DNA of 64,000 bases from Vezdaea acicularis (lineage: Eukaryota), in assembly GCA_026025075.1 (NCBI GenBank), contig JAPEUI010000007.1, positions 186,001 to 250,000 on the forward strand. The letters run 5' to 3'. The first letter of the stretch is position 1; each line of letters starts with the position of its first letter. The notes beneath the pieces were generated by a model, which was given only the letters and a program-made list of their open reading frames with translations, did not search any database and had not been told where the DNA came from. The translations under genes and the position numbers were made by a program. Below, piece by piece: positions 1 through 64,000 of this stretch.

Positions 1-1859
1 CCTCCGTCATCTTCATCTTCCCCTTCTTCTTCGCTCTCTGTCCTGTCTTGGTCTGCCTCGCCATTTAATCGATTCTTCCTCTCGTCTTCCAGCTTACGGC
101 AGAGGTTTTTCAGCGTATTTACATTGGCGCTTAGCTTTTTGTTTTCCTCCTGTACTTTCCTTGTTTCTTCTTCCCGAAGCCTTGCGTCGTCGACCATGGT
201 GATGATATTCTGTTTTGTGGTGTCATACTGCCGTGTAAGCCTAAGGTTTTCTTTCTCGAGCCGCTTGGTCTTCTTAGACATCTCCTCCATCTCTCTCCGG
301 AAGGTGAGAAAGAGATCATTGGAGTTGTTAAGAGTCTCTTCAACCTGGTTGAAAATTGTTAGCACAACACTTGCTAGAGAATGTCCGAGGCAAAAGGGAG
401 AATGCAAGAGTTGCCGTAAAATACCTTAAGATCTGGTACCGAGAAAAACTTGGAGCAATGGGAGATAAAAGAGAGCTCGTCATCTCTAACCTGTTTGAAT
501 TTCTCAACGTAGATATTGAGCTGGCTTCGTAATTCTGCCTCCGTGCTTGTAAACTTGGAAACCTGATCACTGAGATTTCTGCATCTCTTCGCTTCGTGAT
601 CGGCCAGTAGCCTCTGGCGTTCATGGTTAGCAAGAGCGACTTGAACTTCGGCTTCCTTGTTACGAAGAACAGAGTGGAAATAGTGCTCCCGAAGTTCGTA
701 CTGCTCAAGGAAGGATTTAAACTTCTGCTTAAACCTATTATAGTCAGCAATTGTTACACTGGTCCTTCCTTATTATAAGCGAGGTGCACACACAGGTGGT
801 CCTGGCTTGGTAGATTGGCAGAAAGTGGCTTTTTGGTTATCATCGTATCGGTCTTATTGAGCAAAGCGGTCAATTCGAAGGATAAATTTTCCCGGTCAAT
901 CGTCTCCGAGTCATCTTGCTGTTTCTGATCATCCTAGTCAAAAGAAGATGAATTAGCGCAAATTTCTTATTACAATCAGCTACACAGAGCCACGGGCAAC
1001 GTAGAAAGGTATAACAAGAGACACTAGGGCCGGCTCTCGTGTTTGTTGCCACTTCTGAGCTGAAAAGGCTGAGCCAGAGTACGATATGGCTGTACACAGG
1101 GCTTGCGCTAGCAACAAACCTTTAATTTCTTATTTTCCTTCTGCAATTCTCGTGACAGTTTTTCGAGCTTCTCCTTGAGGGCTGTAGCTTTAGATAGTTC
1201 GGACCTTTGCTGGTCTTTCTCCTTTTGCATTTGATCTGCACGCTTTTTGCTCTTCGCTTGGTCTCTTTTCAACTTCTCCATATCCCAAAGGAGGTCGGTA
1301 TATTTTTTCTGGACAGCATCGAGCTGAGATAAGGGAGATTCGATCTTGGATAAAAGGTTTGACAGGTCTCTATTTGCCCTTTTGACTTCGCGATCTGCAT
1401 TATCGAAACCACAAAGGAAGGTTGTCAGCATATGATAATCTGTAGAACCATCCTCGCATTGTCAAGAAAATACACAGGCATTGTTCTTCTCTAACTGTTC
1501 ATGAAATACAGGGAATGCCTTCATCAAATGTGAATTCCATGTAGCCCTCAGTCATTGTAGATAGTCCCCCCGATTTCTTCAAATTGCACGGGCTCAGAAG
1601 AGGAAATGTTCATATACCCACCAATCTCGGCCTCCTGATCTTTCTCTCCCGCCTTGTCTAACTCCAATTGAGATATCTTCGCGGCTAGTAGCTTCGACGT
1701 TTCAGACGCATCGGGAGTCTTCTTTCCTTTTGGTTTCTTTGGTAATGTCCCTAGAGATGGTCGCGTGAGATTCGAGTTCATTTTAGGAGAGAGCAGGTAT
1801 TTTTGCGCGTGGATACTTGCAGCACTGAGCGTTCTATGGAATAGCTTACCGGTACTCAT
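1..1859 (-). CDS. Taxilin-family coiled-coil protein, multi-exon, 3' end runs off the window start
   Basis: Spliced exons read KKPKGKKTPDASETSKLLAAKISQLE / DREVKRANRDL...LEKLSRELQKENKKLK / FKSFLEQYELREHYF...ELRSQLNIYVEKFKQ / VEETLNNSNDLFLTFRREMEEMSKKTKRLEKEN, the conserved taxilin signature. GT-AG introns; the start exon ATGAGTACCG|gtaagc is tentative. Confidence 0.88.
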
Positions 1860-2468
1860 GATAAGGAATGGACAAGGGCGGAGCTACACTTGCTCCAGAC
1901 CCTTCTAGTTCAGTAGTTCGAAAACGCGACTATCGTTGAAAGTTCAGTCGAACAGAACATAGGTATCGAGCAGTGGCGCTATTACTAGAATTGGTAGGTG
2001 AAATGCACTCTGCAGAGATTTAAGAGCTGCTGTTTAAACAACTCGAAAGGTATTTGTGAAAATGAGTGTGGGTATAGTGGAGTTGTGTATCTAGTACGTC
2101 AGGTGCTCGGGATTGTTCTCGTCTGCCGAGGCCTCTCCAGGGTTTGAAGCGGCGCTGCGGCTACACTGAGGATCCGAAGAGCCAGAATTTGGTAACAAAC
2201 TAGAGCCTGTCTATCAACCCTACACTTTTCTAGTATACGTTATGGCTGTCATGGAGGGTAATACTAGGAAAGAACGCTAACTGTTCTGGAGATGCGCTTC
2301 TTGAGAGATCAGTCAGCACAGGAAAATAATTTCAAGCAAGCGAGACAGCTCTTTCGCATTCCTCGTCTCAGGACATTTCATATACGTATGGTAGCGATTT
2401 TCTCCCCTGGGAGATATGAATATCTTTCTTTCAAGAGCCCGAGTGTCAAGGGCTGAGCTCCTGGCAAA

Positions 2469-5400
2469 ATGATCCGTATCTCAACTAGAAGTGGCAGGGG
2501 TATCTGTCATACCCCAAGGACGGCCCGGCTCTCAACTGCCATCTCCTTAGAACCTAAGGTGGGAGATCATGAACATGGCTTCGTCCTAGAGCGCACAAAG
2601 CATGTCCCTGAGCTCGAACTCACAGCTTTCGATCTGCGGCACATCAAGACTGGCGCGGAGTACCTTCATGTTGCCCGGAATGACAAGAACAATGTCTTTT
2701 CAATTGGCTTCAAGACCAACCCTCCCGACGACACTGGCGTGCCCCATATACTTGAACATGTCACTCTATGTGGAAGCAAACGGCATGTATTGGTATCGAC
2801 TTAAATTTCTCCTTCTAATGTACTAAATCGTCTCAGGTATCCGATCAGGGACCCTTTCTTTAAGATGCTTCCTCGATCACTGTCCAACTTCATGAATGCT
2901 TACACTTCATCTGATCATACGACATATCCTTTTGCAACTACCAATCCACAAGACTTCAAAAATCTTATGTCAGTTTATCTAGATGCGACCTTAAATCCTC
3001 TGCTAAATGCGGACGATTATGCCCAGGAAGGCTGGCGTATAGGCCCAGAAAATCCTCTCGCTAGCAACGGCGAAAGTCCCGGACCTGACACAGAAAGCAA
3101 GTTAATTTTCAAAGGGGTTGTATACAACGAGATGAAAGGGATGATGTCTGATGCTAGCTATCTTTTCTATATAAGATTCCAAGATCACTTCTTCCCCTCA
3201 ATCAATAATTCGGGCGGGGATCCACAAAAGATGACAGAGTTGACACATGATCAGCTTCAGCGGTTTCACACCAATCATTACCACCCAAGCAATGCCAAAA
3301 TCTTCACTTACGGAGACATGTCATTGCTGGAACATCTTCAAGAGCTCGACAGGAGGTTAGGTACATTCACCCGCAACCGCCGTGCCATGGACTTCAAAGT
3401 ACCTATTCGACTTGACGATGGGCCAATCAATGTCGCGGTCAAGGGTCCGGTGGACCCTTTAATGGACAAGGATATGCAATATAAGACATCGATATCATGG
3501 TTAACAGGGGAGACTTCTAATGTTTTGGAGACGTTCTCCATTGGCATTATTTCAACTTTGCTGAGAGATGGTTATGGCTCTCCTTTCTATCGGAATCTAA
3601 TTGAGAGTGGCCTAGGAACCGATTACAGTGCAAATTCAGGGCTAGACACTGGTGCCAAGATTGGAATATTTACCATCGGACTCAACGGTGTCAAGAAAGC
3701 TGATGTCCCCAAAGTAAAAGAAGCCATCGTCAAAACTCTTGAAGAAGTCAGGAGTAACGGCTTTGAAAGAAACAAGATTGATGGGCTTTTGCATCAGCTG
3801 GAGTTAAGTCTAAAGCACAAAACCGCACAATTTGGGCTTGGCTTGATGCAGAGGCTCAGCCCTGGCTGGTTCAATGGTGTCGACCCATTTGATGAACTGG
3901 AGTGGGACAAGACAGTTTCTGCATTTAAAGCGAAAATATACGACGGCCGATACCTAGAAACTCTTATGGAGAAGTACCTAATGAACGAAAAGAACTTTAC
4001 GTTCACAATGGAACCTTACGGAGCATATGAGGACGATGTCGCTGTTGAGGAGGCGACAAGGTTACAGAAAAAGCTTGAGGAACTAGAACAGAGTTCAGGT
4101 GGGAAAGCCGAATCTCGCACTCAACTAGAGAAGAAAGAGTTAGAGTTATTGGAAGTTCAAGAGAAAGCACGAGATCAAGACCTCAGCTGTCTTCCCACGC
4201 TTCACGTCAAGGATATCGAAAGAATAGGAGACAATCCAGACCTAAGACATTCTTACGTCGAGGATTTCCCTGTTCAGTGGAGAGAAGCGCCAACAAACGG
4301 TCTCACATACTTCCGCGCCATCAATGACTTGGCCAAACTGCCTACGGAACTCAGGTCCTATGTCCCACTCTTTACTGATGCTATCATGCGTCTTGGAACT
4401 CGAGACCTGACAATGGAACAGCTTGAAAACGAGATCAGGTTAAAGACAGGTGGCATCAATGTTGGCTACCACACATCCACATCACCACTAGATATCGGCC
4501 AATGCAGGGAAGGATTCACATTTTCGGGCTACGCACTCGATGAGAACGTCCCAGCGATATACACCCTCATTCAGAAGGTTGTATTAGAAACAGATTTCGA
4601 TAGCCCAGAAGCCGCGAGCAAGATTCGCGAATTGCTGCAAAGCGTATCTTCTGGGGCACTCAGCTCAATCGCCGAATCCGGACACAGCTACGCCCGCCGC
4701 TTCGCGGCCGCTGAACTTTCTCCCGAGGGTCGCCTCTCAGAACAGCTCGATGGCCTCTCTTCAATTGACTTCACCGCAAAACTCGCAGCCCGTCATTCTA
4801 CCGACACGCTCGAAGACATCATTGCCAAACTCAAGGATATTCAACAAGTGGCTCTTACCAAGGATTGTAATTTCCGAGTTGCCCTTACGTGCAGCCCTGA
4901 GAGTGTAAGGACCAACGAGAGTCATCTCTCAAGATTTCTCTCCTCTCTCCCACCCACCACAGACACCCCTAGTTTCAGAGTTGACACTCCTGCACCACCT
5001 TCTGCCCGCACTTCTAAATCATTTTTTCCTCTTCCCTACCAAGTCTACTACACCGCCCAAGTCTTCCCCACGGTACCATATACGCACCCGTTCAGCGGCC
5101 CCCTTGGCATACTTGCCAAGCTTCTCACTCATAAACACCTACACCACGAGATCCGCGAAAAGGGCGGTGCATACGGCGGAGGTGCTTCGGCTGCTCCTCT
5201 GGGCGGCACCTTTGCGCTTTCTAGTTACCGAGACCCGAACCCGCTCAACACTCTCAAAATTATGCATGAAGCTGGAGAATGGGCACGTGACCGAGCTTGG
5301 ACAGAGCGAGATCTTGAAGAAGCAAAATTGAGTGAGTTTCAGAATGTGGATGCTCCGAGGGCAGTAAGTTCGGAAGGGATGGGGCAGTTTTTGCTAGGGG

Positions 5401-5630
5401 TCGATCACAACATGAGACAGGAGAGGAGGGAGAGGTTACTGGATTGTACAGCGAAGGATATTAAAGAAGTAGCTGATAAGTATCTTGTTCAAAGGACGGA
5501 AAGGGCGGCTCTGTGTGTTCTGGGCGAGAAGAAGGAATGGGTAGGGAGTGATTGGGAAGTAAGAAGTATGGGTGTTATGAGCGAGGCGGTGAAAGCTCAG
5601 GCTGACGACAAATTGGAGGCCACCGCCTGA
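2469..5630 (+). CDS. CYM1: Mitochondrial presequence protease (PreP/pitrilysin, peptidase M16C)
   Basis: HxxEH motif ([14 protein letters not shown]), [40 protein letters not shown]. One GC-AG intron at 2783-2836. Start codon uncertain. Confidence 0.95.
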
Positions 5631-6139
5631 CCTGTAAAATAGAAGGCCCCGCCCGCTGTGTCGACTGTATATATGTATGTATACTTCACTCTAAATATCC
5701 TTATAACTTTAGGCCCTACACGGCATACTGCGATTTCGAACAATGCGCTGCAAAGAACAGAATCAGACGTCTCCAGCATATACGCCTCCGTGGCTGGGAG
5801 ATCACAAGTCGTGTACAAAAGTACGAGCGCAAGATCAACGACCTTTCTCTATAGTCGCTCGAGAACCCGCTCCGCGCGAGATCGTGGTTCGAGGGTTGCG
5901 GTTGAGAAAGCTCCGTTCTTTTCAGACCTGCCTGCTGGAGAGCAATTCGCAGACGGACTAAGGACGAGAGGACATGTCTAATCAAGCCAAGATGATCATG
6001 TATTCTTTGCATTACTAGGTAAGATTAAGGGCTCGTTCAGTGACATCGCTACCACCAGCCGATCTAGGGACGAACAGTTGCATTTTTGTGCATAATTCAC
6101 TCAATTCGTGTACAAACATCGCCGCCGCTTCGATTCCTC

Positions 6140-7870
<1,731 letters not shown>

Positions 7871-8009
7871 GACGAGTTCCAAGTGATGCGCAAAAAAAAA
7901 GAATGAGCAAGCTGTTCGAGTGGTTGTGGCAAGCTGTCTTCACTTGTTGAGATCCTGGAATGGGCTTTCACGAAAGGGATCCGCGATGAAATTATTTCGC
8001 GAGGATCTG

Positions 8010-8091
8010 ATTGGACGATGGCTTGTCGAACGATTCTTGGGTTGCCGTCGGCAGTCAGGGAACCCGAACGCCAGGAACGAGATCAGCCCAC
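8010..8091. promoter_or_regulatory. Putative CYP51 promoter module: CCAAT box, AtrR-type CGG-N12-CCG element, SREBP/SRE-like site
   Basis: ATTGG (CCAAT on minus) at 8010-8014, CGG-CAGTCAGGGAAC-CCG at 8049-8066 and ATCAGCCCAC at 8082-8091, all within ~220 bp upstream of the CYP51 ATG. The arrangement resembles the Aspergillus cyp51A promoter. Motif match only. Confidence 0.5.
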
Positions 8092-8737
8092 GCGAAGCGA
8101 GATGTTCGACTCTTAACGGCATTAGCGCCGTTCGCTTACCTTTATAGTTTAGGGACATGACCGTTCCGTTGTTCCTGTTCGATCTGACGATGAAGCCTCT
8201 ATAACAATAGAAAAATAAAGGTCTTTTGGAAGCCTTAAACAGTCGCGTGTGCTTCTAGATGCTTCTGATACAGACTGCGCCACACCACTTTAGGCGAATG
8301 GCGTCATCAAAATCTCCCATGGTCATTTCTTTGGCTTCAAAATTTGCATCATGCTTCACCTCACCTCAATATCCCAAGTCTTAGGGTTGCTTATCAATTT
8401 CTTTTCCGTCAGAACGAGCAACTCAAGTACGCAATCAAGTGAGTGGTAATAATAGTTTTCTCCGTTCTGAAGCTCAATCTGACAGGCGGCAGTCTCACCG
8501 CTGAAGAGAAGCATAGACTGAAAGATGGCTCCACAAGAGAAGTGTGGTCGATGTACAACACGAGGGCTTCATTGTCAGATTCCGGAAGGCCAATCTGCAT
8601 GTTTGGGTTGTGGAGCGGCCCATGTTACATGTTCACCTGTTGAAGTAAGTTTTGAAGATTCGCATTGGCTATAGAAATGCTCTATTAACCATTGGAAAAA
8701 GCTTGAGCCATTCCGGAATGCTCAGCGCATTATCAGC

Positions 8738-9113
8738 ATGAGCTCATCACCCGATCTTAACATCAACCCCGCCTCCATGGTTCCCGTCAACACCCCCGCT
8801 ACCATTCCTGCATTAGCCATGTCACCAGACAACGCGTAAGTAATGAAGTTCCCCAAATGTTCTGAACAAAGATCCATTTAACAAAGCTCTCAGTAGACCC
8901 AACCCTATAATTGCCCAACTCTTCGGACCTCCCCATGAACCAGAAGCAATAGCGCAGCGAAGTGAAGTAGATGCGCTCGCTAGGCGTGTGGCCGAGCTCG
9001 AGCGGGTGAATGCCAGGCTTCAGGAACAGAATGCGGAGTTAAGAGACGCTGTCGTGGAGCTAGGAGAAGCTGTCATAAAGCTCCAGCGCTGGGGTGCCGC
9101 CTTCCCACGGTAG
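8738..9113 (+). CDS. Small two-exon leucine-zipper protein (105 aa), absent from the ORF track
   Basis: ATG 8738, donor GC|GTAAGT at 8836, acceptor CAG at 8893, stop TAG 9111-9113. The spliced frame is open: MSSSPDLNINPASMVPVNTPATIPALAMSPDNARPNPIIAQLFGPPHEPEAIAQRSEVDALARRVAELERVNARLQEQNAELRDAVVELGEAVIKLQRWGAAFPR, with six Leu in heptad register. Confidence 0.65.
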
Positions 9114-9170
9114 ACACACTTTCTCTTAAGGTTAGCATTTGCCCGCACGAGTTGCTTCTGATCGTCATGG

Positions 9171-9246
9171 GAGTCATCTCAGAACGTGGGGGCTTCCCCG
9201 TTACATGCGAGTCATCTCAAAACGTGGGAGCTTCCTCGTTATATGG
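9171..9246. repeat. Tandem duplication, 2 x 38 bp
   Basis: GAGTCATCTCAGAACGTGGGGGCTTCCCCGTTACATGC / GAGTCATCTCAAAACGTGGGAGCTTCCTCGTTATATGG; differences are mostly transitions. Confidence 0.85.
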
Positions 9247-11170
9247 ATAGACCTTGACTTTATGGAAGGTGCTCCGACTTGTGGAAGATCTTCAATTATT
9301 TGAAGAGGCGCTGATGACTTTGGTAAGACATTTCGCGAAAGGTCTCCCGTTACTTTTGGCTTACGTCTATTAGATTTAATGGGGGAAAAAGCTGAGGTAA
9401 TCAGACTGGATCAGTCGCGTTGTTCTCTCCAACTCTTGTATTCCCATGTCATGGCTTGTTATGTGATTCCCTATCGTGATTTCATCTCGCGACATTGCGC
9501 ATCTGGTCAAAGAGACCAAAGTATCCCACAATAGCTCCCATGAATCCGACGAGTCAACTGACCGGTACCTTCAATAGTAATGCAGTCCGCCGAACATCGT
9601 CATTTTTAGTGAACAGTTTTGGGAATGTGGCGAAGAGCTCAGCACGAAGCTTCTGGGAAATTTCATGGAACTTTTCAACACCTTCTTAGTTGACGTTCAC
9701 GTAAGCTAGGCATCCCGACTCGAGAGACCAACACATGGCCATGTGGCATTCCCTAGGGATTCTCGACTTAGAATCAGTCTTACCGCGGCCTCTAACAATT
9801 CTTGATAACTCATGCGGCTCTTTGCGAAGTCTTCTCTTGTGACATAGGGGTCACCACATTTCGTCACGATCAAGTTTTACACAAGCACTTGATATGCTAA
9901 TGGCATCCACGATGCACAAAGCCGGAATTTGTTTGAAACTAGGCCTTGACGTAACTACACATTGATTAATGATATCAACGCTCCTGTGAATTTCTCTAGC
10001 AATGTGGCAACTTGACTCTGACTGGATCATGAAAGTCATGTCGTCAATGTCTCTCCACCTCCGCTATGTCTAGCCTTTTAGTGGCAATACTAAAAGTCTC
10101 ATTCTTCGGAATGTACCTGAGCTATGCTTGCATAGCTTGATCTTTGGTGCTAACCACGACCGCCCCGATTGGTGATGAATCGCGTGGTAGAACCGACACA
10201 GCGATATTAATTCAGGTCGCAGTTATGCTCTCCTGCGAGAACATTATGTTCGTCTCTTTGCAATATTCTGTTCCAAGTGTCATGTAAGCGTCAGAAAATC
10301 ATCATTTCTGTCGCATTGCGGCTCGGATCGGCGGCTGAGCGATCCGGTACGATCGGGAGTGTGATCCATCTGCATTAGTGCTGTTTGCTTCAACCTGGTA
10401 CAAATGCAGAATAGCTCCATCCCGCCCCCAATGGATTCCAATTTTATACGTCAGAGCTTGGCAATTAGTCGGACTTCACTCCTGGAAATACCAAGCATAG
10501 AATTGTTACACCTAGGACGTGTTACGCTCTCATGTGTTTCGCCGCGATCCATGTTATTCCTTGCGCGTTTCATCTTCTTTAAACAAGCTTTAATATCATC
10601 TCATAGCTATGATATTCCGAATACAACAACCTGGCATGGCACTAATATGGCGGGAATGTGACGACTCACCTCAGCTACAGCGGCTAATCCCAATGTGACC
10701 GGACGGACTTCCGAACTTGTCACATCCTCCCACTGCGAAGAAGGCTGAAAATCATCACGAACACCGGCTATTTCTTGAAACATCTTGCATCACCGATGAA
10801 TCATCAGTGGTGGGATCAACCTCAATGCCTTTACAGGAGCTCACCGTCTTTCAATACATCATAACGATGTCAGATCCCGACTCCTCGTTCATGGCAAACC
10901 TGCGATCTGCCGCGAGTGCAGGGACGTATGAGCTCATAAAGGGGCTCTAAGAGCGGGGAATCTACGTCAGTAGGTACAATCAATACTTTCGTCATCAAGA
11001 CAAGGCCTATAGTCTGAACAGGTCCTCGCTCTATAAGAAGAGTCTTCTATCCCGTCGAACTTTTTTTTTTCAATTTGACCACAATTTCAACAACAATATC
11101 ACGCTTTCACAATTATTACAACGTCTTAAATACGATCAATTCATCCACTTCTCCCACACCATTACTCATC

Positions 11171-11532
11171 ATGACTGAAGGAAACATCGCCGGAGGTCAC
11201 AAAGCTACCATCAACAATCCAAGTGCGTACCCTATCCATAGCCCTTGTATCAAGCAATTCATTAACAATTCCCTTTCCACAGAGGTCTCCGAGGAGGCGA
11301 AGCAACACTCCAGAGAAGTTCTCGAGAACGAGAACTTTGAGTACCAGACCGGTGATAAAGGGGACAAGAACCCTAACAACGTAGCTGGTGGTCTCAAGGC
11401 GTGAGGAATATCTCTCGCATCGCTACTAAGGTCAGGCTAACTTGGTATTGCAGCACGGTCAAGAACCCTCGTGTCTCCGACGAGGCGAAGCAGAATGCAC
11501 AAGAGAGACTCAACGAGATGGAATCATCTTAG
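11171..11532 (+). CDS. con-6: Conidiation protein Con-6 family (small hydrophilic protein)
   Basis: Three exons (11171-11222, 11283-11400, 11454-11532) give MTEGNIAGGHKATINNPKVSEEAKQHSREVL...KNPNNVAGGLKATVKNPRVSDEAKQNAQERLNEMESS, two Con-6 repeats. TATA-like TATAAG near 11032. Confidence 0.92.
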
Positions 11533-12397
11533 GTTGGGTTTAAATCATTTCTGATTGAGGGAAGAGGTCTCATATGATTTGGATCTCATGTCTACATTCA
11601 TGTATTGTGGAGATAGCTCGGATTGGTCTCCCTCTTAGTGTAAATCAAGTCAATCGTTTGGTCATTAGTAATGTAACAATACAATATACATCAAAGGCCT
11701 CTTTTCTTATGTGGAATAGAGCTTTTGTCATGTGTACCTCAACTAGTGATTTGCATGAATCCGTTAACGATTCGCTCACACCGCATTGCTCGTTATTCGA
11801 GATGGATTGATTTGTTACCGAATCTCCTACTTCTAATCGCAGTACTGCTAGAATAACCGCATAGTGAAGTGCGCCCTCCAAATGGTATGGATAGTTGAGC
11901 AGTCATTTTATAGATGACGACTTGGGCTTCTAATTGTCTGCACTGCGTGATCAGAGAGGGCAAGTGCTTCCGTTGTGCAAAGCGCTTACAATTTGTAAAG
12001 AAACAATGACTAGAGCTGCATGATCAAATCTGAGGCAATCGACAAATTAAGGATAGTGGTCAGGTATCCTTTGTCGAATCAGAAATGATCAATACTTCTC
12101 TGATTTGATTCACTGGGTTCGAAGGTGCATGCGGAACCCTGTGATCCTCGTTTACATCTCGGTCTTCGGGTTTTACGGAGATCCGATCTTACATTGATAT
12201 GATGAGACTGGTAGCGGACAAACAAATTTTGAATGCGTAAGAGCACAAGATAAGGACTTTATCTATTTATCTATACCTTAAATAGCACCCGTCTATAGAC
12301 TTCTATTAATCCCCCCCTTAAGGTCCCCGATTACAAAAAACGTCATTAGCAGCCCCGCTCGCTCCAAAGGGCAAAATCCCCCACATTAAGTTTTCAC

Positions 12398-15300
12398 CTA
12401 GGCTTGCACGCCCTCATTCTTCTCCCTCGCCACCTTCTTTTGCTTCTTCTCTTTCCCATTAAACAACCTCGCGACCGTTTTCCAACCGCCGAGCCATAAC
12501 CAAGACGCAAAAAAGACGACAAAGAAATTGAAGCCGATATAGGCCCAGAAGACGCCGAAGTTCATCCACTTCTCATGATAGAAGACGTTGAATCCGGCCG
12601 CGAACTGATCGCCCGATGCGTATTGGCAGAACTCGCACAGACCGTCCGAGCCCGTCTGGACGTAGCCGCCGACCTGCTTGACGAAGGCCTCGGTGTAGTT
12701 TTCACAGCTTTGGCCTGAGGGCGGCGAAAAGCGCGCGAACTCGACTGGGTCGCACTTGACAGGCACGTTGTGCAGTATCACCCCGAGGAAGCCGGAGAGC
12801 AGGTAGCGGAAGGGGGTGACATAGTACATCCAGCTCCTCCAGAAGTAGGGTAGGCCAGCAAAAGGGACGACCACACCGCAGAAGGAGACGACGAAGAGGA
12901 AGAAAAGCGGAACGAGGATGGAAGCCAGCAGCTCGTTTGCAGCGAAGGAGGCGATGGCCTGCCCGAAGCCGATATAGAACAGCTCGAACAAGATGACCAT
13001 CGCGTAAGTGTAGCCGGCAGTGAAGGAGTCCTTCGGGAAGCCGACGCCCCAGTACCAACAATTGAAGTAGATGGTGCCAGCAACAATGGAGTAGGGGAGC
13101 TCGGGCAAGACTGAACCGAAGCAGAACGCCCACCAGGAGTAGATCTTCGCTTTGGCTTCGCGGCTTTCGTAGATATTGCGGAACTGCAGGAAGCGCGGTT
13201 GCAACTGTTGGATTAGCGGCGGGCAAATTGTCAGTGTCATAAAAACCGAGAAGAGACGAGATTGCATGTCGATATTGGAGTTGCCAAGTTTCCAGAACGT
13301 GAAGGTGTTGAAGAGACCAGTGACGATATGGAGTACGAACTTGCCGATCATGTATTCAGGCGTCCGCCAGTAGGCGATAAAAGAACGGCGGACGACAGCG
13401 GAAATCTGCGCGCGGACTGGCATGGCGTATTCGCGGTCATCGGTCATTTCGGTCTTCTGCTCGTTGACGGCGCGCCGATCTTTGATCATTTGTTGAATCT
13501 CGGCCGTGCGCTCTTGTTTCTCCGGCGAGTTCTCCCAGACATCGCCCCAGTCTTTGCCTTTATAGTCGGGATTCCCGGCACCAATTGCGTCGAGCATATA
13601 TTCAGCAGGGTTGGCAGCAGGAGGACACTTCTTGGCGCCGTTCTTCTCGAAATATTGAATTAGCTTAGCTCCCCCACCAGTCTCGCCGTGAAAAACGATA
13701 CGACCTCCGCTCTTGAGGAGAATAAGTTCGTCGAATTCTTGGAATAAGATGGAAGAAGGTTGATGGATGGTGCAGAGAATGGCTTGGCCAGCTTCAGCTA
13801 GCTTACGAAGGAAACGCAAGATATTGAAAGCAGCCCCCGAGTCTAGACCGGATGTCGGCTCATCACAAAAGAGCAGTAAGGCTGGCTTAGCAGCAAGTTC
13901 GACTCCGATTGTGACACGCTTGCGTTGTTCTTGATTCAACCCAACACCAACCTTTCCTATCGTTGCTCCTGCAATGTTCCTCATTTCCAGTAGATCTATG
14001 ACTCTCTCGACATAGTCATACTTCTCTTGAGTTGGGGTTTCCTTAGGCTGGCGTAGTAGAGCAGAGAATTGGAGAGCTTCTCGGACTGTAGCTGTTGGCT
14101 CGTGAACATCCATCTGTTCAGCATAGCCAGTAGCACGTTGGAAAGATTTGGGAAGCGGAGCGCCATCGACAAGGAAGTCTCCACTCACAACGCCAAAAGT
14201 CTGTCGTTGAGCAAGGGTCGTCAACAAGGTCGTTTTGCCGGCCCCGGATGCTCCCATAAGCGCTGTCAGCTTGCCAGGACGTACATAACCCTGGACATCT
14301 CGAAGAAGCTGCTTTTCTCCTTTACCGATTGGGATTGTGTAGTTAACATTTTGCCAAGTGAAGATAGTATTGCTCCTTGCAATACCCTTTCCTTCACTCT
14401 CTGAAGCCGAGCTATCCTTTTCCATGTCGCTGCCGGTGACAGCTACCTCTTTGTCTGCCTTTTCTTCGTCCGTAGGAGCAGCAGCATTGGTATCGAGTGC
14501 TTTCTCGAGTTTCTTTGGGACTTGGCCACGCTTAAAGATCTAGGATGTGTTAGAAGCTTACGATGAGTGGAGTCCAAAGATGGAGACTTACGGTAATGCT
14601 TCCACCGTCTTGATTCGGCTTCTGCAGCTCCATGCCAATCATAGTGAGAAGAACGAAAAACAACCAGAACGCAACTATGATCCCAAAATTTCTCCAAAGA
14701 TGAGCTCTCGTATACGTAAAGGCTGTGAGAATATAGTCGGCTCCATTCACAACAGTCTGACCTGGCTGACTTCCTTGTAGCAGGCATGACTGATGTGCGG
14801 ATGTAATGCCTGGACCGTACGGAACTAAAGACGGAGTTACGCATTCAATCTTGAGATTATAAAACTCATTCGCCATCAATGCCTCGAAGCCATACTGCAC
14901 CGGATTAATGTAGATGAGCCACTTGAACCACGGATGCATCTTTCTTGGCGGGATTAGATAGCCAGTGTAGACGATGAGCACCTGGATAGCGACACCAGTA
15001 ATCCTTGTGGCAACATCAAGAGATGCGACATTAGATCCCACAGCCCGGAAGAATGAATACATGGACATTGTAAGGATGAAAAGGAAGAGGAAGCTAATGA
15101 AGAATTGGGAGGCCGTTCGTTGAAGATCAGACATGAAGTAGACCACGATGTTAAAAATGAAGACCTGAACGAAGACGAGAGGTACGTCCACAACAACCTG
15201 CGCAAGTGCAAAAGCTGCGGGCCGGTAGAAAGTACTAATCTTGTTAGAGTGGATTTCTGGCTGGGGTGATTGCACTTACAAACTCTTGTGTTTAAGCATT

Positions 15301-17400
15301 ATCGGTCGACTCGAGAATGCAGCTGTCAATTCCGCGAGAGCAAGAAGGGCGTTAAACAAGAGCATAAAGAACATGACACCTATCAGCGTCAGTGGGAGAA
15401 GACGATACAGTTAGTTCTTCAGAGCTCTTACCTCCTCGTGTGAAGACTCCAGCGGATGTCTTCGGCATATTATAAAACAAGCTTCCAACAATTAGAGCTT
15501 GGAACAAGATGCCGCCCCACTTGCTGCCCAAGGTTTGTTTATCACCCCACATTACCAAGAACTGACGATGTGTGCATGCCAGGACCTGCTTATAGAAAGA
15601 GACGGTGTAATTTTTCTGTTGTGCAGCTTTGCTACGCGTTTCCTCGCGCGCTCGACTCTGCTCTTGAAATAGCGCTTCACAACCTGCGATGTCGGCAAAG
15701 TTGTTCTTCAGTATCTCACTGTTCTGATAAGCCTGTTCAAAATCTGCCGCAGTCTTCGGGATGCGGTGTTCCCATCCCTCGCGCACATTGCGGGCGTGCT
15801 CGTCCACAACAGAAGTCAAGAAATCTGCAGTAGTCCAGCGAGCAGGGCATTCGAAACCCAGCCCCTGGAAATAGGCCTTGGCTTCTTCACTTGGGCCAAA
15901 GTAACAGCACTTGCCCTCCTCAATAAGGAGTACTTTGTCGAATAGGTTGTACAACGTCTCTCCCGCTTGGTACAACGCTACCATCGTACTCACGTTGGCC
16001 ATATTAGTAAGCACCCTTAAACTCTCGACGTACTCAAGGGCCGTGCTGGCATCGAGACCTCGAGTTGAGTTGTCCCAGCACTGTACACTAGCCTTGGTGA
16101 TGAGAGCCTCAGCAATACTCACACTATATGAAATCAGTCACTTATGCCCGAAAATGGATATTTTCGGCATGGATCATGGGGACACCGAACGCGCTTACCG
16201 CTTCTTCTCTCCACCCGAAACTCCTCGAACGAGTTCATCTCCAACTTTTGTGCCGAGCGTATGTTCGATCCAGAAGAGCTTGGAGACTACACGGAGAAAC
16301 TCTGCGGCATATTGACTACGTGTCTCTCCTTCCTCACGAGATTCCTTTCCGGGCGTACGAGTTTTCAATGCGAAGTTCAGCGTGTCCTTTACTGTCAAGG
16401 TCGGAAAGTGCATATCATCCTTTAGAGAATGTGAGCATTACTCAAACGAAATCGTCGAACAAATTTTACCTCGGGGCCATATAGCACCTCACTACGGAAG
16501 TTTTTCTTCATTGTCGCGGCATCGGTACCTCCATAGACGACCTCACCGTCAACAGCCGTATAACCCTCTCGTTGATTTCCAAGAACCTGATTGTACATAA
16601 GCTTCAGCAGTTGAAGGATCAATTATACCATATCTTGAACGTACTTTCAAGAATGTAGAGCACCCTGCTCCTGGACGTCCCAGGACCAATAACATCTCAC
16701 CTGGCTTTACAGCGCCACTGAAGTCGTTAATAATTGTCCTGACAGGAGGCTTGGCAGTAACACTCTTCGCCCCAAGTCCGATCAAGTTCCTGATCATTCT
16801 TGGAAGACCGTTGAATATGTCGCCAATGGTAGGCTGAAGAGCAGCACCCAGACCTACTCCCTTAACTGTTAAATGTTTAAAGACGACGCCGGTGTGCCTT
16901 GTTTTCTCTTCCTCAGAATGAGCCTGTCGACCCTGACCAAACATTCGAGACATCAAACGCTCTATCTCTGCCTTTTCTTCACCGATGCGCCCTCCCGCTG
17001 AGTATGCATCGCTGGCACTTGTACGCCTCCGAGAGAGTGACTTGAACAAGTCAGTCTCAAGCTTCTCGCTTTCGACCCTGGAGAGCTCTGCGCCATGAGA
17101 TTTATTCGTCCTGATGGGCTCAAGACCCCTGCCCGGATGAGGCTCCTCGGGCTGAGACATCGCGTCTTCATATAGCTCGGAATCTGACTTTGGCGGGCTG
17201 GGGACTGCCGCTTTTTCTGATGACATTCCTGCAGCTGGGGAAAGAGTCGTGTCTTCAACTTCTTTCTGGCTAGCTGCACCCCGATAGTCCAGCATGGTGG
17301 ATGCGGGGTTTTGACCGCTATGTGCCAATGGAAAGACAGGTTCACCTGAGATCTCCGGAGAAGTTCCACCAGGAACTTGCTTGACTTTCTCCTCGTCCAT
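12398..17400 (-). CDS. Full-size PDR/ABCG multidrug ABC transporter, AtrF-like
   Basis: NBD1 Walker A GRPGAGCST, signature VSGGEKKRVSIAE, CWDNSTRGLD; NBD2 GASGAGKTT, LNQEQRKRVTIGVEL, DEPTSGLD; two TM domains; several GT-AG introns. The N-terminal EEEKTRHTGVVFKHLTVKGVGLGAALQPT resembles AtrF-type proteins (from memory, not searched). Confidence 0.95.
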
Positions 17401-17959
17401 GATCGCGAATCCTGCTATTATTCAAGCGCTTTACGAACACGAGGTTATGGGACGCACGCGCAGTTTGCCGAAAGGATGTATTCATCAACACCTCGTCTAC
17501 TATCAAAATAGAGAGAGTAAAGTGAAGTGAAGTAGAGGCAGAGTGAATGAAAAGAGCTGGAAGGCGCGCATGGCCTGTGAAAATGGAGTGAAGAGAAATA
17601 GCTCAGGGGGATGGTGGACACTGCTTCATAAAGGAATGTTTAACGCAGTAAGACAGGCCGAGGAATTGTGTTTTGCACAGGATAATCTAGCGGATGAACT
17701 CTGCCCGACTACATCTGCCGATCGGTATCACGGAAGGCTACTCTCCGACTTAGATCTTGGCGCAGCTCCCCCCTGTCTGAGATGAAACTATACGCATATA
17801 GGTCAATTAGGGAAATTAATTCCTCTTCTCGGATCAATTCGATCGTTCTGCGCGCTTAGCTCCATCGAAGAGTCATGGTTGCCTTTGCGGGCGAGAGAGC
17901 GGACGAACGTCATTCCACTCGGGTCTCGGCGAATCGCAAGCGCGTCTTGGCCCGCATCG

Positions 17960-17980
17960 CGGAGACCCCTCTTTCCGAAC
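17960..17980. promoter_or_regulatory. Putative AtrR-type CGG-N12-CCG element upstream of the ABC transporter
   Basis: CGG-AGACCCCTCTTT-CCG-AAC, ~560 bp upstream of the transporter ATG, with the same CCGAAC flank and gene-relative orientation as the CYP51 site. Confidence 0.5.
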
Positions 17981-18822
17981 CCGCGAGCATCCGGCCCACA
18001 AACTTTTGCATAAGATACCGTGTTGGCCATCCACGTATCGGAAGCAATTGGGATGCAACGCTGCAATTCACGTGCCCTTAGAATTATCTAAAGCTTCCCG
18101 GTAAATAGACCTGGGCGCCAAGGAAACGCCACGTAACCCACCGTGACCGTATTAGATAAGATCCAAATGACGCATAAGCAATTGTTCCCCACACTACAAA
18201 ATGCCCTCGGTCTCGGGGGCATAGAATGACCCCACAGGGCCCCACAGGGCTGCGGGCAGGGCCCAGGGAATGATATTTCCCAGAGAGCAAAGGTGTTGTA
18301 CTCTCGAGCTCATAACAAGACGTTGGGACTGCTGAGATTAATGTATGCCAACGGGTAAACATGCCCCTGATCGCTTATGCGCCATCGATCTTTTGTTCGC
18401 CGCTTCGATCGCGGGGAAGTCCTGGCCAATCGCATATCCATTAATTCACAGAAACATCATCGCTGGTTAGTCTCCATTGCTTGTTTCCTGCATGATACCT
18501 GCACCTGTATCCCATTAGACCCTGAGGTGGTTGCCTGTCATCTTTTTATAAGTGCGCTCGCAGCTACAGCCGCGACACGTGAAAGCGGCGCTTGGCGCCT
18601 AGCTTGGCGGATGGTTTCTCGCTCCGACCTCCCCAATGCGACTGGCCCGGACGCTACGTAGTGTTAGATGCGCTGATGCATTGGCCAAGTTAAGGAGCAA
18701 GGAGCACGTCTGGGAAAGAGCACGACAAGTTCGGCGTCATCTTCGTATCTACTTTCGTCCTAGCCTTATAATTCACGGCATGGACGCGACAGGGCGCGGT
18801 CATAGAAAACGCCCCTCTAAAG

Positions 18823-20673
18823 ATGAGGTCTGTCGTGCAACATCAACGTCAACTTTCAAGATCGTGTTTCGTTTCTCGAACACGTCACCTTAGTCGAAGG
18901 CGGTATGCCTCACTATCAGCCGCAAACCTCAAATTTGGGCAACCCACGCACGAAACACATCCTCATTTGTTAAAAGCAGGGGAGGGTAAGTCTCGATCAT
19001 TCAGGATAGGGCTCCGTATGATAACAAACTGACATTTACCAGTCACCCCTGGCATAACCGCCTTGGAGTATGCGGAACGACGCGCGGAGCTCGCGGAAAA
19101 GCTGCCGGAAAAGTCAATTGCCGTACTTACCGCCGCAACAGTCAAATATCGAGCTGGCGTGGTGTTCCACGAATTCCACCAGGACTCCGACTTCTTCTAT
19201 CTGACAGGTGGCAGCCCCGCCATTCAGTCCAAAATCCATCTTCTGACCGCCATTAGGCTTCACAGAGCCAGAAGCTACGGCCATAATCGGTAGGAGGTAC
19301 ACGGCCAGGAGAGAAAGCCGATGTTGCTGACTATTAAAAGAGAAGACTGGCTCGGGGGGACAGCATGTCTTTCACTTGTTCTTGCGGCCGAAAGACCCGG
19401 TTGCTCAGATTTGGGAAGGAGCGCGATCGGGCCTTCAAGCTGCTCTGGATGTCTTCAATGCGGATGAGGTAAACACACTTGTCTCGATTTACAGGGTTCA
19501 ACTCTGACGGGATTAATAGGCCGAGGAAATTGAAAATCTTTCCTTCCGTCTGCCAGACCTTGTTGGCGAGGCTCGTGAAGTTTATACGGATAGCTTCACT
19601 CAGAAAAAGTCTAGCGATATTTCAATCTTCCGTCAACTATTTCAAGATAAGACCGATAGTTCGGACAAGCTCAACAAGGTACTGAAGACCAAGACGATCA
19701 AGCCATTAAAACCTGTGATGAACAGTATGCGACTTTTCAAAAGCGATGCAGAAATTACCGTCATGCGTAGGGCCGGCCAATTCTCTGGCCGAGCTATCAC
19801 GAACGCAATGCAGAGCACTTTTGATACAGAAAAGAGCCTAGATGCCTTTCTAGAATGGCAGTTCAAAGTCCAAGGCTGTGATACATCTGCATATATCCCA
19901 GTTGTTGCAGGGGGCACGGTGCGCAAATGCGTTAGCTCAAGTAGTGGCCTTTGAAGCTAATAATTAAGGTCAGAATGCATTGAGTATTCACTACGTCCAA
20001 AATAATGACGTTCTAAGGTATGGAAATTATCTTTGAGTGGCTATAAGACAATCCGAGCTTACTATATCTACTGCAGTCAACACGATCTCGTACTTGTGGA
20101 CGCAGGTGGAGTAAAGCCCCTTTCCGTCCTCACCCCATGTGGGTATTCTAATGCCTTTTGTAGCAATATGGCGGCTATGTCACCGATATTACCAGGACGT
20201 GGCCAGTATCGCGGAAGTTCACAGACTCGCAAAGAGATTTGTACGAGGCCGTCCTCCGCGTTCAGCGAACCTGCGTGGCATTGGCCAGGCAAGACGCTGA
20301 ATTATCATTGGACAAGATCCATGAGATCGCAACTACGGGGCTACGGGATGAGCTCCAAAGTCTTGGCTTCGACTTGAAAGGCCATGACACTAAAGGAGAT
20401 TTATTCGGTCTCTTTCCCCATCATGTAGGCCATTTCGTTGGCCTCGATCTGCATGATACCCCGGGGGTGTCGCGCAAAGATAATTTGAAAGCACGCCAGT
20501 GCATCACTATTGAGCCCGGGATTTATGTTCCGGACGATGAGCGGTGGCCAAAGCACTTCCGTGGAATGGGAATTCGAATAGAAGATAGTGTGTGCATTCA
20601 AGAGGAACATCCTCTTGTGCTGACTGCCGAGGCAGTGAAAGAGGTCGTGGACATTGAAGAACTTTCCCGCTGA
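18823..20673 (+). CDS. ICP55: Mitochondrial intermediate cleaving peptidase 55 (Xaa-Pro aminopeptidase, M24)
   Basis: Arg/Ser-rich presequence, FGQPTHETHPHLL, FHQDSDFFYLTG, LVDAGG, YVTDITRTWP, FPHHVGHFVGLDLHD, ITIEPGIYVP, GIRIEDSV; about 8 exons. Confidence 0.93.
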
Positions 20674-21307
20674 ACACAGCATCCTGCGGACGAAAATCCC
20701 AATTACAGCTGGTATCTGCTTCAGGTGCATATATTTAGACTTACATATTATCAATGTCGCAACTGGCGTATTCCCAGTCCCCCACGTGAGCAAGCGAGTC
20801 CAGCACGAGGTGACGAGAAAGCCCATAAAGTGGTAGTAGGTCTATATTTAATGCGCATGAAGCTTAGATAGTTATTGCATTGGTTTTCACATTGATCTTA
20901 CTGTCGTACCCCCAATTGATCGTTGTGCATAGTCAAAGATTGAGATATTGGGTGGCTATTTACTAATTTGAGGTCGTTGCGGCGACGCTGGGATTGGTCG
21001 GTTGCTGGGCGCGGTGTGTACAAACAAAGAGTACCCGAGCCCCAAGCTCCCGTTCCCATCCCATACTCACGGTCCCAACCACCATCGGAGCTCTTCCACC
21101 CACACCTTTCTAGACTTATTGTTTCCACATTCTTTGCACCTTGACATCCGTGCATCACGGCCTCGATCCTATAGCTTACCATTATTCCACCATGTCTTTG
21201 CTGTAGCCATCAAGGCCTGGTGTTTGACGTGTTGTCGAGTCGCGTGCGGTTGTAGGACGTGCCCCTCCCCCAGTATTGGGCTCAACGCTCTGCTAGTTTA
21301 TGGATCT

Positions 21308-23588
21308 ATGGCCGCGGTGTGCATACCTCCTCCATCACAACAGCACTCTACCATGACGAGTAGGAGGGTGCCGTTATCATCAATTCCCAATGCCACCAAT
21401 TCGCCCCGCCGTGGTGCAGCTGCAGCCGCCTCGAAACGTCCTCGGTCTTTCAGCAGTCAACAGCGAGACATCCCATATGGTCAAGGCCCACCTCCGAAGA
21501 AGCAGATCGTTGAGTTCGAGCAAAGTCTTCGAAGCCCTACTAAACAACGGGCTCATCTACCAAGTGATGGACGAGCTCTATCGCGAGGTGTAAACAATGG
21601 CGGGTCAGCTACATTGCTTGAGCGAAAGCGTTTGGCTGCGGTAGAAAGACAGGCTCAGAGCAGGACTTCACGAGCAGAGAAGACCGAGAGAGAGAATCGA
21701 GAACATATAATACAATGGCAGAAGCATTATCGCAGCTTGTTCCCCGAGTTTGTTTTCTATTTCGAGAGCATACCCGAAGAAGTTCGGGCAAAGTGTTCGA
21801 AGCAGATCACTTCATTGGGAGCGGTATGTCAAAGCCCTATACTCTATCTATGCACTATCTAAACACTCATCCTGTGAACTAGAGAGAAGAGAATTTTTTC
21901 TCTAAGGATGTCACTCATGTCATCACAACACGCTCGATTCCACCTGAGCATGAAATCGTCCCGTCAACCGACCAAGCGGAGCCCTCCTCCAATGCTACTA
22001 TCTCCCAATCTCAAGTTGGCCAAGTTCGTACTATCAATCCGTCGCTACTCGAGAGATCCTCCGAAGCAACGCGGCTACAAGATCAAACCAATCCGCCAAA
22101 GGGGAAGTTCACCTTCGAGGCACCTCTGAGCCGGAGACTTCAACCTTTAGTTGGGGGAGATTCGTATGCTGTGGCATTCCACAACGTATGAAATGTAAAT
22201 TGCTAATAGAGTATAGCAGGTTCGTTCCAGATGTCGACTCTCGAAAAGCCCAGAGCAACAACCTTGATGTGCTGCATCGAGCAAGAGCACTCAACATGAA
22301 GATATGGGCTCTTGAGAAGCTGCAAAGGATGATGCATACGATGTTTGATGGCGAGACAGGAACTCAAGCCCATGGTCACAACACTCGGAGCAACAACGGC
22401 ACAGCTGGCGCAAAGGATCTTTTGGAGCTTCTCAAGAAAGAGCGTCTCAATGGCCCATCAGACCGCGACTTGACAGTCTCCTCGCGAGACATAGTCCACT
22501 TCAAGGGCCCGTTCCTATACATCTATGACATGGACGAGAAGACTCGTCCGGTGATGATGAGAGAATATCCCAAAGTCCAGAGTAAGGAAGAGGGTGCCTG
22601 GCCTATGTTCCGAAGCGTCAGCATGGGCAAGTGTCCGTTTCTAGAAGACACAGGCTACATTAAGCGCGATATGGAGCGAGAGCTAGCCAAAGAGCGAGAG
22701 GCAATGAGGGAGCATCGAGAACGACAAGCGAAGGCGCCTAGAACTCGTCTCGCAGCCGCAACTCGTTCTGCAAGGATGGAGCCACCCACAGTTACCGGAA
22801 AGCGCGCTTTGGCCCAAGTTGATGAAGATTCACAACTTACGTCGATAGCCGACAGTACACGAGATCCGTCGCTAGAGAGAGCAAAGATAGCCCCGAGCCG
22901 GAGAGGATGTCTAGATACGCTCTCGAGACCTTCCCAATCCGCGTACGAAAGCCATGCTGCTCCAGGTCATCTATATGGAGGCGAGCCTGTTGCTTCTGGA
23001 GTCCAGCCTTCAAATATCACGTCTGCGATCAGATCACAGATGATATCCTCTACTGCCGCTGCACCTGGGGCGAAGGCGGGAATGAGCAAGGAAGTCCATG
23101 GACTTACCCGCAAGGTATTGGAGAAGAATAGCGGGCAGGGCAATGGCATTCCATCGTCACATCGCATGTTCGAACCTTCCGGGGCATCCAGAGAGGTCGG
23201 CACAACGAACACAACTCGTCCCGAAAAACAAAGGGGAAGGGATGTACTCGGTAACATTCTTGAAGAGGCAGCGCCGTCTGCTGAAGCGGATAAAGAAAAT
23301 GTCACAAGGCAGAGATATGTCAAGAAGTCTACTCTAGTCCTAAAAAAGAAGGAGGTCAAGAAGAGGGACCTAAAGCCCGGATACTGCGAGAATTGCAGGG
23401 AGAAGTTTGATGACTTTGAAGATGTGAGTACCCCTCTATATTCCGGCTTCATAAAATCCTCATTGACCTCGCGTTAGCACACCTACTCTCGCCGTCACCG
23501 CAAGTTCGCTACAAGCCCAGACAACTGGGCAGAGCTTGACGGCCTCCTCAAGAACCTGGTCCGCCCTCTCAAAGAGACCTGGCCCTAA
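21308..23588 (+). CDS. DBF4: Cdc7/Hsk1 kinase regulatory subunit (Dbf4/Dfp1/NimO)
   Basis: BRCT-like motif N (WQKHYRSLFPEFVFYFES...REENFFSKDVTHVITTR), motif M (FKGPFLYIYDMDEKTRPVMMREY) and C-terminal zinc finger (KPGYCENCREKFDDFED|HTYSRRHRKFA). Four exons. Confidence 0.93.
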
Positions 23589-24328
23589 TTAGCATGTCGT
23601 CCACAGCATCAATTGTACATCTGACACTAAAAATGGTTGGCCGCGCTGTTTCCCTCAAAACTTGGAGGCATAGTCAATACCCGTCTTTTGCATGCATCCA
23701 TTGCGCTTGCTCCTCTTTTCAGTTCTTTGCATCTGTGCTCGCCCGTCCAGCTTTGTCTGGAATGCGCTAAAACCGTCACATCTATCGGGCGCGGTCTAGT
23801 GTTGCATTCGGCTTTGCGTGTGTGTCTGTCTGTCTTCTTCGGTCGGCGTTGCACATTTTGGTTGTATATATTGGAGTGCTGGGAAGGAAATGCATCTTGG
23901 TAGCTACGATGAGATGCTTTGACACGTGCCAATGATGTGAATATAGGGAGGCGGCCAATGATGATCCCCGTTCACGCCTCGCCCGGCCCGCATCGTCAAC
24001 GCCCGGATTCCACGTTGTAGGTCCGATCTCACCGCCACATCTACCTGATGAGGAGCACGATCAGATATGCGGTGAGTCATCAAATGGAGGCTCTTCTATA
24101 AAGTATCCGGGTCTGTACAGTAATCTGTTGCTCTTGGCTGTACTGTATAATACATCAATATTACAGACCGACAACGCGTCTCGCCTACCCCCACTAAAGC
24201 TCTCGCAGCGCTCCCCCCCAGCTCTCCCCACCTCGTCTCCCTTCTCCACCACTCTACCGCCTTCTCTCTCCCCCACACAGATTTCTTCCAGCCTGTCTAG
24301 CTACCACTTACTCTACATCTTCCAAGAA

Positions 24329-24889
24329 ATGGCCTCGTCCTCCCCCTCCCGGGGCCCGGGAACTCCCATCCCGGACTCGCCTGCCCCAACAGACCTGCCC
24401 CTCACCATGAGCGCCTCCATCGTCCTCACCTCCCTACCGAAAGATACACACAACGCGCTAGAAAACGCGGGGGTAATGGACTTGAAAAAAGGTATGTGCC
24501 CATCTCCACCACTCCCCCACTCATGCCACTCCATCCCCCTACAGTCTCCATGGCCCTCGCTTCCTTCCACCTCTATACCGCCCAAGCCCACAACCCCCCC
24601 TTGCTAACTCCACTATCTATCTCCACCAGTCAGCGTCCGCTTCAAAGCCATATCGTCCGCGCCCCAGCTCTCCGTGACCGTCTACAAGATCAACGCGTCG
24701 CAGCGCTTCGAGACGGTCGTCAAGTTCCTGCGGGGCAAGCTCGGCCTGCGCAAGACCGAGGGCCTCTTCTATTACGTGAATAGCCAGTTTGCCCCCGGCT
24801 TGGATGAGGTCGTGGGCAATCTTTGGAAGTGCTTCAGGACGGATGACCAGTTGATTGTTACGTACTCGACTACGCCTGCTTTTGGGTGA
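24329..24889 (+). CDS. ATG12: Ubiquitin-like autophagy protein Atg12
   Basis: Two exons (intron 24492-24629): [18 protein letters not shown]...[12 protein letters not shown]...[23 protein letters not shown]...YSTTPAFG, ending in the conjugating Gly. Confidence 0.95.
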
Positions 24890-25255
24890 TGTGGTCATAA
24901 GGGGGGATTTTGGGAAGGCGTTAGGGCATACAGGACTAGCGTTGGGGGCGTTGGGGCATTCGAGGGTAGCGTTGAGGGCGTTGGGGGCTTTTTCGGGGCG
25001 GGTTCGGAGTTTTATATGCGGCATGATGGCGTCGGGATGATGGGTGTGCTTTTGCAAGCTTTCTATCTCTAACATCTATATTGAACAGACTGAAAATAAA
25101 CCGCCGACGTATAGCATCAAGCTAGTTCATACTCAAACATTTAAACAGTCGCATCGTTCTCAACACACCATCCCCCCACGCTAAATGCAACGACCTTACT
25201 ATAAGAAATGAGAGTATAAACTCTGAACAGGATCACTACGACGCAATGCGACCAC

Positions 25256-26344
25256 CTACGTCGTCTTCTCATCAACCACACGTTCGAACTCCCTCATCTC
25301 TTCCGGCGGAATGGGATACGTATGTTCGGTGGCCGGATAAGCACGACTCTTCACTTCGCTCCTATACGTCTCAATAGCGCGCATGCTCTCGCTCCACACG
25401 TCACCGTACTGCTTGACGAATTTCGGAAGGAAGCGCCCTGGCGGGAAGTTCCCCGACATGTCGACCTGGACTAGGACCTGGCCCGAGCAGCCATTCCCGG
25501 CTCCGATCCCGATGGTGGGGATACGCAGCTTCTTCGTGACCAGGCTTGCGACCTCTGCGGGTACCGCTTCGAGGACGACGGCGAATGCGCCGGCGGCTTG
25601 CACGGCAAGGGCATCGGCCAGGACTTCGAGGGCGGTGTTTTTGGTCTTGCCTTGGACGCGGAAGCCGCCGAGGGCGTTTTGTCGTTGCGGCGTGAGCCCC
25701 ACGTGGGCTAGGACCGGTATTCCGACGCTGGTTATGCGCTCGATGGTTGGAGCCATGGACTGTCCGCCCTCGAGCTTGACGGCTTGGACGCGGCCTTCTT
25801 TGATGAGGCGGATAGACGACTCGACCGCTTGCGAGGGCGAGATCTCGTAAGAACCCATAGGCAGATCACCGATCTATGACCAATCCCAAAATTAGCAGGG
25901 TCTTGCGAAGCACTCGCTTCCTGATAATGAACATACCGTAAACGCCCCCTTCGTAGCCCTAGCCACACTCCGGCAGTGCAGCAGCATCTCTTCCAGCAAC
26001 ACCTCACTTGTGTCCTCCATGCCCAATGCAACCATGGCCAGGCTGTCCCCAACGAGGATCATATCCATTCCCGCTGCGTCCGCGACGTGCGCGCTTGGGA
26101 AGTCGTGCGCGGTGATCATGGTGATCGGCTCCCCCCTCTTATGCAGAGCGCGCAGCGTATTCAGCGTCGTCTTTTTCCGCAGACTACCCTCGGAATTTCC
26201 CAGCGGCGAGTGGGAACTCCATCTGTGTTGCGCTGCTGCTGCGAGAAAGGGCCTTATCGGGACGGCGGAGCCAGAGGAGGATAAAGGCGGATGCGCCAGA
26301 GAATGTTGTAGCAGGACACGCGACCTCAGCAGTTGTCGTGACAT
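25256..26344 (-). CDS. ECM31: 3-methyl-2-oxobutanoate hydroxymethyltransferase (panB), with mitochondrial presequence
   Basis: ITMITAHDFPSA, ILVGDSLAMVALG, VKLEGG, HVGLTPQR, PTIGIGAGNGCSGQVLV; intron 25936-25874. Confidence 0.96.
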
Positions 26345-27548
26345 GGTGATAGTGGGGCTATCGGAACGGGAAAAAGTCGTGGAATCGTGACCGCGCTATC
26401 CGAGCGAAGGAAAACGAGAAAGAAGAAAACCGAGTCATGATGGCAAACGAGGCGGCGCTTTTAAGCAGATGGCTCCTGTCGTGATGAACACTGCAGCGGA
26501 CATTTGAGACTTTTGATCTGACGGTGAGAAAGTCGGTAATCCGGTCCTCCTTTAGCGAGGATGACGGCGGAGGGCTGAGGTTGGGTCGATGGGGCAGAGG
26601 CTAGGGCTGCATGCGGTTAGTTGGGGCGCGGGACTCAGGAACGGAGGGGAGTTTGAAGCGAGCCCCGCCGGAATTCGGATGGGGCAGCTGGGAGCGGAGT
26701 CCGCGGGGGATATGGCGGGAGTCGGAAAAATCAGGATTGTGCCGCGGCTTTGCAAATGCAGCTTTTTATTCCCAAGAATTCGAAGGCTCTAATATAACCG
26801 ATATTCACAGTTATTTGAGTACGGAAATCTTTGTCATGAAGATCCAGGGAACGCTGCTGGTTTCTATGGTCCGATTGGACTGGTTTTCGGCTCTAATCAA
26901 TTTAGACAGGGAAAAGATTTAAGGGCAAGGAGTCCCTGAACAGTGTACCGGTCGATTTTGGACCTCTAAAAATTACATTATAATCACACGAATGTATGAA
27001 AATGCATCTATCAGCATATCGCTCTACCCTGAGGCCGTGGACCTGCCCTATAAGAAAGTGGAGGTGACTCTAAACGCCACTGATAGGCGAGAACAACGCC
27101 CCACGTCGCCGTCCCACCAGCGGGGACCATCCGCGTGCACGAGCTCGTCATTCATCAGTCGACACACCCCGTGCCAGCAACACTCGTGCCGTATTATTCA
27201 CTCATTCGTCTTCCGCTGAAACCGGGCTTCATCCTTTCACCACCACAGACATACCTCACATAGCACTTGAACGTGAACATAACGCTCCTTGACTGGTGGG
27301 CATCGGTTAGTTACAGTGCTTATAAAGGATCCTGCAGCGGGGCGTTTCTATTACCCAGCTCTAAGACTCAGCTTTCCGAGTAACCTTCTTTGACAACAGC
27401 AAACACTCACAGAAGACAAGCACCTCCTTTTCGAACCTACCGGCTCACGTCCGGCCCATATCTCACACACTGCTGACGCCTCCCCTTCCCAGCCAAACCC
27501 GCCACCACGACGTCCAAACCTAGCGCCCCCAAGCTCAAGCCGCCCAAA

Positions 27549-28109
27549 ATGTCCAGCCCGAAACGGCGCATCGAGACGGACGTCATGAAGATGCTGATGT
27601 CCGACTACGAAGTGACGCTCATCAACGACAACATGCAAGAATTCTACGTGCGGTTCAAGGGGCCGGAGGAGACCCCCTTCAAAGGCGGGCTCTGGAAAGT
27701 ACACGTGGAGCTACCGGACCAATACCCCTACAAATCCCCCTCCATCGGCTTCGTCAACCGCATCTTCCACCCGAATATCGACGAGACGAGCGGCTCCGTC
27801 TGCCTCGATGTCATTAATCAGACATGGAGCCCCATGTTCGACATGATCAACATCTTCGAAGTCTTTCTCCCGCAGCTGCTCCGCTACCCGAACCCCACCG
27901 ATCCCCTGAATGGAGAGGCGGCCGCGCTGCTCATGAGGGAGCCGGACAGCTATGAGGTCAAGGTCAAGGAGTATGTCGCCAAGTACGCGACGCGCGACGC
28001 AGCGGATGAGGCCGGCGAGGAGGACGATGAGAGTAGCGAGATGAGCAGTCTCGGCAGCTTCGACGACGAAGGCGAGGATGGGCAGATACCTGGCACGATA
28101 GAAGTCTAG
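27549..28109 (+). CDS. UBC8: Ubiquitin-conjugating enzyme E2 (Ubc8/UBE2H), intronless CDS
   Basis: [53 protein letters not shown] and an acidic tail. Confidence 0.96.
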
Positions 28110-28930
28110 AATGGAATAGTGCGGGGGGCAGGGGATGGTGAGACCGAGTATGATACCAGATATAGTGAGATGGGGGCCCGGGGGGGAAGAGGGAGAGGTG
28201 GTGTTGGCGGTTGGAAGGCTGGATTTGAGAATCTCTGATGTTTGCGATGCATAATACAGCGAGCATTGCTTTGCTTTTCACACTGCCCATCCCCTCTTTT
28301 CTAAGATTTGAAATTTCCCCACCAGTTTGCAAGGCGTAGCGCGATGTGGCGTGGCGTTACGGAGGGTGCCGTGCCTTTTCTTTTCTACCCTTGGAGAGAA
28401 CGCCGGTGGGCAGATCACTCCTCTCACCGCTGCCAAAGCCCTCTCCACTCCACTCGAATAATAAAGATCTCATACACAACCTCGTTACATTTCTGTTTCT
28501 TGCCAATTCGATCTCGTGAGTGAAGATAGAACTTTTTGTTAGTGTATCTGTCTCTTGGACGTGGAAAGTAAGCTACGTGTACATCTTCTCTGATGGAGTG
28601 CAGAGGGTGTGGAAAGGAAGAGCACGGCTGAGCTTAGCACACCAGAAGCTGCCTAACCCCCCTTAAGATGTCTGTAGCGTGCGTGCTGAGTCCATCCCTT
28701 CGGACCTAAGAAAAGGGGGTTTGATATGGCACCTTGCGCTTTCCAAATATTGGACGAGAGCTCGCCCACCCTTGTCGTCCACTATGCCAGAACCCTTACG
28801 CCCCCAAACCAACTCCTCCCTAAACCTCAGTATTGTAAAGTGCGAAAGATAATAAAGCCATGATTCGCTAAAATACGGGCAAAGCCCAAGCTCTGATCTC
28901 CTAATACCAGCCCTGCGAGCCCAAGTGCCC

Positions 28931-30149
28931 TCAAACCAGCTTATCCGGATCGGGCAGCCGATCCAACAGCCAACGGTGAATACTCTCCTTAAAGGCATAG
29001 ATGACGGTTGCAGTCACGACGAAGAGGGCGACGCTTCCGCAGACCTCCCAGAAATAAGGTTCGCCCTTGGTGGTGCCGGAGATGCCCTGGAGGTTCATGC
29101 CGAAGTAGGAGGTGAAGAAGGACAGGGGCAGAAAGACAATGGTGACACCGGTGAAGATGAGGATAGCGCGGTTGTTGGACTCGGCGAGGATGGCGACTTC
29201 GTTCTGCTCCATGGAGCGGAGCTGGTAGTACTGCGGTGTTTCGGGAAAACGTTAGGAAAGGCTTCGAACGGGCAGGTGGGATGAGCTTACGGCGTCGAGA
29301 GACGATTTGAGATCGGCGAGCATTTTTTGCATCCTTCGGTGATTCTCCTTGACACGCGCATAGGATGCATCGATCATCGAAAGTACGGTAAGATTATTGA
29401 CTACATCGTTGCTAGTAGTCAAGATTGGTGAATTCTGACAGTCGATTCTTAGACAGTCAAGCAAATCGAGCCATTCCTCTGAGATGTTAGCTGCCCGACG
29501 GATCTCATTCATGCATGCAACGCAGTCTCGGACAAATGCTATGGATTCGTGTCGCCGAAATCGGGAGTCTCGGCGGTTTTTTTGAAACCAGAGTCAGTCT
29601 ATGAACAGGAAGTATCCTCTTCGACATACCAGATCTCTAATAATTGGTTGGTAGGCAGAATGAAAAGATGATGCACTCCTGAAGTCACTATGTGGACTTT
29701 GAGCTAGTATTGTCAGCAATCTAACAATCAGTAATTCCACATTCTTGTCGGTCCAGTCTTTTGTGCCACGGAAAGACATAGCGAAGATTGACCGGCCCAG
29801 ATTTGCAGTGAGAGGATATATCTCTTGGGAAAAAACAAAACTTGAGTCAGGGGGGCCATTAGATAGATGTTTCCTAAGATCTGGTTCGATATGACACAAA
29901 CCAGCCATCGGAGAGAGTGTGAGGAGGAACCCTATTGATATAAGTTTGGGGATGTTTCCTTAGCAGATTATTATATTTACCTTCGTAATGGCAGCATCGA
30001 AATGTATCCCGCATAATAGCGACATTCTCATACAATGCGTTTTTGCAGAGAATTTGCTCTTGAGCATGCAGCTCCGGAATAGCGAGGCCTGCGCCCGTAT
30101 TTCCTATGTCAAGGGGTAACCTTACAGCGCATGCTTGTTGGAGCAGCAT
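28931..30149 (-). pseudogene. CorA-like (GMN motif) membrane protein gene, probably defective or truncated
   Basis: Last exon reads AILIFTGVTIVFLPLSFFTSYFGMN...YFWEVCGSVALFVVTATVIYAF (two TM helices, GMN). Upstream exons join through GT-AG introns, but the second intron (donor GTATGT ~29629, branch CTGAC) has TTCAA where a phase-0 CAG is needed (~29582). A solo LTR abuts the 5' end. Confidence 0.65.
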
Positions 30150-30152
30150 TAT

Positions 30153-30576
30153 TGTTAAAAGCCGCTATGGCTTTCGCGATGGCTCGCCGGCAGAGCTATA
30201 GCGGCTAAGCAAGATGAGCGCCGCTTAGGGCTTAGCTCAGGAGAAACGATGATCGAACTCCTTTCCCATATATGCCCGATGGCGCTACCCCGATGGCTCA
30301 TCATCGAATAGTCTTATTCATATACTATAACTAGGATATACGAGACTTCATAGCAATACTATCATATCTATCTGAGTCTATTATATCTATATTGTCCCAT
30401 TTAATTAGGCAACTTTCATTATACCCGTCATAAATCATTATACCTAGCTATCATAGCCTCCTAGCCCGCGTACGCCTCACTGAGCGTACACAGTATGTTA
30501 GCTATATCTGTTCCGCCAAGGTGTGGCATTCTAGGTACGTTTCCTATCCGTCAAGCACACCTTGCCGTACTATACA
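30153..30576 (-). mobile_element. Solo LTR, diverged relative of LTR family 1
   Basis: TG...CA ends. Contains GCTAAGCAAGATGAGCGCCGCTTAGGGC and CGATGGCGCTACCCCGATGG, reverse complements of motifs in the LTR copies at 37-42 kb. TSD is not clean (TTAT/GTAT). Confidence 0.75.
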
Positions 30577-30602
30577 GTATGGAAGCCTGGGAACCTACTA
30601 CT

Positions 30603-33600
30603 CTAAACTTTGGAGGTGTTGGGGTGTGCTTGCAACAGCTTGACAACGTCTTTGTATCCGTTCTCTGCCGCCCACATCAGCGGTGTCCGTTCGTCGTTAT
30701 TCTTCGCGTCGACATCGACCTCGTCATCGGTGAACAGCCACTTAGCAGCTTTCGCAAACATGCTCTTTGTAGTAGGTGCCAGCGCTGTCTGAGCCCTCTT
30801 ACTACAGAACGTAACGTCGGCTTGAGCTCCCAGCAGCAGCCGAACGACAGCTGCGTGTCCACGTTTTGCCGCAGATAAGAGCGGCGATGACCAGATCCCA
30901 TGACGGTCGAGAACTACTGTGTTGACGTCGACAGAATTGGTCTTGAGCAGCAGCTCTACGATGGAGTCATGCCCGTTTTCGGCAGCACAGAATAGCGGCG
31001 TTGAACCGTCGAAGGCACTTTTCGAGTCCGGTATTGCTTTGTCTTTCAGCAGTCGCTCCACCATAGCTTTATGCCCTATGGTAGCAGCGTACTGCAATGG
31101 CGTACCGTCCAAGCCGTCCTTGACATTAGGATCGGCTTTCGCGTTGAGTAGCAGTTCCACAATCGCTTCGTGCCCCAATTTAGCAGCAAGTAATAATGGC
31201 GCGTCACCCCATTTATCCTTCAAGTTCGGGTTGGCTTTCGCTCTGAGAAGTAGCTTGACAATGTTATCGTTTCCTTTCCCAGCGGTCAGTGATAGCGGTG
31301 TGTGGCCGAAGTCATCCATCTCATTAGGGTCGACTTTCTCTTTGGGTTTGAGCGATGTCTCAACCTTAATTTTGTCCCCTTGCTCAACAGCCCAAGTCAG
31401 CTGCGTCCAGCTCTCCTCGTCCAGGTCGGCACGGACATTGATCCAGTCCATATGTATTTGCGTGTAGGGACAGCAATCTGATAGAGAAACAGGCATGTGA
31501 CACCATCCGCTCCTCAGTTTTTCCGGTAACAGACGTGGCAGCGGCAATTTAATTCTTCGCCGCTGCTGAATTGAGTTCATCGCAAAGACAAATCGATGTT
31601 TTAGCCATTTTGGCCCGATTCCGAGCCGTAGTAATCTCCTCTTTTGGATTGATGCGGGGGTGTCGAATACCCTTACTATTGACTCTGTCAGGCTGAATCT
31701 AGAGCCGCTAATGCTCTCATCGTCAAAAGGGGCGACGTCGTAGCGATCTAATTCCTCCTTTCTTTCCTCGTCGTGTATCAGGTCGACTCTCATCGTCCAT
31801 GCCGGGGACGGATGCATGTCGTCGCGATGACCCTTGCACTTCAGGTCGCAGCACATGTACATGAATAGTGCAGCAGCTAGCTCGTCTTTGTACTTCTCGC
31901 GCCTCCGGAGAACAGGCGGTGGTTTCTTGACGATTATCGGCTGCTCTTTGGCTGGTTTCCCCTCATTGCCTGCCTGGCCCTCGATTGATGTCCTCTCGCT
32001 GGTCGCTTTTTCTTTGCCTCTTGTCCCTTTCGTACTGCCGGCTGCTTTCTTGGTTCCCGTCGGGTTTTGACTGCTCGCCGGACTCGTGCTATTGCCCAAG
32101 ACTTTGGTTCCTTTGGCGCCTTTTCCTGTCGCATTGGTGCTCTTCGAAGCAGTGTTGTCCTGGTCCGAGCTAGGCGTACCGAACGACTCTATCGGGATGA
32201 AAGTATTCATAACATCCGCGAGCGAACGAAGTCGATCATGCGACGCATATTCCTTGAGCGGCCTCCAAAGAGTATCTCCGCGGGCCATAAAATCCTTTTC
32301 CTTGGCGATGGACTCTCGCTCGTTATTGAGGTAGAAGATCGGGATGCCGACAAAACCGGCTCCTTCGACAAATCCAGAGCGGTGCCCGATGACGCATATC
32401 TTGGGGATATATCGCCTGCAAAGAAGCGTCTATATGGCAAGGATCTTTACTTGCAAGGGGAGGTGATCAAACTCGCGCTCGTCGCTTGAGCCGCGAAACC
32501 TTTTCCACAATTCGTCAACCTGCGGATCTTCGGGTTCTTCGGGGTTTTTGGTATATACCCACGGACGAGATATGAACGAGACTTGAATCTTATCCAGAGT
32601 ATGCTTTTCGACCAAAGCTTTCAGGTCACGCGCTGTCGGGAAATTGAAGTCACCGTATAGCAGGATATGAGAGAATTGAGTCTCTGATGCGTGCTCTGCG
32701 ATCTTGTTTGCGTTCGCCACGGACTGAGCCACGTATGCCAGATTTTCATCGTCCATTATGCGACCAACCTCAGTCTTCGGATTGCGACGGACATGAATGA
32801 CGGCCAGTCGTTGGATCTCGTGATACTTTGGTAACTTTGACCAATTAAGCGGTTTGACTTGATTATTCCTGAGACTCGCTGATCCCGGGGGAATACTTGG
32901 AAGGTGTGTAATGCGGAGATAGCGATTTATCTAGTATTGCGCCGCGAATGTAGGGTGGAAATAGTGATCCGACAAGTCCACATGGCTTGCATTCTTCCCC
33001 GTCATTCCGTCCTTAAGTCGACCATCCAGCATGATTCTGAGATATTTGAATAGTCCTTCTTGATCACAGTGCATTTCTTTGCCACCGTTCGAATGGTCGA
33101 GCTCGGCCTCTTCTAGCCAGGTGTTAGGATCTTGAGTAGCCTTAAACGCATCATGAATGACTCGAGTCAACTGATCTTTACCACGGGCTTCTATGTATGG
33201 GGCAGTTCCCGGGGGTCTGTCAGGGATATCATACCATTTGAAGAGATCCCTGATATCTGTTTCTATATTCTGATCAAAATTAATGTAGATGTTATGCCTG
33301 GAATGCTTGAGAATAAGGGCGGCGACGAGGGCTTGATATGCCTCGCCAAACTCTCCTTTCCCAAGCTTTAACGCTATGGTTCGAGGCTTCTCTCCTCCAA
33401 CAGAGTTCAAAGCCACGGGAAAGTCCTGTCCAGGCTTCAAGTTGTCGGCCTATTGGATACTGGAGTCGTTCCTAGCTTCAGATGGTCGGATAGCTCGCCG
33501 CACTATGCCGTACGATTCCCACAAGGGGTAAATGATGTTGCATAAAGGACAAGGCTGTTCCAGGTCTTTACACTGAATTTTTTTGTCTTTGGAGACAATG

Positions 33601-33653
33601 TAGATCTTGCGCCTGTGCAATTCATTCCCTTGCTGTGAATGCTTGCAGATCAT
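30603..33653 (-). pseudogene. Intronless 1016-codon frame: putative GT-B glycosyltransferase-like domain + Lys/Thr-rich linker + ~7 ankyrin repeats, interrupted by three in-frame TAG codons (pseudogene, or editing/readthrough-dependent gene)
   Basis: ORF-track pieces 33653-33450, 33440-32931, 32756-32430 and 32288-30603 are all in one frame, and the gaps between them are open. The only lesions are TAG at 33452-33450, 32933-32931 and 32432-32430. Ankyrin repeats (GHTPLSLTAGKG, GTPLQYAATIGH, STPLFCAAENGH, RTPLMWAAENGY) are clear; the GT-B assignment is motif-level inference. Confidence 0.8.
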
Positions 33654-34994
33654 TCTTTATGCCAGTGTCTTGGCCGGAGACTCAACCGCGAGGGATGCCA
33701 ATGTACAGGATGTTGCACAAGAAACTGTCGCCGTTGAGAACCTAACTCTAGGACAAATAGTGTAGATATGAAGAGGTACAGGGGGATTTTGGCGATGAAA
33801 CCTATAAGGGTTCACGATGATATCTCGCGGGGTTTGTGGGATCAGCGTGAAATGTACCGGTCTGATGGTAATGGTTGTTATTGTTATCTTTTTAGCTATC
33901 TACGAGAGATATAGATAAGTGCTCGGGCATGCCAAGTGACTAGGTCCTTGGCACCCGCGACACACGACCGTAGCCTTGTACTGTAGGGGTTCGCGGTGGC
34001 GGCCTTACTCAGTCTACCCTAGAAGTATTTGTCATCGTCTGGCTGTCAACTAGGGCCAGCCACCACGAGAAACCCTGCTTTTTCACGGCGCTTTGTTATG
34101 TTTTTGGCGCGCGAACGCGGACCAGAGTGATACCCTCAGGCTAAATTCCGCAAGCCTCTCTTATTTGGGCAATAGGTTTAGGGCAAGCCTAGCGTCAGTG
34201 TTAGCGTCTCAGTTACAATACTTCTTGCCGTAGTACAAAACCGAGGATGGGTAGTAGTGAGTTGTTGCTCTCGTATTCGTGTTGATCCATCCAGCCGGTT
34301 CACGTGGTAAGAAGATTTATAGGCTTTGTTGTTACAACGATAAACATGACCACCTGAAAAGACCGGGGATCCGGCCAGGCAACGACGAAAGGTTGGCCTG
34401 AGTCACGTGATACAGCCTGATCTGTTGAAAGAATGGCAGGATCGGACGGCGCTAAGCGAATTATGCGGGGGAGACAGAAAGATATTCGAGACTGCCTGTT
34501 CAACTTATGCAGTCGTTATGTCAGGTATTTTGAGAGGTTCAGAATGACTTCTATTCACTGTCCTTAGACAGTGGGTGGTTCTATATTTTAAGATGAAGAT
34601 GTGTCTTACTGTGGATGAAGACTGTGTTGAGTTGACCCCGCACAAGTCACTGCTAGCGGTTGCTGAATTCAATCAACCTTGCATTCATTTTCACGGTGAA
34701 TGAGCTGGGCGAGCCCACGTTGACATAATTTCTCGAGTTGCATTCTTGTCTTGCTCCTCACGGAGCATCTTGTCATGTAGGTCCAAAGAATCAATAGTCT
34801 CAATCGCGCTCTTCATAGGTGCCCCTAGGGCTCTACTCCCTGCACGGTCGCTCCATGACAAGAACTCCATTTACGGTAAACATATTCATAGATTTTGACG
34901 GAGAAATAGTTCAAGCAATTTTAGCTTTCGTGACTACCTGCCGTGGGTACTCCTGGCTTCTCATCGCCTCTGCCTCTGTCTCCGTGCCGGTTTC

Positions 34995-35773
34995 TTACCA
35001 TCTCCGTTGCCCGTCTTGCCGTGTTGGTTCCGCCTGATATGGTGTATTTCCGCCCCCTGGTTGTCTATACTGCCGTGTCGGTTCCGCCTGATGCGATGTA
35101 TTTCTGTATTCTGCTTGACTGTAAGGCTCTTCTGGTGGTGCCTGATACGATGTATTTCCATATTCTGCTTGACCGTACTGCCCTCCCTGTCCCATCTCAT
35201 ACGGTTCCGTTCCAACTTCCGCTGGACTATACTGCCCTTTTGGTGGTGCCTGATACAGTATCTTTCCATTTTCTGCTGGACTGTACGGCCCTGTCGGGTC
35301 CGTCCGATGAGATTTGCTATCAAGTTCTCTTGCTATTTCGGTAATCTGTGCTTGAGCCGTTGGCGAGACTGAAGAACTTCTCGAAACGTCTTGCTCGAGA
35401 AGGCGGAGTCTTTTCTCTAACTCGTCTAGACGCCAGCGTTCGTCGGTTGAGCTTGTCGTCTATATTCGTTCCCCGGAGGATGGGTCAGTCTCTAAAGAAT
35501 CGACATCTCGTTTGTTTCGTAGGGTTTTTGAGGAGAGAGGAGGGAGGGAGAGAGGGAGAGAAGAATGCAAAGATGTAAGAAAAATAAAAAGGAGGGCAGA
35601 TGGGAATTTCCATTTACAGCTCCCGACTATCTATCACTACTCACCCCCATCAAATCCACGACAAGCTTGATAGAATTTCCAATAAACCATATGGCAGTTG
35701 CGACATCTGCCCCAATTACTGCCCAAGGGCCCATTCGATTATGGTTTGGAGCCCCGTAGGATTGACCTGCCAT
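34995..35773 (-). CDS. Orphan two-exon protein (197 aa): hydrophobic N-terminal helix, short coiled coil, 18-aa Q/Y/G/P repeats
   Basis: Exon 1 35773-35645 (donor GTGAGT, phase 0); intron with CTGAC branch and TAG acceptor; exon 2 35459-34995 open to TAA. Protein: MAGQSYGAPNHNRMGPWAVIGADVATAIWFIGNSIKLVVDLMG-TTSSTDERWRLDELEKRLRLLEQDV...YQAPPKGQYSPAEVGTEP YEMGQGGQYGQAEYGNTS YQAPPEEPYSQAEYRNTS HQAEPTRQYRQPGGGNTP YQAEPTRQDGQRRW. Confidence 0.65.
35000..35310. repeat. Coding minisatellite, ~5.5 copies of a degenerate 54-bp unit
   Basis: CCTGAT...GTATTTC recurs at 54-bp spacing (e.g. 35035, 35089, 35143). Confidence 0.85.
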
Positions 35774-36172
35774 TTTTTCTTCCTGGCAATCGTTTTTGAT
35801 TTCCAGTTTCTTCTCTGTTCTGATTTTTGATTTGGCCACGGGGACGAAGGACGCTGGAATATGATGAGCACGAAGATGACAGTCAAAAAGGTATATGTGT
35901 ACTATCGAGAGCCGTCGATGTCTTCGGGAGAGGAGAGGGCCAGGACAGAGTATTTGAAGGGCATGGTGGGAGGAAAAGGCGTCTCATATCTCACAGCCTT
36001 ATTTTTTTGGTAAGCAAGAAAGTGTATCAGCCTCATTTTTGGGGGTGTATTTTCTGACTCCCGGTGAAGCGGCCCCCTCTCCAAGACGCTAGCTTGGCAC
36101 TATACTCAGCCTTTGTCGCGCTCAGCCAATGAGATCACAATAGAGACTTGGCAAAAATTTTCAATTCTGCTA

Positions 36173-37841
36173 CAGTACCAAGTCAAAAATTTGAATCGCT
36201 CGTGTAGATTTTTGAGACGCGTCAATCTATCCCAATGCCCCGACCACCATCAACTCACCAACAAATCAATTGCAAGCTCTTGCTGCATAAAAGAGCTCGT
36301 GTATGTGGTGCCCAAGACACTGGACTAAAGTATGAGCAAATATTTAGGCTGTACCAAGAGAAAATTGCAACAGTAAAGACCACTATTAGACGCCAATCAA
36401 AACGCATATCTTGTCAAACATAATCACGCTTAGGGAGGCCAAAGAAGCTAACTCTAAGAGACTAACGCAAGATATTATGATGGATACAGCATAATCCTAA
36501 ATCAACATTACAAGCTACACTCCAAGAATGCTCTTTCACTATATCAAAATCAGCGCTTTAAATATACTTTAAAACTCTCAATATAACCAAGTGAAAGGCA
36601 CAAAAAGACCTCTTTTAACGCTAAAACATATTGCAAATTGATTAATATGGACTTAAAAATACATTACATGAACTGAAGAAGATTGGAAAAGAGTTAGATG
36701 GAGTGATGAATGTAGTATAAAGAGAGGATAAGGATAACAGCAAGAGTAGATGTTTAGAAGACTTGGGGAAAGCCTTAAAAAATGGGCAGTACAACCAAAA
36801 GCAACATTAACAAAGCATATAAAAAGGGTTTGGGCTTGTTTTGAGCATGGTATAAGGTCAGATTTGGTGGTACTTAATGGTGATCTGTTGGCACCTAAAG
36901 AAGAGATTTTCTTGAGGACTATACTCAATTGTTATAAGGAACATCTTGGCACAGTGCTTGAACATGATTCTATCTTCATGTCAAATAATACAAGTGTATA
37001 TACAGCAAGAATTGTGAAGAATTGGCTTGAAGAAAATAGTTATAAAGATGAGCACAAGCTCTGCCTTTTTCCTGAGAGCGTGGTAGACATACAACGTTTG
37101 CGTTCTGCCTGCGGCAAGGGGACGTACGCTCAGCTAAGCATATGCGGACTACGGTAGCTAGATATAATGGTATGCTGCGGATATAATAATATTTGTCCAA
37201 TTATATAGGGCAATATATATACAATGGGGTCATATAGATATAATGAAATCTCGGATGATCTAGCTATAGCATATAATAAGAAAACTATCTGATGATGCGC
37301 CATCGGCATATATGGATAAGGGGTTCAATCAGCGCTGCCCCTAGGTTAGGCTCTAAGCGACGTTCATTTTGTTTAGCCCGCCATAACTCCGCTGGCGGGC
37401 TATCGAGGAAGCTATTGCGGCGTCTTACAATAGTATACAAGTTATGATATAACCTTCCTATTCTCCGGATCTAACCCCATTGAGAACCTATGGTTTTTTT
37501 TGAAAGCAGCTATTCACCGCAACTATCTGGAGTTATTAAGAATGAAGGGGCAACAAACTGTGGATAGGCTCATTGAAGCTGCTATTAAGGCTTGAGATGA
37601 ACTTAGGGAGGAGATTTTGGATCACCTGTTAATATCGATGCAGAAATGCTATCAAGCAGTATTAGATGCTGAGGGATGGTATACAAAGTACTAGATTTTA
37701 TCTACGGCTTCTATGAGGCCTCATATTACCTCTACACAAATCACAAGTGCTTATCTACTGTTGTCACAAAGTTATTGTAACTCAAATATGTAGAAGCGAA
37801 GTTGCTTGATCTGAGCAATTCAAACTTTTGACTTTGTACTG
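36173..37841 (+). mobile_element. Tc1/mariner DNA transposon relic with inactivated transposase (~36235-37693)
   Basis: 29-bp TIRs CAGTACCAAGTCAAAAATTTGAATCGCTC / GAGCAATTCAAACTTTTGACTTTGTACTG, flanked by TA on both sides. Transposase remnants GRPKKL, WKRVRWSDECSI, SYSPD-NPIENLW and AVLDAEGWYTKY carry stops and frameshifts. Confidence 0.93.
37041..37429 (+). mobile_element. Solo LTR family 1 (copy A) inserted in the Tc1 transposase
   Basis: TATAAA (decayed TGTAAG)...CTTACA with a perfect 5-bp TSD ATAGT (37036-37040 / 37430-37434). Confidence 0.92.
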
Positions 37842-38717
37842 TATGTTTTCAGGCCTACGTCAATAACTTGAACAGCCTAGATTGCCTAAAGTAGCTGTTT
37901 AGACAGCCCGGACAGCGAGCTTAGGCAGTCTAGACAGCCTCCAAGTCTGAATTTTCAAGTTGTCCTACATTGTCTGGAGGCTTTTGATATTAACAAAAGC
38001 CCGCTAGATTTGCAATTTGCGGACAAAGGCAAGAGTTTTAGCTAGCTGGTTGCACAATGCAGCGGTGCTAGTCCTAGAAACAGAAAATCTAGATAGCATA
38101 TTAGTGATACGCATCAAACAATGCGGACTGGGAAAAATGAAGGCATTCAGAAACCATTAGAATCTAGAAGCAGTCTAGCAGCTTTAGTGCCAAGCTAACG
38201 TCTTAAAAGAGGTCTCGTTTTACCGGAAGTTGAATTTTCAGCGCTAGTGGTTGTCAAATTCAGTCCAACTTGCACTCATTTTCACATTACGGAAGCGATC
38301 ACGCAGTAATTTGAAAACCAAAAAAATCTATTCTAAAGTAATGACAAATAACTATGCATGCGTCACACTAGGGAATCTAAAGCTTGCGCATGTGATAGGA
38401 CTATTATTCAGCGTATACTATATGGCAAATTTTATTACAGAAGTTTAAGAAAGATATATCCTCTCACAAATAAATAACATGACACGAGTTCTGTTTATTG
38501 ACATAATATATCTAAAATTATTTCACTATTAATAGATTAATAGTCCTGCAACAAGATGGAAGTTTCTCAGTCATAAGCACTTGCAAGCGCATGCATCAGC
38601 TATCTCAACAAAAAAATAAGCTACTAGGTGTTGTTTTTTCAGCCTGGATTTCTGATTCTGTGATCTCACAACTGTGCTCTATACCCTGAGTATGCGGTAA
38701 CGCTAAGCAAACCCCTT

Positions 38718-39123
38718 TATAAGACGCCACGGTGGCTTCCTTAGTGGCTCGCTAGCGGAGATATGGTGGATTAAACAAGATGAACGCCGCTTAAGGCTTA
38801 CCCCAGAGGCATTGCTGATCAAACCTCTTATTTATATATGCCAACGGCGCCACCTCAATGGCTCATCATTGGATAGTTTCCTGCTATATGCTATAGCTAT
38901 ATTTTATGAGATTTTATTATATCTATATGATCCCATTATCCCTATATTGTCCCATGTAATCGGGCAATATCATTATATCTGCCGCATATTGTTATATTTA
39001 GCTACTGCAGCCTCGTAGCCAGCGTACATCTAGCTGAGCGTATACCTTTTTGCCGTAGGCAAGTAAGTGTTATACGCCTGCCACACTCTCAGAAAAAAGG
39101 CAGAGCTCATGCCTATTCTTCCA
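38718..39123 (-). mobile_element. Solo LTR family 1 (copy B)
   Basis: Reverse complement of copy A; 5-bp TSD CCCTT (38713-38717 / 39124-39128). Confidence 0.92.
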
Positions 39124-39852
39124 CCCTTCAACTAAAAAAGAATGTAATGCCTATTGCCACCTATTTGAAAAGGCACAAGCCATCTGCTACCGGTAACTAG
39201 AGAGGCTATCTGCGCTTCAGGCGCTCCATGCCTGTTAAGCCTGCAATTGTACTCTGCTCGCCCAAGCTGCATCTATCAGCGTTTCAAGCGTTTTAAATTG
39301 AACCGGCTGATCATCGCATCTTGTGCGCCTGGGCCGTATCCATCAGCGCTTCAAGTGCTTTGAGTCCAACCAATCAGCCATCACAGCCCACTTGCGCGAG
39401 CTGTATCCATCAACGTTTCAAGCGCTTTAAGCCCAACTGGCCAGCTATTGCAGCCCGCGCATTCAAGCAGTATCCATCAGTGTTTCAAGGGCTCTGTGCC
39501 CGTTAAGCCTGCAATCGCATCCCGTGCGCCCAGGCTATACCCATTAGCATCTAAAACGCTTTAAGCCGAGATATTTTTTGCTTGCCTGAGTTTCATATAT
39601 AACCGCTTCAAGCACTCTAAATTAAGGCGCTTTTTGCTTGATTGGATTTTCTTTTCTGTAAGAGTGGGCACAAGCTCTGCCCCTTTTCTGAGAGCGTGGC
39701 TGGCATATAACGTTTGCGTCCTGCTTGCGGCAAGGAGACGTACGCTCAGCTAGGCGTACGCGGGCTACGATAGCTAGATATAATGATATGCTGCGGATAT
39801 AATGATATTCGCTCGATTATATGGGGCGACATATATACAATAAGGTCATATA

Positions 39853-40670
39853 TGTAAGGGTGGGCACGAGCTCTGCCCTTTTCCTAAGAGCATGACAGGC
39901 GTACAACGTCTGCGTCCTGCTTGCGGCAAGCAGGCGTACGCTTAGCTAGGCGTACGCGGGCTACGGTAGCTAGATATAATGATAGGATGCGGATATAATG
40001 ATATTTGCCCAATTATATAGGGCGATATAGGGATAATAGGGTCATATAGATATAATGAAGTCTCATACGATCTAGCTATGGCATATGGTAGGAAACTATT
40101 TGATGACAAGCCATGGGGGTAACGCCATCGGCATATATAGATAAAGGGCTCAATTAGCGCTGCTCCTGTGCTAGGCTCTAAGCGGCGTTCATCTCGCTTA
40201 GCCCGCCCTAATTCCGCTGGCGAGCTATCGAGAAAGCCACTGCGGCGTCTGTAATGACTGTACTAGCTCCTAGCTTCTATCAAGTCTTTTGGGATGAATA
40301 AGGGGTAAGGAGGCTAGCTTTGCTTCAGCTTTGCTTCAGCTTCGCCTAGCTCCCTAGCACCTAGTATAAGGCCAGGTGGTTCTTAGATCATCTGACATAG
40401 ACAAGCGTAGCTATTAGAGCTGCCGCTTCCCTTAGGATAGCTCTTCAGCAATCAACTCATCTATTCATCTGAATAACTAGTAGGAAGGCATCCTTGCTTT
40501 ACTTTGTCTGACCTTTTTCCTATCTTGCCTTGCCTCGTCTTGCCTCGCCCCAGTACTATCACTGCACCTAGTCTTCGTCTGCAAGTTTTTGAGTCCTTGG
40601 GAGTTAGCTCACACGCCTACAGACCCTTGCTCCCTGACAAAGCACTGGCCTGTCCTTACAGCGTTTTACA
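39853..40670 (+). mobile_element. Solo LTR family 1 (copy D) inside copy C, split by copy E
   Basis: TGTAAG at 39853, TTACA at 40670; TSD ATATA (39848-39852 / 40671-40675). Confidence 0.9.
40250..40660. mobile_element. Solo LTR family 2 (copy E) inside copy D
   Basis: TGTAATG...CCTTACA, 411 bp, unrelated to family 1; TSD GCGTC/GCGTT. Confidence 0.85.
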
Positions 40671-41177
40671 ATATAGATATAATAAAATCTCGTACGATCT
40701 AACTACAGCATATAGTAGAAAACTATCCGATGGTGAGCCATTGGCATATATAAGTAAGGGGTTTAATCAACACTGCCCCTAGGTTAGGCCCTAAGCGGCG
40801 TTCATCTTGTTTAGCTTGCTATAGCTCCGCTGGCAGGCCACCAAAGAAGCCACCGTAGCGTCTTACACTTTCAAACACAAGCAATCCAGTCTATACCACT
40901 TCTTTTGAATGATTCTCTGAAGGTCTGCCGCATTTTTAACAACTTCTGATCTGTTGTTGATAGCTTGTTTGTTGTGGAATAGCAGGATAGGGACAGATGA
41001 GCTATAGGGGCAGGAGCAGATACGCTATATACTGACAGATGCAGCCTCCTTATAGCGCCTACCTATAGGAGCAGCGCTATGAGGCATGCGACTGCCTCGC
41101 AACAGATAGCGCTTATCGCGCTGTCCTGACCAGGCAGTTGTGACCGGGCACGTGATAATCCGTATATATAACGTATT

Positions 41178-41475
41178 TGTTGTGGGACAGCGGGATAGGG
41201 GCAGATGGGCTATAGGGGCAGGAGCAGGTACGCGATATACTGACAGACGCAGCCTTCTTATAGCGCCTGCCCATAGGGGCAGCGCTATAAGGCATGCGAC
41301 TGCCCTGCAACAGACAGCGCTTACTGCGTTGTCCTGACCGGGCAGTCGTGACCGGGCACGTGATGACCCATATATATAGCGTATCCCCCTAGATAGAAAC
41401 AATGCAACTCTTTCATCATAAACCCGTATCAGGACGCCTTATCCTTGCAGTGTCTGGACACCCTGTGGCCTGACA
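41178..41475 (+). mobile_element. Solo LTR family 3 (copy H)
   Basis: 298 bp, TGTTGTGG...CCTGACA; TSD GTATT (41173-41177 / 41476-41480). Confidence 0.92.
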
Positions 41476-41535
41476 GTATTCCCCTAGATAGAAACAATAT
41501 AACTCTTTCATCATAAACATGTATCAGGACGCTTT

Positions 41536-41937
41536 TGTAAGAGTGGGCACGAGCTCTGCCCCTTTCCTAAGAGCATGGCAGGCGTATAACGTCTGCGTTC
41601 TGCCTGCGGCAAGGAGGCGTACGCTCAACGATGCGTACGCGGGCTACAGTAGCTAGATATAATGATATGCTTTGGATATAATGATATTCGCCCGATTATA
41701 TGGGGCGATATAGAGATAATGGGGTCATATAGATATAATGCAGTCTTGTACGATCTAGCTATGGCATATGGTAGGAAACTATTTGATGACAAGCCCTCAG
41801 GGTAGCGCCATCGGCATATATAGGTAAAGGGCTCAATCAGCGCTGCCCCTGTGCTAGGCCCTAAGCGGCGTTCATCTCGCTTAGCCCGCTTTAGCTTTGC
41901 TGGCAGGCCACTGAGAAAGCTACTGCGGCGTCTTATA
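41536..41937 (+). mobile_element. Solo LTR family 1 (copy F)
   Basis: 402 bp, TGTAAG...CTTATA; TSD GCTTT/GCCTT. Confidence 0.92.
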
Positions 41938-41960
41938 GCCTTGTCTTTGCAGTGTCTGGA

Positions 41961-42271
41961 TGTTGTGGGACACTTGCATATGGGAGCAGGGGGATAGCGA
42001 CGGGATACAGGGATAGGGAGTAACTACGCAGCAATACTAATATAGACAGCCTTCGTATAGCGCCTGCCTATAGGGGCAGCGCTATGCGGTATGCGACTGC
42101 CCTACAACGGACAGCGCTTGCCGCGCCGTCTTGACCGGGCAGTCGTGACTGGCACGTGACGACTCGTATATATAACGTATCCTCCTAGATAGAAGAAATA
42201 CAACTCTTTGATCCCCATACTATATCAGGACATCTAGTGCCCTGACGTGTTAGGACACCTGTGCCCTGACA
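41961..42271 (+). mobile_element. Solo LTR family 3 variant (copy I)
   Basis: 311 bp, TGTTGTGG...CCCTGACA; TSD CTGGA (41956-41960 / 42272-42276). Confidence 0.9.
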
Positions 42272-43764
42272 CTGGACACCCTGTGCCCTGACATTGTTTG
42301 AGTTGTAACTATAGATTTTTGATAGGGATTGAGGTCTGGAGAGCATGCTGGCCAGTCCAACATTGGTATTCTATTTTTTTGAAGTCAATTTTTTACGAGT
42401 TTTGACCTGTAGCATGATGCTCCATCATGCATATAATAATATTTTTAGTGTTTCTGTATAAACTGGCGCAATTTGAGCAATACTACAGTCTTCAAAATAT
42501 CTTACATATATTTTTCTCCATTCATCCTACCATTTAGCATAATCATAGACCTCAATTCTTTATCTCTTATATAAGTCCAGTTGCCAACAGATGTTCTGCC
42601 ACCTTTAAATGTTGATGTTAAACATTCAGCAATATATTCTTCTTCTGGTTTATGCCATATCCACACAACTCTGCTGTCTAATCTTAATTCTATATTATAT
42701 TTATCACTAAAAAGTACTTTAGCCCAATCTTTAGATGTCTAATATTTATATGCTTTTGCAAATGCTAGACATGCGTTTTATGCCTTTGATTTAAGAATGG
42801 TTTACGTCTGGCAATCCTACGGTGATATTCAAACTCATCTAAAACTGCTCTGACTGTAGGTGCACTGCAGTGGAAAACGCGGCACAACTCTGCTATTGAG
42901 ATATGCCTATCCTGAATGGCTATTCTGACTAGCCTGCATCTGTCTCTTATCGAAAGACATTTGGGCCGACCGCTTTGAGGCCGGCGGGTTGTGGGGTCGT
43001 CGGGATTCTTTTTGGCTCGAGCTACTACTCTCAAAATCTGGCCCAGCGAGACATGCTCACTTCTCACAATAGTTCTATAAGGAATCTTATGCTTCAGGAG
43101 TGCCAAAACAGCCGAGGCTTTCTGAGGGGTCATATGCCAATGCGCTATCATTTTGGTACAGATTGAATGCTTCTACGACTATCTAAAGCTTCAATCGAGA
43201 ACTTCCCGCTACCCCACAAATCTCTAAAACCTTACGCAATTTTAGTGTTCCGATACTTTTTTAAGCCGACTGTACAAAGAATCATTACCAAAAGCCTTGA
43301 CAAACGGACAGTAGTTACAAAGAAAGAAATCAACTTTAGCGTAGAACCTCACTCTCTAAAAAGTCCATAACTAATACAGTACAATCACAAAGCTGTAAGG
43401 CAAAAGCAGTACAGCGTTTCTGGGCATCAAGTTCTCCATTTACAAATGTGAATATTTGCCATGATGGATATTGATTGATACTTCTACCGCATCATCTACT
43501 CACAACAACAAGCATAGCCCATCCAACACCCGATTGCGCTGTCCATCGCAAAGCGCAGGGTGTCTGCCTACTTCTCTCCCCCCTCCTCCCTTTCCCCCCA
43601 CGCACCACTGTATCCATTTGCCCAAGAGTCGGAAGAAATGAATCAAGACCTCCAAGAACCCGCAAACAACAGACGCAAGCGCGAGCCCCACGTGGACGAG
43701 AACCAAGAAAAAAATCGGCGTGAATACGAGCCACCGCCCATCAGGCTAAACCCGCGACGGGACA

Positions 43765-43829
43765 GCCAAGGCAAGGCAAGCCAAGGCAAGGCAAGCCAAG
43801 GCAAGGCAAGCCAAGGCAAGGCAAGGCAA
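43765..43829. repeat. (GCAAG/CCAAG)n pentanucleotide repeat with a 15-bp higher-order unit
   Basis: GCCAAGGCAAGGCAA repeated ~4 times. Confidence 0.9.
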
Positions 43830-46800
43830 ACCACGTGTATTTGCCGATAATTAGGGCTCGGAAGGGCGCGGGGGTGGTGGCTGGCTGGCTGGCAGGCACT
43901 TCCTGGGGGGCGATCAGCCGGTGGGGGGATCAGTTTGATTGGGTTCGGATGGGGGGGGGGAGGAGGAGGAGGGAGGTAGGATTCCCACGCGGCGGGCCGG
44001 AAGGGGGGGGGGGAGGGAAGAGGGAGTGAGTGCATGAACTCTTGTCGAGGTGAGATGAGGTGGCTTGGTTTGGTGGGTTGAGTAGAGGAGGGGGGGAGAT
44101 CGACGATGAGTTGGATATATGCCGCTAATAGCAGCAGCAGCAGCGAGTTCGTCAGGCAAAAGGAATGGGGGGTGAAAGAAAGAAAGAAAGAAAAGCGGCT
44201 AAAAACGCTCGCTCGGCGGGAAGAAGAGAGACGGCCACGTGGGAAGAAAGGGTCGTCGATGATACGAAGGCGCGCGGGTGGAAGAATGAAAACCACGTGG
44301 GCTGGAAATGGTGGCGGGGCGGGGAGAGAGAGCGGGAAGGGGGATAAATGCGTGGGTGTGCGCCAAGTGTAAATATTGACAATGGGCGGTGAGAAGCTGG
44401 GGGGACGCGGCACGAATTCTCGAGGACGCGCCGCTTTTCTGTCTGATGATTCGACTGGGCCTGAGATGAAGGTGAGGCGGAAGGGATGCGTCGTGGGGGT
44501 CGCACCGGTTGATCCGGTCATCTTCCGTTTGTTGCGGAGGGCGGGAAGGGTTGATTATTGGTCGTCGCGATGAGAATGTCGAGAGGGCTACAGTAGACGA
44601 GGGGGGCGAGACGGGCAAAATTTTTCTTTCGGACGAGCCAAACCACGACAAGTAACAAAGGCCGAGGTAGCGACGCCGACACACGCATCGAATCGAATCG
44701 AATCGAATCATGCGCAATTCGAGACGACAGTAGTAATGAAGACTCATGATATCGCGCAACGCGAGCAATTTGGCAAAAATAAGTCAGCGGTCGCAGGGCC
44801 CAAGGAAGGGGATGGGTGTGTTTCAAGATCCGGAGCTGAATGGCCGGTCGATGGGGTCGACGAGAGAAGTTGAAGAAGAAGAAGAAGAAGAAGGGAGGGA
44901 GGGGGGTGCGGGAGGGGTGGACGATTGGGCCTCGCGCGGTCTCGTTCGCTCCTGCCGGCGAGGAGAGTGGAAGGACAAAGGCGCCTTCCAGAAGGATTGC
45001 CGTGCAGGGTGGCGGACACGTTTTCTCGCGCGGTCGACGCGGCCGTGGCGCTCTTAGCCCCGCCGTCATCCCTCCTTTGGGCAGACGACCGCTGCACCCT
45101 GCGCGGGCGACTTTATCCAGTCCTGTGTACAAACACCCGAACGGTCGTGTGCTCGCGCGGTCGAGCGGCCGACGTAGCCAGGCCGTCCATGGGATGGACC
45201 GCAAGTCGAGCGTGGTCGGTTTCCGGGCGGGGGGGGACTCACGTTGACGTCGTCGCTGGATGGACGATGCCTTTGCGGCTTAGAGGCTGGGCATCGGAAG
45301 CTGGCTGTTCTGGATAAAGTCGACCGGCTGCGACTGACTGGGGCGCCCCGGCCGGGACGGGCGATCGCTGGAGAGTCGCCTCGCGCAAATCGCGGGCTCT
45401 GGTGCAGCCGGCCGCAAGACGTTCCTCTTGGAGCAGAGAAAAGCGCAAGGACGAGGGCCGGGGTGAGACGAACGTGAAGACGTTGGCTGACTGCCATGTG
45501 GACCGGACCTTCTCCACGAACCAGGGCGTCGATTCCAAATCTCATGGGCCTACCCCGGCAGGCAGCAACGAAGCTCATCCATCGGCGTTGCTTGCGTTTG
45601 AAGAGATCCCTAGACCCTGTGTCGGCGATTTGCGGTGGTGGTCGACGTGTGAAACTTAGGGCAAGACAAGGCCACCGGGAGACCGTGGGGGGGGGGGGAG
45701 AGGGGGGGTTGCCGCTCCTGCAGGCGTGATCTTGACCACTCCTGCTCCGACGATGGAGGAGGGCGGATGCAAGTGGGACGCACGCCGTACAAGCTGCTGT
45801 CAGACGCAGCCTTCCGACTTCCTGCTGCTCTGCAGGGAGATATTTCTGCAGCGAAAAGTGTGAAAGTGGTGAGTTTGGAATTTTTCGCCTCCTTCCGGTA
45901 GCATGAGGTCACGCGGGGCGAGGCGGACCAGAGGAGCGACGAGCTTGGCGCCCTTCAGCCATGACTCCGCCGGCGGACGAGCCGATCGATATCGAAAACG
46001 AGTGAAATTAGGCTGGCGGAAACTGGAAATGACCACGGTCGGAGGAGCGTCTAGCTCGCACATGGACGGCGGGTGAAGACGAGAGAGTGACGAGCGTTGG
46101 CGGGGAAGCTCGGCGGCCGTGGGTGAGGAGGGTGAAGGGTCGGCCGCGGCGTGGCTTGACTCAAAGGCCTGCGAGGCGGGAGGGAAAAAGGCGAGCAGAC
46201 CCGCACCCCGACCTGGCCGCAGAGCCGACATGAAAGACGAGCACGAGTGAGGCAGCGCCGTCGCTCCATCCTGTAGATATACAAGACGACAGCCGCGCCC
46301 GTCGTCTTCCTCCTCCCTCGCGCCTGCCTCGTCCGTGCAAACTCTAAACGGTATGCTCTTTCCCCATCGGGACCTGCCCTGGTTACCCGCTTCCTGCCCA
46401 AACCGCAATACGAAACCGCTTGGCGCGCCCGTCGACCACCACCACGTCCGACTCACGCTGTAACATCACCTCAATTGGCATCTTCTGCCCGCGCTCCTCT
46501 GCGCTACTTAATTGTGTCCGGATCAGCGCGTGGCATTCACTTCGTCGGCCCTCTCGCCTTTGCATATACGCCCGTCCGTCCCTTCATCATCGACAGTCTC
46601 ACTCTCCACCCTTCACCGAGCCCGCCGTGAACCTTTCCCCCCCCCACATCTTTCTCTCATCACCGACCGTTCGAGGACTCCGGCGCTGCTCCACTTCATC
46701 CACTCCTTAGCATTTCCTTCAACACGCACCACGTTCGTTTGGTGTGTTCGATTGTCTTAATTACAAACCATTGCACTGGGCTGGCCCGAGCTGTTCCTCC

Positions 46801-46917
46801 ATCCTTCCACTCTTCACTTGATATGTCTGGCACCTCACAGCGAACACTCGACTTCACATCTCCGCTCTTCACCTGAATGATAAACTTTCGCTGGTACCCG
46901 GCATTAGTGTTGTAAAG

Positions 46918-48973
46918 ATGGGCAACTCACATGGCAAGCCAGTCGTCTTTACCGGACAAGGTAAGCCTCAGTCTGAATTATATGCAAGGAGGTGTGAGAT
47001 CAGCGTGACTTCGGATAACCGCGAGTTACACATTCCTTACTGTTCCTCTCTCTAGTATAAAATTGCAGAACCTACAGACTGACTGAATGCCTCTCAGCAG
47101 TGAATCTGAACCACTTTCGGCTTCTTAGAGTCGTTGGCAAAGGCGCTTTTGGCAAGGTCCGGATCGTGGAACGCAAGGACACCGGTCTCACTTTCGCTCT
47201 CAAATACATACGAAAAGATGAAGGCAGGTCACACTCGAAGAATGGTTTCTCTTTCATCATTGCTAAGGGTTATTTCAAATAGTCATACGATCCGAAAGCG
47301 TTCGAAATATCATACGGGAGCGTCGAATGCTGGAGCACCTCAATCACCCGTTCCTGTGCAACTTGCGGTATAGCTTTCAGGATATGGAATACCTGTAAAG
47401 ATCCTCCCAGCCCGCTCTGTAATAGACGCATAACTAATTCGTGCACAGGTATATTGTTGTGGATCTCATGAACGGAGGAGACTTAAGGTTTCATATATCA
47501 AGAAAATCATTCACCGAGGATGCTGTCCGATTCTGGGTCGCGGAACTCGGATGTGCTCTTCGCTATATACACAAACAAGGCATTGTACATAGAGATGTCA
47601 AACCGGACAATATATTACTAGATGGCGATGGTCACGTCCATCTGGCAGACTTTGTGCGTTTCACATGTTTCATATTGGTTCCAGTTTCCGTGTGGCTAAT
47701 CATTTGATAGAACGTTGCGTCCGACTATACACCCGGCAAGCCCTTGACGAGCAAGTCGGGCACGTTGGCGTACCTCGCTCCCGAGGTCTACGAAGGCCGG
47801 GGATACTCGACAGAAGTCGATTGGTGGGGTCTGGGTGTGACGATGTATGAGTGCATATATAACAAGGTAGGATCTTTCGTGTTTCGTCGGACAGAAACAC
47901 ATGGCTGACGGCATAACAGCGGCCTTTCAACGTTCATCGACCACATGAAGAACTAGCAAAAGACATCAAACGAGCAAAACCAAAGTTTCCTACAACCGAG
48001 CCGCCTGTCTCAGCCGAGTGCCAGTCGGCGATGGCCTCGTTGATGGAGAAGAACCGGAAGAAGCGAATCGGGGGTGCCGGCTTTCACACATTCTCTCATC
48101 ACCCTTTCTTGGAAGATATTGACTTTGATGCACTTGAAAGGAAAGAAATTCGACCCGTCTTCGTACCTTCAGCTGATAAGACAAACTTCGACGCCACGTA
48201 TGACTTGGAAGAGCTACTGCTCGAAGAAGCTCCTCTTGAAGCCAGGGCGAGAAGACAGAAGCCCAGGCAGCAACTAGCGGATGACGCAACCGACAAGGAA
48301 ATTAGGGAAGACGAATTGCATCGTATGGTCGAGACGCTCTTTGAGCCTTTCGACTACACCGCGGTTGCGTATGATAGGTCGGGTCCGCTGTCAAAGGCAG
48401 TATCTTGCAATTTGCTAACGATCTTTTAGATATCCCGGCGTCAACCCTGCCACCGGATCCGTCGGCGAGCCGCCCGATTGGGTCCGACCATCCTCAGAAC
48501 CACAGGGTGGGACGAGTTCTTCAGCTGAAGATACCGACATATCTTCCAGGAAGGAAGACTCGCCCGAACACTCAACCTATACGCCCAGTGCGAAGATGAA
48601 CGGCCATGCGGTCGACGATCATCCTCCAAAGACGCCGGGCAGTGCAAACGGGAGCCTGGAGCGAAGCTCTCTCTCCACGAGACTCACGGACTCGTTATCA
48701 CCTCCTACCGCTCGCCGCCTGGTCAACGGCGCGAATGGTGCGTCACCTTCACCGGGCGGCGGCCTGTCAGTCGTACTGGACGAGACGGGCAGCTGGTCAA
48801 AGCTTGGCGACCGTTCCGCCACGATCCCGAGCGACGTCAAGGACAGCAAGGAAGCGGCGAAGCCATCCGGCATGCTCGGCTTCCTCTCGCGCAAGAAGGG
48901 GCGAGGCCACAGCCCGAAGCCACGAGAACGCGGCGTGCTAGGAAGAGAGGGCGCGCGACACGTGGTGGATTGA
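46918..48973 (+). CDS. AGC/YANK (STK32-like) Ser/Thr protein kinase
   Basis: MGNSHG (possible myristoylation), [24 protein letters not shown] in place of DFG (typical of YANK), [23 protein letters not shown]. Seven exons; intron 47224-47282 is GC-AG. Confidence 0.93.
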
Positions 48974-49410
48974 GCAAGCCGTAGGAACGACAGTGTTCTG
49001 TACCATGCGTATCCTGCTGCGTACTACTCGAGCCAAAGCATCAAAAAAAATTGAGAGCGTCTCTTGACGAGCATGGCGAGGTTTCCCCAGAGGTGGAGAA
49101 AGGGAGGTCTGACTTCGACTCGACTCGGCTTGGCTTCCTTTGTACTTGCATCCTTTTCTAGCGAGGGTCGGTTCTGCGTCTCACTTTTGCATGCATGGCG
49201 TCCCCAGCGGACCGCCTGCCACTCTGATGATATCCACGACGAAACAGAAAATAATCTCGGAGACTTGGGGACGAGGGGGGGAAGAATTGCATTGCTGTAT
49301 CTTTCATTCAGCTCGGCGTTTTGGAGGCATATATAGACGCAAGCGGCTTAGGTTCGGGCGATCGTCCTCGCCGTAGCAGCGCGCGCTCGCTTGCTAACCA
49401 GCATCTATCT

Positions 49411-49471
49411 GGCTGGCTGGGCTGGGCTGGGCTGGGCTGGGCTGGGCTGGGCTGGGCTGGGCTGGGCTGGG
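49411..49471. repeat. (GCTGG)n microsatellite
   Basis: About 11 perfect GCTGG units. Confidence 0.95.
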
Positions 49472-49979
49472 AAAAATACAAGGAAGGCCCGTTGTCCAAG
49501 GATGATCTGCTTGGCCGCGGAGGCTTGTTTCAGCAGCGGCGGATGGAATGCTTTCGGCCCTTTTGCTTTGGATGAAGCAGCAGTGTCGCTAATATACATA
49601 TACAAACATTTAACGTGCCGCTGCTTCGATATGCGTTTGTATCTGCCTCCGCTTGTGAGAGTCCAATGTTGGTGATTTCCCCCCCCTTTTCCATCTATGC
49701 CATCTGGAGAGTTTTTGGGGATGTTGGTAGAGTGATCCGGTGTAGTGTATGGGAAGTGAGGTTGAGAGTCAGGCGGTGAGCGTATGTATGGTTGATTTGA
49801 AGAGGTTTGTGGCGCTGGAGCCCGCCAAGGAGAGGGTTGGCGAGTGCGGGACGGAAACGCGTTGGTGGCGCGTACATGTACCCCACTATCCCCCTTGCCG
49901 AATTACCCCACTATAAACTTTTTGTCGAGAGGTTTTCTCTTCTAAACATCCTATTGAATCTCAGCAGCCAAGCATAACA

Positions 49980-51503
49980 ATGTCTGTCAATGACACGTAC
50001 CAGTCTCCCCTTAGCTCGCGCTATGCGAGTAAGGAGATGTCCTTCCTCTTCTCCCTCCGTAACCGCTTCACGACGTGGCGGAAATTATGGTTGTGGCTCG
50101 CGGAATCGGAGCAAGAGCTTGGCGTCACCGACATCACGGACGAAGCGCTCCAGCAGATGCGGGAGAAGCTCACGGTCACGGACGAGGATCTAGTAGTGGC
50201 AGCCGAGGAGGAAAAGAGACGGCGGCACGACGTGATGGCTCACGTCCACGCCTATGGCCAGGTGGCTCCCGCGGCCGCGGGGTTTATACACTACGGTGCT
50301 ACATCTTGCTATGTCACCGACAACGCCGACCTCATCTTCCTCCGCGACGGCCTGGACATACTCCTCCCGAGACTTGCGACGATCATGAAGAAGCTGTCGG
50401 ACTTTGCGATCGAACACAAGGACCTCCCCTGCCTGGCATACACGCATGGTCAACCCGCCCAGCTCACGACCGTCGGCAAGCGGACCTGCCTGTGGCTACA
50501 AGACCTCCTCATCAACCTCCGCAACCTAGAGCGCGCGCGCGACGACCTGCGCTTCCGCGGCGTCAAAGGCACGACCGGCACCCAAGCTAGCTTCCTTCAG
50601 ATCTTCCACGGCTCGCACGCAAAAGTCGAAGCGCTCGACGAGCTCGTCACCAAAAAAGCCGGCTTCGCCTCCGCCTACACCATCACCTCCCAGACCTACT
50701 CCCGCATCGTCGACCTCCAAGTCGCCAACGCCCTCTCCGTCTTCGGCGACACCTGCCAGCGCATCGGCGGGGATATCCGCCACCTCGCCGCCTTCAAGGA
50801 GATGGAAGAGCCCTTCGAGCCCGACCAGATCGGCTCCAGCGCCATGGCGTATAAGCGCAACCCCATGCGCTCGGAGCGCATGTGCAGTATGGGCCGCATG
50901 CTCGCCAACATCAACAAGAACGCAAGCAACACTTACGCGGCGCAGTGGTTCGAGCGCACCCTCGACGACAGCGCCATCCGTCGCATGATGCTCCCGGACA
51001 TGTTCCTGCTCGCCGACATCCTCTGTAGTACCATGAACAACGTCGTCAGCGGCCTCGTCCTCTACCCCGCCGTCATCAACAAGCGCATCGCCGAGGAACT
51101 CCCCTTTATGGCCACGTAAGTCTCTCCCTCACCTACCTTTACCCTCCCCCCCTTTCCCCCCTTACTAACCCCCCCTTTTTTTTAAAGCGAAAACATCATC
51201 ATGCGCCTCGTCGCCCTCTCCCACTCCCGCCAAACCGCCCACGAGCACCTCCGCCAACTCTCCCACCAGGCCAGCGCCCGCGTAAAGCAGCACGGCGCCC
51301 CCAACGACCTCCTCGCCCGCATCCGCGCCGATCCCTTCTTCGCCCCCATCGTCCCCGAGCTCGACGCTCTCACCGATCCCAAGTCCTTTATCGGTCGTGC
51401 CCCCCAGCAGGTGGAGAAGTTTGTACGGGAGGAGTTGGAGGAGCGGTTGCAGGTTTATAGGGAGGCGCTCGTGAGGGACGAGGTTGTTAAGTTGAGTGTT
51501 TGA
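49980..51503 (+). CDS. ADE13: Adenylosuccinate lyase
   Basis: [32 protein letters not shown], signature [15 protein letters not shown]; one intron ~51116-51187. Confidence 0.97.
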
Positions 51504-51755
51504 GTTTGGTATCATAACCCCTTTTCAGCAATGAGGGGGAGGGTGGGGTTGGGTGGTGGAAGTGGGAGGCTTCTCGCATGTATATACATCTCTCATCTTT
51601 CGGAACAGGCGGTAGAGGCCCTACTGTACTGTAATGTACATACAACTCCAGCTCTCCATCCCCCACTCAGTGAGAGAAAAGGGTATTCTGAAACGCACCA
51701 ACCCAAGTCCCTCCCTCCCCACAAATCTTAGCGCCCACATACGCCCTCAGAAACC

Positions 51756-54294
51756 TCATACCTCCCCCGCAGCCCCACCCTTCAGCGTCTCCGTCTGCTC
51801 ATACAGCGGACTCGTGCCCAAGGTACTGTCCATGTCGGCGCTCTGCGCCCTACCGAGCGGACTCGACCTCACCGGTGCCTCTCCGCGTCTCAAAAAAGTT
51901 TCTCGGGTGGTACTAAACGGCGTGGTGGGGCTTGTTCCGCGTTGTACGCCTCTAGACGAAAGGATAGGGCTGGACGACATAGCCTCGGCGGTCCGCGGGA
52001 CAAACGCCGTACCCTCGCGCGCAGCGGAGGTAGGCGAGACGGGCGAACCCAGCTCACTCCCCTCCCAACCCGGCTGCTGCCTCAGCTGGAACCGATGCTG
52101 ATGCGGATGTTGCTGTTGCTGTTGAGACAAATAGTCCTCGCCCCGGCGCTTGACGGGACTTTCGTCGTAGGGGTCAAAGCCGAGTTTATGGCGGGCGCTG
52201 GCGCGTTTGCGGCGGCGGTCGTCCGGGTCGGGACCGGCGCCGGTGGTGGAGGATTCGGCGAGGAAGAAGTTGAGGAGCTCGTCGTGGATGGCGAGGTGGG
52301 ATGTTTGTTGGAACTGTTGGAGGGCGGTGAGGCGGATGAGGGTTTCGAGGAGGGAGAGGGAGGATTTGATGGGGGGGAGGGGAGGGGGTTGGGGGGTGGT
52401 GTGGGAGAGGTGGTGGAAGGGGGAGGAAAGGGTGGAGGATGTGCTGGTGGTGGTGGTGCGATTGGGGGGGTGGGAGGGTGGGCGGTTGGTGGTGAGGGGG
52501 GACGGGGCGGAGGATGGTTCGCGGGATGCTCGGGAAGGCCGCGTGGAGGGGGATGTGAGTTCGCTTTCGGATTCGGAGTCCGAGTCCGGGGATTCGGTGT
52601 AGACTTCAAAGGCGAGCCATTCGGGGTCAAGGTCGGGTGGGAATGTCCAGGGTCCTGTTTGAGACTGCTGATGATCTGTAGGGGATGGCGGATGATCGTG
52701 ATTTAGCTGTGCGTCGATCAGGGACTGAGATTCGTCCACCGGAACGCCCAGAGCATTCTCTTCGTGCTCCTCTTCAGTCTCCCACCATTCCGGTTCGCGG
52801 TTGATGCGATCTATCATGCGTCGTGGTGGGACGGCGTTGATGTCACGCTTGAGGAGAAGCACGGGGTTGTTCACTTCGCCTTCGTTGCCGATATTGAGGA
52901 TCTTCCCTGTGTCCGCGTAGAAGATTTTCGATATCTCGTGAACAGGCAACACCCCCCGAATACCTGCTAAAGCGACATCGTCAAACGGCCCGGGCTTCTC
53001 CTCGCCGTTCTCAAACGTGTGGATCCGATCGTCATCGAGGTCTTCGATGATTGCTATTTGATATGCATATTCGTCTGCTCTAGCCTCTGCAGCGATATGC
53101 ACAGGATCTGGAGAGTCTAACCCTCCGGTTGGCGTAGCTGGAGTGCCATTGCCAAGCAGTAAATCTCCGCTTCCTTGCTCCCTGACTGGGCTTGCATCTT
53201 GTAAGGTCATGCTCAATGGTACTCGATTGAGTTTTACTTTGGCCTTATGGATCACTTCTTTCCACGTCGTGTTCCTGAAGTTACCTTCCTCATCTTGGGG
53301 TCGATTGGCATGCCCTGAAAACAGCATGTATAGAGATAGAATGAAGGCAGGGCCGACTTGAACAACCTGTCCTGGCAGCATGGAAAACTGAGAGTCGCCT
53401 GCTGTAAGGAACGTACTCGCTTGCAGAAGCCGTGAAGGTGAAATGGTCGCAGGTAGACTTGTGGACAGACTCGCGCCAGACGTTGTGATGGCGAGGTTGA
53501 TCAGGGGTACAGCATCCTCGATCCGGGTGAGCAGCTGCTTGATGTCTTGGATGATGAGTTTAATCTCCGCGTTATTTTGTGCATTGCTTTTTGCCTTCGA
53601 AGACCCTCGCCGGGAGAGTTCTTCGGCGTTAGCAGCTTTAGCTAGACGAATACCCAGGGATTGAATGTCCCAACGGAGGGCCTTCGTCAAGGTTACGGCC
53701 GATTCCAAGGAGGTGTTTCCACGCGCGGAGCTACTCGCGAATTAAGTATTCACAAATAGAAAGCCAATACAGAATACATACATCAATTCGATCATGTCAA
53801 TAGCCGGAGATATAATCTACATAGAAGTCCGTTAGTCAGATCGATCGCGGGCCTTCATGAAGCGCCTTTTCTTGGCTGCAAGAAGAGCAGACGAACCCTA
53901 ATCTTGCCCTCTAGCCTCCGCTGAAGTTTGCCCAATTCATCTCTCACATCCCCGTCTACGGCCTAGACGGACAGTCAGTAGAATACTGACCGGTCCGATC
54001 CAGCCCTTGCTTACCTTGAGAAGTCTTGAGCATTCTCGGATAGCATACCCGCTTGTGATCGTAATACCAGAGCTTGTTTATATGTCAGAACCAGGCTTAG
54101 ACGAGATACAGGAGAAACGTCAAGTAATAAGACCGCTGTTTTCCGCGGGTATCCTTTCTGAAGCCCGTTTGTGTGTTTAACACTCACCGTATGGCATAGT
54201 TCATAGCCTGCTGGGTAATCTGCAAATGAAATCAGCAGTCAATCGCAATCACGATTGACGCAGCAATGTTTACCTTTCCGAGCAGAATGTCCAT
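51756..54294 (-). CDS. YRB30: RanGTP-binding protein, Yrb30 family
   Basis: Small 5' exons MDILLGK|ITQQAMNYAIR|SGITITSGYAIRECSRLLK|...|IISPAIDMIELI|SARGNTSLES, then RIEDAVPLINLAITTSG, ISPSRLLQAS, WKEV and LSLLETLIRLTALQQFQQ. Confidence 0.88.
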
Positions 54295-54867
54295 CTTACA
54301 CAGAGCTGTCAGACACGGAGACTATGAGGATACAACTAAAACATGCGGTTTGAGCACGCCGGATTTTAAGTTGATTAGCGTTAGGCCGCCGAGAACACCA
54401 ATAACAAACACATCAGGAAGTCCGAAGTTATTTCAAGTTCACCCATTTCGGTGACAAGATTAGTGTTCACCTCGAGGATAGGTCTTGAATCATGCTTTGT
54501 TACATGGACTTGTTGCAGTTTGTTGAGTCATAGTATATTACCCGGATTCCCCTACACTTATGCTAAGATAAGCTTTTTTATTTACATCTTAAATCCACGT
54601 TGCTAGGCTGAACTCATGCTTGCAGCTGGTCCGATCCCTGTAACGAGAGCGTACAGTAGCCGGGGAGACTAGCCTACTATGGACTTCTGACGTCGCGACT
54701 TGCCAAGGTCAAGCACCGCTGGCGCCTGGCCTTTTCTCCCAGAACCATACTCCTTCTTCGTATACATTAGTGGGCTAAATTCACCTCGCATCACAATCAA
54801 ACCAGTTTAGGAGGGCACATCTAGCTTATGGTTCATTCAAGGGGACGTTGATGCGCCCGCAGTCCAA

Positions 54868-57800
54868 ATGCGACAGCTTTTACAATTGGTGTCACTGGCA
54901 ACACTCATCAGTAATGCGCTCGCCAGTCCCGACTGGACGCAAATTCACGAAAAGGGCAGATGCGCAATTCGAGGGCAGTGTGGGAAGAAGAGCTTCTTTG
55001 GTGGACAACTACCTTGTTTGGACAATGGAAAGGCGAAAGAGCCCACGGATGCGATTAGGAAGAAGTTGGTGGATACCTGCGGAGAGAAATGGGGCAACAG
55101 ACCTGTCTGTTGCGACGAGGACCAAGTAAGCAAAATATGGCAGATCTACTTGCATCTGCAGTTGCGCAGAGGCTAACACTGGTTAATTGCAGCTTGACGC
55201 GATGATCGACAAGTTCAGCGTACCTGACTCCTTAACGTCGCCATGCCCAGCCTGTAAGAACAACTTCTTCAATCTTTTCTGCACTTTTACGTGCTCTCCC
55301 GACCAATCGCTATTCGTAAACGTGACGAAGGCTCAGGAGCTATCAAAAGGGAAAGACGCTGTGGCCGAACTCAATTATTTGGTCACGGATGAGTACGGTT
55401 CGGGGTTTTACGACAGCTGCAAAGACGTCAAGTTCTCTGCTACCAATGGATTCATTATGGACCTCCTTGGTGGAGGCGCAAAGAACTATACAGCTTTCCT
55501 GAAGTTTCTTGGGGACGAGAAGGCTCTCGGCTCGCCATTCCAAATGAACTTCCCTCGACCGCGAGACATAGAAGATGAAACGATGGTAGCTATGCATGAC
55601 ATACCTAAGAAGTGCAACGATGAGGACGAGAAGTATCGGTGCAGCTGCGTCGACTGCCCTGCTACTTGTCCAGCACTATCCGAGGTCAGCGAGGGAAAAC
55701 GATGTAAAGTTGGTGTTCTTCCATGCTTGACGTTTGCAGCCATCCTCGTCTACTCTGTTCTAGTCTTGATCGCCATCGCAGGCGGTGTATTCCATATCGC
55801 ATGGATGAAGCATTCTCAACGCAGAAGCGAGCGTCTTCGACTATTACAAGATGCCGCGCCAAGCGACGACGAGGACGAAGGGGATGTTATACATAACGCT
55901 GGAATGTTTGACCGGCCTCAGAGTAATTATAGGCTCAACTCCGTGCTCGACAAAGCCTTCAATCGGCTTGGACGGACGTCTGCGCGATATCCTGGTATAA
56001 CGATTGGAGCGAGCATCCTGTTGGTTGCTTTGCTCAGTTTGGGATGGATCCGGTTCGCAGTAGAAACCAATCCCGTTCGCCTATGGGTCAGCTCAAACTC
56101 TGCTGCTGCTGAGGAGAAAGCCTTTTTCGATAATAATTTCGGACCATTTTATCGCGCGGAGCAAGCATTTCTTGTCAATGATACGGGGTCCTCAGATATA
56201 CGGCCTGTCCTCTCATATGAGACCCTGACATGGTGGTTTGACGTAGAGAACCGTATTAAGAGACTAAGATCTTCGGAGTATGGTGTCACCATAGATGACG
56301 TTTGCTTCAAGCCTACGGGTGATGCTTGTGTTGTTCAGTCAGTTTCCGGCTACTTTTCAGGCGGCCTATCATCTCTGAATCCCTCAACCTGGAAGCAAAA
56401 GATCCAGAAGTGTACCGATGACCCTGCTGATGCTGAATGCCTTCCGGACTTCAACCTTCCATTGAAGAAAGAGATGGTTTTGGGAGGGTGGGAGAAGACA
56501 GATGATGTCTTAGACTCTCAGGCATTGATTTCCACTTGGGTCATCAACAACCATGCCGAAGGTTCAGAGGCAGAGGCTAAGGCAATGGACTGGGAACAGA
56601 CCCTCAAGAGCACCCTCCTTACGGCGCAAGCTTCTGCGAAGGATAAGGGCCTTCGACTTTCTTTCTCGACCGAGATCAGCCTGGAAGAAGAGCTCAACAA
56701 GTCGACCAATACCGATGCCAAGATCGTAGTCATAAGCTACCTAGTCATGTTTCTATATGCCTCAGTGGCCCTCGGATCCACGACTTTGACGATCCAGAAC
56801 TTATTGCGCAATCCTACCAGCGCTTTGGTCATGTCCAAATTCAGCCTTGGAGTAGCTGGTATAGTGATTGTCCTAATGTCCGTATCTGCTTCCGTTGGGC
56901 TCTTCTCAGCGTTTGGCGTCAAGGTCACGTTGATAATTGCAGAAGTCATTCCGTTTCTCGTCTTGGCCGTTGGGGTGGACAACATATTCTTGATTGTCCA
57001 TGAATTTGAAAGAGTGGATTCCAGCCACCCTGACGAGCTCATTGTGGACCGAGTCGGCAAAGCCCTTGGCAGAATGGGGCCAAGCATTCTTCTATCCGCA
57101 TCAACGGAGACAGTTGCATTTGCGCTGGGAGCATTCGCGGGTATGCCTGCTGTCAGAAACTTCGCAATATATGCTGCTGGCGCCGTTTTCATCAATGCTG
57201 TCTTACAAGTCACGATGTTCGTGTCAGTGCTTGCACTGAATCAACGAAGGGTCGAGGACAATCGTGCGGACTGCTTCCCTTGTCTGAAGCTTGACAAGAC
57301 AGGAGTTGGAAACGCGACGAGTCGACCATATCAACCGGATAGTGAAACAACACTCCAAAGATTCATTCGTAAGGTCTACGCCCCGGGGCTGCTACAGCGC
57401 AAGACAAAAGCCGTCGTGATTATGGCATTCCTAGGCCTTTTCACAGCTGGCGTCTCCTTGATACCTGAAGTTGCCCTAGGCTTAGACCAGCGAATTGCGA
57501 TTCCAAAGGATTCATACCTTATACCATACTTCAACGACTTATACGAGTACTTTAATACTGGCCCACCAGTGTACTTTGTTACTAGGGAATTGAATGTTAC
57601 TGAGCGCAAACATCAGCAAGAGCTGTGCGGGCGTTTCACGACTTGCGATGAATATTCTTTGACGACAATCTTGGAGCAGGAACGAAAGAGACCTGGCGTC
57701 TCGCACATTGGGGAACCTGCCGCAAGCTGGATCGACGATTTCTTCTTTTGGCTCAATCCGCTTCAGGACAAATGCTGTAAGAATGGCGGAAAGGTCTGCT

Positions 57801-58804
57801 TTGAAGATCGTGATCCGCCTTGGAATATCACCCTATCTGGTATGCCAGAGGGTACAGAATTTATCGAGTACCTGGGGCAGTGGGTTCGGTCTCCGACGAA
57901 CCAAGATTGTATAATTGCTGGTGAGGCAGCTTACAGCCATGCACTTGTGATTGATGCAACTCGCGATACAATAAATGCCAGTCACTTCAGATCGAGTCAC
58001 GGACCTTTGCGAAGTCAAGAAGACTTTATCGAAGCATACGCCTCTGCCCGGAGGATTTCTGACAGCATAAGTGAAAATATAGGGACGGAGGTTTTCCCAT
58101 ACTCCAAATTCTACATCTTTTTTGACCAGTACACCACTATCGTCAAGCTTACGGCAACTCTTCTAGGTTCTGCTATTGCCCTCATTCTAGTTATAACTTC
58201 GATTTTGCTGGGATCCATTAGGACCGGAATCGTGGTCACCGTCACTGTCACTATGATTGTGATTGACATCATTGGTACTATGGCTGTCGCTGGCGTGAGC
58301 CTCAATGCTGTCTCCTTGGTTAACCTTGTGATATGCGTTGGGATTGGTGTGGAGTTCTGTGCCCATATCGCAAGAGCTTTTATGTTTCCCAGTCGAAACG
58401 TCATGGAACGGGCGAAGAATAAGTTCAGGGGCAAGGATGCAAGGGCGTGGACTGCGCTCGTCAATGTCGGTGGCAGCGTGTTCAGTGGTATCACCATTAC
58501 AAAATTCCTGGGTGTTTTCATTCTTGCTTTTACACGAAGCAAGATCTTTGAGATCTACTACTTCAGGATTTGGCTCGCCCTAGTCATCCTTGCGGCAGCC
58601 CATGCTCTAATCTTCCTTCCAGTCGCGTTAAGCATATTTGGTGGCGAAGGCAAGTATTCTTCATACTACAAGAAAACCGAAGCTAATGAATAAATAGGTT
58701 ATATGGACCCTGAGTCAGACGGCGGGCTGGAAGAAGACTTAGCAGCGAGAAGATACCGGGCCCTCCTTCCAGAGGACGATTTCGACTCTGATGAGGACTA
58801 TTGA
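54868..58804 (+). CDS. NCR1: Niemann-Pick type C1-related sterol transporter
   Basis: Signal peptide, Cys-rich NPC1 N-terminal domain (CAIRGQCGKKSFFG, CPACKNNFFNLFCTFTCSPDQS), sterol-sensing domain (EVIPFLVLAVGVDNIF), GIGVEFCAHI. The last intron 58650-58697 is GC-AG. Confidence 0.96.
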
Positions 58805-59697
58805 ATAGCGGCTTGTGAAAATCTGCCATACATGTATTTTTATAAGTATCACAATACTAGGAAGCCCGAGCAAGCATTGCGTGGCGTTCGTCGAAAGCTC
58901 ATTGACGCGTTTTTAAAGTCTAAGTGTATGCCATGCATTATTCTCAAACTGGGCAGAGAGTGATTATAGTCTTCTACTTCAAGCAAGCACAACGGACGCA
59001 GCACAAGTGTCTTCAATATGCCGTATATGCACGCACAGATCACGATCGCGGAAGTCGTACCTTCCGTTTAGCGGCCCTGGGCGGAACTCAGACCCGTACT
59101 TATACCATATGTTGTAAGCTTCGACTCAATATGAGCGCATATCAGCATTTGCCCGATCCAAAGTCCATTTGTAACTGCGTTGTCTGTATCATAATTGATA
59201 CGAAAAGATATGGGCGTAGCTTTTCTCTTCTACGTTTTCTCTTCTCGTTTCCGCACCTAAAGCCTACGCCTTGTCTCCCGGAGTCCTCTCGTGCAGTGTC
59301 TCAAGAAGCTTCTCTCTGCCAGGCTAGTACCTTGAATAGAGCACTTTGACAAACCTTACATGCGTTTAGTATCTCTAGAATGCTAGTTGAAAGTTTGGTT
59401 AGTTAGCATATCTTTTGTAATGTACTTGAAGAGATCTTAAGTTATAAGTCACTCCTCGCTAATCGTCTGGTATTCCTTGTGCCTATTCGCCTAAACCTGA
59501 GCGGTGAAGGAAAAAAAGTCTTGGCATGAACAACAACGGAAATCAGATTTTGTTTTATTCTGCTGCAGCAAACCCGTCTGGACGGCTACTTCACTTCCCT
59601 TCACAGATACCCACCACATTTTGTGGATTTTCGGCATACGATTTTGTCCTTTCATTGTGTCCATTTTAAATTATAACCTCTTCTGAGATCAAGCATC

Positions 59698-62600
59698 ATG
59701 GATGAAGATACTTTCATTCAGCTTCTACAGAGCATTTTAGAGCGTAGGTCTATCTACTACGTTCGATACTCAATCGGCTGATATTCACTGCAACCCGCAG
59801 CGGACACCGAACGTGTGAAAGCCGCCACTGCAGCTCTTCGCAAGGACTACTATCCAAACCCAGAGTCCCTTGCTTTTTTGTTAAAAATTTTGACCTCTCA
59901 TGAATCTCCACAGCTTCGACAGCTGGCTGCAGTTGAAGCCCGAACACTCGTGGCCAAACACTGGGTCTCTATACCTGATGGAGCAAAACCAAACGTCCGA
60001 AGAACATTATTGGAATCAACTCTCGCCGAGCAAGAATCTCTGGTGAGACACTCAGAAGCACGTGTCATTGCAGCAATCGCAAAAATCGATCTCGAGGATG
60101 GAGAATGGAGTGAGCTTCCTGGTATCCTCTCCGCCGCGGCCAAGCACGATCAGGTGACACATAGGGAAACTGGAGTGTATATCCTCTTTACCTTGCTGGA
60201 AGTCATGGGCGACGGATTCGTGAGTCAGATGCATGACCTGTTTGTCCTATTCAACCATACCATTCAAGATCGAGAAAGTGCAGAGGTGCGGATCAACACT
60301 ATGCTTGCTTTGAGTAGGATGGCTATGGTGATAGATCCGGATGAAGACCCCACCTCTCTCAGCGAATTCCGCGAAATCCTTCCTAAGATGGTCCATGTTC
60401 TTGCGGAGGTAGTGAAAGCTGGAGATGAGGACAAGGTTGTTCAAGCATTCGAGGTTTTCCAGACTGTCCTTGGTTGTGATTCTCAGCTGATCTCCAATAT
60501 CTTCAAAGATCTGATTTCTCTTATGATGGAAATGGCTTCATCGCTAGAGCTAGCAGAAGATTCTAGGTCGCAGGCTCTTTCGTTTCTGATGCAATGCGTC
60601 AAGTATCGAAAGCTCAAAGTCCAAGGTCTCAGACTCGGAGAAACTCTAACTCTCAAGGCACTTCAAATTGTCACGGAGTTAGGAGACCTGAGAAATGACG
60701 AGGAAGATGCAACTCCTGCTAAAACTGCGCTCGGATTACTCGACGTCCTTTCTCAAAGCTTACCACCAGCCCAGGTCATGGTTCCGTTGATGCTTGCCCT
60801 GCCGAAATACGTTAACAGCTCTGATCCTAATTATCGTCGTGCTGGCATACTTTCTCTCGGATTCTGCGTCGAAGGTGCCCCAGACTTCATTGGGTCTCAG
60901 TTGAATGAGATCATGCCCCTTGTATTTCGACTTCTACAAGATAATGATGTTAAAGTCCGGCAAGCCACCCTACATGCTTTTGCAAGGCTCGCAGAAGAAG
61001 TTGGGGAAGAGATGGCGAAAGAACATGAGACACTTGTCCCGCTCCTCGTACAGAATCTAGAGGCAGTCATGACAACCGGTGGAGACAAGAAACACGAGGA
61101 GCAAAAGATTGATATCATGACCGGCGCTTGCAATGCTCTCGACTGTCTTCTTGATGGAATGGATGCTGATATCTCTGGAAAATATATAACTCGACTTGCT
61201 CCGCTCTTCACTCGTCTCTTCGATCACCCTGAATTCCGTGTGAAGGCCGCAGCCGTCGGTGCAATGGGCTCTCTGGCAGCATCAAGTGAGAAGAACTTTT
61301 TGCCCTACTTCGAAAAGACAGTTGAAGTTCTCTCTCCATATATCAACCTTAAAGAAAGTGTAGACGAGCTAGACCTGCGAGGTACGGTGACTGACGCCAT
61401 GGGCCATATCGCTTCCGCTGTGGGACCCGAAGCTTTCCAAAAATACGTTTTACCTTTAATGGAAACGAGCGAACAGGCGCTGCAGCTTGGAAACCCGCAA
61501 CTGAAGGAGACATCATTTATTCTGTGGAGCGGCCTTTCCAAAGTGTACAAAGATCAGTTTACGCCGTTTCTAGCTGGTGTATCGAAAGCGCTCTTCGAGA
61601 GCTTGAAGCAAGAGGAGACTGACCTCGAAGTAGAGCTTGGCCCTGAAGCCCAGGAACTGCTAGGTTCAGAGATCACAGTCGCAGGAAAGCGACTGAAGAT
61701 TTCTAATTCAGAGGGAAACGACAGTCGTGCTATACTAAGCCGTGTGAACGGAAATGCCGATGAAGATGAGGTAATCGATGTTGAAGATCTAGATGATGAT
61801 GATTCCGCCTGGGACGACCTCACAGCAGTCACAGCGGTCGCTATGGAGAAGGAGATCGCCCTTGAGGTCCTCGGAGACATCATTGGTGCTACACGGAAAT
61901 CTTTCTTGCCATATATTCAGGAAACTGTCCAGATCGCTCTAGGCTTGACTGACCACTCCTATGAGGGCATTCGCAAATCCTCTATTGGTACTTTGTGGAG
62001 AGCCTATGCCGCTCTGTACGAAATAAGTGAGGAAGATGGACAGATGGCTAAGTGGGAACCTGGCTTACCTCTCGTGGCAAAGCCAACTGAAGATCTGAAG
62101 AAGCTGGGTGGTGTCATTCTGACAGCCACAATTCCTATCTGGGAAGACGAAGTCGATAGGTGAGTTATTCGGGTTTCACAACTCACTTTGACATGATGAC
62201 TACATTTCGTTATCCCAGCTCACTCAGATACACAATGTGTGAATGAAGCGAAAGCGAATCTGTTTCTGATCACAAGACTCTTTTGAAATCACTTCAAGCG
62301 TTCATGAGATAGTTTGACGTACTAATTTTGTCTCTAGAGCTGTTGTTACTGACATCAACCGCAATGTCTCTGCGACGCTTAAGCTCTGTGGGCCTGCAGT
62401 CATAAACGAAGCGAAAGCTCTTGACACTATTGTAACCATTCTCATATCCATTTTGACAAAGAAACACCCATGCCAGCAGGATATGGGCGAAGAAGAAGAG
62501 GAACTTGAAGTGCAAGAATCATCTGAGTATGACTGGCTTGTGGTGGATACCGCGATGGATGTAATGAGTGGACTTGCAATTGCCCTCGGGCCAACATTCG

Positions 62601-63352
62601 GGCGACTGTGGAAAGTTTTCGAGAAGACTATCTTGGCTTATGCTGGTAGCTCTGAATCACTCGAGCGAAGCTCGGCTGTCGGCAACATTGCTGAATGTAT
62701 ATCTGGCATGGAATCTAGCGTGACGGAATACACGAAGGTGAGCCTAAGATTAAGCTCCCCAAATTGACTCTCTGACCTATCTAGACACTCCTCACCAACC
62801 TCATACACCGACTTGACGATGAGGAGGTGGAAGTCAAATCGAACGCTACATACGCAGTAGGTCTACTTTGTCAATACTCAACATCGGACACCCTTCTTCA
62901 ACAAGCTTATCCGATAATCCTTACCAAACTTGAACCGTTGCTGCACACAGAAAGTGCTCGTTTGCTTGACAATTCGGTTGGATGCGTTTCCCGAATGATC
63001 ACAAAACATCCCTCGCGGGTGCCACTCGATAATGTATTGCCAATCCTAGTAGGCGCAATGCCGCTCAAGGCTGACTATGACGAAAACGAACCTTTGTGGG
63101 ACATGATCATTCAATTATGTTAGTGAAGTTTCCTGAAAATGACCCTACTGAATATGGGTTACGATTGGGTTTGTGTTTTTCTTATAGTGTGGCTAACAAT
63201 ATTTAGATCAAAAGTCCAATCCATACATTGAGTCGCAAACCTCAGCACTGATCCCAGTGATTGAACAAGTTCTCAAGGGGCCCGAGGAACAACTTGAAAC
63301 CGAAACAAGAGAGAAGGTCGCCCAATTACACACATATCTACGAAGCAAGTGA
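59698..63352 (+). CDS. KAP123: Importin beta-4 (karyopherin Kap123)
   Basis: IBN_N region (PDTERVKAATAAL, LRQLAAVEAR), HEAT repeats, acidic loop VTAVAMEKEIALE, ESSEYDWLVVDTAMD, PLKADYDENEP; five exons. Confidence 0.93.
62190..62272 (+). ncRNA. snR71: Intronic box C/D snoRNA, snR71/SNORD29-like
   Basis: In the long second KAP123 intron: box C ATGATGA (62193-62199), guide CCCAGCTCAC (62214-62223) complementary to LSU rRNA GUGAGCUGGG, D' CAGA (62225-62228), box D CTGA (62266-62269). The +5 rule points to the A of GUGAG (yeast Am2946). Confidence 0.82.
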
Positions 63353-64000
63353 TAATCTCATAGAAAACCCATTACATTCCTTACTTTTGGCTTCGGTCAA
63401 GCCTTGGACTGTGGGCATGAACTTGGGCCGTCACTCTCTTCGCTTGCTGGATAATGAGAACATGATTCACGGTATAGAGATGTAATGGCTGCTCCGCTTC
63501 CAAACTAAACATCAGATAATTTAGCATAGAGCAAATAAAAGCTACCCCCCCATAAAATCGCGTTCAAGATTGATCAATTTTCCAAGTCTTAAGATGCAAA
63601 CATTCTTCCGGCACGAAATCAGGCAGCAGCCGAGACAAAACATGGTGTCAAGAAGAATATTTACATTCACCCAGTGACAATTATATGTGTTTCTCTAAAT
63701 CCTCAAGTAGACTCGCTAGGATTCAAATTAGCCAGCACAGGGCAAGATTTGTAGTTGATACCAGAACGTTTTGTCAGTTGAATAGATATTAAAACGTCTA
63801 CAAGCCTAAGCCGGTCTTCAAACCAGTCATTGAACACTCAAACACCGCTTACGCTTATGGTAATAGTCAAAAAGATTATTAGCTAGGGAAGAATAAGCAA
63901 TCTTACGATAGGATCCAAGACATAGTCGTAGAGTCATTTTCAGGGCAACTTCATAACTAGTAGTAGACAGCAGCCGCACACGTTAGATCGTCCGCCGAAA

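What the first reader, a model, noticed from the sequence alone, without database searches (positions are those of the whole stretch)
30603..33653. Enzyme-ankyrin gene locked by three in-frame TAG codons at Trp-compatible sites: candidate RNA-editing-gated effector
Seen: one intronless, frameshift-free 1016-codon frame whose only lesions are TAG at codons 68, 241 and 408 (SIQ*ADNL, AQY*INRYL, LAI*TLLC). There are no TAA/TGA stops and about 17 other TGG codons are intact. All three stops lie in the N-terminal putative catalytic half, while the last 561 codons (ankyrins) are open from their own ATG. Each editable A has U at -1 and purines at +1/+2. Known: sexual-stage A-to-I mRNA editing in Fusarium and Neurospora corrects premature UAG to Trp in genes that look like pseudogenes, and favours U at -1. 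Inference: a toxin or effector made full-length only after triple editing, possibly in a lineage where such editing is undescribed. The competing explanation is about as plausible: light single-strand RIP (CCA>CTA) also yields only TGG>TAG stops, and repeats nearby are decayed in a RIP-like way.
Basis: partly seen in the sequence, partly recalled or inferred. Interest (0 to 1): 0.78.

Follow-up and report, generated by a model that had tools for sequence, protein, structure and literature searches.

The report
Three TAG stops in fungal glycosyltransferase-ankyrin gene
A lichen-fungus gene for a glycosyltransferase-like enzyme fused to ankyrin repeats is intact except for three TAG stops, at least two replacing conserved tryptophans; it is most likely a very young pseudogene, but repair by RNA editing cannot be excluded without RNA data.

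Summary
Window 30603-33653 (-) is one 1016-codon frame. Its only internal stops are TAG at codons 68, 241 and 408, and 17 TGG codons are intact. Codons 241 and 408 fall on family columns that are Trp in 73 of 86 and 52 of 97 relatives. Codon 68 lies in an unalignable, disordered loop. The locus is the one annotated as a 700-aa Vezdaea acicularis protein that starts at Met300 and skips stop 408 with a non-canonical 51-nt intron. The N-terminal part belongs to a small fungal family with no Pfam model and a GT-B-like fold. Nothing supports a toxin or effector role.

Apart from the stops the gene looks undamaged. The editing idea could not be tested because no sequencing run was listed. Indirect tests do not favour it: +3 is a pyrimidine at 3 of 3 sites, 0 of 3 sites sit in a hairpin loop, no deaminase gene lies nearby, and the lineage is outside those known to edit. 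Nearby repeats differ almost only by transitions.

My odds: young pseudogene about 0.57, restorative A-to-I editing about 0.25.

The parts
30603..33653 (-). Whole 1016-codon frame plus TAG terminator: GT-B-like enzyme domain fused to C-terminal ankyrin repeats, interrupted by three TAG codons
33450..33452 (-). In-frame TAG, codon 68. It lies in a variable, unalignable loop that is disordered in the model (residues 59-76, pLDDT below 50). The ancestral residue is unknown.
32931..32933 (-). In-frame TAG, codon 241. The family column is Trp in 73 of 86 non-gap sequences (Y 10, L 1, C 1, K 1). It lies between helices 234-239 and 243-248 of the model.
32430..32432 (-). In-frame TAG, codon 408. The family column is Trp in 52 of 97 non-gap sequences (F 25, Y 11, L 4, five others 1 each). 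It lies between helices 400-406 and 410-415, in the 10-residue blocks 401-420 that average pLDDT 97.
32184..33653 (-). Residues 1-490: conserved fungal family domain with no Pfam model and two Rossmann-like halves. It keeps all 32 columns that are invariant in the 23-sequence alignment, including H287, R289, the Y333-G334-D335-F336 run, and G423, R425-S426-G427-F428 and E430 of the conserved loop at 423-430.
31929..32171 (-). Residues about 495-575: Ser/Thr/Lys/Gly-rich low-complexity insert, predicted disordered (residues 503-563, pLDDT below 50)
31554..31928 (-). Residues about 576-700: C-terminal conserved helices of the family domain. They pack back onto the Rossmann domains; structural alignments run from about 90 to about 626.
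30606..31406 (-). Residues about 750-1016: ankyrin repeats (Ank_2 E 6.5e-43)
32400..32450 (-). 51-nt stretch (codons 402-418) left out of the public 700-aa annotation as an 'intron'. Its donor and acceptor (GTAAAG...AAG) are non-canonical. Removing it deletes nearly invariant family residues, so it is an annotation device to skip stop 408.
30203..30276 (.). 74-nt fragment of the repeat family that fills 37-42 kb, lying 330 bp beyond the gene's 3' end
   Evidence: I6, I7
36001..43200 (.). Repeat-rich, lower-GC tract (0.38-0.51) with a Tc1/mariner-type transposase relic at 42768-43172. The copies differ mostly by transitions.

Best explanation
This is a recently disabled (unitary) gene of a lichen-associated ascomycete. 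It encoded a cytoplasmic GT-B-fold, glycosyltransferase-like enzyme of an uncharacterised fungal family, fused to a C-terminal ankyrin-repeat module.

Three G-to-A transitions on the coding strand (C-to-T on the window's plus strand) made TAG stops. At least two of them are TGG (Trp) to TAG. They probably arose close together in time, either as ordinary transitions or through the transition-only (RIP-like) mutation process whose traces are seen in the neighbouring repeats. That is why nothing else in the frame is damaged yet.

As encoded, translation ends after 67 residues and no enzyme is made.

Shown: the stops, the Trp ancestry of two of them, the lack of other damage, the fold, and the transition-biased repeats. 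Inferred: the timing, the mutational mechanism and the absence of rescue.
For: - Stops and codon counts.
- Trp at the columns of codons 241 and 408: 20 of 22 and 19 of 21 close homologs; 73 of 86 and 52 of 97 in the wider set.
- The changes are exonic. No plausible in-frame intron covers stops 68 or 241 (0 candidates each), and only one poor 147-nt candidate covers 408.
- A transition-only mutation process is visible 2.4-9 kb away. Ten repeat-copy comparisons gave 193 transitions to 73 transversions. The comparisons are not independent and one pair is nested in another. Three non-overlapping pairs gave 64:4.
- A fragment of that repeat lies 330 bp from the gene's 3' end.
- CpA>TpA mutation on both strands would give 'three TAG, at least two from TGG' with P about 0.17 (my arithmetic on the counts). 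One-strand action would give it almost always.
- Indirect editing tests were negative. The +3 base is a pyrimidine at 3 of 3 sites (contexts against PMC11156358 section 5). P(unpaired) for the three A's is 0.10, 0.07 and 0.40, against a mean of 0.74 for all 22 UAG in the gene, and 0 of 3 are in a hairpin loop with 30-nt flanks.
- There is no deaminase in the flanks.
- Editing is reported only for Sordariomycetes and Pyronema. It was not found in Aspergillus nidulans or Botrytis cinerea (PMC11156358, passages read).
- Among 71 edited pseudogenes of F. graminearum, 6 have two sites and none is stated to have three (PMC10776026, passages read).
Against: - The gene shows no other decay. It needs no frameshift over 1016 codons. 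It deviates from the family consensus at 11 of 113 conserved columns, two of them the stops. Intact homologs deviate at 4 of 132 to 25 of 135.
- Its terminal branch (0.80) is shorter than that of its intact sister P0002 (1.00); the median is 0.74 (quick tree).
- Random neutral decay that yields three nonsense hits should bring tens of other substitutions and some indels (inference from general knowledge).
- All three stops are TAG and none is TGA. Yet C>T changes in the local repeats show no CpA preference (CA 57, CC 51, CG 47, CT 38, not normalised). That process should make TGG>TGA about as often as TGG>TAG.
- Context-free transitions on both strands give the pattern with P about 0.04.
- The gene's RIP indices equal those of intact neighbours: TpA/ApT 0.63, (CpA+TpG)/(ApC+GpT) 1.25.
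- No paralog that could have triggered RIP was seen. Only one V. acicularis protein appeared among the 31 hits, but the genome itself could not be searched.
Confidence: 0.57

Rival explanations
1. This is a restorative (premature-stop-correcting) A-to-I mRNA editing target. The three UAG codons are deaminated to UIG and read as Trp in a particular stage, most likely in the apothecia. The full-length enzyme-ankyrin protein is then made only at that stage, and the genomic stops keep it off elsewhere. This would be a triple-site case in a lineage where such editing has not been described.
For: - The pattern matches that of edited pseudogenes in Fusarium and Neurospora. Only TAG stops are present, and at least two derive from TGG. 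PMC10776026 (passage read) states that premature TAGs were mainly derived from TGG by G-to-A mutation.
- The stops lie in or before the conserved domain, and the frame is otherwise intact.
- There is no TGA at any of the 17+2 Trp codons. The local mutation spectrum should produce TGA as often as TAG.
- P = 0.003-0.04 under unbiased or context-free transition models (and my arithmetic).
- PMC10776026 notes premature stops at editing sites in species of other Pezizomycotina classes whose editing status is unknown.
- Editing arose at least twice, in Sordariomycetes and in Pezizomycetes. A third system, OLD-ZAO, corrects UAG in vegetative cells (PMC12754623, part 1 of 3 of the text read).
- The protein contains a long disordered region, as 50 of 71 Fusarium cases do (PMC10776026 passage).
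Against: - There is no RNA evidence of any kind.
- The lineage is outside those known to edit. Editing was not found in a Eurotiomycete or a Leotiomycete (PMC11156358).
- The +3 purine preference is unmet at 3 of 3 sites, and 0 of 3 A's are in a hairpin loop.
- There is no OTT_1508-type or other deaminase in 28.1-36.4 kb, and the target is not a zinc-finger factor.
- Three sites must all be edited on one mRNA, so the yield is the product of three editing levels.
- No three-site case is stated among the 71 Fusarium genes.
- No ortholog is available to show that the stops are conserved.
- The finding was selected from a very large scan because of this very pattern.
Confidence: 0.25
2. The stops are real but the locus still makes a shorter product. 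One candidate is the ankyrin-bearing C-terminal protein from Met456 (the 561-aa ORF). Another is a product of the annotated Met300 model. In either case the gene has been converted from an enzyme into an ankyrin scaffold.
For: - The ORF 30603-32288 of 561 aa is open from an ATG.
- The ankyrin repeats score strongly (Ank_2 E 6.5e-43).
- The public annotation predicts a 700-aa product.
Against: - Met456 and Met300 lie inside the second Rossmann-like domain, so such products would begin with an incomplete fold.
- The annotated model depends on a 51-nt 'intron' with non-canonical ends that deletes nearly invariant residues.
- There is no evidence for an internal promoter or transcript.
Confidence: 0.08
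3. The stops are an artefact or a non-standard decoding event. Possible causes are errors or minority variants in a metagenome-assembled genome, programmed readthrough of UAG, or a suppressor tRNA.
For: - The source is a metagenome-assembled genome according to the name of the identical public protein.
- No reads could be laid on the locus to check it.
Against: - Three independent G>A errors confined to Trp or TAG sites are improbable.
- The gene itself terminates with TAG after the last ankyrin repeat, so TAG is a stop in this organism.
- No tRNA gene lies in the window.
- By eye, the bases after the three stops do not look like the readthrough contexts I recall; no motif was scanned for.
Confidence: 0.05

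Closest known systems
[quoted passage not shown]
   Same: An otherwise intact ORF is interrupted only by TAG. The TAGs sit where relatives have Trp. The stops lie in or before the conserved domain, and a disordered region is present.
   Different: - No RNA evidence exists here.
- The organism is a Vezdaea species, outside Sordariomycetes and Pezizomycetes.
- There are three sites rather than one or two.
- The +3 base and hairpin-loop preferences are not met.
- Conservation of the stops across species is unknown.
OLD-ZAO modules (an OTT_1508-like deaminase next to a zinc-finger gene whose UAG it corrects) in Neurospora
   Same: A UAG stop gates a full-length protein whose constitutive form would be costly.
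   Different: No deaminase gene lies within about 2.5 kb on either side or in any longer ORF of the window. The interrupted gene is an enzyme-ankyrin fusion, not a zinc-finger factor.
Genes inactivated by repeat-induced point mutation or its leakage from adjacent repeats (recalled from the Neurospora and Leptosphaeria literature, not read here)
   Same: - The lesions are G:C to A:T transitions on one strand that create TAG from TGG.
- Repeats with transition-dominated divergence lie nearby.
- A repeat fragment lies 330 bp away.
   Different: - The gene's RIP indices are those of intact genes.
- Only three lesions are detectable.
- The repeats show no CpA preference and a negative composite index.
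- No duplicate of the gene is known.
GT-B fold glycosyltransferases, nearest GT9 heptosyltransferases (1psw, 3tov, 2h1f)
   Different: - There is no sequence-level match to GT9 or to any Pfam, NCBIfam or PDB family.
- The family is fungal and small: 144 representatives among 1.84 billion proteins.
- Donor and acceptor substrates are unknown.

Membership tests
Fungal PSC pseudogenes restored by A-to-I mRNA editing | Otherwise intact ORF interrupted by in-frame UAG only | tested here: met
   Three TAG, no TAA or TGA, no frameshift in 1016 codons
Fungal PSC pseudogenes restored by A-to-I mRNA editing | The stop sits where the functional protein needs a sense codon, typically Trp | tested here: met
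   Codon 241 column: W in 73 of 86. Codon 408 column: W in 52 of 97, with F or Y in 36. Codon 68 is not alignable.
Fungal PSC pseudogenes restored by A-to-I mRNA editing | A-to-G change at the site in RNA of the relevant stage | not testable with these tools
   No sequencing run was listed for the locus
Fungal PSC pseudogenes restored by A-to-I mRNA editing | Cis preferences of the editing complex: U at -1, A/G at +1 and +3, adenosine in a hairpin loop | tested here: not met
   -1 U and +1 G are automatic for TAG. The +3 base is C, T, C, so 0 of 3 are purine. 0 of 3 sites are in a hairpin loop with 30-nt flanks, and P(unpaired) is 0.10, 0.07 and 0.40. These are preferences, not absolute rules.
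Fungal PSC pseudogenes restored by A-to-I mRNA editing | Organism belongs to a lineage with demonstrated mRNA editing | tested here: not met
   The organism is Vezdaea acicularis by identity to P0001, classed as leotiomyceta incertae sedis. Editing is documented for Sordariomycetes and Pyronema only (PMC11156358 and PMC10776026 passages). One search for A-to-I + RNA editing + lichen listed nothing relevant among its 10 listed papers, judged from titles and abstract starts; 27 papers held the terms.
Fungal PSC pseudogenes restored by A-to-I mRNA editing | Stop conserved among related species under purifying selection | not testable with these tools
   The nearest relative other than the locus's own annotation is 41% identical. 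No near-identical fragments were found among shorter proteins.
OLD-ZAO neighbour-editing module | OTT_1508-like deaminase gene adjacent to the interrupted gene | tested here: not met
   70 stop-to-stop ORFs of 45 aa or more in 28.1-36.4 kb, and 38 longer ORFs across the window, gave no deaminase family. Exons shorter than 45 codons would be missed.
OLD-ZAO neighbour-editing module | Target is a zinc-finger transcription factor | tested here: not met
   Only ankyrin families hit, and the fold is GT-B-like
RIP-mutated sequence | Lesions are C:G to T:A transitions | tested here: met
   The two lesions with known ancestry are TGG>TAG. This is n = 2 only.
RIP-mutated sequence | RIP indices shifted (TpA/ApT above 0.89, (CpA+TpG)/(ApC+GpT) below 1.03; thresholds recalled) | tested here: not met
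   The gene gives 0.63 and 1.25, the same as intact neighbour ORFs. A light event of about 20 changes would not move these indices.
RIP-mutated sequence | A duplicated template, or adjacency to repeats that show the same process | tested here: inconclusive
   A repeat fragment lies 330 bp 3' and a repeat tract starts 2.4 kb 5'. The repeats differ 193 ts: 73 tv, and three independent pairs differ 64:4. However, there is no CpA bias, and the genome could not be searched for a paralog.
GT-B glycosyltransferases (GT9-like) | Two Rossmann-like domains in GT-B arrangement | tested here: met
GT-B glycosyltransferases (GT9-like) | Sequence membership in a curated GT family | tested here: not met
   No Pfam, NCBIfam or PDB sequence hit for the N-terminal 740 residues or for intact homologs
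GT-B glycosyltransferases (GT9-like) | Nucleotide-sugar-dependent transfer activity | not testable with these tools
   Needs biochemistry on an intact homolog
Ankyrin-repeat proteins | Tandem 33-residue ankyrin repeats | tested here: met
   Ank_2 E 6.5e-43 and Ank E 1.1e-38, over about residues 750-1012

The most novel reading that the evidence does not exclude
Vezdaea, a lichen-associated ascomycete far from Sordariomycetes and Pezizomycetes, has stage-specific A-to-I mRNA editing. This gene would be a three-site restorative target, with a GT-B-type enzyme-ankyrin protein kept off in the thallus and switched on only where all three UAGs are recoded to Trp. That would be either a further independent origin of fungal mRNA editing or a much older one. 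It would also be the first triple-gated case.
Probability: 0.22. Interest if true: 0.8.

Novelty: new member of a known kind. Interest (0 to 1): 0.42.

Why it matters
If the stops are simply lesions, this is an ordinary young pseudogene. The lasting value is then small. It gives a corrected reading of a mis-annotated public protein, and it shows that a small, unnamed fungal family has a GT-B glycosyltransferase-like fold.

If the stops are edited, the case would extend restorative A-to-I editing to a lichen-forming lineage. [quoted passage not shown]

The locus offers a cheap and sharp test. One amplicon with three diagnostic positions, sequenced from fruiting bodies and from vegetative tissue, would decide it.

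Tried and rejected
- Sequencing runs for the locus: none was listed.
- Whole genome: none is held. I could therefore make no census of other TAG-interrupted genes and no search for paralogs, RID/Dim-2, AME1 or OLD homologs.
- Other TAG-interrupted frames in the window: apart from the target, every stop-to-stop frame of 300 codons or more that opens on TAG readthrough is an extension past an ordinary ORF end.
- tRNA scan of the window: 0 genes.
- Introns as an explanation of the stops: rejected.
- The 3' neighbour (CorA-like gene) has TGA and TAA between same-frame ORFs. Both lie inside canonical introns, within branch-point-like CTGAC and CTAAC, so that gene is not decaying.
- Related DNA: 5 metagenome loci of the family (L001-L005) carry no in-frame stops in the aligned parts. 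L003 keeps both Trp codons.
- Shorter-protein search for fragments from other isolates: no near-identical hit; the best is 68% over 22% of the region.
- Strand asymmetry of CpA/TpG and base skews around the gene: within the range of other genes, so not informative.
- Sequence searches of the N-terminal domain against PDB and NCBIfam: nothing.
- Earlier-findings look-ups: nothing for this genome or this sequence, and one unrelated dinoflagellate plastid case.
- N-termini of family fragments starting near profile positions 404-419: these are explained by Met codons and gene-caller behaviour, and are not evidence of stops.
Full report
**1. The observation.**
Translating window 30603-33653 on the minus strand gives one frame of 1016 codons ending in TAG. 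A codon count finds internal stops only at codon 68 (33450-33452), codon 241 (32931-32933) and codon 408 (32430-32432). All three are TAG. There is no TAA or TGA, and there are 17 TGG codons. The 561-aa ORF from an ATG (30603-32288) exists.

No other frame in the window shows the same pattern. In the readthrough scan, the other long frames that open on TAG readthrough are extensions past ordinary ORF ends.

**2. Where the window comes from and how the locus is annotated.**
The N-terminal 480 residues, read with X at the stops, found 31 fungal proteins. The top hit, P0001, is named as a hypothetical protein of a Vezdaea acicularis metagenome-assembled genome. It is identical to window residues 300-401 plus 419-1016, 700 of 700 residues. 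So the window is that locus.

The public model starts at Met300 and removes codons 402-418 as a 51-nt intron. That intron has the ends GTAAAG...AAG, no suitably placed branch-point motif and no YAG acceptor (the motif consensus is recalled). It would delete residues that are nearly invariant in the family. It is a gene-caller's way round stop 408. No plausible in-frame intron covers stops 68 or 241 (0 candidates each).

The rest of the window is ordinary fungal chromosome: PreP peptidase, P450, PDR-type ABC transporter, Dbf4, PanB, an E2 enzyme, NPC1 and an importin. There is also a repeat tract with a Tc1-type transposase relic at 36-43 kb. Vezdaea is placed in leotiomyceta incertae sedis.

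**3. Are the TAGs at tryptophan positions?**
I aligned the window's protein with 22 close homologs. The column of codon 241 is W in 20 of 22 and the column of codon 408 is W in 19 of 21. In a wider set of 137 family sequences that includes fragments, the counts are as follows:

| Codon | Non-gap sequences | W | Other residues |
|---|---|---|---|
| 241 | 86 | 73 | Y 10, L 1, C 1, K 1 |
| 408 | 97 | 52 | F 25, Y 11, L 4, five others 1 each |

Codon 68 lies in a region that does not align. In the structure model this region is a disordered loop (residues 59-76, pLDDT below 50), so its ancestral codon is unknown. Two of the three stops are therefore TGG>TAG, a coding-strand G>A change.

**4. What the protein is.**
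Pfam sees only ankyrin repeats, at about residues 750-1012. The first roughly 700 residues belong to a small family. A profile search found 144 representatives among 1.84 billion proteins, 84 of them at E<=1e-30. The named ones are all fungal: Dothideomycetes, Sordariomycetes and lichen MAGs. Neither NCBIfam nor PDB gives a sequence match.

An AlphaFold2 model built from a 50-sequence alignment has pTM 0.81 and mean pLDDT 75.5. It shows two Rossmann-like alpha/beta domains, a disordered Ser/Thr/Lys-rich insert (503-563) and C-terminal helices that return to the core.

- Foldseek against PDB lists almost only GT-B proteins: UDP-GlcNAc 2-epimerases, a GT9 enzyme, GT1 enzymes and MurG. The best E-value is 7e-4 and the global TM-scores are low.
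- The ESM Atlas's own model of the intact homolog P0008 is nearest to a GT9 cluster (TM 0.35/0.56).

I conclude that the fold is GT-B-like and that the protein is probably a nucleotide-sugar-dependent transferase. Membership of GT9 or any named family is not shown. The invariant residues (H287, R289, D335, the G423-G427 loop, E430) lie at strand ends of the second domain, where GT-B enzymes bind the donor. That last point is inference.

The ankyrin fusion was seen only in this locus among the 31 hits. By eye the N-terminus has no hydrophobic signal-like stretch. Nothing suggests a toxin or effector.

**5. Is the gene otherwise decayed?**
No.
- It keeps all 32 columns that are invariant in the 23-sequence alignment.
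- It departs from the consensus at 11 of 113 well-conserved columns, two of them the stops. The 22 intact homologs, scored the same way, depart at 4 of 132 (3.0%) up to 25 of 135 (18.5%).
- Only one of the nine missense departures is a G>A change (R171K). None is a TpG>TpA or CpA>TpA change.
- In a quick maximum-likelihood tree the window is sister to P0002 (SH-aLRT 99). Its end branch is 0.80, against 1.00 for P0002 and a median of 0.74.

So loss of constraint, if any, is recent.

**6. How unusual is 'three TAG, at least two from TGG'?**
The probabilities below use the gene's own codon counts.

| Mutation model | P | Source |
|---|---|---|
| Plain point mutation, ts/tv weights 1 to 8 | 0.0027 to 0.023 | |
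| Transitions only, both strands, no context (19+19+16+17+12 paths) | about 0.04 | my arithmetic |
| CpA>TpA on both strands (19+16+17 paths) | about 0.17 | my arithmetic |
| CpA>TpA on the template strand only | about 1 | my arithmetic |

The finding was chosen from a very large scan for exactly this pattern, so the small values do not settle anything.

**7. Tests for RIP.**
The gene's indices (TpA/ApT 0.63, (CpA+TpG)/(ApC+GpT) 1.25) match those of intact neighbours (0.55-0.72 and 1.12-1.40). The composite index is negative in every 1-kb bin between 28 and 47 kb. A light event of about 20 changes would not move these indices.

The repeats at 37-42 kb tell a different story. Ten copy-to-copy comparisons gave 193 transitions to 73 transversions. 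The comparisons share copies, and one pair is nested in another. Three non-overlapping pairs gave 25:2, 13:1 and 26:1. That excess points to a cytosine-deamination process acting on repeats. Its context is not CpA-specific (CA 57, CC 51, CG 47, CT 38, not normalised).

A 74-nt fragment of the same repeat lies at 30203-30276, 330 bp beyond the gene's stop. A transition-only mutation source therefore exists next to the gene. But if it has no context preference, it should have produced TGA at Trp codons as often as TAG, and it produced none.

Strand skews around the gene are within the range of other genes.

**8. Tests for editing.**
No sequencing run was listed for the locus, so the direct test could not be made. 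I ran four indirect tests.
- Sequence context: the review PMC11156358 (section 5 read) reports U at -1 and A/G at +1 and +3. Here -1 and +1 are fixed by TAG, and +3 is C, T, C.
- Structure: the same review reports a preference for hairpin loops. With 30-nt flanks none of the three A's is in a hairpin loop. P(unpaired) is 0.10, 0.07 and 0.40, against a mean of 0.74 for all 22 UAG triplets of the gene. Results vary with flank length.
- A neighbouring deaminase, as in the OLD-ZAO modules (PMC12754623, part 1 of 3 read): none was found among 70 ORFs in 28.1-36.4 kb or 38 longer ORFs across the window.
- Lineage: the passages read in PMC10776026 and PMC11156358 place mRNA editing in Sordariomycetes and Pyronema. 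They report that it was not found in A. nidulans or B. cinerea. They also say that premature stops occur at editing sites in other classes whose status is undetermined.

PMC10776026 lists 71 edited pseudogenes in F. graminearum, 6 of them with two sites. It does not mention three. One full-text search for A-to-I + RNA editing + lichen listed nothing relevant among its 10 listed papers, judged from titles and abstract starts (27 papers held the terms).

**9. Relatives elsewhere.**
Five metagenome loci of the family carry no in-frame stops in the aligned parts. No near-identical fragment from another isolate exists among shorter proteins, so I cannot say whether the stops are shared.

Two leads remain untested for lack of DNA. 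P0016, a relative of a Pyrenochaeta protein, lacks exactly the 24 residues around the codon-408 Trp. The Diaporthe protein P0042 is annotated from the Met300 equivalent.

**10. Verdict.**
The best reading is a very young pseudogene of a GT-B-like enzyme-ankyrin fusion, disabled by three same-strand transitions (0.57). Restorative A-to-I editing remains a live rival (0.25). It is favoured by the TAG-only, Trp-site, otherwise-intact pattern. It is disfavoured by context, predicted structure, lineage, the need for three edits, and selection bias. Minor rivals are a shortened ankyrin product (0.08) and an artefact or readthrough (0.05). One amplicon from fruiting bodies would decide.

Noticed in passing
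window 28934-29959 (-): CorA-like Mg2+ transporter gene (PF01544, E 2e-13 on its last exon). Its three same-frame ORFs are separated by TGA (29594-29596) and TAA (29252-29254). Both stops lie inside canonical GT...AG introns, within branch-point-like CTGAC and CTAAC, so the gene looks intact.
   Followed up: yes
window 36001-43200: Repeat tract with GC 0.38-0.51, several 60-300-nt repeat families and a Tc1/mariner-type transposase relic at 42768-43172 (HTH_Tnp_Tc3_2). The copies differ almost only by transitions in some pairs (25:2, 26:1, 13:1). There is no CpA preference and the composite RIP index is negative. This may be a non-Neurospora-type repeat mutation process.
   Followed up: partly
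protein P0016 (JGI source), aligned to window codons 396-419: This family member lacks exactly the stretch that holds the codon-408 Trp, the same stretch that the public annotation of this locus skips. A hidden in-frame stop in that organism is possible, but the DNA could not be fetched.
   Followed up: no
proteins P0042, P0074, P0043, P0049, P0051, P0159: Several family members are annotated as short C-terminal pieces although they lie on contigs of 10-113 kb. One example is Diaporthe australafricana P0042, which starts at the Met300 equivalent. This could reflect gene-caller behaviour at introns or frequent truncation in this family.
   Followed up: partly
window 39208-39564: Four copies of an 89-nt unit (64-71% identity to the reference copy), the last three spaced 67 nt apart so that they overlap, inside the repeat tract (D4)
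   Followed up: no
window 33654-36000: The 2.3 kb upstream of the gene holds ORFs of up to 157 aa on both strands, with no credible Pfam match (only stray hits at E 0.004-0.05, well under their cut-offs). It is unclear whether a gene lies here.
   Followed up: partly
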